Assembly (NCBI GenBank): GCA_963728565.1
Contig: CAVSLC010000007.1
Coordinates: 1 to 59,322 of the forward strand
Direction: 5' to 3'
DNA length: 59,322 nucleotides
Source: an uncultured delta proteobacterium
GTDB taxonomy: Bacteria > Desulfobacterota > Binatia > UBA9968
Under the pieces are notes generated by a model. The model worked only from the letters and a program-made list of their open reading frames with translations. It had not been told where the DNA came from and ran no database searches. A program made the translations under genes and the position numbers. Shown here piece by piece: positions 1 to 59,322 of the stretch (its first letter is position 1; each line of letters opens with the position of its first letter).

Positions 1-178
1 CAGCGGGTACGCCCGCGGCAAGGACGCAACCAATATAAAGAAGAATAAACGCGGCGCCGCCATGCTGCCCGTGATGTAGGGATAGCGCCATACGTTGCGC
101 CAGGCCGAGAGCGGATCCCATAGATGCCAGAACGAAGCCTGCGGCGCCCGACCATGTTCGCCGCGATGAAGTTTTCAC
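1..178 (-). CDS. Sodium-dependent transporter (NSS/SNF family), 5' part only, runs off window; contains compensating indels
   Basis: GTG at 178 after AAGGAG. Reads RRTWSGAAGFVLASMGSALGL, then in a shifted frame NVWRYPYITG, then QHGGAAFILLYIG, matching the NSS TM1 signature GSAVGLGNIWRFPY..G..GG.AF. Confidence 0.8.
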   Translation of the reverse strand, partial: MKTSSRRTWSGAAGFVLASMGSALGLAQRMALSLHHGQHGGAAFILLYIGCVLAAGVPA

Positions 179-376
179 CCGAGTCTCCTTGAGATGATAT
201 GTTGAAATAACTGAAAGAACTAACTTGCTATGACAATTTTCGCTTCGGCGGAACCTATACCCGGACCACGAATCGGCACAGTCAGTCGTACTTTGAGACA
301 AGGCTGGCAGGCGCGGCTTAAGCCTGTTCTGTTGTCGGCTGGTTTCTCGATATTAGAATCTCGGTAGTGCGATTCT

Positions 377-1405
377 TTATTTGAGAACCTCAGACATTCT
401 CGCCACCGTGGCGGAATCCAGTTTGAAAAGGCCGGAAACTATTTTCTCGACTTCTTCTCCGCTCACTGGATCAACATCCAATTTGGACTTGACTGCTTCG
501 GCTAAGAAACTTTTGTCTTTCATGGTTTGTGCAAACGCCCGCCGCAGTATCTGAACGCGATCTTTGGGGGTGCCCGGCGGCAAAGCATAAGGACGAGTAA
601 TCGCTGCCGTGTCATGGATGCCCGCCTGAATCAGCTTTCGCGCCTCTTCTGTTTTTGCGAGCTCGATGGCCACAGGAACCTTTGGCAAATCAGGCACTGC
701 TTGGGGCACCGCCTGCAGTACGATGTTGACATCGCCAGCATCGAGGCCCTGGCGCCACATTACTTTGATTGACTCCCAGGCCCAGCAACCGCCGTCGATT
801 TCACCGCTCTCGGCGGCCAATTTAATCGGCGCAGTGCCTTTGTAACCGGTCACCAGCTGGATCGGCAGTCCGAGAGCTGCCCTGATCAATTTAGCGCTGT
901 CGTCGTTGGTGGTGCCTGGAGCGCTGCCGCCCAATTTGACCGGAGTCTTCGACGACATCCACGCATCGACGCTAGTGATGCCACTTGCCTTTGTCAGCGC
1001 GCAGACTACGTTGTCTTTTACCGGCACGCCGATCCATTCAAACTTTCTCGCATCGAATTCGATTCCTTGGCCGCCGAAAAGTTGCTGCGAAATGAGGTTG
1101 CCGATAAAATTTCCGATCGTCAGTCCATCCGGTTTGGCGGCCTTGTAGACCGAGTTGGCGGCAACCAGACTGCCCGCTCCGGTAACGTTATCCACTACGA
1201 CTGTGGGATTGCCCGGGATATATTTACCGATATGGCGGGCGATCGTACGGGAATAGGTGTCGAAACCGCCGCCGGCCGGAAAGCCGACGAGGATGCGGAT
1301 GGTCTTGCCTGTGTAGAAATCCTGCGCATAAGAACAATGCTCGAAACTGAAAAACGAGGCAAGAACAACTCCGGTAAGGCTCAAGTATAAGGTTACGCTC
1401 CTCAT
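377..1405 (-). CDS. Tripartite tricarboxylate transporter substrate-binding protein (Bug/TctC family)
   Basis: Signal peptide; IRILVGFPAGGGFDTYSR, VVDNVTGAGS, KPDGLTI and GYKGTA motifs; GGAG upstream of ATG 1405. Confidence 0.9.
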   Translation of the reverse strand: MRSVTLYLSLTGVVLASFFSFEHCSYAQDFYTGKTIRILVGFPAGGGFDTYSRTIARHIGKYIPGNPTVVVDNVTGAGSLVAANSVYKAAKPDGLTIGNFIGNLISQQLFGGQGIEFDARKFEWIGVPVKDNVVCALTKASGITSVDAWMSSKTPVKLGGSAPGTTNDDSAKLIRAALGLPIQLVTGYKGTAPIKLAAESGEIDGGCWAWESIKVMWRQGLDAGDVNIVLQAVPQAVPDLPKVPVAIELAKTEEARKLIQAGIHDTAAITRPYALPPGTPKDRVQILRRAFAQTMKDKSFLAEAVKSKLDVDPVSGEEVEKIVSGLFKLDSATVARMSEVLK

Positions 1406-1655
1406 GCGCCGTCTCCAATAGATTAGACACCCTGCCGCGCTAACAGCAGCGTCGGTGATTGTTTCGGTTATTAGAAAACGAACTGCGCAAAATATCACCC
1501 AGCCTCATGGAAGCTGTCAAGTGTAATCCGGCTGATGGAATCTCCCTTGATTATGAAAGGATATAACTGTTTGTTATGCGTGTCGGCGTCGTTTGAAGGT
1601 AGGGTCTGACGCTTGAAGGTTAATCGTTTGTACAGCGAAACTCGACCGTCTCTGC

Positions 1656-2087
1656 TCATTCCCCGACTGAGCGGCGCCAGCAGCCGCGGCATTGGCGCGC
1701 GCCGAAAGCTTTACGCCCGCCGCACGACGGGCAACGGTACGAGCGGGGATCTTTCCTGGTCTTCTCCACCAACTTAAGCGGGCTCAGAGCCAAGCGTAAT
1801 TCACGCACTTCTTTTTCATCCGCGCGTTCCGGGCACTCCCGACCTCGCCGCAGCCAGGGCCAGTAGAGCAAAACGTCGCCGGGTTTGGTGAGGGTTACGA
1901 CCTTGAATTGCTTGATGCTGCCGCAGCCGAATTGCTTTTGCATTTCGGCGCACTTCATCAGCGCCATGCCGCTCATCTTCATAGGGCACCAGACCATTCC
2001 GGTCGGGTAACTCCACTCCTTCGCAGCAATTCGCTCGACGGAGCGGCGCCTTTTAAACAGCTGCGCTTTTTTTATCACGCCGGACAT
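1656..2087 (-). CDS. Hypothetical basic Cys-rich protein with putative C-terminal zinc ribbon
   Basis: 143 aa ORF with GGAG upstream; CPSC...CRGC pair plus four other Cys. Confidence 0.6.
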   Translation of the reverse strand: MSGVIKKAQLFKRRRSVERIAAKEWSYPTGMVWCPMKMSGMALMKCAEMQKQFGCGSIKQFKVVTLTKPGDVLLYWPWLRRGRECPERADEKEVRELRLALSPLKLVEKTRKDPRSYRCPSCGGRKAFGARQCRGCWRRSVGE

Positions 2088-2199
2088 CCTGAAACTTTCT
2101 CCGTCTCAGTATGCGTAAAATCGTCGAGATCGCAAGCGCGAAACAGGCCGGAAAGCAATATCAGCATAAGCTTCTTTCGCAGCGCTCAATTGCCGGCCG

Positions 2200-3465
2200 C
2201 TATATCCTGTTCAGCGAAGCATAAGACGGCTCGCGAGCCACGCATGTTAGGGTGGCGGCGATCAGATAATTTGCGATGAACAATAGAAAGATAATTTGAT
2301 AGCTACCGCTCATATCGAAAGCCAATCCCGCCATCAAAGCTCCGACGCCCAGCCCGCCCTTATGAAAGGGCTCAAGGACGCTGGTGATGGCGCCGAACGA
2401 GCGCCGTCCGAAATACCGGGCAAGTAGAACATGCATCAGAACAAAACCGCCACGGGCGCTCAATCCGAAGATGATTGAGAAAAAAAACGCCGCCGGCGCG
2501 CCGCGCACTTGCGTCAGCAACACCACGGCGGCAGCCGCAAGCAGCATGGTCGCTACGCCCAGAGTGCGGGGATGGAATTTTTCCGCCAGGGCTCCCCACA
2601 GGCCGCTACCGAATGCTCCTGTCAAGGCCATGACGCTCAGTGCCCCGGCGGCTAGCGCGGGCTGAATGGTCATGTCCGTAAAATAGGCCACCATGTGAAA
2701 AGCGATGCCGCCGGTGGAAAGCGAATAGAAGCTGGCGGCCGCGACCAGGAGCCAGAGCGTTCGGGTGCGCATGGCATCTTTCAACGTCCAGCTCTGCTCG
2801 GTGGCCGCAGTGGGAGGCTCGGATTGCGGGCCGGCTTGCGCCGATTTCACAGCCGGCAAGGCTCCGTCGGGCAGCACTCCCATGTCTTCCGGCTGGCGGC
2901 GTAAAAAAAACAGGCCTGGCAAAACCACAAACAGCCAGAGCGCAACGCCAAGCATCATAAATGCGCTACGCCAACCGTAGGTTGCGATCATAAACTGGTA
3001 GAGCAGAGACAACACAAAAGATCCCAGCGGCACGGAGAGCGCGACCAAGCCGATAGCGCGGGGCCGCTTTGAATAAAACCAATTAGTCACCGCGGTCATC
3101 GGCACGACACCGGTGAGCAACGTTTCAGCCAGTCCTCGCGCAGGGACAAAGGTCGCGTAAAACTGCCAGGGCTCGTAGGTCAGGCTAAGGCACATGACGA
3201 ATGTGCCGACTAAGGCGGCGCCGACGGGAAGAAGGATGCGCGGTCCCAGTCTATCCGCGAGGGGACCTATCAAAGGCGCCAAAAGGCCGCCGGCCACCGA
3301 TCCGATGGTGATCGCCGAGGAAGTCAGGGTGCGACTCCAGCCAAGATCCTCAGTGATGGGCTTGAGAGCCACGGCCATGGTGACGTTACTTACTCCCGAG
3401 CCCAAAAAGCCGGCGAGCATGGCGATGCCGACGATGATCCAGCCATAAAAGAAAGGTAGTGTCAC
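2200..3465 (-). CDS. MFS transporter (OFA-like)
   Basis: About 12 hydrophobic segments; FFYGWIIV start; GPLADRLGPR motif A; YFGRRSFGAI. Confidence 0.92.
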   Translation of the reverse strand: MTLPFFYGWIIVGIAMLAGFLGSGVSNVTMAVALKPITEDLGWSRTLTSSAITIGSVAGGLLAPLIGPLADRLGPRILLPVGAALVGTFVMCLSLTYEPWQFYATFVPARGLAETLLTGVVPMTAVTNWFYSKRPRAIGLVALSVPLGSFVLSLLYQFMIATYGWRSAFMMLGVALWLFVVLPGLFFLRRQPEDMGVLPDGALPAVKSAQAGPQSEPPTAATEQSWTLKDAMRTRTLWLLVAAASFYSLSTGGIAFHMVAYFTDMTIQPALAAGALSVMALTGAFGSGLWGALAEKFHPRTLGVATMLLAAAAVVLLTQVRGAPAAFFFSIIFGLSARGGFVLMHVLLARYFGRRSFGAITSVLEPFHKGGLGVGALMAGLAFDMSGSYQIIFLLFIANYLIAATLTCVAREPSYASLNRI

Positions 3466-3861
3466 GGTTCGGCTTTAGCGATTGCGAGCGGCGGGTTTAC
3501 CAGCGCGATGGGAGGGTATCGATGGCGCATCGAGCATTGTCCCCGGGTACACGTAAGTGAGGCCAAGTAAATCGCGATATCAACAGCACTATGGCTCCAT
3601 TGCGCGCAATGTTTGCGAGTGAACCTTCCGGCATTTAATCAGACGGATTCCCGACCAAACCGCCTGCGGGGTTGGGGCAGATCGGGCGCGAACAAGTTGG
3701 TTCTCTTATTTCATCTTTCGGCAAAGAAAAAAAGACATAATCAACTTGATGTTGTATCGATGAGAAGTCTTGGAAGCCGCCTTACATCAAGCACAGCCTT
3801 TTGTTAGTTTGGATGAAACCCAGCAAAAGATTCGCAGTCGGAATAGCTAAGGAGACCTCGT

Positions 3862-4761
3862 TTGATCCGTATCGGGTACGCTTGCATCAACACTAAGCTG
3901 GACGCGCCTAATCGCACCTGCCGGCTAAAGAACGCAACCCCGGAAAAAATTCTTGAGCTGGCGGCGGCCAACCTCGAAGCGCTCCAGCCCATTTTGGATT
4001 GGAATGCGGCACACGGCATCGAGCTGTTTCGCATCACGTCGGACCTGATCCCATTTGGCTCGCATCCGATCAATACGATCCCATGGTGGCGGATCCTCAA
4101 GTCACAGTTCGCGCGGCTCGGTGATTTTATCGCGCGCAAGGGTTTGCGCGTCTCGATGCACCCCGGACAATTTACCATTCTCAACTCACCCCGTCGTGAA
4201 GTGGTTGCCAACAGCGTCAAAGAACTCGAATACCATACTGCGGTACTCGACGCGCTGGGAGTCGATAACAGCCATAAAATCGTCATTCACCTTGGCGGCG
4301 TCTACGGAGACAAAGCGGAAAGTCTCAGTCGCTTCGTCGAGAATTGCAAAAAGCTCAACTCCCATATCAGGGCCCGGCTCGTAATCGAGAACGACGAGCG
4401 CTGCTACGCGGTCGATGACGTGCTCGGCGCCTCTAGAGCGATCGGCGTGCCCGTCGTATTCGATGTCTTCCATCATGTTTGGAACCCGGCGCTCGAAGGG
4501 CTGCCGGTGAGATTAGTTATCGGGCTTGCCGCCAAGACCTGGCGCAAGCGCGATGGACGGGTCAAGATCCATTACTCGAACCAGTGGCCCGGAGGACCCG
4601 CGGGCGCTCACTCGAAGTCAATCAATGTCGGGAAGTTTTTGCGGTTTTATGACACGATCCACGATCTCGATCTGGACATCATGCTTGAGGTCAAAGACAA
4701 AGAGCAGTCGGTTTTGAAGCTCTTCCGAGCGCTGAGCGCGCGGCAACCTCGTGCCGCTTGA
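3862..4761 (+). CDS. uvsE: UV DNA damage endonuclease
   Basis: RIGYAC, LFRITSDLIPFGSHP, SMHPGQF, IHLGG, IENDE, FDVFHH, KIHYS, HS and MLEVKDKE motifs; AAGGAG RBS. Confidence 0.95.
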   Translation: MIRIGYACINTKLDAPNRTCRLKNATPEKILELAAANLEALQPILDWNAAHGIELFRITSDLIPFGSHPINTIPWWRILKSQFARLGDFIARKGLRVSMHPGQFTILNSPRREVVANSVKELEYHTAVLDALGVDNSHKIVIHLGGVYGDKAESLSRFVENCKKLNSHIRARLVIENDERCYAVDDVLGASRAIGVPVVFDVFHHVWNPALEGLPVRLVIGLAAKTWRKRDGRVKIHYSNQWPGGPAGAHSKSINVGKFLRFYDTIHDLDLDIMLEVKDKEQSVLKLFRALSARQPRAA

Positions 4762-4930
4762 TGGTTGTGAGCCAACTGAGGCAATTCAGAACGGCGCCGT
4801 CAGCGCACCTCCAAACAAAGCCGGTGCGCTAACAGACTTGGCTGGCGCAACTCAACCATCTAATCAGCTTCTGCGAACCATCGGAACGGAGCGGAGCGAC
4901 TAAACGTCTGGAACGATTTGAACAATCGCT

Positions 4931-5662
4931 TCAGCGATTTTCGATTGGCTCCAACCCGCTCTTGGTGATCGCGCCGGCCGCCTCAGGTGAGGCGAGGAAC
5001 TTGATCAGCGCGTGAGCCGCGTCCGAATCTCCGGTACTCCGGGCGACGCCGGCCGAGAAGACAGAAACTTTCTGCACCTCGGGAGGCAACGGTGTCACGT
5101 GATCGATCCCGGGTATGGGAAGCAGTTCGCTGATCTGCTGAAAGCCGATTTCCGCCTCTCCTCGCGCGACCACCGCGCCGACTCGCTCACCGCCTTCAAT
5201 GCGCCGGCACTTGCTCATCACCTGATCGGCTATTCCCAAGCGTTGAAGCAGCTCATTGGCCAAATATTCCCCGCTTACACTGGCCGAGTAGGCGATCGAG
5301 TTCGCTTGCAAAAGCGTGCGCGTCAGCGCGTCCACGGTGCTGATGTCCGGCTTGCGAGCTCCGGCGCGCACCGCCATGCCGATGGCTGAGCGTGCAACGG
5401 GAGTATAGCTTTCGGCAATTATCAGGCCTTCCTTGATGAATCCAAGTAGTACCGCATCCGCGACAATGACAACGTCTACGGGTTCACCACGTCGTAGCCG
5501 ATTCGGGATGGAGGTCTCCCCGGTCCCAATGGAGGTTGCGGCGGTCACGAGCTTCTTCCTGGTGACTAGTTCGAGTCGAGGAACGAGCTCAAGATAGGCC
5601 GCGGTAAAAGCCCCTGAGGTCATGACCCGTATTTCATCTGTCATGCTATTCGTTGTATTCAT
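4931..5662 (-). CDS. ModA-like substrate-binding-fold protein without signal peptide
   Basis: MTSGAFTAAY, IPNRLRRGEPVDVVI, SIAYSASVSG and VARGEAEIGFQQISEL motifs; start codon uncertain (5662 or 5644). Confidence 0.85.
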   Translation of the reverse strand: MNTTNSMTDEIRVMTSGAFTAAYLELVPRLELVTRKKLVTAATSIGTGETSIPNRLRRGEPVDVVIVADAVLLGFIKEGLIIAESYTPVARSAIGMAVRAGARKPDISTVDALTRTLLQANSIAYSASVSGEYLANELLQRLGIADQVMSKCRRIEGGERVGAVVARGEAEIGFQQISELLPIPGIDHVTPLPPEVQKVSVFSAGVARSTGDSDAAHALIKFLASPEAAGAITKSGLEPIENR

Positions 5663-5891
5663 GGTAGTCTCAACTTCCGACATTGGTGTATTCGTCTTGC
5701 GTAGTACCACCAGTATCGCCAAGCCAACGAGCGATCAAGCTATTTGGGAGCGAATGCAAAACCGAGGTTGGCTGTGTTGTTTGAAATGACCGGCTATCCA
5801 TTTATATTAGATTTCTAAACCTTGAATTAAACCTTGTTCGGTACGCCGAAAAGAAGAAAGCCACTTAGCACGAAGAATAGGAGCCAACCCG

Positions 5892-6962
5892 ATGCCAATG
5901 ATTGATGCCGATACTCATGTCGACGAATCCGAAGACACCTGGAAGAAGTTGGAGGGTACAACCTATGCGAAGTACATTCCGGTGACGATTGCGATGCCTC
6001 CGGATGAAGCCAAACGCGCCGGCTATAACCCGACCAATAGCCGTTGCTGGGTGGTGGAAGGCCGGCTGCAGAACCGTGCGATCCGCGATGAAGTCAATCA
6101 TCCGCCCCGTGTCCTGCGAGAGCTCCAGGATGTCCCCGGCCGGCTCGCGCACATGGACAAGATGGGCGTCGACGTGCAAGTTATCTTTCCGACGTTCTTC
6201 ATCCGCTACAATACTAGCAACGCCGAAGCCGAATGGGCGCTGACCACGACCTACAATCGCTGGCTCGCCGATAAATGCGCGCAAACCAAGGGGCGGCTAC
6301 GATGGGCGGCTGTGCTACCGCTGCTTCAGCCGGACAGGGCTGTGGAGGAGCTGCGTTGGGCCAAAGCGCACGGCGCCTGCGGCATCTTCAAGCGCGGCTT
6401 CGATCTCGACAGAAATGTCACCGACCCGCATTTTTTTCCAGTTTACGAAGAAGCGAGCGCGCTCGACCTGCCTCTGTGCATCCACACCGGCCATCCGCTT
6501 CCGGCGAGCGAGTGGGACAGGGGTTTTCCGATCATGTATTCCTTCACTCAACTGGTGAGCTCGGCTCTTGCGCAGAAGTTCCCGAAACTTCGGTTTGGCC
6601 TGATTGAGTCGGGCGCCTCGTGGATTCCCTATGCCATCTCGCAGTTGGGAGCGGTAAAACGGCAAGCGCTGCGCGGCCAACAGACTCGATTGCCGCGCCT
6701 GTTTGAACTGGAACCGGAACTGTTCCGCGCCAACCGGCTGTTCGTCACTATCGATCCGATTGACGATATCGAGTCTTTACTAAAATTTGGCACCGAAGAT
6801 AATCTGATGATCGGCACCGACTACAGCCACACTGATATTTCCGCCAACCTGAGCGCGTTAGATGAAGTCCGCAGCTGGGCTGAAGAGGGCAGGATCAGCA
6901 ACGCCCAGGCAAGCAAGATTCTGGAGAGCAACTCGAAGGCGTTCTACGGACTCTACGAATAA
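5892..6962 (+). CDS. Amidohydrolase family 2 protein
   Basis: IDADTHVDE, GVDVQVIFPT, CIHTGH, IESGASWIP and GTDYSH motifs; AGGAG RBS. Confidence 0.92.
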   Translation: MPMIDADTHVDESEDTWKKLEGTTYAKYIPVTIAMPPDEAKRAGYNPTNSRCWVVEGRLQNRAIRDEVNHPPRVLRELQDVPGRLAHMDKMGVDVQVIFPTFFIRYNTSNAEAEWALTTTYNRWLADKCAQTKGRLRWAAVLPLLQPDRAVEELRWAKAHGACGIFKRGFDLDRNVTDPHFFPVYEEASALDLPLCIHTGHPLPASEWDRGFPIMYSFTQLVSSALAQKFPKLRFGLIESGASWIPYAISQLGAVKRQALRGQQTRLPRLFELEPELFRANRLFVTIDPIDDIESLLKFGTEDNLMIGTDYSHTDISANLSALDEVRSWAEEGRISNAQASKILESNSKAFYGLYE

Positions 6963-7036
6963 AGATGCCCTGCGGCCTGAGAGGCGGGCGGGGAAGGAAG
7001 CAGCGTGTATGCGAAATGAGGAGAGGAGCTTAAACG

Positions 7037-7435
7037 ATGAGAATTAGAGCGATCGCCATATCCTTTCTCTTCTTTGCGGTCATTTTTGTCTCGGGCTACG
7101 TGCTGCTGATTCATGGCGCTGCGGCGACGGCCAATCCTGATCTCTTCGTTTTTCCCAAGTATCAGTATGGGCCGGCGGACAAAGTTTGGGACGAGATTAT
7201 GGTCGGGATCGCCAAGGCAGAGGCTGACTACGTGCGCGCGGTGCTGCGTCGCGGCGGTGTCGCCCCGGGATACAAGGAGCAGATAATCGCGTTTCGCGAT
7301 GAGGCAATTTACTGGGATTCTGTCGCCAAGGTCATGGTCTACCATTCCGATTTCGAAGCGGCCCGTCAGGCCGGGAGGAAAGCTGAAATGCTGCTCAGGC
7401 AAATGGCCGGCATCATAGCTGGAGAGAAGACTTAG
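7037..7435 (+). CDS. Hypothetical protein with N-terminal membrane anchor or signal peptide
   Basis: GAGGAG RBS; hydrophobic N-terminus; helical remainder. Confidence 0.65.
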   Translation: MRIRAIAISFLFFAVIFVSGYVLLIHGAAATANPDLFVFPKYQYGPADKVWDEIMVGIAKAEADYVRAVLRRGGVAPGYKEQIIAFRDEAIYWDSVAKVMVYHSDFEAARQAGRKAEMLLRQMAGIIAGEKT

Positions 7436-7479
7436 CTGAGTTATGCGCGCGTCGAAATGTTACGACGTTTCCGCCAGAA

Positions 7480-8199
7480 CTAGGCCGGCAAATCGGCAAC
7501 GGCAATACCGGAATCGATGGCTTCACACTTGGCTTCTTCAGCAGCGGATTTTTGTTGCGCCAGCGCCAGCACCTCGGCGGCGCGGGCGCGCGGAATAAAG
7601 CAAACGCCGGTCTCATCGGCGAGCACGATATCCCCGGACGCCACGCGCACCCCGCCCACCGCAATCTCGCCGTTGATCTCGACGGTTTCGATGCGCCACT
7701 TGCCGGTGACCGGGGTGATCTCCGTGGCCCATACCGGATAGCCGACCCGGCGCGAGTGGCCGACGTCGCGCACACCGCCGAATACGACAGCGCCCGCCTC
7801 ACCTTGGCGTTTACCGGTTTGGGCGGAGATGCCGCCCATGTTGGAAACTCCGGCCACGCCATCGATCACCACGACGTCGCCGGGTAGAGCTAAATTGTGC
7901 GCCTCGAACTCGGCCATTTTATTGACATGCCGGCGCGCGGCTTCGTAGACATGCTCGCGTTGGATGATGTTGCGAACCGTTAGGGCCGGCCCAACAATCG
8001 ACTGGCCCACGATGGTCGGCTTGAGCACTGATGCGCCGATGACGCCGGTAATGCCAAGCTCATCCATCACGTCGGAGACGATGCCGCTGGCATCGCCGAG
8101 CGCCCGAAAGCCTTCGATGATTCCGTCCGGCGGGCGCGGCGTTTCCATCCTTCGAATGCGCTCGCGCGCGATCTTACCGGTAAGCTTTCGCTCAGTCAT
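7480..8199 (-). CDS. RraA family / HMG aldolase-like protein
   Basis: VSDVMD, VGPALTV, PGDVVVID, GGVRD and GDIVLADETGV motifs; GGAGGTG RBS. Confidence 0.9.
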   Translation of the reverse strand: MTERKLTGKIARERIRRMETPRPPDGIIEGFRALGDASGIVSDVMDELGITGVIGASVLKPTIVGQSIVGPALTVRNIIQREHVYEAARRHVNKMAEFEAHNLALPGDVVVIDGVAGVSNMGGISAQTGKRQGEAGAVVFGGVRDVGHSRRVGYPVWATEITPVTGKWRIETVEINGEIAVGGVRVASGDIVLADETGVCFIPRARAAEVLALAQQKSAAEEAKCEAIDSGIAVADLPA

Positions 8200-8394
8200 C
8201 GTCACCTCCCGGAGCATGTATCGCGGCCAAAATAGGACGGGTGGGATTTACCGTCAAGCCGGACAGAATTTTTCATCGTGCGCAGGTAGAAGCATGCTTG
8301 CGGCTGCGCGTCCAACGCCGCACCGAGCGAACGAGATCTCGGTGAGGCCGGGTCATGCCAGCTACGCGGTCGCAGGTGCATAACAACACGCGCG

Positions 8395-8424
8395 TTGACA
8401 GCCAATAAATCCCCGGCCTATAAA
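8395..8424 (+). promoter_or_regulatory. Sigma70-like promoter of the VOC gene
   Basis: TTGACA (8395-8400), 18-nt spacer, TATAAA (8419-8424), 25 nt upstream of ATG 8449. Confidence 0.6.
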
Positions 8425-8448
8425 CAAGCGACCAATGCGGAGGTAAAC

Positions 8449-9234
8449 ATGGGTAAGCTCAGACACATTGCGTTTATTTCCCGGGAGCCCAAGAAACTCA
8501 GCGACTTTTATCAGAAGCATTTCGGCTTCGAGGAATGTAAGGTATTTCCCAGCGGATCGCGCATGGTGATCGATCCGCTTTTTAACCTGGCATTTTTACA
8601 GAGCAGGGGTGATCAGGCGGGCCCCGTCGTTGGCACGCATCGCGCCGACGGTGCGGAGCTGGAGCGGCAGCCGGGGATTCATCATTACGGTTTTCTTGTC
8701 GATGACTTGAACGAGGCCGTCGCCAAGTTGCCGGCATCCTTGAATCGCGGCGCAAGCCCGCAGGTATCGGCTGGAGTCGGCGGTCCGGAGGGGGCGCGGC
8801 CGGCGGAAATGCGATTTGTCGATCCGTGGGGAAACAACGTCGATCTTTCGGCGCGCGGTTTTCTCGGCAGGGAAGAGAAAAGGATCCCCGGCGTGCGACT
8901 GCTCGCGGTGCAAGTTCCCGATCTGGCCGCGGCGTGCGAATTTTATCAACGGCAGTTTGACCTTGAAATCGTTGGGTGGACCGATGATGGGACGGTGCGC
9001 CTGAGCGATGGAACCGTGACCTTGCTGTTGACCAAAACACAGGTGCGCCCCAAGAGCGGCGTGCAATACTTCGGTATCCAGGTAAGCGACGTGGCGACAC
9101 TCAAGAGGAGCTTACAAGACAGCGGGGTGGCGGTTTCAGAGGACGGACCCGGGCAGATTCACTTCATTGATCCGGAAGGGAACCGGGTGGCGGTGTCGCA
9201 GACCGGCTGGACAAACCAGCCTGGTGATTCGTAA
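8449..9234 (+). CDS. VOC/glyoxalase family protein (two domains)
   Basis: LRHIAF, GIHHYGFLVDD, RFVDPWGN and FIDPEGNRV motifs; GGAGG RBS. Confidence 0.9.
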   Translation: MGKLRHIAFISREPKKLSDFYQKHFGFEECKVFPSGSRMVIDPLFNLAFLQSRGDQAGPVVGTHRADGAELERQPGIHHYGFLVDDLNEAVAKLPASLNRGASPQVSAGVGGPEGARPAEMRFVDPWGNNVDLSARGFLGREEKRIPGVRLLAVQVPDLAAACEFYQRQFDLEIVGWTDDGTVRLSDGTVTLLLTKTQVRPKSGVQYFGIQVSDVATLKRSLQDSGVAVSEDGPGQIHFIDPEGNRVAVSQTGWTNQPGDS

Positions 9235-9239
9235 GGCTG

Positions 9240-9780
9240 CTATCACAGTCCGAGCTCCTTGTGAACGTCGCGTAAAATGGTGGTCGGCAACTTCGCCGAT
9301 CGGAATGTCACGCTGATTAACGCCTCTCCTGGCCTGCTCGATTGAAAGCTTAAGTCCATCTTCAGGAATGCCGCCATCGTGGCTGATGACTTTCACGGTG
9401 GAGTCGTAAGCGGCGTAGGCATGTTCCGGTTTGGCTTTCCCCACGCTATCAAATTTTTCACGGCTTCTTGCCAATTGTCTCGAATGAAACGCCTCGCTCT
9501 GATCAAGACTGCCGCGTGTGATTCAACGTACCCAGGGAGATGGCGAGGAGGAGCACGAACATCAGTGTTGACATAGCCAGGCTCCAACGCTGGTTACTGA
9601 TTCTGAACTCTCGGTACCGTCGGTTGAGCAGGCTCTCAATGCTACAACCGAGCATTCTTCATCAATCGGCGATGCCGACCTCGAGAGTGCTGCCGGTTTT
9701 CTTTGCGATAGCGCGGAACGTGAAGGCCTTGATGATGAATTTGACGGCTGCTGGTAAGCTGATCCGAAATTCAGCTACCA
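9240..9780 (-). pseudogene. Decayed NMT1/SsuA-like ABC substrate-binding protein remnant
   Basis: Fragments in different frames with stops and internal loss (RRFIRDNWQEAVKNLIAWGK / KPEHAYAAYDSTVKVISHDGGIPEDGLKLSIEQARR...IPIGEVAD), resembling SBP C-termini. Boundaries approximate. Confidence 0.6.
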
Positions 9781-9841
9781 TTCGCTTGACGCCTTCCGCG
9801 CGGGCGGTGTAGTTGTGACGAAAAAGACGGGAGTCATTAGC

Positions 9842-10534
9842 ATGATCGATCTCTACTATTGGACGACGCCGAACGGACACAAAATCACCATCTTCCTGGA
9901 AGAAGCCGGACTGCCGTACTCGATCAAGCCAGTTGATATTTCTAAAGGTGAGCAATTCACGCCGGAGTTTCTGAAAATCTCGCCAAACAATCGCATACCG
10001 GCGATGGTCGACAACGATCCAGGGGACGGCAAAGGACCGCTCAGCGTTTTTGAGTCCGGCGCGATCCTGCAGTACCTGGCCGAGAAGACCGGTAAATTCT
10101 TGCCTGCCGATGCGCGCGGGCGGACCGAGGTGATGCAGTGGCTCTTCTGGCAGATGGGCGGGCTCGGTCCGATGGCGGGGCAGAACGGCCATTTCAACAA
10201 CTACGCGCCGGAGAAAATACCTTACGCGATCGAACGCTACGTCAAAGAGACCGAACGGCTTTACGGCGTGCTCGACGAGCGGCTCGAAGGCCGCGACTTT
10301 ATCGCCGGCGATTATTCGATCGCCGACATGGCGTGCTATCCCTGGATCGTGCCGCATGAACGGCACAAGCAGAAGCTCGATGAGTTCGCCAATCTGAAAC
10401 GCTGGTTCTCGGCGATTGGAGAGCGACCCGCTGTGCGGCGAGCTTACGAGCTGGCAAAAAAGATCAACACTCAACCGACGGTAAATCAGGATTCCAAGTC
10501 GATCCTATTCGGCCAGGGCCGGCGTAGAGCGTAG
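9842..10534 (+). CDS. yfcG: Glutathione S-transferase, GSH-dependent disulfide oxidoreductase (YfcG/Nu class)
   Basis: MIDLYYWTTPNGHKITIFLEE, ISPNNRIPA, FESGAIL and WLFWQMGGLGPMAGQ motifs. Confidence 0.9.
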   Translation: MIDLYYWTTPNGHKITIFLEEAGLPYSIKPVDISKGEQFTPEFLKISPNNRIPAMVDNDPGDGKGPLSVFESGAILQYLAEKTGKFLPADARGRTEVMQWLFWQMGGLGPMAGQNGHFNNYAPEKIPYAIERYVKETERLYGVLDERLEGRDFIAGDYSIADMACYPWIVPHERHKQKLDEFANLKRWFSAIGERPAVRRAYELAKKINTQPTVNQDSKSILFGQGRRRA

Positions 10535-10682
10535 ATCGAGATAACCGATGAGTCACATCGACGTGATTTCGGATCGGAAGCGGCTGCGGAATTCATAGAC
10601 CGACGAGCAGACGCTTGCTCGCGTGAGCCTTGGTGCGTCAGAGTCGTACCCGCCGGGAGTTTCCAAATATACGAAGGGAATA

Positions 10683-10882
10683 CCCTAATCCGACAATAGT
10701 GAGCATCGTCAATAGCGCGCGAGGCCGCCGAGCCCTACAGCCGTGGGCAATGGGATAGTGCCTTGAAGGCCACCCCACATTCCCCTAAGCGTGATGTTTC
10801 GTACGTCCGGGCCTAGAGCGAACTGGGCGCTCGGTGCCCACGGCTTCCGGTCTCGCCGTCCTCGCGCGCTGTCGGATTGGGG
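10683..10882. repeat. 200-bp nested inverted-repeat element (MITE or structured ncRNA)
   Basis: Terminal CCCTAATCCGACA / TGTCGGATTGGGG (12/13 match), two perfect inner 11-bp IR pairs, AATA on both flanks. Confidence 0.7.
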
Positions 10883-11030
10883 AATAGAAGCGTGAGAGAG
10901 ACCTACGTCGGTGTCGCTTGTTTAGAGGCCATTGCTCTTTCTTTGCCAAACGTTTATCACCGAGAATCTTATTCCATCAATTTCGCGGCAACCCAAACAG
11001 CGGCCGCGTCGAACAAAGGAGACCCGTTGG

Positions 11031-11411
11031 ATGTTGTGCGCACTGTTTCTCGGCTGTCTGTTGTTATCGAGCGCGGTTCAGGTGTGGGCCGATGATGCGG
11101 TAAAAACCGATCCTGACAAATACAAAGTTGTGCTCGAGAATGAGCGGGTCCGAGTTCTCGAATATCGGGACAAGCCGGGGCAAAAAACCAAAATGCATAC
11201 ACATCCCGACTTCGTCCTGCAGGCTATGGCGCCGTTCAAGCGAAAATTAACCTTATCCAATGGAAAGACTATGACTCGCGAGTTCAAAGCGGGAGAGATT
11301 GTCTGGATGAATGCTCAGAGTCATATGGGTGAGAATATCGGCGAGACCGACACTCACGTATTGATCACCGAGTTAAAAGAGACTGCCGCAAAAAAGCCCG
11401 CCGCCCCTTGA
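11031..11411 (+). CDS. Exported cupin-domain protein
   Basis: Signal peptide; YKVVLENERVRV, PG...MHTHP and H..ENIG.T.TH...ELK motifs; AAGGAG RBS. Confidence 0.85.
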   Translation: MLCALFLGCLLLSSAVQVWADDAVKTDPDKYKVVLENERVRVLEYRDKPGQKTKMHTHPDFVLQAMAPFKRKLTLSNGKTMTREFKAGEIVWMNAQSHMGENIGETDTHVLITELKETAAKKPAAP

Positions 11412-11494
11412 TTTCGAGAGCAGCTCAAGGGTTCTAGGCCGATAGCATACAATGCCTGCCAAAACGGAAAAAGGTTGCCCGAAATCCTCAGGTA

Positions 11495-12511
11495 TCACTC
11501 TTTATACAAGGCTTGGATGAATCCGCTTTCTTCGAGCTCCTTGATGAACCGCATATCGACAAAGTCCGTCGGGCGCGCGTCTTTGCTTCTGTCGCCAAGC
11601 GAATCCAAGACCGCCTTGATGCCCTCCAAGGAAGGATATTGGTTGCGCGGCAGTTTATCGTCCGTAACCGACACGTTGTAGCTTTTCTCGAGCACCGCAG
11701 TGTCCTTGAAGCCGCCCATCAGCTGCACGAAAATTCTCATGGCCGATTTCCTGTCGCGCTTCATGACATGCACCGCTTCTACTTGAGACTTAACATAGCG
11801 GCGCACGACATCCGGGTTCTCCTTGATGAATCGTCTAGTTGTCACGGGCGCTACGTTTTGAAAGGGCAAAGCGCTCACGTCCGCTAAAATTCTGAAGCCT
11901 TCTTTTTCCGCGGCAAAAATCGTCGGCGGGTTGAGAGATGTGGCTTGAACTCGTCCTGTGCGCAAAGCCGCCAAGCGCTCCGGGGTCCCGCCGACCGCGA
12001 TGATCGAAACGTCTTTGGCGGGATTGAGTCCGAGCTTTCTAACGGCCAATTGGGTTGCAGTGTACGAACCCCCTGAAAGCCCCGCAGTTCCGATAATCGC
12101 TCCTTTAAGCTGTTCGGCTGACGTTATACTTGGATGACCCACTAGCCAGTAATCGAGACCGGTATAACCGCCGGCGACATAAACAGCTCCTGAGCCGCCG
12201 AGATTGCTCTGCAGAACGGCGGGCGCTGCAGCTTGAATAAATCCCACTTCACCGGAAATAAGTGCCATCGTTGACACAGCGGCTTGAGCTCGAACAACTG
12301 TAACATCGAGACCGTTTCTGGCAAAAATTCCGGTCTCCTTCGCCAAAACAACCGGCAGATTGACCGGTCCAACGCCGGTATAACTCACGGTCAGCTTCAC
12401 CGGCTGCGCCCCGGTTTCCGAAAGATACCCCGTGACGCTGAAGCATACGCAAAACGGCGCCAACATCAGACGTATCATTTTCAAAATGCTCTGTGAGGTA
12501 TCAGTCACCAT
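11495..12511 (-). CDS. ABC transporter substrate-binding protein (NMT1/SsuA-like)
   Basis: AKETGIFARNGLDV, LGLNPAKDV, ERLAALRTGRVQAT and FIKELEESGFI motifs; start uncertain. Confidence 0.88.
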   Translation of the reverse strand: MVTDTSQSILKMIRLMLAPFCVCFSVTGYLSETGAQPVKLTVSYTGVGPVNLPVVLAKETGIFARNGLDVTVVRAQAAVSTMALISGEVGFIQAAAPAVLQSNLGGSGAVYVAGGYTGLDYWLVGHPSITSAEQLKGAIIGTAGLSGGSYTATQLAVRKLGLNPAKDVSIIAVGGTPERLAALRTGRVQATSLNPPTIFAAEKEGFRILADVSALPFQNVAPVTTRRFIKENPDVVRRYVKSQVEAVHVMKRDRKSAMRIFVQLMGGFKDTAVLEKSYNVSVTDDKLPRNQYPSLEGIKAVLDSLGDRSKDARPTDFVDMRFIKELEESGFIQALYKE

Positions 12512-12913
12512 TCTTTGCCAGCCCTTGTTCTCGAATCTTTCGCGTTGACCGAACGTACCTGCGAGTTTATTCCAGAATACCGGAAGTAGCGCAAGCAAAG
12601 TATAACACCAAGAGCGGCTGTTGCCGCGCACAAGGGTGCTCTTTCACGCACCGGTTATGATCCAGATCCACAGCCTGTCGGGTTAGCTCGCTCCACAGAG
12701 TGTTACGAAGCGATCTGTATAACAGGACGCCGCTCGCCACTAACTCGGCCTGATCATTTCCTGCGCCAATTTCGTTGACGAAGGTGTGGGAGGGCAGTCC
12801 TTTCTCGGCGGTTTCTGCCGAGCTTTCTCGGGTCATCACAGCGATCGATTGTACTGGCCGTGCCGAATTTGCGTGACTTGCAGCCCGGGCCCATACGGCT
12901 GTAGATTGCCACG

Positions 12914-13750
12914 ATGATGAACACAGTTGCATACGAAGTAGTCCTGCGGGATGTCGAGTATCAGCGCCAGGGCGGCAAGCCGTGGCTGGCTCGGATCTAT
13001 CAGCCTCAAGGCGCCGGACCATTTCCGACCCTTGTCGATGTCCATGGGGGCGCATGGCATAACGGCGATCGGACCAACAATGCCGGCATCGACAGTTCGC
13101 TGGCGGCTAAGGGCATCCTGGTGGCCGCCGTCGATTTCCGCCAACCGCCGGAGGCTGGCTATCCCGCTTCTATCTGCGACGTGAACTTGGCGGTTCGCTG
13201 GCTCAAGGCGCACGCGCCTGAGTTCAACGGAACGACTGGTGTGGGAGCGTTCGGCAATTCCAGCGGCGGCCATCAAGTTGTGCTCAGTGCGCTGCGGCCG
13301 CGGCACCCGGCGTATTCGGCGCTGCCGCTGCCCAAGCATCCTGAGCTTGATGCCAGGCTGGACTATGTGATCGCCGGCTGGCCGGTGATCGATCCACTCT
13401 ACCGCTTCCGCTTTGCCAAAGAGTTCAACCGCGAAGAACACATCAAGGCTCATATCGCATATTGGATCACGGAAGATGCGATGGCCGAAGGCAGTCCGCA
13501 GACGATTGTCGAGCAGAATGAGCAGGCCGATCTACCGCCGATACTCATGTTGCTGAAGGCCAATGATCGCAATCATCCAGTGCAGATGCAGGAGCGTTTC
13601 ATCGCGTCCTATCGCAAACGAGGCGGAGAGATCGAGGTGCACACGTTCGATGGTCTGCCGGAGCACCGGGTCGTTCCGTCGCCGAGCCAGCCGGACACGA
13701 TGCGTTTGATCGACACCATGACGGAGTTTATCTCTCGCAAGGCGCGATGA
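12914..13750 (+). CDS. Alpha/beta hydrolase (GDXG/HSL-like esterase)
   Basis: HGGAW oxyanion motif and GNSSGG nucleophile elbow. Confidence 0.9.
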   Translation: MMNTVAYEVVLRDVEYQRQGGKPWLARIYQPQGAGPFPTLVDVHGGAWHNGDRTNNAGIDSSLAAKGILVAAVDFRQPPEAGYPASICDVNLAVRWLKAHAPEFNGTTGVGAFGNSSGGHQVVLSALRPRHPAYSALPLPKHPELDARLDYVIAGWPVIDPLYRFRFAKEFNREEHIKAHIAYWITEDAMAEGSPQTIVEQNEQADLPPILMLLKANDRNHPVQMQERFIASYRKRGGEIEVHTFDGLPEHRVVPSPSQPDTMRLIDTMTEFISRKAR

Positions 13751-13869
13751 TGCTGTTTGAGGTAGACACCCGTCTGTTATTCAGCCGCTGCTGATGACAG
13801 CAGAAGCTACGCATCAGCTAGCGGCAAAGCTTCGATGATACCTGGCGCCTTAAGCTCGAAGCCGCTCCT

Positions 13870-15021
13870 ATGACGGCACCGAGCGTTGACGAAATAGACC
13901 GGATCACCCGGCTCGGCGATCCTATCCTGCGCAATCTGCAGATTACCCAGTGCTACTACGAAATCTCTCAGTCTGTCGCCGGCTTTACCGGCGACTCCGC
14001 CAACTGGTGCACATTTGCGACATGGGCCTCCAAGCAAGCCGGACAAACCATTCGCCAGGAGGATTTGATCCGAAACTTCGAGGAACGCTTTTATCTCTCC
14101 GACGAAATTTCGGCCGCTCTCGAGGCCATAGCGAGTACCCTCAGGCGCGTCGGTGCCAGGTTGCACACTGAAGTGCCGCGCAAGGCGATGCTTCGGGCGA
14201 TCAATCCGGGCGCAGCATTCGCGCGCGCTGGCGATGCCGTAGCGCGCGGCAACAAGAAAGTGTTCGAGGAAATCGGTCGCGAGTTCGCTCGGTTTCTCGC
14301 GATCTTTGGCGAACAGACCCATCTTGAGCCGGAGCAGACGGCGCGGTTCTACGCCGGGTTGCGTGCCGGAGAGCCGCCCGAGGGACAGCGACTCCTGAGC
14401 CAGGCGTTCACGAGCTACTGCGAGGCGCGGTTTCAAAATGGGCAAGAGAAAGCCGAATTGATGTTGCTCGCCAATCTTTCGGCTGGTTTTCACGAGCAGG
14501 TGCGGCTTCAACCCGAAATTGTCCAGGCACTCAATGCAGCAATCGATAATGCCGCCGAGTTGAAACGAAATCTTATGACCGTCCTGCTGCCCGATCTTTA
14601 TGTTCGTGTCCGTGAGAAACTGCTGCGGGGTCAGATGACCTACGTGAACGCCGCGTTTGCCCGGCTAATCGCAGAGGTGAACCGTCTGATTCGACAAGTC
14701 ATCACCGATCATTTGATGACGCTTCATTTGGCCGGTACCGAGGTGCTTCGATTGGGACGCGATCTGCAAGGAGCATTCCCTCAGGAGCTGGGGGAGATCC
14801 GCAATGCCAAATTGAGAGAAATGCTCGAGCGGGTCGACACAACCCTGAATAGCCTGGACCAAAGCGGCGCCCAGGATTGGGCGGACTTCACCGATCGCAT
14901 GCACTTCATCGCCGATTTCTTCCGCGTGTACCAGGACCGGCAGCAACTGTTTGAAGCGCCATTCACGACCGAGCAAGTCGCGTTGTTAAAGCGCGGCGTG
15001 AAACCCTACGGACGGCTGTAA
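13870..15021 (+). CDS. Hypothetical protein, unknown function
   Basis: 383 aa ORF with motif-like blocks [35 protein letters not shown] and [12 protein letters not shown]. Confidence 0.8.
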
Positions 15022-15036
15022 CGAATGTCCGCATAT

Positions 15037-15200
15037 TAGCGGGTTGATGAAATGCGGATTGCTGGCTGGTCAAAAAGAGTTAGAGCCGGGGCGCGCGAAT
15101 TACAAGGATGAAGGCGGAAATCCGAAAGCGGAATTCAGTTTTCAGCGTTAATAGTTGATCTTTTCGAAGCCATCATGAGTCTTTATCAGCAGCCTGCGAG
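15037..15200 (+). mobile_element. MITE-like repeat, copy 1 (variant B, degenerate)
   Basis: Ends TAGCGGGTTGATGAAA and TTTATCAGCAGCCTGCGAG; core AATTACAAGGATG...GAAAGCGGAATTCAGTTTTCAGC shared with the 27093 copy. Confidence 0.7.
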
Positions 15201-15204
15201 AAAT

Positions 15205-16959
15205 CTATCCGGCATACTCGCGATACAGGTTATCGACTTCCTGCTTTATCTGGCTGATTTTCTTGGACAGGTGGTTCATCTGAGCGAGATTGTTGCGATT
15301 GGCTTCGATTACCAGTTGCTCGTGATACTCCTTTAATGCGTTTTCACTTTTCATAATCTGGGTTTCGAGCCTGGCAATTCTTGCCTTTTCTCTGCGTTCG
15401 GCTTTTTCGCGCTCTTTTTTCTCGTTGTAATTGTTTCGCGAGGTTGGCTTCTTCTGTGCGCCTCTGCCATCGCTTTCGCCTTCCCATCCGATCTTTTCGA
15501 GAAACTCGTCATAGCCCGCGTTAAAGACGTCAACCCTGCCGCGGTGAAAGACGACCAATCTCGTGGCCAGGGCGCGAAGGATCCGTTCGTTATGAGTGAC
15601 GATCAATAAAGCGCCCGAGAAGTTTTGTAAGCTTTCGATCAAGGCGTCAATGGATTCCATGTCGAGATGGTTGTTCGGTTCATCGAGCAAAAGCAGATTC
15701 GAAGGATGCGCCAGGATCTTGCCGAGTAAGGTGCGGCTCTTTTCGCCGCCGGACAACACCGAGATCTTCTTCAATGCCAGATCGCCGCCGAACATCATCG
15801 TGCCGCAAATGTTGCGGACCTGCGTGCGGGTCAGCTTTGGGTTGCTGTGCTCAATCTCCTGTTCGATGGTCAATTTGGGATTGAGCCGCGAAATATTGGT
15901 TTGGCCGAAGTACCCGAGTTTCAAATCCGGATGGGCCTTGAGCTCGCCGGTCAGCGGCTGAAGGCCGCCTGACAAAACGTTTAACAAGGTCGACTTGCCT
16001 TTGCCGTTGTTGCCGATGACAGCGATTCGGTCGCGCCGGTTGACGCTCAGATTGAGGTTTTGAAACAGAGGATTGCCTGGCGTGTAACCAAAGGAAATAT
16101 CGCGCGCTTCGAGCAAGGTTTTGGCCGCAAACGGCGCCTGCCTAAATTCGAAATCCAAAGACTCGATCTCGGCTAGCTCGTCGAGCTTGGGTAGTTTCTC
16201 CAGCATCTTCATGCGCGACTGCACCATTTTGGCTTTGGAAGCCTGGGCGCGAAATCGGTTGATAAAAGCCTCGGCATGAGCCCGCTTGCGGTCTTCGTTG
16301 GCCCGGGTCTTTTCGTGGATTTCGTCCTCCAGGATGATTTGCGCGTAAGCCTTGGCGGTGCCGCCGTCGAACTTGCGAATTTTCTGGCGATGGATCACCG
16401 CGGTATGCGTCGTGACGCTGTCCATAAAATCCCGATCGTGGGAAATCACAATCAGCTCGCCGTTGAAGCTGGCGAGAAATCTGCCGATCCACCGAACCGA
16501 GGTGATGTCGAGGTAATTTGTCGGCTCATCAAGCAACAGCAGGTTGGGCTGGGAAACCAGGAGCTTGGCCAGGTTGATGCGGATTTGAAAGCCGCCGGAA
16601 AAATCGCCAGGCGCTTTTTCAAGATCGGCGGCGGAAAATCCCAATCCAGACAAGATCGCTTCCGCTTTATACAGCGAATGCGATTCATCTTCGGGTAGTC
16701 CTAGAGCCGCCTCCGCCAAGATCGTTGCCTCGGTAAAATGCAGGTGTTGTTCGAGATGGCCGATGCGATAATTACGCGGAATCGTGATCTCGCCCGAGTC
16801 CGGCTCTTCCTGGCCCAAGATTAATTTAAACAACGTCGATTTCCCGTGACCGTTTCGCCCCACCAGACCCAGACGATCGCCGGCATTCATCTGTAAACTA
16901 ACGTCGCTGAAGAGTTCCCGAGCGAAATACGATTTAGATAGTTGGTTGATCCTAATCAT
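15205..16959 (-). CDS. ABC-F family ATP-binding protein (YheS/Uup-like)
   Basis: Two NBDs (GRNGHGKST, FSGGFQ, LLDEPTN; GNNGKGKST, LSGGEK, LLDEPNN), no TM segments, C-terminal coiled coil. Confidence 0.95.
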   Translation of the reverse strand: MIRINQLSKSYFARELFSDVSLQMNAGDRLGLVGRNGHGKSTLFKLILGQEEPDSGEITIPRNYRIGHLEQHLHFTEATILAEAALGLPEDESHSLYKAEAILSGLGFSAADLEKAPGDFSGGFQIRINLAKLLVSQPNLLLLDEPTNYLDITSVRWIGRFLASFNGELIVISHDRDFMDSVTTHTAVIHRQKIRKFDGGTAKAYAQIILEDEIHEKTRANEDRKRAHAEAFINRFRAQASKAKMVQSRMKMLEKLPKLDELAEIESLDFEFRQAPFAAKTLLEARDISFGYTPGNPLFQNLNLSVNRRDRIAVIGNNGKGKSTLLNVLSGGLQPLTGELKAHPDLKLGYFGQTNISRLNPKLTIEQEIEHSNPKLTRTQVRNICGTMMFGGDLALKKISVLSGGEKSRTLLGKILAHPSNLLLLDEPNNHLDMESIDALIESLQNFSGALLIVTHNERILRALATRLVVFHRGRVDVFNAGYDEFLEKIGWEGESDGRGAQKKPTSRNNYNEKKEREKAERREKARIARLETQIMKSENALKEYHEQLVIEANRNNLAQMNHLSKKISQIKQEVDNLYREYAG

Positions 16960-17256
16960 GATGAAAAAACCCGAGTAGAGGAAACGTGCGCCTGTCAAAT
17001 ATTAGAATCGCTTAGTTTAGCTGTGATCGCGCGCCTTTTCCAGCACGACAACCGAATTGGCCGCTGCACCTTCCAGCTCTGCAAAACCAGCTTCCAAGCA
17101 AGACTAAGTCGCAAGCCTCTACACCGCGCGCGAAAACCCCTACTGCCTTGTTCCTTGACCTTACAGATGGTCGAGGTATAGCGTTCTTTCATGGTTTCCG
17201 GCGCAAGATATCTACTGACCCTGCGGCGGGCCGCAGCTCAACAGCAAGGAGTCCCT

Positions 17257-18255
17257 ATGATCAGCATCACACGCTTTGCGCTCTCAATTCTCTCCTTGGC
17301 GTTAGCGATTATCTCGAGCACTTCCGTTCACGCCCAATTAACCAAGATCAATGTCGGCTACAGCGCCATCAGCGGCGATGCACTGCCGGCTTGGATTGCG
17401 AAAGATGCCGGTATCTTTGAAAAGAACGGGCTGGATGTTCAGCTGGTGTTTTTTTCCGGCGGCACTACCGCGGTCATGGCGTTGATTGCCGCTGACACGC
17501 CGATCGCCCAATTGGCGGGACCTGCCGTGGTCCATTCGGCTATGGCCGGCTCAGACGCTACTCTGATCGTCGGCGGCGTTACCTCGCTTAATTACTATCT
17601 GATGGGTCGACCGGAAATAAAAACACCGGAGCAGCTCAAAGGCGGATCCGTCGCGATCAGCCGCTTCGGCTCCTCCTCGGATTTCATCGCGCGCTACGCT
17701 TTGTCGAAAGTGGGCTTGACGCCGGGTAAGGACGTGACAATCGTTCAGATCGGCAGCACCACCGCGCGGGTCGACGCCGCCCTTTCAGGCAGAGTGCAAG
17801 CGACCGTGGTCCAGCCGCCTGCCAGCATCATTGCTCAGAAGAAGGGCATGACTATCCTTGCCGATCTGCCCAAGCTCGGTCTGGTTTACCAGCATACCAG
17901 CGCCGCAACCACCAGAAGATATATTCGCGAGCATTCAGACATCGTCAGGCGCTATGTCAAATCCCAGGTGGACGCGGTCCATCGAATCTACACCGATAAA
18001 GAAGCTTCCATCAAAGCGCTGGCGAAGTATATCGGCCGTAATGTCGATCGCGATGTCCTCGAGAAAACCTGGGAAAATCTGCTCAGCGAACCGGTTCTGC
18101 CGAAGAAACAGTATCCTTCCCTCGAAGGCATCAAGACAATCTTAAACGCCGAGCTCAAAGGCAAGCCGGCTAATCCGGAGGACTTTGCCGATTTGAGCTT
18201 CATCAGGGAGCTCGATAAGAGCGGCTACATCGACGCCCTTTATAAAAAGAAGTAG
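17257..18255 (+). CDS. ABC transporter substrate-binding protein (NMT1/SsuA-like)
   Basis: AAGGAG RBS; signal peptide; WIAKDAGIFEKNGLDV and ISRFGSSSD motifs. Confidence 0.9.
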   Translation: MISITRFALSILSLALAIISSTSVHAQLTKINVGYSAISGDALPAWIAKDAGIFEKNGLDVQLVFFSGGTTAVMALIAADTPIAQLAGPAVVHSAMAGSDATLIVGGVTSLNYYLMGRPEIKTPEQLKGGSVAISRFGSSSDFIARYALSKVGLTPGKDVTIVQIGSTTARVDAALSGRVQATVVQPPASIIAQKKGMTILADLPKLGLVYQHTSAATTRRYIREHSDIVRRYVKSQVDAVHRIYTDKEASIKALAKYIGRNVDRDVLEKTWENLLSEPVLPKKQYPSLEGIKTILNAELKGKPANPEDFADLSFIRELDKSGYIDALYKKK

Positions 18256-18329
18256 TGACGTCTGCGCTGCTTTTAGCTTCTGATCCCGAGTTCGGATCGA
18301 AACCGGGCGAGCTCAGTCCTATCCCGACT

Positions 18330-18767
18330 CTACGCCCGCGGCTTGCCAGGAGGGATCCGCTTGGCGACCTGCGCATGGGCGAGCACCACTGCCGGATCGC
18401 GCTGCAAAGCTGCCAGATAACGCGCGCTGAAATCGCCTTCGCCTTTCGCCGGGACCAGCAGAAAGACCGAATCCATGATCACCGCGTCGATAGTATCGTT
18501 GGTTAACGGTTCCCGCGCGTCAAGAACTTCGTCGATCACAACGATCAGTTGCGATATCGGGCGCAGCCAGGCAAACCAGGGGTCGTTGGTTAGAAGCTGA
18601 AAAAAATGATGCGGCGATTGCACCGGTCCAACATCAACTTCGTAAACCGAGCGTTCGGAATCGATTAAAGCCTTGTGCAAATCGAGCAAGGCATGGCGAA
18701 ACTCCAGCAAAGGTTGGCGAATCGCTGAATCTTGCAGGTTTTGTTGATTCCGCCTTAAGGTTTTCAT
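18330..18767 (-). CDS. Hypothetical protein
   Basis: Helical protein with LLDLHKALIDSER...YE and QLLTNDPWFAWLRPISQLIV blocks; start uncertain. Confidence 0.7.
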   Translation of the reverse strand: MKTLRRNQQNLQDSAIRQPLLEFRHALLDLHKALIDSERSVYEVDVGPVQSPHHFFQLLTNDPWFAWLRPISQLIVVIDEVLDAREPLTNDTIDAVIMDSVFLLVPAKGEGDFSARYLAALQRDPAVVLAHAQVAKRIPPGKPRA

Positions 18768-19111
18768 ATCTGAATCATAACACGGCCTTTGCATGAGTCG
18801 AATTCCTGCTCGGCGCAGAGGGTACTCGGTGCCAAAGTAGAGCACCGTATCCGGTTCTTTGCGTCCGGAGCTTTCCTGAAACAAATAGCAATTGAAAGTT
18901 TCCATCGTTAGTTCACGAAGGAACCGGGTCCGGTCATTGAACTGCTGCCCGCGGAATGTTACAGCGTAGAGCCAGTTATTTCTCTCTCGGCGTAGCTTGG
19001 CTCGAAGTTCAGTCATCACGCGGGCCCGGTTAGCTCAGCCGGCTGGGCTGGTTGCGTTTTACGTGTCTCAATCGGCGCTTGCAACTTGAAGGAAAACGAT
19101 CGACTAAGCGC

Positions 19112-20821
19112 ATGTCTACGGAACCGCAAGACTCCCCTGAGTTATACCGCCGCTTGGTAGAGAGTGTGTCCGATTACGCGATCTTCGCGCTGGATGCCAA
19201 AGGTTATGTTTCAAGCTGGAACCCCGGCGCGCAGTACATCAAGGGATACACCGCAAATGAGATCATAGGCCGACATTTTTCTTCCTTCTACCCACCGGAG
19301 GACACTGCTTGGGGAAAACCGGCTTGGGAACTGGAAGTCGCCGCTCGCGAAGGACGCATCGAAGACGAGGGATGGCGGGTGCGCAAGGACGGATCACGAT
19401 TCTGGGCCAACGTCGTGATCAGCGCGGTCCGGAACAAGCAGGGAGAGGTGATCGGATTTGCCAAAGTAACCCGAGATCTGACTGAGCGCCGTAAGGCCGA
19501 AGAGGCGCTACGGCATAGCGAGGAACGCTTCCGCCTACTGGTCCAAAGCGTCAAGGATTACGCTATCCTGATGCTCGACGCCGAAGGCAATGTCGCAAGC
19601 TGGAATGTAGGGGCGGAGCACATCAAGGGATATAGCGCCGATGAGATTCTCGGCCGTTCCTTCACCTTGTTCTACCCGCCTGAGGCAGTGGCGGAAGGTT
19701 TTCCACAGCATGAATTGGACGTGGCCGCGCGCGAAGGGCGTTTCGAGGACGAAGGGTGGCGGGTGCGCAAAGATGGTTCGCGCTTCTGGGCCAATGTGGT
19801 GATTAGCGCTTTGCGCAACAGCGATGGGCGGCTGGTTGGATTCGCGAAAGTCACCCGTGATCTCACCGTCCGCCGCGAGGCTGAGGCGCAGGCGCGCCGG
19901 CTCGCTGCCGAACAGGCGGCCCATGCTGAAGCCGAGCGCCGGAGCGTTGAGCTCGCCGAACTCAATCAGCGGCTTCAAGAACAGGCGGTCGAGCTCGAAA
20001 CCCAGGCGGAGGAATTGCGCGTTTTAGCCGAGACGCTGCACCACAAAAACGACGAGCTCCATGCAGCGCTTGCCGATGCCAAGATAGCGGGAGAGACGGC
20101 GGAGCGCTCCGCCGCCGCCGCCATCGATGCCTACCGTGAGCTCGATCAGTTCGCGTATGTGGCATCGCACGATCTAAAAGCTCCGTTGCGCGGCATTGCT
20201 AACCTGGCGCAATGGATTCAGGACGATACCGGCGAGCAGCTTGGCGCCGAGTCCACCGAGCACATGCGCCTGCTGCAAGGGCGTGTGCACCGCATGGAGG
20301 CGCTGATCGACGGCATTCTCACCTACTCGCGCGCGGGCCGCATGTTGAGTTCGCCCGAACGGGTTGACACCGGCGCGCTGGTGCGCGAGGTGATCGAGCT
20401 GCTGGCGCCGCCCGCCGAGGTGACTATCGAGGTGCCGTCGCAGATGCCGGAGGTGAACGCCGAGCGCGTGCCGCTGCAGCAGGTGTTCTTGAACCTTATC
20501 GGCAACGCGGTGAAACACAGCAGGATCGAGCGCTCTGACGTATCTGTCCGCATCAATTGGCGGGATCTGGGGAATGCGTTCGAGTTCTCGGTGAGCGACA
20601 ATGGCCCCGGCATCGATCCGGAGTATCACGAGCGGATTTGGGGTATCTTCCAGACGCTGGCGCCGCGCGACAAGGTTGAAGGCACCGGCATCGGGCTGTC
20701 GGTGGTTCGAAAAATCGTCGAGACGCGGGGTGGCTCTACATCTGTGGAGTCCTCTCCGAAACGGGGCGCGACATTTCGCTTTATCTGGCCTAAGACTATT
20801 GGACACGAGGCGCTCGCATGA
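19112..20821 (+). CDS. PAS-PAS sensor histidine kinase
   Basis: Two near-identical PAS/PAC domains (EGWRVRKDGSRFWANV), H-box ASHDLKAPL, NLIGNAVK, DNGPGI and GTGIGL. Confidence 0.95.
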   Translation: MSTEPQDSPELYRRLVESVSDYAIFALDAKGYVSSWNPGAQYIKGYTANEIIGRHFSSFYPPEDTAWGKPAWELEVAAREGRIEDEGWRVRKDGSRFWANVVISAVRNKQGEVIGFAKVTRDLTERRKAEEALRHSEERFRLLVQSVKDYAILMLDAEGNVASWNVGAEHIKGYSADEILGRSFTLFYPPEAVAEGFPQHELDVAAREGRFEDEGWRVRKDGSRFWANVVISALRNSDGRLVGFAKVTRDLTVRREAEAQARRLAAEQAAHAEAERRSVELAELNQRLQEQAVELETQAEELRVLAETLHHKNDELHAALADAKIAGETAERSAAAAIDAYRELDQFAYVASHDLKAPLRGIANLAQWIQDDTGEQLGAESTEHMRLLQGRVHRMEALIDGILTYSRAGRMLSSPERVDTGALVREVIELLAPPAEVTIEVPSQMPEVNAERVPLQQVFLNLIGNAVKHSRIERSDVSVRINWRDLGNAFEFSVSDNGPGIDPEYHERIWGIFQTLAPRDKVEGTGIGLSVVRKIVETRGGSTSVESSPKRGATFRFIWPKTIGHEALA

Positions 20822-21234
20822 GCAATGCATCTCTCAACATCTTGCTGGTCGAGGACGATGAGGTCGATGTGATGAACGTGAGGCGCGCGTTCGACAAGAA
20901 CCACATCACCAACCCGCTGTTCGTGGCCGGAGATGGTCTTGAAGCTCTGGAGAAGCTGCGCAGCGGCGAGGTCCCGCACGGCCGGCGCATCGTTCTTCTC
21001 GATCTCAACATGCCGAAAATGAACGGCATCGAATTTCTCCGCGAGTTGCGCAGCGATCCGGCGCTCGCCCCGACGCCTGTCGTGGTGCTCACCACGTCTA
21101 ATAATGACCGCGACAAAATTGACGCCTTCAATCTCAATGTGGCCGGGTATCTGGTGAAGCCGGTTACGTTCGCCGAATTTTCCGAGCTGATGGTGACACT
21201 CAACAAATATTGGACGCTTGTCGAAATGCCGTGA
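20818..21234 (+). CDS. Single-domain response regulator (Rcp1-like)
   Basis: ILLVEDD, LLDLNMPKMNG, VVLTTS and YLVKP motifs; ATGA overlap with the kinase. Confidence 0.95.
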   Translation: MSNASLNILLVEDDEVDVMNVRRAFDKNHITNPLFVAGDGLEALEKLRSGEVPHGRRIVLLDLNMPKMNGIEFLRELRSDPALAPTPVVVLTTSNNDRDKIDAFNLNVAGYLVKPVTFAEFSELMVTLNKYWTLVEMP

Positions 21235-22856
21235 GCGACGAGGCCGCCAAAAATCACGGCGCACAGGCGCCGACAAATCGCGAGCCTTCGGCGATCGGCG
21301 CTCCGCTGCGCATTCTCCTGGTCGAGGACGACGAATTGGATCGCCGCGCGGTGCGGCGATATTTGCAACAGTGCGGTATCCCGGTGACCGCCGAGGATGT
21401 GACTTCGGCGGAGGAGACGCTGCAACGAATTGCTTCGGTGCGTTACGATTGCATTCTTCTTGATTATTACATTCCCGGCGTCAAGGGGCTGGCGCTCTTC
21501 CAGAAAATCCGAGATGTGGCGGCAAATATGCCGGTGGTGATTTTCACCGGGCGCGGCGATGAAGATATCGCGGTCGAATTGATGAAGGCGGGCGCGGCGG
21601 ATTATCTGCCCAAGGCGTCCCTCACGGCGGAGCGGCTGGCAGCGAGCCTGCGTCACATCATCGAACTCTCCGGCGCGGCTGCGGCTCGGCAGCGCGCCGA
21701 AGAGGAGCTGCGAGCGCAAGAGGCGCGCTTTCGCACGTTGGTCAATGCCATCCCGCAGCTCGCCTGGATGACTGACGGGAGCGGCGCGCGTTATTGGTTC
21801 AACGATCGATGGTACGATTACACCGGCACCAGCTTCGAAGAGGTCCGGGGCTGGGGTTGGCAGAAGTTACATCATCCGGATCACTCGGAACGGGTCCTCC
21901 AGACGATGCGGCGCAGCTTCGATACCGGTGAGCCCTGGGAAGACACCCACCCGCTGCGCGGCAAGGATGGAACCTACCGTTGGTTCCTGTCGCGGGCTCT
22001 GCCGATCCGCGGCGAAGATGGCAGCATTACCAACTGGCTCGGCACAAACACGGACATCACCGAGCAGAAAAACGCCGAGTCCGAGCGCGAGCGCGCGCTT
22101 GCTTTGGAGCAACAGGTGCGCAGCGAGGCAGAGCGCGCCACCCGAGCGCGAGATGAGGTTATGGCGATTGTGGCGCACGATCTGCGCAATCCCATGAACA
22201 CCATTGTCACGTCGGCAACAATCATCGGCGATTCGCTTGAGGAACGGGCGGAGAAAGGTGTCGATATCTCCAATCCACCGTTGTCGGCGGATCTCAAGAC
22301 CTGCGTTGAGGCGATCCAGAGTTCGGTGAAGACCATGGACCGGCTGATCTGTGATTTGCTGGACGTCTCGCGCATGGAAGCCGGCAGTTTTTCGATACAG
22401 CGTTCGCAGGTCGATATCGGCGCCTTGCTGAAGGAAAATCTCAAACTATGCGAATCGCAGGCCCGGGCAAAAAAAATCAAGGTGAGCAGCGAGATCCCCT
22501 CCGGCCTGCCGCCGGTCAGCGGAGATCGCAATCGCTTGGATCAGGTGCTCTCCAACCTGTTGGCCAATGCGTTTAAGTTCACTCCTGAAGGCGGCCAAGT
22601 TGTGGTCCGGGCGCGCAAGGTCGATGCCTCAGTTGAGATCACGGTTGAAGACTCCGGCCCGGGAATTCCCGCTGCGGACCTGCCGCGCATCTTCGAGCGC
22701 TATTGGCGAGGTGACCGCGCCTCACGAGACGGCGCGGGGCTTGGACTGGCGATCTGCAAAGGGATTGTCGATGCCCATGGCGGAAAGATCTGGGTCGAGA
22801 GCACGCCGGGCCGCGGGACTACGTTCCGGTTTACGGTGCCCTGCGCCGCCGATTAG
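21231..22856 (+). CDS. Hybrid REC-PAS-histidine kinase
   Basis: N-terminal receiver (ILLVEDD, LLDYYIP, YLPK), PAS_3 domain, AHDLRNP, NLLANAFKF and GAGLGL; GTGA overlap. Confidence 0.95.
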   Translation: MSDEAAKNHGAQAPTNREPSAIGAPLRILLVEDDELDRRAVRRYLQQCGIPVTAEDVTSAEETLQRIASVRYDCILLDYYIPGVKGLALFQKIRDVAANMPVVIFTGRGDEDIAVELMKAGAADYLPKASLTAERLAASLRHIIELSGAAAARQRAEEELRAQEARFRTLVNAIPQLAWMTDGSGARYWFNDRWYDYTGTSFEEVRGWGWQKLHHPDHSERVLQTMRRSFDTGEPWEDTHPLRGKDGTYRWFLSRALPIRGEDGSITNWLGTNTDITEQKNAESERERALALEQQVRSEAERATRARDEVMAIVAHDLRNPMNTIVTSATIIGDSLEERAEKGVDISNPPLSADLKTCVEAIQSSVKTMDRLICDLLDVSRMEAGSFSIQRSQVDIGALLKENLKLCESQARAKKIKVSSEIPSGLPPVSGDRNRLDQVLSNLLANAFKFTPEGGQVVVRARKVDASVEITVEDSGPGIPAADLPRIFERYWRGDRASRDGAGLGLAICKGIVDAHGGKIWVESTPGRGTTFRFTVPCAAD

Positions 22857-23026
22857 TTTCTGGGCTATTCAGAATTTTCCACCGTCATACGCTAATTGAA
22901 ACTCGACCTGTGATCGTCTCCTCTGCGATCCTGGTCGTCGACAGAACATGCCCGCTTAATGTGACGGAACTAAAATGGCGCCGAGCAACTATTTCTTTCG
23001 TAATCAGTTGGTCTATATTCAGTGAC

Positions 23027-24502
23027 ATGAACCACACGATTGATCCCGATGGCCTGCGGCTGCCGATTAAACTCGATACGACTTCCAACGGTGAGTTCAT
23101 GCCGGTGCCGCTGTCGCCGGTGGACCGGGCCGCCAACCGGCTGGCGCACCAGGCGGCGAGCCAAAACGCCAAGCGCTTGGGTGTTAGTCGCCGCGACTTT
23201 TTGATTTCGGCCTGTGGCGCGGCGAGCACGTTGCTCGCCTTTAACGCCGCGAGCGCGGCTGTGGGAAAGCGCGGCGGCTTTTTCGAGCTCGAGGCAGAAG
23301 CCGCTCTCGAGCCGCAGCTGGCGCAGGCGCGCGTCGGCAGCAAGGGTGAGTTCATCTTCGATGTGCAGGGCCACTTCGTTGATCCGACCGGGGCGTGGGT
23401 GAAGACAGCGCCCGTCGATGCTTTCAAGTGGTCGCCAAAAGCGAGCTGCGGCCTGGCTGCCAAGCCTGGGGCGCGCAGTCATCTCAACTGCCTCGGTCCC
23501 GAGGAGTTCGTCAAAGACGTGTTTCTCGACAGCGATACCGACATGATGGTGCTCTCGTTCGTGCCGTCGCGCCGTGATTCGGAGCCGCTGACGATTCAGG
23601 CCGCCGATGCGGTGCGCCGCACGATTGACCGGATGGAAGGCTCGCATCGGCTGTTGCTCCATGGACGGGTCAATCCGAATCAACCCGGCGATCTTGAGGC
23701 GATGGATGAACTTAAAGAGCGCTGGAAAGTCAGCGCGTGGAAGACCTATACCCAGTGGGGTGTGGACGGCAAAGGATTTTTCCTATCCGATGACATCGGC
23801 ACCCGCTTCATCGAGAAGGCGCGCGCCCTTGGCGTAAAGGTGATCTGCGTGCACAAGGGGCTGCCGTTCGGCAAGCGATCCTACGAGCACAGCCAGTGCA
23901 GCGACATCGGCGTGGTCGCCAAGCGTTTTCCGGATGTAAGTTTTCTCATTTACCACTCGGGTTTTGTTACCGGAGTTCCCGAGCGCGCCTTCAATGGTCG
24001 CGGCGCCAACGACGGTATCGACACCCTCATCCGCTCGCTGATCGAAAACGAGGTCAAACCCAACAGCAACGTTTACGCCGAGCTCGGCAGCACATGGCGC
24101 TTTCTCATGCGCGACCGGGACGGCGCGGCGCATGCGTTGGGCAAGCTGGTCAGGTATTGCGGCGAGAACAACGTCTTGTGGGGCACCGATTCGATTTGGT
24201 ACGGCTCGCCCCAGGATCAGATCGAGGCGTTTCGCACTTTTCAGATTGCGCCGGAATTGCGCGACAAGCACGGCTACGCCGAGATCACACCGGCGTTGCG
24301 CGCCAAGATTTTCGGGCTAAACGCGAGTCGGATCTATGCAATCAGCACGGATGAGGTGAAGAAGCACACCCGCGCCGACACCATCGGCAAGGAACGCCTG
24401 GCGTACCGCGAGCATCCCGAGCCGCACTATCTCACCTATGGGCCCAAGACCCGGCGCGAGTTTTTGAACTTGCTCCGCTGGAACGGCGGCTCGCGCGCTT
24501 AG
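23027..24502 (+). CDS. Amidohydrolase family protein with internal twin-arginine motif
   Basis: FDVQGH, CVHKG, YHSG and WGTDSIW motifs; SRRDFL followed by a hydrophobic stretch near residue 52. Confidence 0.88.
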   Translation: MNHTIDPDGLRLPIKLDTTSNGEFMPVPLSPVDRAANRLAHQAASQNAKRLGVSRRDFLISACGAASTLLAFNAASAAVGKRGGFFELEAEAALEPQLAQARVGSKGEFIFDVQGHFVDPTGAWVKTAPVDAFKWSPKASCGLAAKPGARSHLNCLGPEEFVKDVFLDSDTDMMVLSFVPSRRDSEPLTIQAADAVRRTIDRMEGSHRLLLHGRVNPNQPGDLEAMDELKERWKVSAWKTYTQWGVDGKGFFLSDDIGTRFIEKARALGVKVICVHKGLPFGKRSYEHSQCSDIGVVAKRFPDVSFLIYHSGFVTGVPERAFNGRGANDGIDTLIRSLIENEVKPNSNVYAELGSTWRFLMRDRDGAAHALGKLVRYCGENNVLWGTDSIWYGSPQDQIEAFRTFQIAPELRDKHGYAEITPALRAKIFGLNASRIYAISTDEVKKHTRADTIGKERLAYREHPEPHYLTYGPKTRREFLNLLRWNGGSRA

Positions 24503-24840
24503 CAGGCTGCTCAAAACGTCCATAGTTCGGTGCAATCCAAATCACGCAGTTCAAAGTGACACAGCGCTCAAGGGACGAACCCTCCGGAGCGAAGGCAATA
24601 GGTCTCTGGTTGATAGCGGCCTGCAAGCTCCAGTGTTTTAGCGGACGCTTGAAAATTTGTCGGCCCACGGCCAAGCACCATAGACGGCATTGAAATTGTT
24701 CGCTTCTGTGCCTTCACTCCTCCAGGCTCGCCCCTCGATCACTATACAATGATCTATCTCTACTGCGGAATCTGGGCTCAATCGCCTCGTCTCTCGATCT
24801 TCTTTGAACAGTCTGGAAGCAGCGTTTTCAGCAATCGCTC
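24500..24840 (-). mobile_element. MITE-like repeat, copy 2 (rearranged, longer, degenerate)
   Basis: Starts TAGCAGGCTGCTCAAAA at the stop codon of the upstream gene; GCTCAATCGCCTCG and TTTTCAGCA at about 24776-24835 match the reverse complement of the 41441 copy. Confidence 0.5.
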
Positions 24841-24894
24841 GGCGAAATAGCGCGAAATAGAAGGACAGCTCTGTATTTCTATTTTACCCATGCG

Positions 24895-25941
24895 TCAGTT
24901 ACGGGTGATCTCCTGCAGCAGCTGCAGCCAACCGTCGGCGCGCTTCTCATATTCCTCGGTCGTCAAACCCTTTTCCGGATACCAGCGCTCGAATCCCGAA
25001 ACCTTCGCGGCGCTGCCGTAGAAAAGTTGCTCCGAGTACATCTTCTGTCCATCCGGCCCGAGCAAGAAATCAACAAATAACAAAGCCGCATGAGGATTGG
25101 GCGCATTGGCGATGACCGCGGCGCTGCCCGCGTTCACGGCCACCACTTCCATTGGCACCCAGACGACCGGCGCGCCTTTGGTGGCGGCGGGCTGCGTGAG
25201 ATTGGTTTGCACCATGGTGAACGACAGCGGCGCCTCGCCGGAGATGATCAGGTCGGTCAGCCCCGCGGCAGTGGTTGTATGGGGCCGGATATCCTGTGAT
25301 TTCAACTTTCTAACAAAGCCCTCGCCCTTGGCCTTGAGCATGGCGCCGATCGCCCGCGCGCCGGTTTCATTGTTTGCCGTTGACATCTTACCTTTCAGCG
25401 CCGGATTGAGCAGGTCGTCGAATTTCTTCGGCACCAGGGCCGCTGGTATAACGTTGGTGTTGTAGCCGACGCCGATTAAAGATTCCCGGTCGGTTGCCCA
25501 GAAAACTAGATCGCCCGACGCTGATTCCTTAGCGACGTCAGGATAGTTCGCCAGGTGTGGCGACAAGAACGGTTGAAGAGCCTGGGCGTCGCGCAAGAGC
25601 ATGAGCTGCGGCGGGGTCGATTCAATCGCATCGGCCAGGTAACGTTTGGCGCGGCGTTCTTCCAACAGTCGGGTAGCCAGCGTGTTGCCGGCGGCGCGGT
25701 AAACGTCGACGGCGACGCCGGGGTATTTAGCTTGAAATACCTTGGCGATGTGCTTGTTCGGCACCAGCGAAGTATACCAAAGCAATTTGCCCTCTTTCTT
25801 GGCGCCTTCATAAAGAATCCGCTCGCGGTCCGCGCCGTTGTATTTCGCCAGTTCGGCAAGCGTGCTCGGTTTGCCGCCCTGCGCCCATGCGTTTGCCGCC
25901 AGGGCTAAGATAAAACTAACGACCATAATAGAAAATCTCAT
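24895..25941 (-). CDS. Extracellular solute-binding protein (Fe3+/polyamine/thiamine ABC type)
   Basis: Signal peptide; GAKKEGKLLWYTS, YNTN, DLLNPALKGK and APNPHAALLFVDFLL motifs. Confidence 0.9.
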   Translation of the reverse strand: MRFSIMVVSFILALAANAWAQGGKPSTLAELAKYNGADRERILYEGAKKEGKLLWYTSLVPNKHIAKVFQAKYPGVAVDVYRAAGNTLATRLLEERRAKRYLADAIESTPPQLMLLRDAQALQPFLSPHLANYPDVAKESASGDLVFWATDRESLIGVGYNTNVIPAALVPKKFDDLLNPALKGKMSTANNETGARAIGAMLKAKGEGFVRKLKSQDIRPHTTTAAGLTDLIISGEAPLSFTMVQTNLTQPAATKGAPVVWVPMEVVAVNAGSAAVIANAPNPHAALLFVDFLLGPDGQKMYSEQLFYGSAAKVSGFERWYPEKGLTTEEYEKRADGWLQLLQEITRN

Positions 25942-26071
25942 TGCTCTTTTGCTCCTTTGTCTGCTTTCGTAACACGGCCCAGCCGATGATCAACAAGATC
26001 GGTCTGAGATCATGTGTGGCCGTTGGCGTCGCTCGATTGCATTTCCGAATCTGAAAGCGTTGCCCGAATAA

Positions 26072-26885
26072 CTATTTTTCGTTTAGTTGCATCACGCCCG
26101 ATGTCGGTCTGAGTTTTTTCTGGACAAACTGCTCCAGGCCGGGCCGGCCGCCATGGTCGCGTATGGTTCGCTGCGAGATCAAGTTGGAAATTTCGTAGGC
26201 AACATCCGGCGCTGCATAGGAACTGTAGTACCACGCCTCTTTGACGGCTTTTAAGCCCAGCGGGCTTTTTTCCCGGAGAGATAAAGCGAGCTCGGCAACC
26301 TCTCGGTCCAATTCCGACTTGGGAACGGCCTTCGAGATGAGCCCAATCCGTTCGGCCTCTTGGGCGGTCATCATCTTGCCCGTGAGCGCGTAGTAGAGCC
26401 CGTGCTTGGGCTTAAGATGCTCGGTCATCACCGAGGTCGTATCTCCGGCAGGGAAATGGCCGAAATTGACTTCGGGTAAACCGAACCGAGCATCTTCGGC
26501 GGCCAGCGCAATATCGCAGCCGGCCACCACGGTGAGCGCTCCACCCAGGCACCAGCCGGTGATGCGCGCGATGACCGGCTGCGGTAGCGTGCGCAGCATT
26601 TCGTTGCGCCAGCGGCGAACTTTTTCCCGGACTTGGTCGCGCACCTGCTCCGGCTGGCTCTCCATCTCCAGGGAATATTGCTTCAAGTCCTGGCCGGCGC
26701 AGAAGTTGTCACCGGCCCCCGTGAGCACCACCACACGGGTCTCCTTGTCGTAGCGAATCTCCGTCAGCAGGTCGAACATTTCACGATGCAACTGAGGACT
26801 CATCGCGTTGCGCTTCTCCGGACGGTTAAAGGTAATCGTCGTGATGCCGTTCTCCTTTGATACCAGCAGGGTTTCATATGTGCAT
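26072..26885 (-). CDS. Enoyl-CoA hydratase family protein, hydroxycinnamoyl-CoA hydratase/lyase-like; probable 1-nt indel after the start
   Basis: NRPEKRNAMSP, LTGAG..F.AG.DLK.Y, GWC.GG, FGLPEVNFG and LYYALTGK motifs. ATG 26885 follows AAGGAG but is out of frame by one base. Confidence 0.85.
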
Positions 26886-27092
26886 TTCTCTTTCTCCTTT
26901 GGTGGTAAGTTCCGTCGAATGTATCGGGCCGTGATCGCCAGCGCCACCTCTTGCTCACAGCTTGTGGCTCGATGTTACAGCGCGATAAATGGATTTAATG
27001 AACGCCGGGCGACATAAAGCTCAGGTCTCTTGCTGCCGGGGCGGCCGAGATGATCGCTGGCAATCCAGCAGCCAGGTCGACGCCCAGGATTG

Positions 27093-27231
27093 CTAACAGC
27101 TGCTCAAAAAAATCCAGAGGCGAGCAAATTACAAGGATGGAATCGAAAATCTGAAAGCGGAATTCAGTTTTCAGCTTTCATAATTCATCTTTTCCAAGGC
27201 GGCATATCGGTGTTTTTCAGCAGCCTGTTAA
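27093..27231 (+). mobile_element. MITE-like repeat, copy 3 (variant B)
   Basis: Ends CTAACAGCTGCTCAAAAA and TTTTTCAGCAGCCTGTTAA; the right end overlaps the TAA stop of the glycoside hydrolase. Confidence 0.75.
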
Positions 27232-28611
27232 GGATCGATGCGAAAGATCGCGACGTTCCCCGGCGTCAGGCGAATGTCTGTGAGTATATGGCCGTCGAAT
27301 CCGGTATGCTTTGCGGAGCTCCCATCCAATTCATATTTCACGGCGGTTCTTCCCCGGGTCTTCAAGGTTGCGCTGACCGTCGGGCTTGCCGATTTGTCAT
27401 AGATGAACAAGACCTGGCTGCCATCCGGCCTCTTGAAAAGATGCCGGTACAACTCTTTGGCTTCACCTCCCGACACCGTCACCGTCTACTTCGCCTGGGG
27501 CGGTCGTAAGACTGCCGACGTCTAACAGATCGGTCAGCAGATCGACGGTGTAGAAGGCGAGCTTTTTGCCGCGATCGGCTCGGGTGATTCCCAGGTAATG
27601 ATTTTTCTGGTCGCCGATGGTTTCTTTGCCGAGAGGCAAATCTTTGATCTCATAGACGCCGATGTGTTCTATGTGAGGATCGGCAAGAAAGGTGCTGACG
27701 GCCCGCGCCCACCAGTTGGCTTGTTCCCGTTCGCTTTTATCCGGCGTAACGGAAAAACCCATCTCGTTTATCCAGATCGGTTCTGCCTCGCCGAGAGTTT
27801 TATTGTCGACCACGAAAGAGTCGCGGTAGTGGCGATCCAAGTAATTTTCGACGACCACGTCACTGTCGGTCCAGGTTTCGGGATAAGCATGGAACGGAGT
27901 TATGTCGTAGTAACGAGCGTAACCGTCGCCGGCGATTGACTGAAGCCACTCGACATCGGGAAACACAAACCCGCCCAGAATGACTTGCGCTGCGGGGTTG
28001 GCGGCCCGGACTGCCAGCGCCCCCTGGCGCAGCGTCTCTTTATATTCTTCGATGGAGCCATCCCACCACATCGGCGAGTTTTGCTCGTTGTAGATTTCGT
28101 ACGAAAGGACGTTGGGAAATTCGCGTAATGCGGAGGCAAGATTGTAAACAAAATCGTGCCAGGCTTGGTAATCGGCGGGAGGATTGTTCCAGTCGGCGCC
28201 ATCGGCGCTGCCGGCCGTGCCCGCCCATCGCGGCGTGTAGCCGATGTAAGGCCGGAGCTTGATGCCATGCTGCGCCGCCAGCTTTACGAATTCTTTCAAC
28301 CAGAGGAAATCATACTGGCCGCGGACCGGCTCATAATCGTCCCAGCCGAAGCTGCATCGCAGCGTGTCGATTTCCAACTCGCGCATGAGTTGAAAATCTT
28401 TGGCGACCTCGGCGAGATCTTCGCCTTTGTCGTAATCTTCCAAAATAGCGAAAGAGACCTTTTTGCTGACGCTCTGCGCCGATCCCTGGTCGAGTCGCAG
28501 CGCGGGACTACAGGACGAGATCCAGAGGAGAAACACAAGCAGGGTACAGTGAGCGAGCCTCCGATAGTCGCGGTCCGATGTCCTGCGAATTGTCACAGAG
28601 CTAAACGTCAT
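27228..28611 (-). CDS. Clan GH-A glycoside hydrolase (GH5/GH39-like), probable lipoprotein; frameshift near 27475
   Basis: YEIYNEQN acid/base motif, FHAYP, IWINEMG nucleophile motif, LWISSC lipobox-like segment; C-terminal beta domain continues in ORF 27228-27482. Confidence 0.82.
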
Positions 28612-28772
28612 AGCTGCTGTTGGTTCGTTTCCTTAGACGGCCTGAGCATCGCGGGGCAGGTTCGACTTGGCGAGTGGCGGTGGACAATTTACCCGATACG
28701 TTTTCCGGCGCTGCTTTTGGAATCGCAAGCCAAGTTTCCCCAGCCGACTGTTCGTTGGTCCGGGAAGTTAAT

Positions 28773-29780
28773 TCAGGATGTCTTTAGATTGAACAAGCCC
28801 GCCGCGGTTTTGCCGAGAATCGCAGTCTTCTCCGTTGTCGAACAGGGAGCCTGGCGGATCATGTCCAAGGACTCGATGATATTTGCCGCGCTTTTGCACT
28901 CCAGCGGGTAATCGCTGCCAAACATGATGCGATCGGCGCTGGTGGTATTGAGCGCGGCAGCCATGGCCGGCAGCCACGCGCCGGTGCCGGCGGTGTCGAA
29001 ATAAAGCGACTGAAAGAGTTTTTCGAAACGTTCGGTGATACCGAATTTTTTCTGCTCGTTTTGGGTTTTCAGATAGCCTCTCATATCGGCTGGAATATCG
29101 GCGTCGTCGGTTTCAAAGAAAGCCATCATCCGTCCTTTGAGCGAGGAGGTGGCGCCGCCCAGGTGAGGCATGATGAAACGCAGCTCAGGATAGCGCGGCA
29201 GCACGCTGCACATGACCCGCACGATGGCTTGCGTCGTCTCCAGCGGGCGAAACACGCAGCGATCGAGATTGTAGGTCGTTTCCGAGCCGGTCGGCTTGGA
29301 CTGCGGGTGAATGATGATCGGCAGATTATTTTTCTGAATGACCTCGAAGAGCGGGTTCATGATCGGATTGTCGAGCTGAATGTCGAGATGGCAGGCGAGC
29401 AGCGCCACCGCGCGAAGTCCCAGCTCGTTGATGCCGCGCTCGAGCTCGCGCTTGGCCGCTTCGGGCTCATGAATCGGCAGATGGATCGCGCCGCGGAAGC
29501 GACTCGGGTGTTTGGTCGCGACCTCGGCGATGCCGTCGTTCAGAGCCCTGGCCACCTCCGCGCCCATGACTTGCACCTGATCGGTCAGGATGGACACGGT
29601 CACGCCGGAGTCGTCCATGGTTTTAAGATGGGCTTCGAGGTCCTTGCGCGAAGGATTGAGGGTTAGACTAATCTCGTTCGTGACAATCCGTTTGCCGCCG
29701 GCTTGCGCCGCCAGGCGGTCAAACAGCACAGCCGGCATGAAATGGTGGTGCACATCGACGATAAATTCTGCTACAGCCAT
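28773..29780 (-). CDS. Amidohydrolase family 2 (ACMSD/decarboxylase-like)
   Basis: VDVHHH, IIIHP, PHLGG, YFDTA and MFGSDYP motifs; AAGGAG upstream. Confidence 0.92.
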   Translation of the reverse strand: MAVAEFIVDVHHHFMPAVLFDRLAAQAGGKRIVTNEISLTLNPSRKDLEAHLKTMDDSGVTVSILTDQVQVMGAEVARALNDGIAEVATKHPSRFRGAIHLPIHEPEAAKRELERGINELGLRAVALLACHLDIQLDNPIMNPLFEVIQKNNLPIIIHPQSKPTGSETTYNLDRCVFRPLETTQAIVRVMCSVLPRYPELRFIMPHLGGATSSLKGRMMAFFETDDADIPADMRGYLKTQNEQKKFGITERFEKLFQSLYFDTAGTGAWLPAMAAALNTTSADRIMFGSDYPLECKSAANIIESLDMIRQAPCSTTEKTAILGKTAAGLFNLKTS

Positions 29781-29869
29781 CTCGGATTCACTCCTTTGCG
29801 GTTGTTTATAGAATGACCAAGCGTACGTCACCGCCCCGTTCGGTTCAAGCGATCTACGGGGCTGGACTG

Positions 29870-31501
29870 TTAGTTCTGAGGAAACGTTTCGGCGTATTTT
29901 TGTGTCGCTTCGGCGCTGCCGCAAATGTACAAGGCGTCATCGTCTTGAAAGCGGAACCCTTGACCAAACTCCACCAGCAGGTCATTGCCGCGCTCGACCG
30001 CTATCGCTGAGCAATCGGTTTTTTCTCGAATAGCCAGCTCATCCGGATGGCGGCCTGCCATGCCGCGCACCGAAACCTTGACCACCCGTAGATCGGCGTC
30101 GATGTCGACGGTCTCCTTGCCGAGCAGACGCCAAGCCAACAATTGCCCTGAAACCTGGCTGATGGAAAGCGCGAAATCCGCGCCCGCCGCATAAATCCGC
30201 TCCACGTTTTCCGCGCGATTGACGCGCGCGATGACGGGTACGTCAGGCGCGAGGTCTTTGATGATCACGGTTGTGAAAAGAGTCGTGGTATCGGCGCTCA
30301 AGGCAACAATGACGGCTTGGGCGTCTTGTATATTCGCCTGTTTAAGAATTTGCGTATCGAGTACGTTACCGAGGATGTCGACGCCGGGCCTTGGCTGATT
30401 GTCGATGAGAAGAGTCTCTTCGCCGGCGTCGGTCAACAACTCGACTACTTTTCTACCCACCTCCCCGCCGCCGGCGACAAGAAACCGGCCATGACGACGC
30501 AATTCTTTGGTGCCGGCGCAAACCTTCATGAATTTCCCCAAGCTCTCGGGAGCGCCAACGAGAACCAGGATTCCGCCGGCTTCGAGCCTCATGCCGGGCA
30601 TCGGCGGAGTGATCAGTTTTCCTCCGACCCACTGCCCGATAACGGTGACTCCCGAATGTTGGCGCAGGCCCGCTTCGCTCAAGGTCTTGCCCGCCAGGAC
30701 ACTTTCGCGGGTGATGCGTACTTCAGTGACCTGAAGTTTATGCCCGAGGTGCTGGATACCGGCAACCGTTGGGCTTACTTTTTGGCTAGCGCGTGCCGCC
30801 AACGCGGCACCCAATATGTGCCGAGGCGTATAGGCGGCGGTGGCGCCGGCAAGAATGATCGGCTGGCGGTGATAGGGATCTTCGACCAGCGCGAGGATTT
30901 CTCCGGTATAGCCGAGTTGGCGCGCCGCCAAAATGGTTGCCGCGTTGCGGTCGTCGGTGCTGTTGACAATGAGCGCTCGCGCTTTGTCGAGATGGGTGCG
31001 CGCTAATACGCCTTCATCGAGATTGCCGTAGAGAACGCGATGGCCTTGCTCGATCAGACGGCGGGCCTCGGCTTGTTCTTCTTCGACGATTAGGGTCTTT
31101 ATTTTTGCCCGCTTGAGCTCGTCCAGCACGGTTGCCACGGTTGCGCTGTGGTGAAAGATGATCACGTGGTCGCTCAGCTTTGGCGCGTCCTTGGGCAACC
31201 GTGTTTCGAATCGCTCTTCCAGAAATGGGATCAAGTAAATCGGGATTACCAAGAAAACCAAAAACACCCCGATGAATTGCACCAGCACCACGTACACGAT
31301 CATCAGCGGATGCTGCCACGAGGAGTCCGCCCCGTAACCGGTGGTAGACAGGCTTTCTCCAGCCCATTCAAACGCGCGCCAAAAACCGCGCGGCTGTCCT
31401 TCGAGATAGGTCATGCCGAGCATATATAACAAGGCGGTAACGATCAGTAGCGAGACGAGGGTACTCAGCAACAGGAGCAGACGTTTACGAGATCGCAGCA
31501 T
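29870..31501 (-). CDS. Two-TM potassium channel with tandem TrkA-N/TrkA-C (RCK) domains
   Basis: Two TM helices around the STTGYG filter; two Rossmann RCK domains (GGGEVG). Confidence 0.9.
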   Translation of the reverse strand: MLRSRKRLLLLLSTLVSLLIVTALLYMLGMTYLEGQPRGFWRAFEWAGESLSTTGYGADSSWQHPLMIVYVVLVQFIGVFLVFLVIPIYLIPFLEERFETRLPKDAPKLSDHVIIFHHSATVATVLDELKRAKIKTLIVEEEQAEARRLIEQGHRVLYGNLDEGVLARTHLDKARALIVNSTDDRNAATILAARQLGYTGEILALVEDPYHRQPIILAGATAAYTPRHILGAALAARASQKVSPTVAGIQHLGHKLQVTEVRITRESVLAGKTLSEAGLRQHSGVTVIGQWVGGKLITPPMPGMRLEAGGILVLVGAPESLGKFMKVCAGTKELRRHGRFLVAGGGEVGRKVVELLTDAGEETLLIDNQPRPGVDILGNVLDTQILKQANIQDAQAVIVALSADTTTLFTTVIIKDLAPDVPVIARVNRAENVERIYAAGADFALSISQVSGQLLAWRLLGKETVDIDADLRVVKVSVRGMAGRHPDELAIREKTDCSAIAVERGNDLLVEFGQGFRFQDDDALYICGSAEATQKYAETFPQN

Positions 31502-31689
31502 GGGAGTCTATGATTTCAAAAGTGCGGCTTGGGATCGGCCGAGGAGCTTTTGCCATTGATCACTCATGTTGCGGTTTATTGGACTCATGTTCAATGTAGC
31601 GTTGCTTAACATGCTCTACGCTTGGCCATCAACAAGTTACGATCCGGTCTCTGGGTATTCATAACGAGCCGCCGGCGAGCTTCTTGGTT

Positions 31690-31840
31690 GACGCGTCGCA
31701 AGACGGCACACAATTCAGGTGAGTTGGCTTTTCTCAGAGACTGGAAGACATCGGCGCATTGAAAGTCAGTCAAAGGTGGCAGGGAACGCATTTTTCTCAA
31801 TCCAAAGCTCTTGAACCTGCTGCGTGGGCAGGAAACGTGA
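31690..31840 (+). pseudogene. C-terminal winged-helix remnant of a Fic-family protein
   Basis: Reads QRLEDIGALK / VKGGRERIFLNPKLLNLLRGQET* across a frameshift, resembling the C-terminus of HTH-bearing Fic proteins. Confidence 0.55.
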
Positions 31841-32123
31841 TCTGTCCAAATAGTCCGTATTTTTGGACACGTTTTTGCGATATGTCCAAGCCGTTTACAT
31901 ATCGGCTCTTTTCGCTGTCTGAAATCATCATCGCGCCATTACGACGCTTGATGGTCGAACCGCCGGGCAGGAATAAACCAGCGGGGCTGAAAAATCTTGG
32001 CATTGCATCCCGTTTCTAATAGAATCGCGCTCGCCGACAACGTTTGCAGCCCGAGCCTGACCCTTCCGGATCTCCGAGCGCAAATTCCCGGCTATCCTAA
32101 AAACAAATCCAGCGAACACCATC

Positions 32124-33757
32124 ATGCTGACTAACGAAATTCGTAATCAAATAGATCAAATCTGGAATGCGTTCTGGTCCCGTGGAATTTCCAATCCGCT
32201 GGAAGTGATCGAGCAGATAACCTATCTACTGTTCATCAAGCGGCTGGACGAGCTTCAGACACTCGAAGAATTGAAAGCTACTCGCCTGAAAAAGCCCATC
32301 GAGCGGCGGTTGTTTCCCGAGGGCAAGGACGACCACTCCCGATCTCCGAGGTCATACGAGGACTACCGCTGGTCGCGTTTTCGAAGATTTCCACCTGCCG
32401 ATATGTACAACGTGGTCGCCGAGCATGTGTTCCCGTTCCTTCGAACATTGGGCGGCGATGAGTCCACGTACGCGCATCACATGAAAGACGCGCGCTTCAC
32501 GATTCCTACGCCGGGACTGCTGGCGAAAGTCGTCGATATGATCGACCAGTGCCGATGGAGGAGCGCGACACCAAGGGTGATCTTTACGAGTACATGCTGG
32601 CGAAGATTGCGAGCGCCGGTCAAAACGGCCAGTTCCGCACGCCGCGCCACATCATCCGTTTGATGGTCGAGATGGTCGCGCCCAAGCCGGCCGACGTCCT
32701 CTGCGATCCGGCATGCGGCACGGCTGGTTTTCTCGTCGCGGCAGGCGAATATCTGCGCGAGCGACATCCAGAGATATTTCGCGACGCCAAACTCTCACGT
32801 CATTTCCATCATGAGTTTTTCCATGGCTTTGATTTTGACAACACGATGCTGCGCATCGGCAGCATGAACATGCTGTTGCACGGCGTGGAAAACCCGGATA
32901 TCCGCTACCGCGACTCTCTGGCTAATGACCACGCAGGGGAGGAGGAGAAATATACGCATCGTCCTCGCCAATCCGCCCTTTGCCGGGTCGCTCGATTACG
33001 AGAACACCGCGAAGGATCTGCTGCAGATCGTCAAGACGAAGAAGACCGAACTGCTTTTTCTCGCGCTCTTCCTCCGCTTGCTCAAGCCCGGCGGACGCGC
33101 CGCAGTCATCGTGCCCGAAGGCGTGCTGTTCGGTTCTTCCAAAGCGCACAAGGATCTTCGTAAAATTCTCGTCGAGCAACAGAAGCTCGACGCCGTCATC
33201 TCGCTCCCAGGCGGTGTGTTCAAGCCTTACGCCGGTGTCTCGACAGCGATACTCGTTTTTACCAAGACCAACTCCGGCGGCACTGACTACGTCTGGTTTT
33301 ACGACGTGGACGCCGACGGCATGTCGCTCGACGACAAGCGAACGGAACTCTTGTCTCCAGAAAAACTCGGTCCCATCCCCGGATCGCGCTCACTGCCGAC
33401 GAACACGCGAAGAACAATCTGCCCGACATCCTCACCCGCTGGCGCACTTTGCATTCACTCGCTGGCCCGGTTGCGGGAGAAGCAGATAAGGGCAACGGCA
33501 AGCAAGCGGCTCCGCTAGCTGCTGAAGACGCTGCCCGCTACGGCGGCGAATTCGCTCGCAAACGCACCGATCAGTCTTTCCTAGTACCCAAAGCCGACAT
33601 TGCCGCGCAGGGCTACGACCTCTCCATTAACCTCTACAAGGAAGTTGTCCACGCCGACGTCGCACAGCGACCGCCAGCAGAAATCCTCGCCAGCCTCAGC
33701 GAGTTAGAGGTGGAGATTCAGCAGGGTATTAAAGAGCTGGAGGAGATGCTGCGGTGA
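32124..33757 (+). pseudogene. hsdM: Type I restriction-modification methyltransferase subunit, three frameshifts (near 32549, 32956 and 33385)
   Basis: [38 protein letters not shown], motif [11 protein letters not shown], motif [20 protein letters not shown] and YDLSIN across four ORFs. Confidence 0.88.
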
Positions 33758-33786
33758 ATGGATGGAAGACCTTAGAGTGCTACTAC
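33754..33786 (+). pseudogene. hsdS: Truncated hsdS 5' stub
   Basis: GTGA overlap with the hsdM stop; reads MNGWKTLE, like HsdS N-termini, then runs into the transposase-element IR. Confidence 0.5.
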
Positions 33787-34805
33787 AGGGGTCAAATCTT
33801 TTGTTGACAATTATACAGGAGTTTTGTTAGGGATCTAACCATGTCACGGCCGTTACGCATTCAATTTCCGGGTGCGGTATATCACGTCATGAACCGCGGT
33901 GCTGCCAGACAGGTCACGTTTGTTAACGACGAAGATTACGAGGCGCTACTCAACACTCTAGCCCAAGCGCACCAGCTGTGGGGTATCGAGGTGTTTTCGT
34001 ATGCTCTGATGAAAAACCACTATCATCTATGCTTAAGGACACCCAACGGGAATCTATCGCGCGTGATGCGCCATGTCGACGGGCTCTACACCCAGCGATT
34101 TAACCGCAATCACAATCGTGACGGTGCGCTGTTTCGGGGCCGTTATAAGGCGATTTTGGTCGATGTCGACGAATACTTAGCTCAAGTGGTACGCTACATT
34201 CATTTAAACTCGCTGGAAACAGGAATGGTAAAACAGCCTGAGGAGTACCGCTGGAGCAGCCATCGACAATATTTACAAGCCAAAGCAGCGCCTGATTGGC
34301 TTAATACCGAAGAGGTACTGGAGCAGATGGGCGGAAAAAAAACTTTTCATGAGTTCGTGCTGTCCGGGAATGAAGCAGCCTTGGAAAAGTTCTACAAGGC
34401 TAGACATCAGAGTCCGGTGCTCGGAAGTGCAGAGTTTGTCGACAAAGTGAGGAGGCCAGAGGTGAAGCTGGACAAGGAAATACCGCGCTACCAAAGGCGA
34501 GGAGTACAGGCCACTGCGGAGCAGGTGATCGGCCGGGTTGCTGGAATGTACGCGATAGGTAAAGAGGCGGTGCTAAAGGGCGTCAGAGGTAAAGAGAACG
34601 AAGCGCGAAAGGTGGCGATGTATCTAGTCAGGCGGTGTTGCGACCAGACGTTGAGTGAGACGGCAAGAGTGTTTGGATTAGGCAGTTATGGGGCAGTGGG
34701 ATGGGGGTGCAATGCGATTCAAACAAGAATGGAAAAAGAGCGAAAGTTTAGAGTTAAGATGGAAAGTCTGGTCGCCAATATCTGTCAACAAAAGATTTGA
34801 CCCCT
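33787..34805 (+). mobile_element. RAYT-like HUH transposase element with perfect 23-bp terminal inverted repeats
   Basis: AGGGGTCAAATCTTTTGTTGACA (33787-33809) and its exact reverse complement (34783-34805); no target duplication. Confidence 0.85.
33841..34800 (+). CDS. Y1 (IS200-like/RAYT) transposase with C-terminal DnaA_C-like HTH
   Basis: MSRPLR...YHVMNRG, HUH motif NHYHL, LFRGRYKA, catalytic-Tyr region RYIHLN; C-terminal ARKVAMYL...TLSETARVFG. Confidence 0.92.
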   Translation: MSRPLRIQFPGAVYHVMNRGAARQVTFVNDEDYEALLNTLAQAHQLWGIEVFSYALMKNHYHLCLRTPNGNLSRVMRHVDGLYTQRFNRNHNRDGALFRGRYKAILVDVDEYLAQVVRYIHLNSLETGMVKQPEEYRWSSHRQYLQAKAAPDWLNTEEVLEQMGGKKTFHEFVLSGNEAALEKFYKARHQSPVLGSAEFVDKVRRPEVKLDKEIPRYQRRGVQATAEQVIGRVAGMYAIGKEAVLKGVRGKENEARKVAMYLVRRCCDQTLSETARVFGLGSYGAVGWGCNAIQTRMEKERKFRVKMESLVANICQQKI

Positions 34806-34876
34806 TTCGAGGCTAATTCGTCAAACGCGACTCCTCACATGCTCTATGATTTTAGCCACTCCGTTCTTCAGCCACG

Positions 34877-36139
34877 TCATCGTATACGCCGTGCCCGCGG
34901 CATGAGCGTGTAGATGGCGGTCATCGCCAGCGTGCCGGTTACGCCGAGCACGGCGGTCGCCCAGCGCGCGCCGATGAAGGTAGCCAGGCTGCCGATGAAC
35001 ATCGCGCCGACGACCAAAAGCACCTGCGTCATGTGGAAGATCGACATTGTCCGTCCGCGAAACTCCGGAGGAGAATAGAATTGGACGACGATCTGGATCA
35101 GCGCATGGGAGGTCACGTGGCACAGACCGACAAAGAACATTAACGCCATCGACACCACAAAAGAAGAAGACGCGGCAAACATCACGAGCAATATGCCGTA
35201 AAGAGCGACGCCGCCGATCATGACGAGCCCGCGCGGCATGCGGTCGCCGAGAAACGCCACCAGCAGCGAACTGAACAAAGCGCCGCCGCCCATGCAGGTG
35301 AGCAAGATCCCTTGTCCTCGGGCGCCGACCTGGAGGATATCGCGCGCAAATACCGGCAGCAAGGTAGTGAACGGAATCAGCAGAAACATGGCCGCGGATA
35401 CGACCAGAAGACCGACCCGCACTTCATAGTTTCTCCAGCTGAACCTCCAGCCTTCGAGAATGTTTTGCCGGAAAGATTCCGGATGTTCGGCAGGATTGTT
35501 TGCCACCCTTGATAAGCGCTGCTTCGGGCGGAGCATGATCGTCCAAACGGTCGCCAGCAGAAAGAAAAGCGCTTGAATCGAGTACGAGCCGGCGGTGCCG
35601 TACAAGGCGATGAGCACGCCCGCGAGCGCCGGCCCAGCGCTGCGCGCCGAATTAAAAACCACCGCATTGAGCCCCATGGCGTTGGTCAGGCAACTCGGTG
35701 GCACGGCATCGGCAACCATTGCCGCCCTCGACGGCAGTTGGAACGCCTGTACGGTCGCGAGGCCAAGCGAAGTCAAATATACGTGCCATGGTTGAATGTC
35801 GCCGGTGATGATCATCACGGCCACCCAGGCGTAGAGCAAGCCGTCGACCACTTGCGCGATCAGGATCTGCGTTTTGCGTGAGTAGAGATCGGCGGTGCTG
35901 CCGGCGATCGGCGATAACAATAATGTCGGAATTGCCTGGACGCCGCGCACCAGTCCGAGCTGAAAAGATGAGTTGGTCAGCTCGTAGATCAGCCAGCCGC
36001 GCGCGATGGAGTCCATCCAGGTGGCCATTGCGGTGAACACCTGGCCGTACCAGAGAAGGCGAAACTCTCGGTAGTTGAGCGACTCGAGCGCGCGCCATTT
36101 GAGTGGAGAAATCGCCTTAATCCGGCGCGGCCACGTCAT
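34877..36139 (-). CDS. MFS transporter (MFS_3/EntS-like)
   Basis: LNYREFRLLWYGQ, ARGWLIYELT and FQLPSRAAMV motifs; about 12 TM segments. Confidence 0.92.
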   Translation of the reverse strand: MTWPRRIKAISPLKWRALESLNYREFRLLWYGQVFTAMATWMDSIARGWLIYELTNSSFQLGLVRGVQAIPTLLLSPIAGSTADLYSRKTQILIAQVVDGLLYAWVAVMIITGDIQPWHVYLTSLGLATVQAFQLPSRAAMVADAVPPSCLTNAMGLNAVVFNSARSAGPALAGVLIALYGTAGSYSIQALFFLLATVWTIMLRPKQRLSRVANNPAEHPESFRQNILEGWRFSWRNYEVRVGLLVVSAAMFLLIPFTTLLPVFARDILQVGARGQGILLTCMGGGALFSSLLVAFLGDRMPRGLVMIGGVALYGILLVMFAASSSFVVSMALMFFVGLCHVTSHALIQIVVQFYSPPEFRGRTMSIFHMTQVLLVVGAMFIGSLATFIGARWATAVLGVTGTLAMTAIYTLMPRARRIR

Positions 36140-36910
36140 ATGCGGGCGGATCTGCTATGGTGGAGCCGACAAAGATCCGCGCCGCAGTCCGCTTTCGCTA
36201 ATTTGATCTGTCTGACGACGGCAAGCTCGCCGATATGGAATGTTCCGGCAGCGATCGCTATCTGGAGTTGCCGAGAGAATGCGTTGCATCCTCTCGCGTG
36301 GTTTAGAATCATGGGTGAGCCCGCCATTGTCACTTCCTTGGAACTGTAGTTCTCCAGCGCTGCATCTACTGCGGCCATCGCTAGAAATCAATACTCCCAG
36401 TCTTAAAAGAAGTGTTCACAATGGATATTCGCCAGGTTTATTCCTTCGCGTAAAAACACCCAGCGCGCCTTTACGCGGCGCGTCGACTGTGAACCTTACA
36501 CTGCGAATTTCACAGACGAATTGAGGTACATCGGCGGCAGAATCGCCGTCGCCGCGGAACTCGCGCAAGCAAAGGTGTGAGAGGGTCGTGGCCGTGTCCC
36601 TCGGTGTCGTTGAAAATCGATTCTTCGGTATTGATGCCTGAAAATATTTCTTCCACAGTGCCTTATAACGAATGATCTCCAATCAGGCTAGCGTGAGCGT
36701 CCCCTTAGGCGGCCTTTAGCAACGAAACTTCTTTAAGGATTTGCCACCCATCGATACGGCGCATGGCGGTATTGCAACGGCGAAACATTCGTCAGGAAGC
36801 ACGAAGTGATCGACCGTGAGAGCGAACTCCACTATAGAAGCTCCGCTCAGACCGGGATATAACCGCCGCTGAGGGAAAGATATCAAAAGTAAGAGTTCCG
36901 TGGAGGATTT

Positions 36911-37921
36911 ATGTCGAAGCACCGTGCGAAACTGCAGATTCTAGTTGCCGCTTGCGTCTGGTTCTTTCTACTTTGTACAACTCCGCTGAACTCGCATGCC
37001 GCGGCCCCGCCCAATCAACTGATGATCACGTTCGGCAGCCTCAGCGAAAGGGAAACTGCGCTTTTCGTTGCTCGTGATTATGGAATATTTGCCAAGCATG
37101 GCCTGGACGTGAAATTGGTTCATGTGCGCAACGGCGCCGTCGCGCTTTCGGCCTTGGCCAGCGGAGATGCGCAATTCTATCTGGGCGCCGCCACCGGTTC
37201 CACTCTGGGCGCCATTGCCGGCGGTTTGGACGCGGTGTTCGTTACCAGCTTGATCCATAAATTGGAAGGCACGTTCGTCGTCAACCCGTCCATCAAATCC
37301 CCCGCCGAGTTAAGAGGCAAAACCGTCGGTGTCACGAGCCTTGGCGGCGGCGTATGGATGCGCTCGATGCTGACCTTCGAGCATTGGGGCCTGGAGCCGC
37401 AGAAGGACAAAATAAATTTGCGGGTAGTGGGGGACGAATCACTTCTGGCCCAGGCGATGCCGAACGGCATCATCGACGGCTCCTATTTCAACTACACCTT
37501 TGCTTCCGTCCTCGAGCGCCAGGGCTTCCGCGTGCTCGCCGATCTCGCCAAGCTCAACATTCCGTATCAGAACACGGCGCTCTTGGCGCAGCGGCGCTAT
37601 CTCAACGCTGCCCCTGAGACCACCGAGAGATTGCTGCGAGCTGTGTCCGATGCGGTGATCTTCGTCCTGAACCCCAAAAACAAAGAGCTGGTGCTTAAGA
37701 GTCTGTCCAAGGGACTGCGTCTCCCCCGCCCGGAGGACGCGCTTGGCGGTTACGACCGCCTCGCCAATTTGTACGAGCGGCGCATCTATCCCAACGTCGA
37801 TGGGATTCGTTCGACAATCCGGTTCCTCGGACCCGGCAATGAAAAGATCCGAGCTCTCAAGGCGGAAAACCTGGTGGACGATAGATTCGTAAAGAAGTTG
37901 GAACAGGAAGGCCGTTTCTGA
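36911..37921 (+). CDS. ABC transporter substrate-binding protein (NMT1/SsuA-like)
   Basis: GGAGG RBS; signal peptide; GIFAKHGLDV, LRGKTVGV and VDDRFVKKLEQEG motifs. Confidence 0.9.
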   Translation: MSKHRAKLQILVAACVWFFLLCTTPLNSHAAAPPNQLMITFGSLSERETALFVARDYGIFAKHGLDVKLVHVRNGAVALSALASGDAQFYLGAATGSTLGAIAGGLDAVFVTSLIHKLEGTFVVNPSIKSPAELRGKTVGVTSLGGGVWMRSMLTFEHWGLEPQKDKINLRVVGDESLLAQAMPNGIIDGSYFNYTFASVLERQGFRVLADLAKLNIPYQNTALLAQRRYLNAAPETTERLLRAVSDAVIFVLNPKNKELVLKSLSKGLRLPRPEDALGGYDRLANLYERRIYPNVDGIRSTIRFLGPGNEKIRALKAENLVDDRFVKKLEQEGRF

Positions 37922-38001
37922 GTCGGTCTAACTAACTCGATCGGCTAGAAAAATTCATTCAGGTTCTTCTTTCGGTACGACGGATCTGATGGAATAGAAC
38001 T

Positions 38002-38229
38002 ATGGCTGACCGAATTTCAAAGCTGCCCCGCGGTAAAAAAATCCCTCCCATCGATGTTGTCCGCGCCAGATTGCGCGATCACGTCGAGGTTGTCCTGGCG
38101 TCCAATAACGAGGCGCTAATCCGGATGGTTGAGCGGTTTTTTGCCGAAACGATCGACCGCCTGATCCAGGAGCGTCCGAAAGCCAAGGTCGTTCCGATTA
38201 AGCAAGAGAGTCCGAAGAGTGATAAGTAA
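38002..38229 (+). CDS. Small hypothetical protein
   Basis: 75 aa ATG ORF in an otherwise empty gap; amphipathic helical composition. Confidence 0.55.
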   Translation: MADRISKLPRGKKIPPIDVVRARLRDHVEVVLASNNEALIRMVERFFAETIDRLIQERPKAKVVPIKQESPKSDK

Positions 38230-38520
38230 GTGCAACGGTGTCAGGCGCTACACCCGCTGGCGCTGGATTACCCACAGAATCGGGTGCTGTCGGTGTACGT
38301 TGGACAAAGACGATTCACAATGAGTCCGCCTCATAAACTCAGCGAATAACCAAAGACTACCGAGGTCAAAGACACCGTTTGTCTCCGGCTGACTTTACCG
38401 CTTAAGCAAAACCGCTAACAACCGCTATTCATCCGCAAATTGATGATTGTGCCCGCCAACGTTGCGAGGTCGTCTCGTCCGTTGTTATATAGGGTGACTC
38501 AGTATGATTAGGAAACCTCA

Positions 38521-39297
38521 ATGAAGATGATTTCACCCGTCAGCGAGTCGGCTTACTCCAAAGCTGTAGTGGCAGAGTACGGAACTCTCTTGTTTATCTC
38601 GGGACAGGAGTCCGTCGATCACGACGGAAGACTGATTGCGCCGGGGGATTTTAACGGACAGATCCAGCAGGTCTGGAACAACATGCGAGCCATCCTCGAG
38701 AAGGCCGGCGGCGAGCTCGACAAGATTGCCACGATGACGGTCTACACCACCGAACGACGCTGGGGCCGGCAGTTTACCGGTGGCAGAAAAGAAATTTTTA
38801 AAAAAGGTTTTCCGGCCAGTGCATTCGTCGAAGCTAGAAAACTCCGGACTCCCGGAGCGCTGCTACAGATTCCGGCCATCGCCGTTTTGGATGAAAGGAA
38901 AAGACATATGAGCGAGTCGCCTGAGAAATTATTCATCGATCCGTTACCCGAACTTGGGCAGTCGAGGGCCGTCAAGGTGCATGGAGGCAGTATGGTCTTT
39001 CTTGCCGGTCATACGGCCGGGGAAATGCCCGACGGCAGCGAAGCCTTCAATTTTACGCTACAGGCCAAGCGTACGTTTGATAGGATAAGAACCTCTATAG
39101 AATCAGCCGGCGGCCGGCTATCCGACATCGTCAGCATGTCGGTTTTCATGACCGACATGCGGCACGTGTCCGAGTTTCAGAACGTGCTCAGAGATCTTTT
39201 CGCTGATAATTTGCCGGCGAGCTCGTACGTGGAGGTAACCCATTTGGCGCGGCCTGAGCTTTTGCTGGAGATTCAACCCATCGCCGTCGTGGCCTAA
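38521..39297 (+). CDS. Tandem RidA/YjgF-family domains (fusion, or two genes joined by an indel)
   Basis: Two Rid domains: YSKAV...LFISGQ...FPASAFVE and SRAV...FLAGH...LPASSYVEV...LLEI; internal ATG 38908 preceded by AAAGGA. Confidence 0.85.
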   Translation: MKMISPVSESAYSKAVVAEYGTLLFISGQESVDHDGRLIAPGDFNGQIQQVWNNMRAILEKAGGELDKIATMTVYTTERRWGRQFTGGRKEIFKKGFPASAFVEARKLRTPGALLQIPAIAVLDERKRHMSESPEKLFIDPLPELGQSRAVKVHGGSMVFLAGHTAGEMPDGSEAFNFTLQAKRTFDRIRTSIESAGGRLSDIVSMSVFMTDMRHVSEFQNVLRDLFADNLPASSYVEVTHLARPELLLEIQPIAVVA

Positions 39298-39445
39298 CAG
39301 GCTGCTGAAAAAGACCCATATGCTTCGTTACGCTCAAATCGCCTCGCTGCAACGTACTGTGAGTACGTCTTAGCTCGTCGATTTTTCGCGCGCCTCGGGT
39401 CTGAATCTTTTGAGCAGCCCGCAACCAGAGTTTCTCAGCAACCCA
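39295..39445 (-). mobile_element. MITE-like repeat, copy 4 (variant A)
   Basis: Begins TAACAGGCTGCTGAAAAAGACCCATATGCTTCGTT, nearly the reverse complement of the 41441 copy; starts at the Rid stop codon. Confidence 0.85.
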
Positions 39446-39457
39446 CTCGGAGAACGG

Positions 39458-40462
39458 ATGCGACTACTCTTTCTGTTGCTTGCAACTTTTCTGTTGGCAT
39501 TTCCTTTCAGCAGCGCCTATGCGCAATCCGAGGATGAGCTCATCGCCGGAGCCAAGAAGGAAGCAAAAGTCACCTTCTGGAGCGGCATGGCGCTGGACGA
39601 TTCGCGCCTCGTGGCCGCCGGGTTCGAGAAGAGATATCCCTTCATCAAGGTCGATATTTTCCGCGCCGGAGGCGAGCAGATCGTAAACCGCGCGATCGCT
39701 GAGACCGGCGCCGGGCAAAACACCGCCGACGTGCTCAATGCTTTCGCTTTGAAGGTGCTGCAAGAAAGAAATTTTCTGCAACCGTACGCCGCCCCTGAAG
39801 CGGCCGCTTATCCGGCGGCCTACAAGGATCCCAAAAATTTTTGGGTATCGTTGAAGAACAATTACAATGTCATCGGTTACAACTCGAGGCTGGTCAGTTC
39901 TCAGGAAGCTCCCAAAAACTGGGAAGATCTCCTGCATCCGCGTTGGAAAGACAAGCTTGGCATGGACGACGAAGAGTACTTCTGGTACGCCGGGATGCTC
40001 AAGCACTGGGGCGAAGCCAAAGGCAAAAAATACATGGAAGCCTTGGCCAAGCAGGGCATTCAGTGGCGCAACGGACACAATCTGCTGGTGGAATTAATGG
40101 GCGCCGGCGAGTATCCCGTTTCAGTCGTTATCTATCCTGAACGCGCCGAACAGCTGAAGGCCAAAGGGCAAACGGTCGAATGGGTGAAGACCACCGATCC
40201 GATTCTGGTCAATATGGACATCATGGGCATCGCGGCCAAAGCGCCGCGTCCTAACGCGGCAAAGCTGTTTTTTAACTATGTGCTTTCCAAGGAAGCGCAG
40301 ATGATTCTCCACAGCCGCCATCGCATCTCGGCGCGCACGGACATCCCGCCGCTGGTGGCAAGCATGGAACCCAAGAAACTTCCATTGGTGCCGCTCGATC
40401 CGGCAATTCCGACGAATGCGAGCATCGTTCGCGAGTTCCGATCTGTCTTTGGATTGAAGTAA
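39458..40462 (+). CDS. Extracellular solute-binding protein (Fe3+/polyamine ABC type)
   Basis: Signal peptide; GAKKEAKV, FEKRYPFIKV, WEDLLHPRWK and APRPNAAKLF motifs. Confidence 0.9.
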   Translation: MRLLFLLLATFLLAFPFSSAYAQSEDELIAGAKKEAKVTFWSGMALDDSRLVAAGFEKRYPFIKVDIFRAGGEQIVNRAIAETGAGQNTADVLNAFALKVLQERNFLQPYAAPEAAAYPAAYKDPKNFWVSLKNNYNVIGYNSRLVSSQEAPKNWEDLLHPRWKDKLGMDDEEYFWYAGMLKHWGEAKGKKYMEALAKQGIQWRNGHNLLVELMGAGEYPVSVVIYPERAEQLKAKGQTVEWVKTTDPILVNMDIMGIAAKAPRPNAAKLFFNYVLSKEAQMILHSRHRISARTDIPPLVASMEPKKLPLVPLDPAIPTNASIVREFRSVFGLK

Positions 40463-40591
40463 CCGGCGATCTTACGCGTACAGCGCAAACAGCTCATTCA
40501 ACCATTCGCATGTGCGACGTTCACTAGCAGGAAATCGTCTAGCGGTGATACGTTGCGCGCAGTTAGCCGACCGAAAGGAGAGGACGTGACG

Positions 40592-41366
40592 ATGGAAATC
40601 ACAAGTGACAAGTTCCTCCTGTTCACCCAACCTGGTTGAAGCAGTTGCCTTAGAACGAAAGAGTTTCTTTCGAAAAAAGGCATTGAATTTTCGAGTATCG
40701 ACGTTCTGAACGACCCCGCCGGGCGAGAGCAGTTGCTCAGCCTGGGGGCGCAGAGCGTGCCGGTTCTGTCAAAGGATGGGCAGTTCATCTTCTGCCAGAA
40801 TATGGAAGACGTCGCTGAATTCGTCGGCCTGCAAGGCAGCGGAGACAGTCCGCTTCCTCCCGAAGCATTGTTCGAGAAATGGATCACCGTGCTGCGCGCA
40901 TCGCAACGTTACGTTCGCCAGATTCCCAACCCGCGACTCACCGGAGCGAGCTATCGAAAATCGCGACCGCTCGATCCGGCTTCTAAGCCATCACATTTTT
41001 CGCATCGGCGAAGCTTTCCTCGATACCGCCTTGGATGATGTGGAATACCGCACCAACAATGCCAACGTGCCGCCCGCCGACGGCAGCTGCTTGACCGGTG
41101 TCGAGATTGCCGCTTATGGTGACGGCATTATCGAAAGGATTAAGAACTGGTGGACCCAGCTCGAAGACAAAGCCTGCCGGCAAAAGGTCAGAACATTTTA
41201 TGGCATGCCGCCCATGCACCAACTGTTGGAGCGCTCAACTTGGCACTCAGCGCAGCATGCGCGCCAGTTGATCGCCGTGCTCGAGCGCCTGCGCATCGAA
41301 CCCGACAATCGGTTAACCGCTGAGGATCTTGCCGGACTACCTCTCCCCGAAGGGATTTGGGAGTAG
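40592..41366 (+). CDS. Putative selenoprotein: glutaredoxin (UxxC) fused to a DinB-like domain; 1-nt frameshift near 40943
   Basis: AAAGGAG RBS; reads FTQPG(TGA)SSCLRTKEFL...GIEF..IDV...GAQSVPV (glutaredoxin fold), then LLSHHIF...ERSTWHSAQHARQL (DinB-like His motif). Confidence 0.8.
40647..40681 (+). promoter_or_regulatory. Bacterial SECIS-like hairpin
   Basis: GCCTT/AAGGC lower stem, 4x4 internal loop, CGAAAGA/TCTTTCG upper stem, G-initiated apical loop 23 nt after TGA 40637-40639. Confidence 0.65.
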
Positions 41367-41440
41367 TAGAGCATCAACGATGTTTCACGATGAGGTTTCA
41401 AAGATCTCACGTGATCCTCGGGTGCAGATCCGGTCAAACC

Positions 41441-41597
41441 CTAGCAGGGTGCTGAAAAAAGCCTCTTGCAGGCTGCTCAAAAAGATCCAGATGCAAGGCG
41501 CGCGAAAAATCGACGAGCGGAGGCGTACTTACAGTACGTTGCAGCGAGGCGATTGAGCGGCAACGAAGCATATGGGTCTTTTTCAGCAGCCTGCTAG
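41441..41597 (+). mobile_element. MITE-like repeat, copy 5 (variant A, most intact)
   Basis: CTAGCAGGGTGCTGAAAAA...TTTTTCAGCAGCCTGCTAG terminal IRs, CTAG at both ends, and a second internal left end GCAGGCTGCTCAAAAA. Confidence 0.88.
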
Positions 41598-41740
41598 GCA
41601 GTACCTCGCCGAAACGTTAGTTGTTGATCCACCAGACTTTGCCGATCTCGCCTCCTGCTGATTTGCATAGCCTTGCGAGATTGGCTACTGTCGAAAGTTC
41701 CACAGTCAGCCGCAAACCCGCGTTTATTTCTGGAGGAAAA

Positions 41741-43009
41741 TTGCCCAAGCACGCCGAAAGCGTAGCCGCGCAGAGTGGAGCCGCACCAGCTAAACCGGTG
41801 GCTTTCGCTGCGCTGCGCCATCGTGATTTTCGTATTTTCTTCCCGGCCACCATGCTCGCCATGATGGCGGACAACATCGAGCACGTGATCAGTTATTGGC
41901 TGTTGTTCGAGAAGTTTCAGTCGCCTGTGCTTGCGGGTTTCGCCGTGATCAGTCACTGGACGCCGTTTCTCTTGCTCTCTGTTTACTTCGGCGGCCTGGC
42001 CGATCGCTACGATTGCCGCAAACTGATTCAGATTGCTCAGCTGATGTATATGGCCGTTTCCATCGCTTGGGCAATTCTCTTTTTCACGGACAGTCTCGAG
42101 GTTTGGCACGCCTGCGTGCTGCTCGTGATTCACGGCATCGCCGGCGTCTTCTGGACGCCTGCCGAGCAACTGCTGATTCATGACATTGTCGGCCCCGAAG
42201 ATCTGCCGAGCGCGGTGCGGCTCAACTCGACAAGCCGGCAGTTGGGGATTTTGCTCGGTCCGGCGGTGGGCGGGGCCATGATGCTGTGGCTCGGCGCGCC
42301 GGCCGGCTTGCTCATCAACGCGATCATTTATCTGCCGCTGACTATCTGGCTGATGATCGTTCCTTACACCGGCCATCTCCGCGACGATGCGCCGCCGCGG
42401 CGCGCGATGGCTTGGAAGGATGCCATCGTCACGCTGCGGCAGATTATGGAGCACCGGCCGATTGTGACCATGATCGCGTTGGGTGGCGCTGCTTCGCTAT
42501 TTGTCGGCAATGCGTTTCACGCCCAGATGCCGGAGTTTGCCCATGACCTCGGCACGGAAAAAGCAGATCTCACGTACAGCGCTTTGCTTGCCGCCAATGC
42601 CGCGGGGGCGGTAGTGGGCGGGTTCGTGCTCGATGGCAAGGACTGGGTTCCGCCGACGGTGAGGTCGGCAATCCTCTGCGCAATCCTGTGGTGCGTGGTG
42701 ATGGCGGCTTTCGCTTTTTCCTACAGCTACCCGGTGTCGGTGGCGCTGTTGTTTTGCGCCGGGGCTTTGAATCTCGCTTTCTACTCCACGGCGCAGACCA
42801 TCGTTCAGCTGCAGGCGCCGATCGATTTGCGCGGCCGGCTGATCGGCTTGTTTACGATGTCGGCCTATGGTCTGCGCGCCTTCAGCGGCGTTACCGTCGG
42901 CGTAGTCGGCGGCTTGATCGGCATCCACTGGTCTCTGGCGCTGAGCTCGATGATTCTTCTTGGCATTACTCTGGCATTATTCGCTTTTGCGCTGCCGGCG
43001 CAAAAGTGA
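41741..43009 (+). CDS. MFS transporter (MFS_3-like)
   Basis: TTG start after GGAGG; FAALRHRDFR and GGLADRYDCR motifs; about 12 TM segments. Confidence 0.92.
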   Translation: MPKHAESVAAQSGAAPAKPVAFAALRHRDFRIFFPATMLAMMADNIEHVISYWLLFEKFQSPVLAGFAVISHWTPFLLLSVYFGGLADRYDCRKLIQIAQLMYMAVSIAWAILFFTDSLEVWHACVLLVIHGIAGVFWTPAEQLLIHDIVGPEDLPSAVRLNSTSRQLGILLGPAVGGAMMLWLGAPAGLLINAIIYLPLTIWLMIVPYTGHLRDDAPPRRAMAWKDAIVTLRQIMEHRPIVTMIALGGAASLFVGNAFHAQMPEFAHDLGTEKADLTYSALLAANAAGAVVGGFVLDGKDWVPPTVRSAILCAILWCVVMAAFAFSYSYPVSVALLFCAGALNLAFYSTAQTIVQLQAPIDLRGRLIGLFTMSAYGLRAFSGVTVGVVGGLIGIHWSLALSSMILLGITLALFAFALPAQK

Positions 43010-43028
43010 CTGGGGTATGCCTTTAGCA

Positions 43029-44556
43029 TTATTTCGCTTCAGCACTGTCAAGCGAAGCGTTGTCTGAAGCAGCGACGGCCGATCGTTTTTCAAGCCGCAA
43101 CGAAAAATCCTTCCTCTGAATGAAGATTTGCTTGGTATCTTTGCGTTGCGCCAATGAGCTGATCAACGTCATCAGAGGCGTCGCCGTGCTCCTGTAATCC
43201 TTTGCCGGGGCCGCCGCCTTCATACTTGCAACATAATCTTCTCCGGCAAAATAACGGAGAATTTTCTCATCGTCCGAGACGCCGTCGCCGCCAAATTTCG
43301 CTCTAAACTCTTTGACTGAAATCTCCGGCAGCGTCCATTTGGCCAGCTCCTTGGCGCGCGCGCCGGCTGAGAATCATATCTCTGACATTGGCATCGATGG
43401 AGCGCGCTTCCTCTTCGCCCCAGTGGCCGAGCGCGTATTGAATCATCTCATCGGTAACCTCTTTGTAACGTTCTCCGACCATGACGTTGATCGCCGCTTG
43501 CACGCCGACAAATTGTGAATAGGGGGTCACCATGATCGGATAGCCAAACTCCGCCCTGACCCGAACCACCTCCTCGAGCACCGCGTCCAGTTGATCGAGT
43601 TTGCCGAGGTTTGCCAGTTGGAAGCGGAAGTTTGAAATCATGCCGCCGGGCACCTGATGAATTGGATGAAAGGCGTCATACTCGACCGGCCTGCCGATGG
43701 GAAGATTTTCTTGTTTGGCGACCGCGGTGAAATGCTCGCTCACTGGCTTGAGAGCCTCTTCGTCGATTGCGGTGGAGTAACCCAGCGCCCGCGCGTTCAT
43801 CGCGACATTGAAGATCGACGGGTTAGAGGAAGCCTCCGCTAGAGGAGGGATCGCTGTGTTGATCGAGCGGATTCCCGCCTTGATCGCCTCCAGGCAGGAC
43901 GGCGCACCGAGACCGGTGGTGCAGTGCGTGTGAAACTCGACCGGTTTACCGTTGGCATTCTCGAGGATCAATGGAACCAGCGCGCGGGTTCGCTGCGGCG
44001 TGAGCAAGCCTCCCGGATCTTTGAAGCAGATGCGCGCCACGTCGAGTTTGGCGGCTTCGCGAATTCTCCGAAGAAAATAATCGTCGGTGTGTTTCGGCGA
44101 TATCGAATAGATAATGTTGAGGATCGTTTTGAGCCCCAGACGATTGGCGCCGGCCACCGACTCCGCCCAGTATGACGGAGTATTGGAAGGATCCGAGGTG
44201 CGCAGCTCGGAGATCCCGTTAGCGGCTAATCGCTCGAGCCAGAGCTCGGCGATGGCGGGTGGGGTGATCTGAAACGCCAGCATGGAGCGGCTGCGGATGG
44301 CGCGGAGCGGCGTTTTCTTAGCGCGTTGCGCCACCAATCGCGTACGTTCCCAGAGATCTTCTTTCAGGTCGCGAACCGCCTTCTTAAAAAATGCCGAGGA
44401 AATCAGCTCGAACGCTTCAAAGCCGGCCGCATCGATGTGATCAATAACCGGCAGCATCATACGTGTGGTCATATTAGAGGCCCACAGACTCAACTGCCCA
44501 TCGCGCAAGGTGGTGTCGACGAAACGAATTTTATCGGTTTGTTTCATGTCATTCAT
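43029..44556 (-). CDS. Pyruvate carboxylase subunit B / oxaloacetate decarboxylase alpha-like carboxyltransferase lacking a biotinyl domain; frameshift near 43365
   Basis: DTTLRDGQ, FKDPGG, FHTHCTTG, HQVPGGMISN and GYPIMVTPYSQFVG motifs; continues in ORF 43029-43223. Confidence 0.88.
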
Positions 44557-44905
44557 AGGCAATGATTTGATAACCAGGATTCCGCACTTCAAACGGTAAA
44601 CCGATCTCGATCAAGCGGCAAGCCTTCCGGAGCGAAGACCGTAGTTCTTTGTGCAGGCCGGGATCATCCAGCCTTTGACGAAACCATGACTCTGTGTTGC
44701 CCGAGGAGTGAGCCTCGGAGCGAGCGGAAACAGGAACGTAAAAGCACCGCCGCTTATTGAGTTGGCAATAACCTTCGTTTTCTCCCGCTGTGCACTCCAC
44801 CACTGAGGTCGCAGGCTTTCTCAAGGCATAGGCCCATTGCCCGCGACCGGAGAGGCTCGCTCCTCGGGCACTCTCGGAATCGGAATGAACAAGCGCTGTC
44901 ATAAT

Positions 44906-46405
44906 TCACAAACCGGTGGTGCTGGCCGGCGGCCGGCGGTGGCGCGTCGCCTGCTCGTAGGCATAGGCAAGCTGGATCATCTTGCCGTCCTCGTAGGGCC
45001 GCCCCAGAAAGGTTATTCCCGCCGGTAGATTGTCGCGCGTGTAGCCGGCGGGAACCACGATGGAAGGAACGAAGATCAAGAACGTATTGATATGCGGCGC
45101 GCCTTTCTGGTCGACGTACGGCGGATTGATCCCGTCCTTGATCAAGGTCGGTTGGTGCTCCACCGCCTTGTGGACGATTGCGTCCAGGCGATTATCGGCC
45201 ATGACCTTCAACACGTTGGTCATCAGTTGCTCGCGCGCCTTGAGGTATTCGTAATGCGCAGTCGGTTCGCCGGTCCTGCTCCATCTTTCGCGCGAGCCTT
45301 TGACGACTTTGGCGAAGTCCGGCGACTTCATCGCGTCCTCGCGGGTTTTGTACGGCGCGCCGGAATTTCTGCCGAAGTAAATATTGAATGATTCTTCTTC
45401 GATGGCCCGGCTGCCGGAGCGCTTGGCGAGCAACGCTTTTAAATTGGGAATGACGATCGGATCGACAATCTCCGCTCCCATGCTTTTCAACTCGTCAACA
45501 GCCTTGTCGAAAACTTCCTCGATCTTGTGGAAGTCCTCGGAGTTGGGTTCGGTCGCGTAACCCATGGCTTCGCGCAAAATCCCGATGCGCGCGCCTTTGA
45601 GGCCGTTCTTATCGAGAAAGCTTGTATAGCTTTCCGGAATCTGCCCAACACCCCTGGCGGTTAGAGGATCTTCCGGGTCATAGCCGACCATGACATCGAG
45701 CAGCTTGGCGAGGTCTTCAATCGAACGGGTCATCGGTCCCAGGGATCCGACCGGTGATGGCCATCCGGCGTAGACTCCGCTGCGACTGACCAAGCCGGCG
45801 GTGGGGCGCATGCCGCACACCGAATTCCACGTCGACGGCCGCCGAATCGATGCAAAGCCCTCCTGGCCGATGGCGACCGTGCAATAATTGGCGGCAACAC
45901 TTGCTCCCGAGCCTCCTGAAGATCCGCCCGCGGTGCGATCCAGGTCATACGGATTGCGCGTCGAGCCGAAAAGAGAACCGTGGGTATCGCCGCCGCCTAA
46001 CTCGCCGAGCGTGGCCTTCCCAAGGATCACGGCGCCCGCCCGCTTAAGTTTTTCCACCGCAAAGGCGTCGCGCTGCGGGTAATAATCCTTGAACAACACC
46101 GAGCCCAGGGTGGTCGGCATTCCCTTGGCATCGCCTTGATCCTTCATGATCACCGGGATCCCGTGTAGCGGACCGACAAAGCCGGACGTTTTAAAAGCGG
46201 CGTCAAGGCGTTCAGCTTCGCCTAGCGCCAGTGGATTGGTAGAGATGATGGCATTAATTTCCGGGCCTTTCTTGTCGAAAGCCTCGATGCGATCGAAATA
46301 CATTTGTACAAGCCGCTGGGCCGTGAGCTCGCCGGATCGGTAAGCGCTGTGAATGCTCTCGATGGTGGCTTCGATGATGTTGAAGGGCTGGTTGGCTTCA
46401 GTCAT
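44906..46405 (-). CDS. Amidase signature family protein
   Basis: GPLHGIPVIMKD, TRNPYD, GGSSGGSG and SIRRP motifs. Confidence 0.93.
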   Translation of the reverse strand: MTEANQPFNIIEATIESIHSAYRSGELTAQRLVQMYFDRIEAFDKKGPEINAIISTNPLALGEAERLDAAFKTSGFVGPLHGIPVIMKDQGDAKGMPTTLGSVLFKDYYPQRDAFAVEKLKRAGAVILGKATLGELGGGDTHGSLFGSTRNPYDLDRTAGGSSGGSGASVAANYCTVAIGQEGFASIRRPSTWNSVCGMRPTAGLVSRSGVYAGWPSPVGSLGPMTRSIEDLAKLLDVMVGYDPEDPLTARGVGQIPESYTSFLDKNGLKGARIGILREAMGYATEPNSEDFHKIEEVFDKAVDELKSMGAEIVDPIVIPNLKALLAKRSGSRAIEEESFNIYFGRNSGAPYKTREDAMKSPDFAKVVKGSRERWSRTGEPTAHYEYLKAREQLMTNVLKVMADNRLDAIVHKAVEHQPTLIKDGINPPYVDQKGAPHINTFLIFVPSIVVPAGYTRDNLPAGITFLGRPYEDGKMIQLAYAYEQATRHRRPPASTTGL

Positions 46406-46454
46406 ATATTTCTCCTTCGGATGGATCAGGATTTAACCTTGGGCGGCGGTTCGC

Positions 46455-47060
46455 CTACAGAAGCGGTTTAACCGATGGGCGCCCCTTCATCTTCTGCAGC
46501 CAGCCATTGAGCCGCGGCAAAGAAGGATCCGGCAGGGCGCCATAGTCTTCGAATCGGAAAAAGCGCGCCAGCAGATCGATGTCAGTCAGGCTTAGGTCGC
46601 CGAGAAAATACGCCTTGTCGCCCAGCGCGTCTTCGAGATACCGCATGAGTTCTCGTAAATTCCCGCGCGTCGCGCCGATGATGATTTGATCGCGCTCGCT
46701 TTCCTGCTTCAACATCTCGCCGCGCAATGCCCAGTAAGGCTCATGCATGTATCTCAAACCGTAGTCGACCAAAACGCGGCCGCGCGCGCGCCGATACGGA
46801 TCTTTCGGCATCAGCGGAGGCTGCGGATACTGCTCGTCCAGGTACTCATTGATGATGCAGGATTCAAAAAGCACTTTGCCGTTGTCATTGATCACCGGCA
46901 CCTTGCCGTACGGATTGAGCTTTAAGAAGTCAGGTTGCTTCTGTTCTTTTTTCGCAAGGTCGAGGGTCACCCGTTGGTAGGCGAGTCCTTTCTCATGGAG
47001 AACGATTTTTACCCGATCGCTGTTAGCCGAGGGCGACGCATCGTACAACGTTATGGCCAT
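46455..47060 (-). CDS. Glutathione S-transferase
   Basis: LNPYGKVPV and FESCIINEYLDE motifs; GGAGG RBS. Confidence 0.92.
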   Translation of the reverse strand: MAITLYDASPSANSDRVKIVLHEKGLAYQRVTLDLAKKEQKQPDFLKLNPYGKVPVINDNGKVLFESCIINEYLDEQYPQPPLMPKDPYRRARGRVLVDYGLRYMHEPYWALRGEMLKQESERDQIIIGATRGNLRELMRYLEDALGDKAYFLGDLSLTDIDLLARFFRFEDYGALPDPSLPRLNGWLQKMKGRPSVKPLL

Positions 47061-47181
47061 AGGTTCCTCCCGCAAGGTAAAATCGCCGGAACGGCGCATT
47101 GCAGATCATAGGAATCTTATATTTAGAAGTCGCGGCGATTTGCAATCCGTTGCGGCATTTCTATTGTTGAATTGCAGACGG

Positions 47182-48096
47182 CTATTGTTTGGGCGCGCTG
47201 ACCAGCACCACCGAGCCTATAATCAGACTCGCGGCAAACAACGTGCGCCCGGTCATCGGCTCGTTCGCGAGAAAGTAACCGAGCAAAACCGCGACCAGGG
47301 GGTTAACGTAAGCGTAAGTCGATACCAGCGGTGTCGGCGCCACACGCAGGAGCCAGACATAAGCAACGAAAGCCGCCGAACCCACCGCAGTCAGGTACGC
47401 CAGCGCGAGCGCCGAGCGTGATGAAACCGCGCCGATATCCAGGTGGTTCCATTCGCCGGCAATGGTTGCGGTCGCCAGCAGCGCGACACCGCCGGCAAAC
47501 ATTTCCATGCCGGTTGCCAGTAGCGGTGATCCGGTGAGTTTTGCGGTTCTCGCGTACAAAGAGCCGATGGCCCATGATAGCGACGCAAACAGCACGGCCG
47601 TGGTGCCGAACAGGTTGAAGACCAGGGCGTCGCTGGCGGCGAACCGGATCAGCAGAACGACCCCACCGAAGCCGATGAGAATGCCGACGATGGCGGCAGC
47701 GCTCGGTCTTTCTTTGCCCGGCCGGGCCGAGTCGATGGCGACCATCCACAACGGTACCGTCGCGACCAGCAGCGCGGCGAGACTGGATGGAATGAACTGC
47801 GAAGCCCAGACGACGCCGCCGTTGCCGCCGAGTAAAAGAAAAACTCCGACGGTGGCGGCGCTGCGCCATTCCACGGCCGTGGGTTTGGCATCGCCGGCGA
47901 AACGACGCCAAGTGTATAAACACGCTCCGGAGACGATGAAGCGAAAGGCCGCAGAGATAAACGGCGGAGTTGTTTCGACCGTGAAACGTATCGCCAGATA
48001 GGTAGATCCCCAGATCAGGTAAACCGCCAGCAAGGCCGACCAGATCGCCAGCGCAGAGGCTCGGTATTCCTGCGATGCCGGTGTTAATTGCCTCAC
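47182..48096 (-). CDS. EamA/DMT family transporter (YedA-like)
   Basis: VYLIWGSTYLAIR, GGNGGV and STYAYVNPLVAV motifs; about 10 TM segments. Confidence 0.92.
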   Translation of the reverse strand: MRQLTPASQEYRASALAIWSALLAVYLIWGSTYLAIRFTVETTPPFISAAFRFIVSGACLYTWRRFAGDAKPTAVEWRSAATVGVFLLLGGNGGVVWASQFIPSSLAALLVATVPLWMVAIDSARPGKERPSAAAIVGILIGFGGVVLLIRFAASDALVFNLFGTTAVLFASLSWAIGSLYARTAKLTGSPLLATGMEMFAGGVALLATATIAGEWNHLDIGAVSSRSALALAYLTAVGSAAFVAYVWLLRVAPTPLVSTYAYVNPLVAVLLGYFLANEPMTGRTLFAASLIIGSVVLVSAPKQ

Positions 48097-48298
48097 CGAC
48101 AAACTCTTTCCAAGCGCTCCGGCTCATCGAATGAATCGCCGAAGCCCGGCCGACGGTGATTTCGAAGCTGATGAACCGGCGGGATTAAACTGACGATGCC
48201 CCAAGCCGGCTCAAGACCGCTGAACCACCGACGGTGCCGAGATAATCGGGTGACAGCCGCCAGGTTGCCAAACGGTTTCGCGATTGCGTGTATGCCAC

Positions 48299-49450
48299 TC
48301 ACGCCGGGACTAGCTCTGGATCTACCGGATAGCGCGACAAAATTTCCGCTCCCGAATCGGTTACGCGCAGCAAGTGCTCGAGCTTGACCGGATAATGATT
48401 GATCTCGAGGGCGACAATCATATTCTCCTCTAGACTCACCACGTACTCCGGTGGATCGCCGCCGCGCAGCCAGGGCGCTTCATAGATGCACAAACCGACG
48501 CCATGAAAACCGTCCAGTCCAGCCATTCTCGAGGAGCTATGTTTGCCGAACCGGCTGAAAAGCTCGCTGCAAGGTCCGGGTTTAATCAGCGGCAGCGCCT
48601 CCTGCAAGCTTTGGTAAGCTTCTCGATAACGGTTCCGGCTCTGCGCCGTCGGCGTGCCGCGACTAAAGGTACGGGCGAAGTCGCTGTAGTAACCTCCCGG
48701 TCCGGCGACTGTGGCATCGCAGATTACCAGATCACCGTCCACCACCACCAGGTCCGTGCCCATGGGCTCGTTGTGCGTTCGCGCCTTGGACGATTCATAG
48801 ATGGAAACAAATTCACTGCCCGCTTCGAATCCCTGATCCAGCAAAGAATCCAACATGATCCGGCTCAAGCGTTCTTCGGGCAGATCCGATTCATGCAGCG
48901 CCGCGCGAACCAGATCATAGCCTTTCTCTTTGGCCCGGGTGGTCCAGCGAATCAGTTGGAGCTCATCGATAGTTTTTACCGCGCGCGCCTGATTGATTGC
49001 GCGAGAGCCGTCGACGAGTTCAATGCCGGCGTCTCTCAATGCTTCGACTGCTTCAAGGTTCAGGCAATCGACGCCGACCCGCTCGGTGGTAATGCCCAAT
49101 TCGCGCAGATTCGCTTTCGTTTGCGCGGCGAAGTCCCTGGTCGCAACCGCCGGCCGCATGCCGAACATGAATGCATCGAAGCGGCGAAACGGGCCTCGAG
49201 CCCTTGTCGATAGCTCGCGCTGGCAAATCAATGGAGCTCCGCTCTGAGGCACCAAGACAAAACGCTGAATCGCGGTGGCGCGCAGATTGATCATGAAAAC
49301 CGAGTTGGTCGCATACCGAATGTTGAGCCAGTCGGTGAGCATGAGCGCCGTCAGATCGTGTTCTTTCATGGCTTGCTGCAGGCGCGACAAACGCTGCGCT
49401 TTGAGCCGGTCGTTATCGACGCCGAAAACACTCAGGTCGGGGTAATACAT
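48299..49450 (-). CDS. M24 family (Xaa-Pro peptidase-like) metalloenzyme
   Basis: NIRYAT, metal-ligand motifs CDAT, YYSDFART, HGVGL..E.P, ALE and KLEH; AAGGAG RBS. Confidence 0.88.
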   Translation of the reverse strand: MYYPDLSVFGVDNDRLKAQRLSRLQQAMKEHDLTALMLTDWLNIRYATNSVFMINLRATAIQRFVLVPQSGAPLICQRELSTRARGPFRRFDAFMFGMRPAVATRDFAAQTKANLRELGITTERVGVDCLNLEAVEALRDAGIELVDGSRAINQARAVKTIDELQLIRWTTRAKEKGYDLVRAALHESDLPEERLSRIMLDSLLDQGFEAGSEFVSIYESSKARTHNEPMGTDLVVVDGDLVICDATVAGPGGYYSDFARTFSRGTPTAQSRNRYREAYQSLQEALPLIKPGPCSELFSRFGKHSSSRMAGLDGFHGVGLCIYEAPWLRGGDPPEYVVSLEENMIVALEINHYPVKLEHLLRVTDSGAEILSRYPVDPELVPA

Positions 49451-49470
49451 GAACTCTCCTTTGGATTTCG

Positions 49471-49616
49471 CTACAGAAACTCTGATTACAGGCTGCTCAA
49501 AAGGGTCCAGAGGCAAGGCGCGCGAAGTTCGATGAGCTGAGGCGTACGCTTCAGTATCTTGAAGCGAATCGATCGAGCGGAACGAAGCATATGGATCGTT
49601 TTCAGCAGCCTGCTAG
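49471..49616 (+). mobile_element. MITE-like repeat, copy 6 (variant A)
   Basis: TACAGGCTGCTCAAAA...AAGGCGCGCGAA...AACGAAGCATATGG...TTTTCAGCAGCCTGCTAG. Confidence 0.85.
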
Positions 49617-49779
49617 CTGATGATATATCGCTTGCATTAAATAGGCGTCAAGAATGAATCAGCATTCTTAGCGACCGGGAAGCTGTGAGCTAGCGCGGCA
49701 CTCCGAATGCAAAACTGTTGACTCTGAAAATCATTCAGAATAGCTCTGAGGTTTTCAACAAACTAAAGGAGAATATTTA

Positions 49780-50769
49780 GTGGCTTACGATGATCGCAGT
49801 GTAAAACCCATGAGCGCCAGCCTGATGCGCGCCCGGATTGCTACAAAAATTCTTTCCGGACTCTATGAGGATGCTCCGACGCTGTTGACCAGCGCCATTC
49901 GATTGATGGTCGAATTGCCCGGCGGTTCGGCGCACGCGGGCCCGCCTTATCCTTTTACCATCGGCGTTAGTCCGGCATGGTGCAGCGGGCTTAACGGCGC
50001 CAAACTCGTCGCCAGCGGCAAGCTCGATCTGGTCTGGCTCAATCCCTCGATCATCCCGTCCATGGCGGTCCGAGGAGTGGGGCCGTTTCGGCGCAAGTAT
50101 CCGCTGCGCGCTCTGGCGGTGTTTCCGTCCTGGGATCGGTTAGTGATCGCGGTCTCGCCGCAGTTGGGCGTGCGCACGATGGAAGAGCTCATCGACAAAA
50201 AACCCAAAATGAATGTGTCGATAGCTGTCAACGATTGCGTCGATTTCGCGATCAAGACGCTGCTCAAGGCGCACGGTATTTCACAGCAGGACTTCATCGA
50301 GTGGGGCGGTACCGTCGATGAGGTGGTGCGCCCGAGCAATCCGCACCGCCGGGAAGGAATCGTTTCAGGAACGCTCGATATGGTGATTGACGAAGGCATG
50401 GATTCGTGGGGCGACGTTGCGGTGGAGCATGGGATGAGATTTCTTTCCTTTTCCGAGCCGGTGCTGAAGAAGTTGGAAAATTACGGGTTTCTGAGGGCCA
50501 GGCTTGATCACGGCCGTATAGACGGCATCAACGATCCGACTACAGTGGTCGACTTTAGCGGCTGGCCGATAGTCGTGCACGAGAAATTTCCCGACGAACT
50601 GGCCTATCACATCGCCGGCGTGCTGGATAAAATTCGCGAGGAGATTCCTTACGATGCAGCCGAGACGCCGTCAATGAAGCAGTTGTGCACCAACACGGAA
50701 GCCGGCCCGCTGGATTTTCCGCTGCATCCGGGAGCGGAGCGGTACTATCGAGAGAAGGGGTACCTGTGA
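49780..50769 (+). CDS. TAXI-family TRAP solute receptor-like protein without evident signal peptide
   Basis: LRALAVFP, FPDELAYHI and the C-terminal PLHPGAERYYREKG motif; AAGGAG RBS before GTG. Confidence 0.85.
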   Translation: MAYDDRSVKPMSASLMRARIATKILSGLYEDAPTLLTSAIRLMVELPGGSAHAGPPYPFTIGVSPAWCSGLNGAKLVASGKLDLVWLNPSIIPSMAVRGVGPFRRKYPLRALAVFPSWDRLVIAVSPQLGVRTMEELIDKKPKMNVSIAVNDCVDFAIKTLLKAHGISQQDFIEWGGTVDEVVRPSNPHRREGIVSGTLDMVIDEGMDSWGDVAVEHGMRFLSFSEPVLKKLENYGFLRARLDHGRIDGINDPTTVVDFSGWPIVVHEKFPDELAYHIAGVLDKIREEIPYDAAETPSMKQLCTNTEAGPLDFPLHPGAERYYREKGYL

Positions 50770-50889
50770 GGCACGAGCCTTGTTCGTGATTGTCGGACTG
50801 TGCGTGTCAATCTCGGAGCCGGAAAAAAGCGTGGCGCCCAAGAAGCGAAAGCGCCGAATGCACACGATGCTAAACCGCTAGCGCCGCCA

Positions 50890-51297
50890 TTACGGCGCCA
50901 TTCCCGGGGGCCACTCCTGGTATTGTGGCAGTGCATCGACGATTTCGTACCAGGGGGCTTTGGAACCGACGAAGATGTGTTCGCCGGGACGCACACCCGG
51001 ATCACCGTCGACCGATCCCAACACCACCTCGGTGATTTGTCCGGAGTCACTAAGAACAAGCGGGGAGCCGCACTTCCTGCAAAAGCACCTCTCTTTTGCG
51101 GGGGAGGATTCGTACCGCGCGACAAATTCGACGCCCGATGTCCAGCGAAACTGGTCCGGGTTGACGTGCGCCCACGTCGCAAATGCCGCTCCGTGAGACT
51201 TCCTGCACATTGAACAATGGCAATGTCCGGCCGCTTTGAACGAGCCGGTGATTTCGTAGCTCACAGTTCCACATAGACAGCTCCCCGTTATCGCCAT
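50890..51297 (-). CDS. GFA/CENP-V family zinc protein
   Basis: GSCLCG, HCHCSMCRK, FCRKCGS and HIFVGSKAPW motifs. Confidence 0.92.
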   Translation of the reverse strand: MAITGSCLCGTVSYEITGSFKAAGHCHCSMCRKSHGAAFATWAHVNPDQFRWTSGVEFVARYESSPAKERCFCRKCGSPLVLSDSGQITEVVLGSVDGDPGVRPGEHIFVGSKAPWYEIVDALPQYQEWPPGMAP

Positions 51298-51584
51298 TTT
51301 TGCCTCTCTCTGTAAATTGTTGTTGTCCCGGACTATGGCCCGTCTCACATGCGCGTCTCCAGCGATCATTTCTTCATCTCCATATCAAGCGCCGAGAAGC
51401 CGCCGAAGGCGCCGGCCCATGCGCGATCGGAAGACGAAATACGACTCTAAATCGAGAATGCGATGCAAACTCCTCCATGTATGTCCTTCAGTTTGGGCTC
51501 CAGCCTCGCTTTGTCTAAAAGAAGTACATCGCTTTCTTACAGCAAGATAGATAGATACTCGCGCTTGACCGGTTTAATTTTGGT

Positions 51585-51911
51585 GTGATAGTTGACCCAG
51601 AAATGTTCGATATCGTACCGAGCGAACGGGCCGAACGGCACAGCGGATCTCAGAGGGTCCTTTTTGCGTTAGACGTTTTAGAAATTCTTTCTTGGCAGGG
51701 CATAACTGGCATAACCGAAATCGCTAAAACTCTGCACTCTGACAACAGCCGTGTGGTCAGAGCGTTAATATCGCCACGTTTATCCAACATCTTCGGCAAG
51801 TCCGAAAGCGCGGCGATGGCTTTAGTGACGAGGCAAATTGCCATAGAGGTGCGAGCATTGGCAGTCCCCGTACGAAATTCGACCGGCCATGTCGTCGCGA
51901 CTATACTTTAG
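51585..51911 (+). pseudogene. Internally deleted IclR-family regulator remnant
   Basis: HTH-like ALDVLEIL...GITEIAKTL joined to the C-terminal VRALAVPVRNSTGHVVA; far shorter than an IclR protein. Confidence 0.6.
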
Positions 51912-51921
51912 CTCGGTTAGT

Positions 51922-52053
51922 AAAATCGAATGTGGTTGATAGCGCGATTAGTGGGAAGCAGTCGCCTGTCTGGATAGCGAAAGACCCCGGAATCTTCACA
52001 AAGAACGGTTTGGACATCCAGTTGATTTACTTCACCGTACGCCAATGGGGATG
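51922..52053 (+). pseudogene. N-terminal fragment of an NMT1/SsuA-like SBP
   Basis: SAISGKQSPVWIAKDPGIFTKNGLDIQLIYF is homologous to the 17257 gene; no start codon, early stop. Confidence 0.75.
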
Positions 52054-52061
52054 AGGTGCTT

Positions 52062-53144
52062 ATGAGAGCGATTGTCCGATCCAGTGTAGTGTTACTGCTT
52101 TTCACGCTGCTGTTTGGAGCTACGACGGTCCAAAGCTGGGCTGCCGCGGCCAAAGTCAGCTTTGACGAGAAAGCAGTTGCGGAGTTTTACAAGGGTAAGA
52201 CGGTGCGCATCATTGTCGGCTTTTCGGCCGGGGGCGGTTACGATGCCTATTCGCGCGTGATCGGCCGCCACCTTCACAAGCATATTCCTGGAACCCCGAC
52301 CGTTGTCGTCGACAATATGGCAGGAGCGGGAAGCATTCTGGCGGCAAACCACATCAACAACGTTGCTCCCAAAGACGGCACGATCATCGGCAATTTCAGC
52401 GGGCAGATTATTCTGGAACAGCTTTTTGCCAACCCGGCGGTTCAGTACGACATGGCGAAGTTTCGGATTCTCGGAGTGCCGATCGGCGAAACTTATTTGC
52501 TCGTGGTTACGCAGAAACCGGGAGTTACGAAGTACGAAGAGGTGCTCGGTCCTAACAGCAAACAAATCGTCATGGGAGGAATTCCCGGATCTACCGTGGA
52601 GCAAGCGCCAATCATCATGCGCGACGCGTTGGGCGCCAACATCAAAGTGGTGAGCGGCTATAAGGGCACTTCCGACATCCGGCTGGCAATCGATAGCGGG
52701 GAAGTGGATGGTCTCTTTAACAGCTGGACGTCGCTCAAGATTACCTCTCTGGACAAGATAAAAAGCGGCGAATGGCTCGTGCTTGCGCAGATCGGTGAAG
52801 AGCCGATCCGCGATCTCCCTAACAGCATCAATATTCCGACAATACCGTTGCTAGCCAAGACATCGGAGCAACGGGAACTGTTACGGTTCGGCATCGCGGC
52901 GCCCAATCAGTTTGGAAAGATCTATGTGCTCCCTCCCGGCGCGCCGCAAGATCGTACGTCGGCGCTGCAGGCGGCGTTCACGAAAACTTTCGAAGACAAA
53001 GAGTTTCTCGCCGAAGCCGCCAAAGGCCGACTTGAGATCGATCCGGTCGGCGCGCAGCAGGCACACGGACTGATCACTGATTTGATGGGAATGTCGCCGG
53101 CCGTGAAAGCGCAGCTGCAGAAGATGCTCAGGACGCCTAAATGA
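52062..53144 (+). CDS. Bug/TctC family substrate-binding protein
   Basis: FYKGKTVRIIVGFSAGGGYDAYSR, DNMAGAGS, PKDGT and GYKGT motifs. Confidence 0.92.
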   Translation: MRAIVRSSVVLLLFTLLFGATTVQSWAAAAKVSFDEKAVAEFYKGKTVRIIVGFSAGGGYDAYSRVIGRHLHKHIPGTPTVVVDNMAGAGSILAANHINNVAPKDGTIIGNFSGQIILEQLFANPAVQYDMAKFRILGVPIGETYLLVVTQKPGVTKYEEVLGPNSKQIVMGGIPGSTVEQAPIIMRDALGANIKVVSGYKGTSDIRLAIDSGEVDGLFNSWTSLKITSLDKIKSGEWLVLAQIGEEPIRDLPNSINIPTIPLLAKTSEQRELLRFGIAAPNQFGKIYVLPPGAPQDRTSALQAAFTKTFEDKEFLAEAAKGRLEIDPVGAQQAHGLITDLMGMSPAVKAQLQKMLRTPK

Positions 53145-53484
53145 GTCGTAAGAATACCGATCGTTGGCAGATATCCAATGGGTCGGGCGGTAGCGCAAAG
53201 AGTTGCCGATTGACTTGACCCGACTCTAAAGGGACGGACTCCGGACTGCTCTGTGAGCCGAGAATCGAAATTACGTTGAACACTAGGTCGGGCTATGGGC
53301 GGACGACTGCCTGATGAAATAGAAGCTCGCCTTATTAAGGCGCCGCTGTGGATGGTTATTGGGCCTGAGGCCATAAGGGAAGTGCCAAGGAAGGATAGCA
53401 ACCGTGCCCTAAACCGTAAAGGGATGAAGTATTTCATGGGAGATGTTCGGAAGATAAGAAATCAATTCAACTGAGGAGGAATAG

Positions 53485-53928
53485 ATGGCAACTTCAAACT
53501 TTACGGTAGCCGGCAAGTGTCGCTGTTCTAACGATCCGGTTCATTTTGAATACAGCAAGGAGCCCTACGAAGTTCACTACTGCCTCTGCACCGACTGCAC
53601 TGATACTTGCGGTGGAGCGATGGCTATCATTGCGGTCGTGGAGAAGAATGCATTCAAGATTCTCCAGGGCGATGACAAGATTCAAAACTTCGATACAAAA
53701 CCGACCTGCCATCGTAAATTCTGCAAGGTATGTGGATGTCATATGTTTCTATACGTCGATGGCTTTCCAGACTTCGTACTGATCCATGTCCCGACCCTCG
53801 ATCGTGCGCAGGATATCGGCAAGAGACCCGATCGATGGGTATTTGTAAACTCCAAACATCCGTTGGTTGTTCTTCCTGAGGATGGACTTCCGCGGCATCC
53901 AGGCTGGGCGCCGGCTGCGAGTGCCTAG
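53485..53928 (+). CDS. GFA family zinc protein
   Basis: GKCRC, YCLCTDC and FCKVCGC motifs; GAGGAGG RBS. Confidence 0.88.
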   Translation: MATSNFTVAGKCRCSNDPVHFEYSKEPYEVHYCLCTDCTDTCGGAMAIIAVVEKNAFKILQGDDKIQNFDTKPTCHRKFCKVCGCHMFLYVDGFPDFVLIHVPTLDRAQDIGKRPDRWVFVNSKHPLVVLPEDGLPRHPGWAPAASA

Positions 53929-54058
53929 CAGCCTAGATATTTTCTGATCTCAAGGAATCCTTCGACCGTGATGCACGCGAGCGAGACGGTCCGGAGCATG
54001 GTCCTCCATTGATCAGGTGATCAGATCCAGAAAACCTTTGCTGCGGAAAGGAGCTGTA

Positions 54059-55084
54059 ATGTTGAGGAAGCTGAGTTGGGTATTGGTGCTATTTGTGCTC
54101 GAAGTAGCATCGTCGAACGGAGTCTTCGCGCAAGAACCGTTTTACAAAGGTAAAACTGTGCGCATCATCGTAGGTTTCTCAGCAGGCGGAGGATTCGACA
54201 CGTATGCACGAGTGATAGCGAGGCATATGGGAAAGCATATTCCGGGCGGGCCGGCAATTATAGTTGAGAATATGCCTGGTGCGGGAAGTTTGATTGCGGC
54301 TAATCATGGTTATAACACCGCCAAGCCGGACGGACTGACCATTAACAACTGGATTGGCGGGTTGGTGCTCCAGGCGGTCTTGGGTGGCAAAGGTATCCAA
54401 TTTCACGCGCCGAAATTCGAATGGGTAGGAGCGCTTCAAGATAGTCAGAGCTGCGGGCTCACCAAAGCAAGCGGAGTTTCAAACGTCCAAGAATGGCTCG
54501 CGGCAAAGAATCCGATCAAGCTCGGGGGAACCGCATCCGGAAGCACGGATGTCGACATACCCAAGATCTTAAAAGCTACCGTGGGGCTTCCGATCCAACT
54601 TGTCGAGGGATATAAAGGAACTGCTGACATCCGGATCGCAGCCGATTCCGGAGAAGTTTCCGGTTACTGCGGTACCTGGGCAGGCATGAAATCCACTTGG
54701 AGCCAAGCGTTAGAGGCAGGCAATGCTCACATCGTGCTCCAGATCAATTCAAAGAAACACCCTGACCTCATCCACGTGCCCAACGCTGTGGATTTGGCGA
54801 AGACCGATGAGACACGCGAGCTTATAAAAATGGGAATTCATTACCAAGCCGACATTTCTCGAAACTATTCCCTGCCGCCGGCCACTCCGAAAGCGCGGGT
54901 AGCGATCCTTCAAGGCGCTTTTTTGCAAACCATGAAGGACAAAGAGTTTCTTGCAGATGCACAAAAGGCAAAGCTCACCGTGGAGAGCATATCCGGCGAC
55001 GATGTTTCCAGAATCGTGTCCGATTACTCCACCATGAAGCCGGAACTAATAAATCGATTAAAAGAAATCATGCTGCCAAACTAG
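54059..55084 (+). CDS. Bug/TctC family substrate-binding protein
   Basis: FYKGKTVRIIVGFSAGGGFDTYAR, ENMPGAGS and KPDGLT motifs. Confidence 0.92.
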   Translation: MLRKLSWVLVLFVLEVASSNGVFAQEPFYKGKTVRIIVGFSAGGGFDTYARVIARHMGKHIPGGPAIIVENMPGAGSLIAANHGYNTAKPDGLTINNWIGGLVLQAVLGGKGIQFHAPKFEWVGALQDSQSCGLTKASGVSNVQEWLAAKNPIKLGGTASGSTDVDIPKILKATVGLPIQLVEGYKGTADIRIAADSGEVSGYCGTWAGMKSTWSQALEAGNAHIVLQINSKKHPDLIHVPNAVDLAKTDETRELIKMGIHYQADISRNYSLPPATPKARVAILQGAFLQTMKDKEFLADAQKAKLTVESISGDDVSRIVSDYSTMKPELINRLKEIMLPN

Positions 55085-55132
55085 GTTCATAAAGGTAGGA
55101 GACGGATTGCCCACATAAAAAGGGGGAGCGAA

Positions 55133-55939
55133 ATGGATTTGTCCGATGAAGTGAAAAAAACACTGACCGAAATTCTCGCCAGATATGCCGCCGGCAATGC
55201 TGAAATTGTGCGAGCCTATTTCAGCCGCCCAAGATCTAGAGAGCAAGATATCGCCTGGTTGAAGTGTCAGGCGGCACGGGAGCTCACGACGGCTTGGAAG
55301 TTCCTGGATAATCTGAAAGATCTCCAGCCTAAGTTCGAAAAGGAGCTCAAGCGCAAGGATTATGAGAACCTCGCGCGAGCATTTTCCGAAGAACTGGAAC
55401 ACTATCGTCTGTTTGTGGCGATTCTCGAAGAACAGTTCGGCGAAAAGATCGATGTAGATGAATTGCTCACACTCGGCGTGTGGAGTGATAACGAGCGTTT
55501 CCCTGAAAATACAAAAAAAGCTCGCTATGAGAAGGAACTGCGCGCTTCAGGTGATGAGATGGCTAAGATCGCCCTTGGCATCGGCGAGGGCGGCGGTTCC
55601 GGCTGGCTTATCGGCTTGAGCCGTATTACCGGAGGCGAGCTGGAACAACGGATGGCGCATGCCGCAAGAGAGATCTCCCATGATGAAATGTTTCACGGCC
55701 CGATTCACATCGCCGCTGCCGCCCGACGCATCAAAACACCCGAACAACTCGAAAGAGCGAAAAACGTCTTAGCGCGATACCTACAGCATCACTTGCGGAT
55801 GAAAAACGAACAGTTCGGAAATCCTCTTTCGAAGGAGCGTCTCGAAGAAATCGATCAAGGCAAGGTCCAGCCGTTGGAGGGAGTTGATTTTTCGCCGATT
55901 GGACGAGAGCGCGAAGATCTTGCCGCATACGCATTGTAA
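55133..55939 (+). CDS. Ferritin-like (carboxylate-bridged diiron) protein
   Basis: All-helical; ligand pattern E (ARE), EELEH, E (GEG), DEMFH. Confidence 0.7.
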   Translation: MDLSDEVKKTLTEILARYAAGNAEIVRAYFSRPRSREQDIAWLKCQAARELTTAWKFLDNLKDLQPKFEKELKRKDYENLARAFSEELEHYRLFVAILEEQFGEKIDVDELLTLGVWSDNERFPENTKKARYEKELRASGDEMAKIALGIGEGGGSGWLIGLSRITGGELEQRMAHAAREISHDEMFHGPIHIAAAARRIKTPEQLERAKNVLARYLQHHLRMKNEQFGNPLSKERLEEIDQGKVQPLEGVDFSPIGREREDLAAYAL

Positions 55940-56195
55940 CTTCTCTCTATCGTATTGTAGACCCGAGAGAAAATTATCGGAAGACTCGAGAGGACTTGGT
56001 GCGAAACCTCTCAACGGCGACGATCGCAGTCGGCCTTAAAAAATCCCTCCTCACGTCGGACATTACGATGTTGAACCTGCTCAGCTTGCTGCTGATAGGT
56101 GTTTACGGTCATAATCTTGGCTAGCTCCTTCATGATTGAGTGGCAATCATAAATAGCATCCAAACAATTCAAGGCAAGTTGCGCTAGGAGGGAGT

Positions 56196-57221
56196 ATGGC
56201 TAAACACTTGGCGAGTGTCATAACACTAACTCTTGCTATAACTCTAAACTTTTCGACATCCGCGTTTTCACAAGAATCGTTCTATAAAGACAAGGTCATC
56301 AGGATCGTTGTCGCCACTGCAGCGGGCGGCGGCTATGATCTCTACACCCGGACCATGGCCCGGCACTTGCGCAAGTATATTCCGGGAGAGCCGACGATTG
56401 TTGTTGAGAACATGCCTGGAGCAGGCCACCTGATCGGCGCAAACTATGTATACAAGGTCGCTAAGCCCGACGGTCTGACGATCGGTCATTTTATCGGTTC
56501 ATTGTTTCTGCAGCAGCTTCTCGGTAAGCCAGGCGTCGAATTTGACGCCCTGAAATTCAATTTCATCGGAGTTCCCGCTCAGGACAGCTACATGATCGGT
56601 TTGTCAAAGACGACCGGCATTACCAGTATGGAACAGTGGCTGGCGTCAAAGAGAATCCTTAAAATTGGCGGCATAGGCGCTGGCTCTGCGACGGACGATA
56701 TTCCGAAAGTACTCGCGGCCACTATCGGTCTCCCTCTCCAAGTCGTGGCTGGTTACAAGGGTACGTCGGAAGTTCGACTGGCCTTCAATTCGGGAGAGAT
56801 CGAGGGAATCTGCAACGCATGGGAATCCTTTAAATCGACATGGCGCAAGGAGATGGATGCAAACGAAGTGGCGCTGGTTCTTCAGGCTATTCCAACCCGT
56901 CATCCGGATGTTCCGAACGTGCCTTTGGCTATCGATTATGCCAAGACAGACGAAGCGAAAAGGATGATTCGATCGGTCATCCATACAATCGCCCCGACAG
57001 TACGGCCTTATGTCTTGCCTCCCGGTACACCAAAGGACCGCGTTGAAATGTTGCGTCGGGCTTTTATGAGCACGATGAAGGATCAGGAGTTCCTTGCCGA
57101 GGCGGCTAAAGCGAAGCTCGATATAAATCCACTAGATGGGGCAACACTGGAGACTAATGTTAGAGAGGTCTTCAATCTCGATGCTGCGCTGATACCTCGA
57201 TTGAAGGAAATTCTGAAATAA
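56196..57221 (+). CDS. Bug/TctC family substrate-binding protein
   Basis: IRIVVATAAGGGYDLYTR, ENMPGAG, KPDGLT and GYKGT motifs. Confidence 0.92.
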   Translation: MAKHLASVITLTLAITLNFSTSAFSQESFYKDKVIRIVVATAAGGGYDLYTRTMARHLRKYIPGEPTIVVENMPGAGHLIGANYVYKVAKPDGLTIGHFIGSLFLQQLLGKPGVEFDALKFNFIGVPAQDSYMIGLSKTTGITSMEQWLASKRILKIGGIGAGSATDDIPKVLAATIGLPLQVVAGYKGTSEVRLAFNSGEIEGICNAWESFKSTWRKEMDANEVALVLQAIPTRHPDVPNVPLAIDYAKTDEAKRMIRSVIHTIAPTVRPYVLPPGTPKDRVEMLRRAFMSTMKDQEFLAEAAKAKLDINPLDGATLETNVREVFNLDAALIPRLKEILK

Positions 57222-57299
57222 CAGTCTTTGACCGTTTGGTGAATGAACGAGGATCCAGCATGAGGGAATCTACAAGGGGTTCCCGCGCGCCTAAGGTCG

Positions 57300-58280
57300 G
57301 TGAGTGAATTGATACTGCAGCAGCTATTGGCATCCGGTGGCGACGAGCAGTGAACTTCGCAATGCTCCGCTTGCCGCTTCTTTACTTGATGAGCAAATCG
57401 TCGTTTGGCGGACGAAAGAAAAGGTAGCGGCGTTCCGGGACTTATGCATTCACCGAGGAACTGCTCTGTCGCTGGGCTGGATTCAAGACGATAATTTAGT
57501 CTGTCCTTATCATGGCTGGACCTATGCCCCCGATGGCAATTGCGTGCGGATTCCTTCGTTACCCGCGGGACACACAATTCCTGCCAAGGCTCGCGCAACC
57601 GCGTATTTCAACGTACGTGAACGTTACGGCTTAGTCTGGGTGTGTCTAGCAGAACCGAAAGCACCTATTCCCGAGATTCCAGAACTCAAAGATCCGAATT
57701 ATCACACGTTTTTTCATTCGACTGAAATGTGGGAAACCGGCGCAGCGCGAATGATCGAAAACTCTATTGACACTTCCCACTTTCCTTATGTTCATCCCGG
57801 TATCAATGCTACTCCCGATGATCCGGTGATTCCTGAGTTCGAGGTGAAGCAGAACGGTTTCGAGCTAAGTTTTGAGACCAAGTTTACTGCTCCCCCAAGC
57901 GGGGCATTTCGAGGGCCTTCCGCGTTAGCGTCTTACAGTGCATTTACCGAGGGAAGGCGTCAGTACAGGGTCGTCCTACCATTCACGGCCCAGGCTATTC
58001 GTCCAATGGAGGGAGGCCAGCGTCAGCTGGTATCGATCATCGCCTCGCCTATTTCGGCAAAGCGCATGCGTTACTACACCTTCTCTTCCCGCAACTTTGC
58101 ATTGGACCAACCGGATGATGCGTTTCGAGAACTCATACAAGTTATTTTTGCGCAGGATCGAAAAATCGTCGAGAGCCAGCGCCCTGAAGAGTTGCCTTTG
58201 GACTTAACCGAGGAACTACATCTCAAGGACCGGATGCTGGAACTCTTAAGTACCGACGAATGCTAAGGGATTTGCTGTAG
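57300..58280 (+). CDS. Rieske non-heme iron oxygenase alpha subunit (VanA/Ndm-like demethylase type); indels near 57320 and 58228
   Basis: Rieske motif CIH...CPYHGW; mononuclear Fe site ENSIDTSHFPYVH and QD; YWHPVA N-terminus and PDAGTLKYRRML C-terminus recovered by 1-nt shifts. Confidence 0.88.
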
Positions 58281-59256
58281 AGAAGCGTTTTTACTTAGCG
58301 CTTTTTCGACAGACCTTCAAGGTGTGGAGGATGATGTCATACCGTCGATCTCGACATGATGGTTTTATCAACATACACGGTGGTCCGAGGCTGTGAGTGG
58401 TGGGATGTTCTTGGAACGTCGTCAGTTGCGTGGGATAGCAGCAGGTAGACCTCCCATTTCTCTAGTCGACCTTCTGACGGAAAATAAATTGGCTCGCGAT
58501 ACAGCTTCTCGAGGCGGTCTTCGGGACTTGCAGCGTTCGATATATGTCGGATTTATTTGCTCCTTCTTCAGATTGTCAAGCTCCTCTCGCGTCACCTACA
58601 ATTGCTGGATTGAACCATTAACGTTAGTAGCACCGCGAGGAGCGCAAACAAACTGCTAATTGGATTTGTGAATCCGCCAATGAAGTCTCCAACGGCCCCC
58701 AATCTGCGGCACGCGGCTTATTGCCCCCCAAAATAAATCCAGTAGACAGAAAAGGAACCAAGGAGCACGGCCATTGCTATGGCCAAAATAGCGAGATCCA
58801 CCGCGATACGCTACTGGCTCTCAGATGGTCGAGCTCCTTATCGAGGCTTACACGCATAGTTACCACCCAACTATTAACAATAACCGAGGCTCAAAACGAC
58901 AATTACTGCTCGGCCGATCCCGGCGGTGGGTCGCACACGAAATTTCGAATCGCTGCAATATCCATCGGCTAAACGGAAGTTTGTCAACATCACGTATTCC
59001 GCTAAAAGCCGATCGCACCGCGGCTTTATCTCCCTAACAATCGGCGGCTTATTCCGGCAACTTCTGCTTGACCGGCCATGCGCTCTTCAATTAGCGTCAG
59101 GATAACGGATTCTCTTAAGAGACCTGGGGCAAAGGAGAACGACATTACAATCTTTTGCTGAAAGGCGGCAGAGTTTGATGCATAGATCGTGTGACATTCT
59201 TTGAGGAGCTATTAGTGATCGGTCGTTCTATCAAAGCAAACTGGAGGAAGTACAAT

Positions 59257-59322
59257 ATGCAAAAAATTAAATATCTGGCCGTGGTCGCATTCCTCAGCCT
59301 GTTCATCGGCTCCGCGCACAGG
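59257..59322 (+). CDS. Exported protein, 5' end only
   Basis: GGAGG RBS; MQKIKYLAVVAFLSLFIGSAH signal peptide running off the window. Confidence 0.65.
   Translation, partial: MQKIKYLAVVAFLSLFIGSAHR

Follow-up and report, generated by a model that had tools for sequence, protein, structure and literature searches.

Organization of the locus

The window, a stretch of 59,322 nucleotides from an uncultured delta proteobacterium (contig CAVSLC010000007.1 of assembly GCA_963728565.1), carries on its forward strand a gene spanning positions 40592-41366 that combines a glutaredoxin-like with a DinB-like domain. The frame opening with the ATG at 40592 reads MEITSDKFLLFTQPG-TGA-SSCLRTKEFL, with SVP further downstream, and the following features were assigned to the locus:

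40575-40583, forward strand: purine-rich, Shine-Dalgarno-like AAGGAGAGG, read from the sequence, 8-16 nt 5' of the ATG and retained in relatives of the same genus
40592-40636, forward strand: the 15 codons, from the ATG on, that precede the predicted selenocysteine codon (MEITSDKFLLFTQPG); first strand of the glutaredoxin fold (model residues 8-12)
40592-40831, forward strand: glutaredoxin/NrdH-like domain, residues 1-80 (Pfam PF00462 and model match)
40637-40639, forward strand: TGA, predicted selenocysteine U16, position 1 of UxxC (column comparison with relatives and Cys homologues)
40646-40648, forward strand: TGC, resolving Cys19 of UxxC (nearly invariant in a 48-sequence alignment)
40647-40681, forward strand: extended stem-loop, with the lower stem GCCUU/AAGGC around the core (from folding, -11.9 kcal/mol)
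40656-40672, forward strand: putative core SECIS hairpin CGAAAGA-GUU-UCUUUCG, 7 bp, loop at 40663-40665, 16 nt 3' of the TGA
40847-41363, forward strand: DinB/YfiT-like four-helix-bundle domain, ortholog residues 86-257, in a second frame from about 40944
40940-40944, forward strand: ACCGG with one extra, frame-shifting base (C or G); relatives have ACG-GAR or ACC-GAG (Thr-Glu)
40992-40994, forward strand: His134 codon, first of three conserved His (nearly invariant in the 48-sequence alignment)
41244-41258, forward strand: H218-S-A-Q-H222 (WHSAQHARQ motif), second and third conserved His (48-sequence alignment)
41364-41366, forward strand: TAG stop of the gene

An initial annotation had described a strong ribosome binding site and the frame behind it, a TGA at the first Cys of a glutaredoxin CxxC motif, an ORF track without the N-terminus and a stem-loop at 40647-40681. 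These elements were recovered: the purine-rich stretch precedes the ATG, the TGA and the SVP are in place, the plain ORF list gives 40776 (196 aa) or 40733 as the first start of the gene, and the stem-loop is present with its loop G (40663) 23 nt after the TGA. The UxxC redoxin-DinB fusion of about 257 aa proposed at the same time is supported by domains and orthologs, although the assembly shows this copy with a broken reading frame. The span of 775 nt is no multiple of three, the glutaredoxin frame meets a stop (TGA) at 41036-41038 and the DinB part lies in a different frame, so that the assembly encodes the 257-aa protein only if one base at 40940-40944 is ignored.

Domain composition and predicted fold

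With the TGA read through, the glutaredoxin frame matched Pfam Glutaredoxin (PF00462) at 1.6e-13 and 51.1 bits (cut-off 22.9). The AlphaFold model of an ortholog (pLDDT 94.2, pTM 0.91) placed a strand at residues 8-12 followed by a helix at 17-28, and P57 was nearly invariant. Residues 5-79 of this model superimposed on 3zij over 75 residues (Z 13.4, rmsd 1.4), and the best NCBIfam and fold matches of the domain were redoxins of the YruB/NrdH type, which in known cases are reduced by thioredoxin reductase. The glutaredoxin domain of the window presumably has no obvious glutathione site of the GG-x-DD type.

Model residues 86-242 aligned with 6iz2_B over 144 of 144 residues (Z 15.4, rmsd 2.4), and further matches to the DinB fold were obtained with 3di5 (Z 14.8), 2p1a (14.0), 1rxq (13.5), 8f5v (12.2) and 5wk0 (9.7); helical bundles reach a Z of about 13 by their arrangement alone, but the top rows were all DinB proteins. 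Foldseek against the PDB returned no row at E <= 0.001 (best 1.1e-3), and a full VIA-align search confirmed the same DinB and glutaredoxin chains. By sequence, the window's subfamily scored 15.0-16.1 bits with Pfam DinB_2, below the cut-off of 24.8, whereas a distant subfamily passed both DinB_2 (25.9, cut-off 24.8) and DinB (24.9, cut-off 23). Among the 48 sequences H134 and H218 were nearly invariant and H222, R224 and Q225 invariant, and the H-x3-H spacing of H218 and H222 is that of DinB proteins. The DinB fold with a His triad suggested for this part of the protein was thus corroborated by the match of the ortholog model and by the conservation of the three His.

Comparative evidence for TGA as a selenocysteine codon

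The column in question held either TGA or Cys when homologues were aligned, in agreement with what had been expected for a selenoprotein. TGA occupied it in all 14 judgeable orthologs from the window's own taxonomic family, a count that leaves out a fifteenth locus cut by a contig end, and in all four members of a distant subfamily from the same taxonomic family. Among 251 sampled Burkholderiales genomes, 34 of 43 matches contained one TGA; 22 TGA forms and eight TGC forms were read at the locus level, and the TGA was present in 22/22 of the TGA-form loci fetched. Among 48 full-length homologues in the alignment, at least 90% have Cys in column 16. Upstream of the codon, the motif F[VI]LFTQPG was kept in 14/14 orthologs although its codons differ synonymously, with codons -8 to -1 varying above an invariant peptide. 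Contigs from soil that span 40637-40639 kept the TGA unchanged. In the tree, at least three switches between Sec and Cys were forced by well-supported branches, and the minimum was four to six.

A hairpin tied to the TGA forms

According to the published model of the bacterial SECIS (bSECIS), the loop comprises 3-9 nt with a G in its first two positions and the stem 4-16 bp, at a distance of 16-37 nt from the UGA and with a minimum free energy of -7.5 kcal/mol or lower (PMC13188914). The stem-loop of the window falls within these limits with its GUU loop (3 nt), 7-bp stem, spacing of 23 nt and -11.9 kcal/mol, but the core hairpin alone amounts to -5.2 kcal/mol and the energy limit is reached only with the lower stem. 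This lower stem differed between relatives, L034 showing one double change, and was lacking in the distant subfamily.

The folding of a 71-nt stretch differed from that of shuffled sequences with z = -2.3, two of 200 shuffles being equally good, and taken on its own this signal is weak. It is the comparative evidence that makes the hairpin more than chance. Its 17 nt were letter-identical in 39 of 40 TGA loci (17 of 18 relatives and all 22 from Burkholderiales), the sole exception among the relatives being a single change in the loop, and the same 17 nt recur in two phyla and in two subfamilies that are deeply separated from each other. It was missing in 8/8 Cys (TGC) forms, which encode the same K-E-F-L peptide. 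The codons of this peptide can be written as the palindrome AAAGA-GUU-UCUUU by synonymous choices only. Eight of 108 invariant degenerate codons used one codon across all 14 orthologs, and five of these eight are codons +1 to +11 after the TGA; synonymous sites across the hairpin thus appear frozen in these sequences. Covariation was not seen in the hairpin core among the relatives compared, as the core never varies. The 17-mer occurs once in the whole genome, and the genome's own Sec-containing selD likewise has a 7-bp hairpin with a GUU loop 3' of its TGA. No SECIS family was matched when 40400-41700 was searched against Rfam at E <= 10, and the only two rows (E 1.4 and 6.5) are attributable to chance. 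The SECIS proposed at this site is supported by the published constraints and by its strict link to the TGA forms.

Selenocysteine machinery in the genome and its relatives

The genome encodes the machinery that decoding of the UGA would call for, with selB (395.7 bits), selA (607.5) and selD (382.3, with one TGA) all above their cut-offs and a tRNA-Sec (74.2 bits) that ARAGORN calls SeC with anticodon tca. The selA, selB, selC and selD genes that had been named as a check on the selenoprotein proposal are thus accounted for. Since selB is nearly universal in the group (55 of 61 genomes), its co-occurrence with the gene does not discriminate. At E <= 1e-60, selB was not found in six of the 27 relatives matching the DinB query (G001, G007, G015, G016, G032 and G045; completeness 81-100%), all of which still carry a match to the gene, and we provisionally read these absences as MAG fragmentation. 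One other member of the 27, G039, matched only at E 5.5e-4 and with stops.

The frameshift at 40940-40944

Relatives read straight through NPRLTERAIENRDRS at the insertion site. The extra base was missing in 4/4 genomes of the same genus and in 5/5 soil contigs over the site, which came from three runs and represent related soil strains. At a distance of 2.4 kb, a conserved carboxylase gene is interrupted by a second 1-nt insertion found only in the window (at about 43361), and past both insertions the downstream reading frame is otherwise intact. An indel at 47166, considered as a further frameshift, proved to be an intergenic difference common to all four relatives and was not counted. Isolated frameshifts were also present at other places in other MAG loci, namely in L046 and in the MFS gene of G005. 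The source reads were not found among the sequencing runs, of which the best holds 0.34 of the words. The genome is 80.55% complete by marker genes in just 28 contigs. Because of the second window-only insertion in a neighbouring gene, a consensus or assembly error appears to be the likelier cause of the one-base insertion, and with such an error as the most likely origin the organism probably makes an intact protein.

Weighing of alternative explanations

Taken together, sequence comparison supports the core reading of a hidden selenoprotein with UxxC glutaredoxin-like and DinB-like domains. We estimate at roughly 85% the probability that the gene is the window's ortholog of a real family of bacterial selenoproteins, uncatalogued so far and about 257 aa long, in which UGA is read as selenocysteine, with the insertion as a likely consensus error. 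The family might be genuine while the copy of this strain is a true pseudogene, the 1-nt insertion at 40940-40944 being real. The reading frame is indeed broken in the assembly, no source read set was found, and the copy in L046, also a MAG, is frameshifted elsewhere, so that losses could recur. Nevertheless, the DinB frame continues after the insertion without a stop or another indel, its protein is 92% identical to that of the closest relative, and the second isolated insertion peculiar to the window affects an unrelated conserved gene only 2.4 kb off. Two fresh and otherwise undamaged pseudogenes this close together are less likely than a consensus error, and a completeness of 80.55% despite only 28 contigs fits genes broken by indels. 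We therefore consider a true pseudogene rather improbable.

Two further explanations concern the TGA itself. It could be an ordinary stop after a 15-residue leader, the true product then being a shorter protein of 200-238 aa with a downstream start, and the best 120 of 3673 database entries are all called in this way. The called starts disagree with each other, however (lengths 200, 202, 210, 215, 219 and 238), and would remove the first strand of the glutaredoxin fold along with the redox motif. In addition, the peptide ahead of the TGA is conserved under synonymous change, the Cys homologues are continuous across the site and the hairpin follows TGA, not TGC, which together leave this explanation with very little probability. 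Read-through without selenocysteine, by a changed genetic code or by near-cognate insertion of Trp or Cys, would be compatible with the conservation pattern; that the frame is open under a changed code does not show which code is in use. Simple read-through needs no TGA-linked hairpin of bSECIS form, the SelD of this genome has its TGA at a known Sec position and tRNA-Sec, selA and selB are present, and a further argument against this explanation is the TGA that ends the out-of-frame glutaredoxin ORF at 41036-41038. Read-through of this kind appears even less credible than an ordinary stop, and selenocysteine remains the preferred reading of the TGA.

Distribution and genomic neighbourhood

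A word-indexed search of the database retrieved 3673 proteins (E <= 0.001), and 1112 were recovered when cluster representatives were searched. Of the 36 genomes sampled from the window's taxonomic family 25 carried the gene, as did 29 of 251 sampled Burkholderiales genomes. A phylum-wide sample gave a match at E <= 1e-15 in only three of 301 genomes, and it is thus no phylum trait. Neither NCBIfam nor the main text of the 2026 selenoprotein inventory (PMC13188914) contains the protein family.

Co-transcription with the upstream SBP and Rid genes, which had been considered possible, was not borne out, as the SBP neighbour is retained in the genus but not beyond it and a repeat element lies between Rid and SBP. 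Clustering of the ORFs around 20 loci revealed, for the main subfamily, no neighbour common to different genera that might hint at a substrate; what looked like neighbour clusters turned out to be the gene's own overlapping frames. Next to the distant subfamily lies a VOC gene. A promoter and terminator scan of 39200-41800 remained at the level of shuffled sequences (1 vs 1.1 expected and 4 vs 3.2, respectively) and is uninformative as to transcription units.

Proposed mechanism and comparison with known systems

In the mechanism we propose, the UGA at 40637-40639 would be decoded as selenocysteine by SelB and tRNA-Sec, recruited by the hairpin CGAAAGA-GUU-UCUUUCG, which is part of the coding sequence and begins 16 nt 3' of this codon. 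The resulting protein would join an NrdH/glutaredoxin-like domain, bearing a U-S-S-C redox centre, to a DinB/YfiT four-helix bundle in which H134, H218 and H222 are expected to bind a metal. The DinB domain might bind and activate a substrate at the metal site in the manner of the thiol S-transferases of its superfamily, with the fused selenol/thiol pair giving the nucleophile or the reducing equivalents before being re-reduced by a cellular reductase. The outcome would be a one-chain enzyme for the detoxification of electrophiles or oxidants. We infer this biochemical function, including the role in detoxification, by analogy with the known systems discussed below, and the coupling of selenol redox chemistry to a thiol-transferase site, as proposed in the initial annotation, is a conjecture. 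More speculatively, the protein could represent a new kind of selenoenzyme in which a selenolate tethered to the DinB domain acts directly at its metal centre, taking the place of the free low-molecular-weight thiol that DinB-type S-transferases use, with a SECIS made of K-E-F-L codons that pre-adapts the site to switching between Cys and Sec. This would explain the shared hairpin as well as the several Sec/Cys switches, but we regard it as unlikely on present evidence.

The family is common in uncultured soil bacteria. With the best 120 of 3673 entries shortened to 200-238 aa, annotation strips a widespread redox enzyme of its putative active site, and counts of the soil-bacteria selenoproteome would be too low as a result of this N-terminal truncation. 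The copy in the window serves as a caution, since an annotation pipeline would call it a pseudogene twice over. The presence of TGA with a hairpin and of TGC without one on a single conserved peptide provides a natural system for the origin of a SECIS within coding sequence.

Among known systems, the fusion selenoproteins of NCBIfam (among them the HUGP/GUXX-star fusion NF045501 and the UXX-star families NF041212, NF041211 and NF041114) share glutaredoxin-like Sec domains, some of them fused, which gene callers typically truncate. Scores of the window's protein were far under the respective cut-offs for NF041212 (38.3 vs 66), NF045501 (25.4 vs 325), NF041211 (25.5 vs 100), NF047338 (23.6 vs 97) and NF041114 (17.7 vs 72), and UXX-star proteins end just past the Sec motif, whereas the protein described here runs 241 residues more. 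Glutathione S-transferases and Grx2 also combine a thiol-binding domain of the thioredoxin fold with a following all-helical domain, and Foldseek aligned whole GST chains. Their helical domains have different folds, however, with a TM of about 0.3 and an rmsd of 10-16 over the whole chain, and judging from the model the resemblance is one of analogy and not of membership.

A Sec-containing glutaredoxin (Grx, PF00462, UxxC) is listed among the experimentally verified prokaryotic selenoproteins (PMC13188914). The window's family resembles it in the thioredoxin-fold domain, the Sec at position 1 of the CxxC motif, the coding-region hairpin after the UGA and the existence of Cys-form homologues. 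The known representatives are stand-alone small redoxins, whereas the domain described here is of the NrdH/YruB type and permanently fused to a DinB domain of 170 residues. Members of the DinB/YfiT (S-transferase-like) superfamily include the bacillithiol S-transferase BstA/YfiT, the mycothiol S-transferase MST and DR0053, and those that are known work by activating a thiol that attacks electrophiles (PMC10950700). The family described here shares the four-helix bundle with them, and its three conserved His may correspond to the His residues of the metal site found in most members. Sequence similarity is marginal (15-16 bits with DinB_2), and in the known enzymes the thiol is a free low-molecular-weight compound and a redoxin domain is lacking. 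The family would thereby tie the use of selenium to the DinB/YfiT superfamily, the physiological substrates of which are described as still unknown (PMC10950700).

An in-frame TGA and a hairpin at the start of the Grx-DinB gene

The initial annotation had proposed a hidden selenoprotein here, a selenocysteine (Sec) glutaredoxin fused to a DinB-like domain; its observation was confirmed as a whole and its main interpretation is supported. The gene opens with the following features:

40575-40583 (+), purine-rich AAGGAGAGG upstream of the ATG
40592 (+), ATG start codon opening the glutaredoxin frame
40637-40639 (+), TGA (probable Sec codon) in the glutaredoxin frame
40646-40648 (+), second Cys of the UxxC motif
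40647-40681 (+), stem-loop, -11.9 kcal/mol, present as the annotation had described it
40656-40672 (+), core hairpin CGAAAGA-GUU-UCUUUCG, 7 bp

Translation from this ATG with read-through of the TGA yields MEITSDKFLLFTQPG-U-SSCLRTKEFLSKKGIEF...SVPVLSKDGQFIFCQ, and the read-through frame matched the Pfam Glutaredoxin profile (1.6e-13, 51.1 bits, cut-off 22.9). The N-terminus is indeed missed by the plain ORF list, in which the gene starts only at 40733 or 40776. The region 40592-41366 comprises 775 nt, the glutaredoxin frame stops at 41036-41038 and the DinB-like part lies in a different frame, so that, as assembled, the gene can be read only with the TGA recoded and the frame corrected.

Conservation of the TGA and Cys homologues

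When 60 relatives were searched with the DinB part as query, 15 orthologs at 64-92% identity were recovered. Their open frames are 241 aa long (240 aa in locus L031, which is cut by a contig end), which is what remains of the 257-aa protein once the stop and the 15 codons preceding it are taken off. A TGA directly preceded this frame in 14 of the 15, with F[VI]LFTQPG upstream and an ATG about 15 codons before, while the site of the fifteenth, L031, is lost to the contig end; leaving out L029 from the unpublished genome G018, the count is 13/13. None of the relatives carries the frameshift of the window. In a distant subfamily (L036-L039), which comes from different genera within the same taxonomic family and is 26-28% identical in the DinB part, all four loci read KVYYRPG-TGA-FTC[SA]STKEFL.

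An exhaustive representative search returned 1112 matches (E <= 1e-3), and 46 homologues spanning query residue <=10 to near the end were picked among the 150 matches listed. In their alignment with two Sec forms (48 sequences), Cys occupied column 16 in at least 90%, and pattern matching on the 46 gave Cys in 44 and another residue in two, which together with the TGA in relatives bears out the expectation that homologs carry Cys or TGA in this column. The family was present in 29 of 251 sampled genomes of the Burkholderiales (the order of locus L047), where 34 of 43 matches had one TGA and nine had none, one of these nine being a fragment short of the site. Unpublished genomes contribute four rows to this match tally (G565) and enter the ortholog and selB tallies (G012, G018); leaving them out does not alter the conclusions.

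The hairpin as a probable SECIS element

In 17 of 18 relatives (a count that takes in the unpublished L029/G018) the 17-mer CGAAAGAGTTTCTTTCG was found at the same offset, the exception being L035 with loop GUC instead of GUU; it is also present in 22/22 Burkholderiales TGA-form loci (21/21 if L095 of the unpublished G565 is left out). None of the eight TGC forms has it; they write the same K-E-F-L otherwise, e.g. AAG GAG TTC CTG. A scan of the genome for TGA-N(10-22)-17-mer gave a single occurrence. Among the 108 codons with an invariant degenerate amino acid in the 14 orthologs, a single codon was used throughout at only eight, five of which are positions +1, +7, +8, +10 and +11 after the TGA.

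[quoted passage not shown] The window hairpin agrees with the model as given there (loop GUU, stem 7 bp, spacing 23 nt), the energy threshold being reached only when the lower stem is counted in (-11.9 kcal/mol versus -5.2 for the core alone). This lower stem is variable, with a double change from C-G to U-A in L034, weakening in L027 and absence from the distant subfamily, and no covariation can be counted in the core because it never varies. An Rfam search of the locus returned no family for the hairpin. One soil-metagenome contig (run X1) has G>A at window position 40672 in the closing base pair, a synonymous change (TCG>TCA) that leaves a 6-bp stem. In its pattern of conservation, the hairpin behaves as a SECIS would.

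Selenocysteine machinery

The sel genes whose presence the initial annotation had suggested checking are all in the genome, with selA (607.5 bits), selB (395.7) and selD (382.3, one TGA) arranged together:

Contig 28, 34981-39495: selA, selB and selD in a row (L001, L008, L010)

The TGA of selD is at the classical Sec position (AAGU-AAKLG) and is followed 26 nt 3' by CGUGCAA-GUU-UUGCACG, a hairpin with 7 bp and a GUU loop as in the Grx-DinB hairpin. A tRNA-Sec is encoded on contig 25 (74.2 bits; ARAGORN: SeC, anticodon tca). The Grx-DinB gene is on contig 7 and therefore not adjacent to the sel genes. With selB above its cut-off in 55 of 61 genomes searched in the group, Sec use is general in the lineage, and co-occurrence with the gene cannot discriminate; the selB search of these 61 genomes gave no match in six gene carriers (G001, G007, G015, G016, G032 and G045).

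The frameshift in the window's copy

Relatives read through the shift site as ...NPRLTERAIENRDRSIRLLSHHIF..., with ACGG or ACCG where the window has ACCGG. The extra base was missing in all four same-genus genomes and in all five soil-metagenome contigs covering the site (three from run X1, one each from X2 and X4), these runs representing related strains, not the source, with 0.34 of the words in the best run. Over 20 kb compared, one other single-base coding insertion was specific to the window and missing in all four relatives, at ~43361 in a GCGCGCGC run. It splits a carboxylase-domain gene (PYC_OADA, HMGL-like; 43303-44592 (-), continuing to ~43029) that the four relatives read through for ~110 residues more, to ...AEAK, and is probably a second assembly indel. 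Both insertions are isolated, and the frames downstream are otherwise intact.

Isolated frameshifts were also seen in other assemblies, at a different place, near residue 95, in the Grx-DinB gene of L046 (4001-4772), and in the neighbouring MFS gene of genome G005 (L021 ~2174-2183); such frameshifts are scattered among assemblies and not shared. Because the extra base is absent from relatives and soil contigs, a second isolated insertion exists, other MAGs carry shifts of their own and the genome is 80.55% complete on 28 contigs, we consider the insertion in the Grx-DinB gene a consensus error, with a probability of about 0.85. That the insertion is real and the gene a true pseudogene in the window's strain, from which the soil strains are distinct, is unlikely on the same evidence.

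Distribution and history

Named relatives are MAGs of Candidatus Binatia or 'uncultured delta proteobacterium', along with one Burkholderiales Cys form. The sample of the window's phylum gave a match in 3 of 301 genomes, with TGA in every match covering the site. A quick tree (IQ-TREE LG+G4, SH-aLRT only, midpoint root for drawing only) of 90 rows (36 Sec, 52 Cys, 2 other; L031 and L036-L039 left out by the filter) placed all 36 Sec forms within one 41-row clade (support 95), and the 14 Binatia-type rows were nested (94) in an all-Sec clade with Burkholderiales rows, a topology compatible with transfer between the groups in either direction. When L036-L039 were added (94 rows), these four sat apart, with Cys forms, at weak support (49 and 88); the Sec/Cys label then needs at least six changes, three of which are forced by strong branches.

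The hairpin, identical in the two subfamilies, is perhaps old or perhaps evolved twice. Synonymous choices alone suffice to turn the K-E-F-L codons into the palindrome AAAGA-GUU-UCUUU, other codons being used in the Cys forms (L078-L106), so that the site would be easy to convert and a SECIS may be reachable from a Cys form through silent changes alone.

Protein fold and conserved residues

The intact ortholog P0003, a 257-aa protein whose DinB part is 92% identical to the window's, was modeled with pLDDT 94.2 and pTM 0.91. Its residues 5-79 matched NrdH/Grx-like redoxins (3zij, Z 13.4, rmsd 1.4; 1h75, Z 11.6) and residues 86-242 DinB/YfiT bundles (6iz2, Z 15.4; 3di5, 14.8; 1rxq, 13.5), including the thiol transferases mycothiol S-transferase (8f5v, Z 12.2) and BstA (5wk0, Z 9.7); the top Foldseek chains were the same, with E just above 1e-3. 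The DinB_2 profile scored 15-16 bits for the main subfamily (the window's own orthologs), below the cut-off of 24.8, and just over it for the distant subfamily, and no NCBIfam model matched the full-length protein at its cut-off. Across the 48 aligned sequences G204, H222, R224 and Q225 were invariant, and U/C16, S18, C19, K23, E24, P57, H134, E213, R214, W217 and H218 nearly so. The DinB-like domain postulated initially is recovered in the fold matches, and three His (H134, H218 and H222) are conserved. The UxxC redoxin and the DinB part with these His are domains of one chain, and the pTM of the model suggests a fixed arrangement of the two.

Proposed function and neighbourhood

Enzymes of the DinB/YfiT type coordinate a metal through three His and transfer bacillithiol, mycothiol or glutathione onto electrophiles. 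According to PMC10950700, their physiological substrates are unknown. The biochemical role of the Grx-DinB protein we can only infer: the fused selenol/thiol pair would replace or recycle the free thiol at the DinB metal site, making the protein a self-contained detoxifying transferase or reductase. NrdH-type redoxins are in known cases reduced by thioredoxin reductase; the head, being NrdH-like, may likewise be served by a thioredoxin reductase and not by glutathione.

Each of the four loci of the distant subfamily has, directly upstream of its Grx-DinB gene, a conserved ORF of 137-151 aa:

L036, 710-1138
L037, 2267-2680
L038, 2262-2714
L039, 737-1147

The two scanned (L036 and L039) matched Pfam Glyoxalase/VOC (PF00903), unrelated to Glutaredoxin, a weak hint at thiol-dependent electrophile detoxification. 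Comparison across main-subfamily loci revealed no conserved partner. The upstream SBP gene and the downstream MFS gene are kept only within the genus, which does not favour the suggested co-transcription with the SBP gene.

Three copies of an interspersed repeat of ~155 nt were observed in the window:

39293-39443 (-), repeat copy
41441-41598 (+), repeat copy
49486-49616 (+), repeat copy

It has 30-nt terminal inverted arms (41465-41494 / 41568-41597, 87% complementary), at least 41 matches in its own genome (40 of 104 candidates scored), many in same-genus genomes and a depth of 3000-5000 in soil-metagenome contigs, and looks MITE- or REP-like. Two inverted copies flank the SBP and selenoprotein genes, and synteny with relatives ends there. 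Upstream of the repeat, 38521-39297 (+) encodes a 258-aa protein with two Rid/YjgF (Ribonuc_L-PSP) stretches in tandem.

Relation to known selenoproteins

Literature searches retrieved no such protein for selenocysteine and DinB (full text, judged by title or abstract). Among the papers listed, those for selenoprotein, glutaredoxin and SECIS did not mention DinB, and those for DinB, glutaredoxin and YfiT did not deal with a fusion. The 2026 prokaryotic selenoprotein inventory nowhere uses 'DinB' in its main text, though the family may stand in its supplementary tables under another name ('Grx-like', 'hypothetical'). Grx-DinB adds a new family, with an unusual fusion partner, to a kind that is well known: it shares the fold type and the standard bSECIS of the known thioredoxin-fold UxxC selenoproteins but differs from them in its DinB partner.
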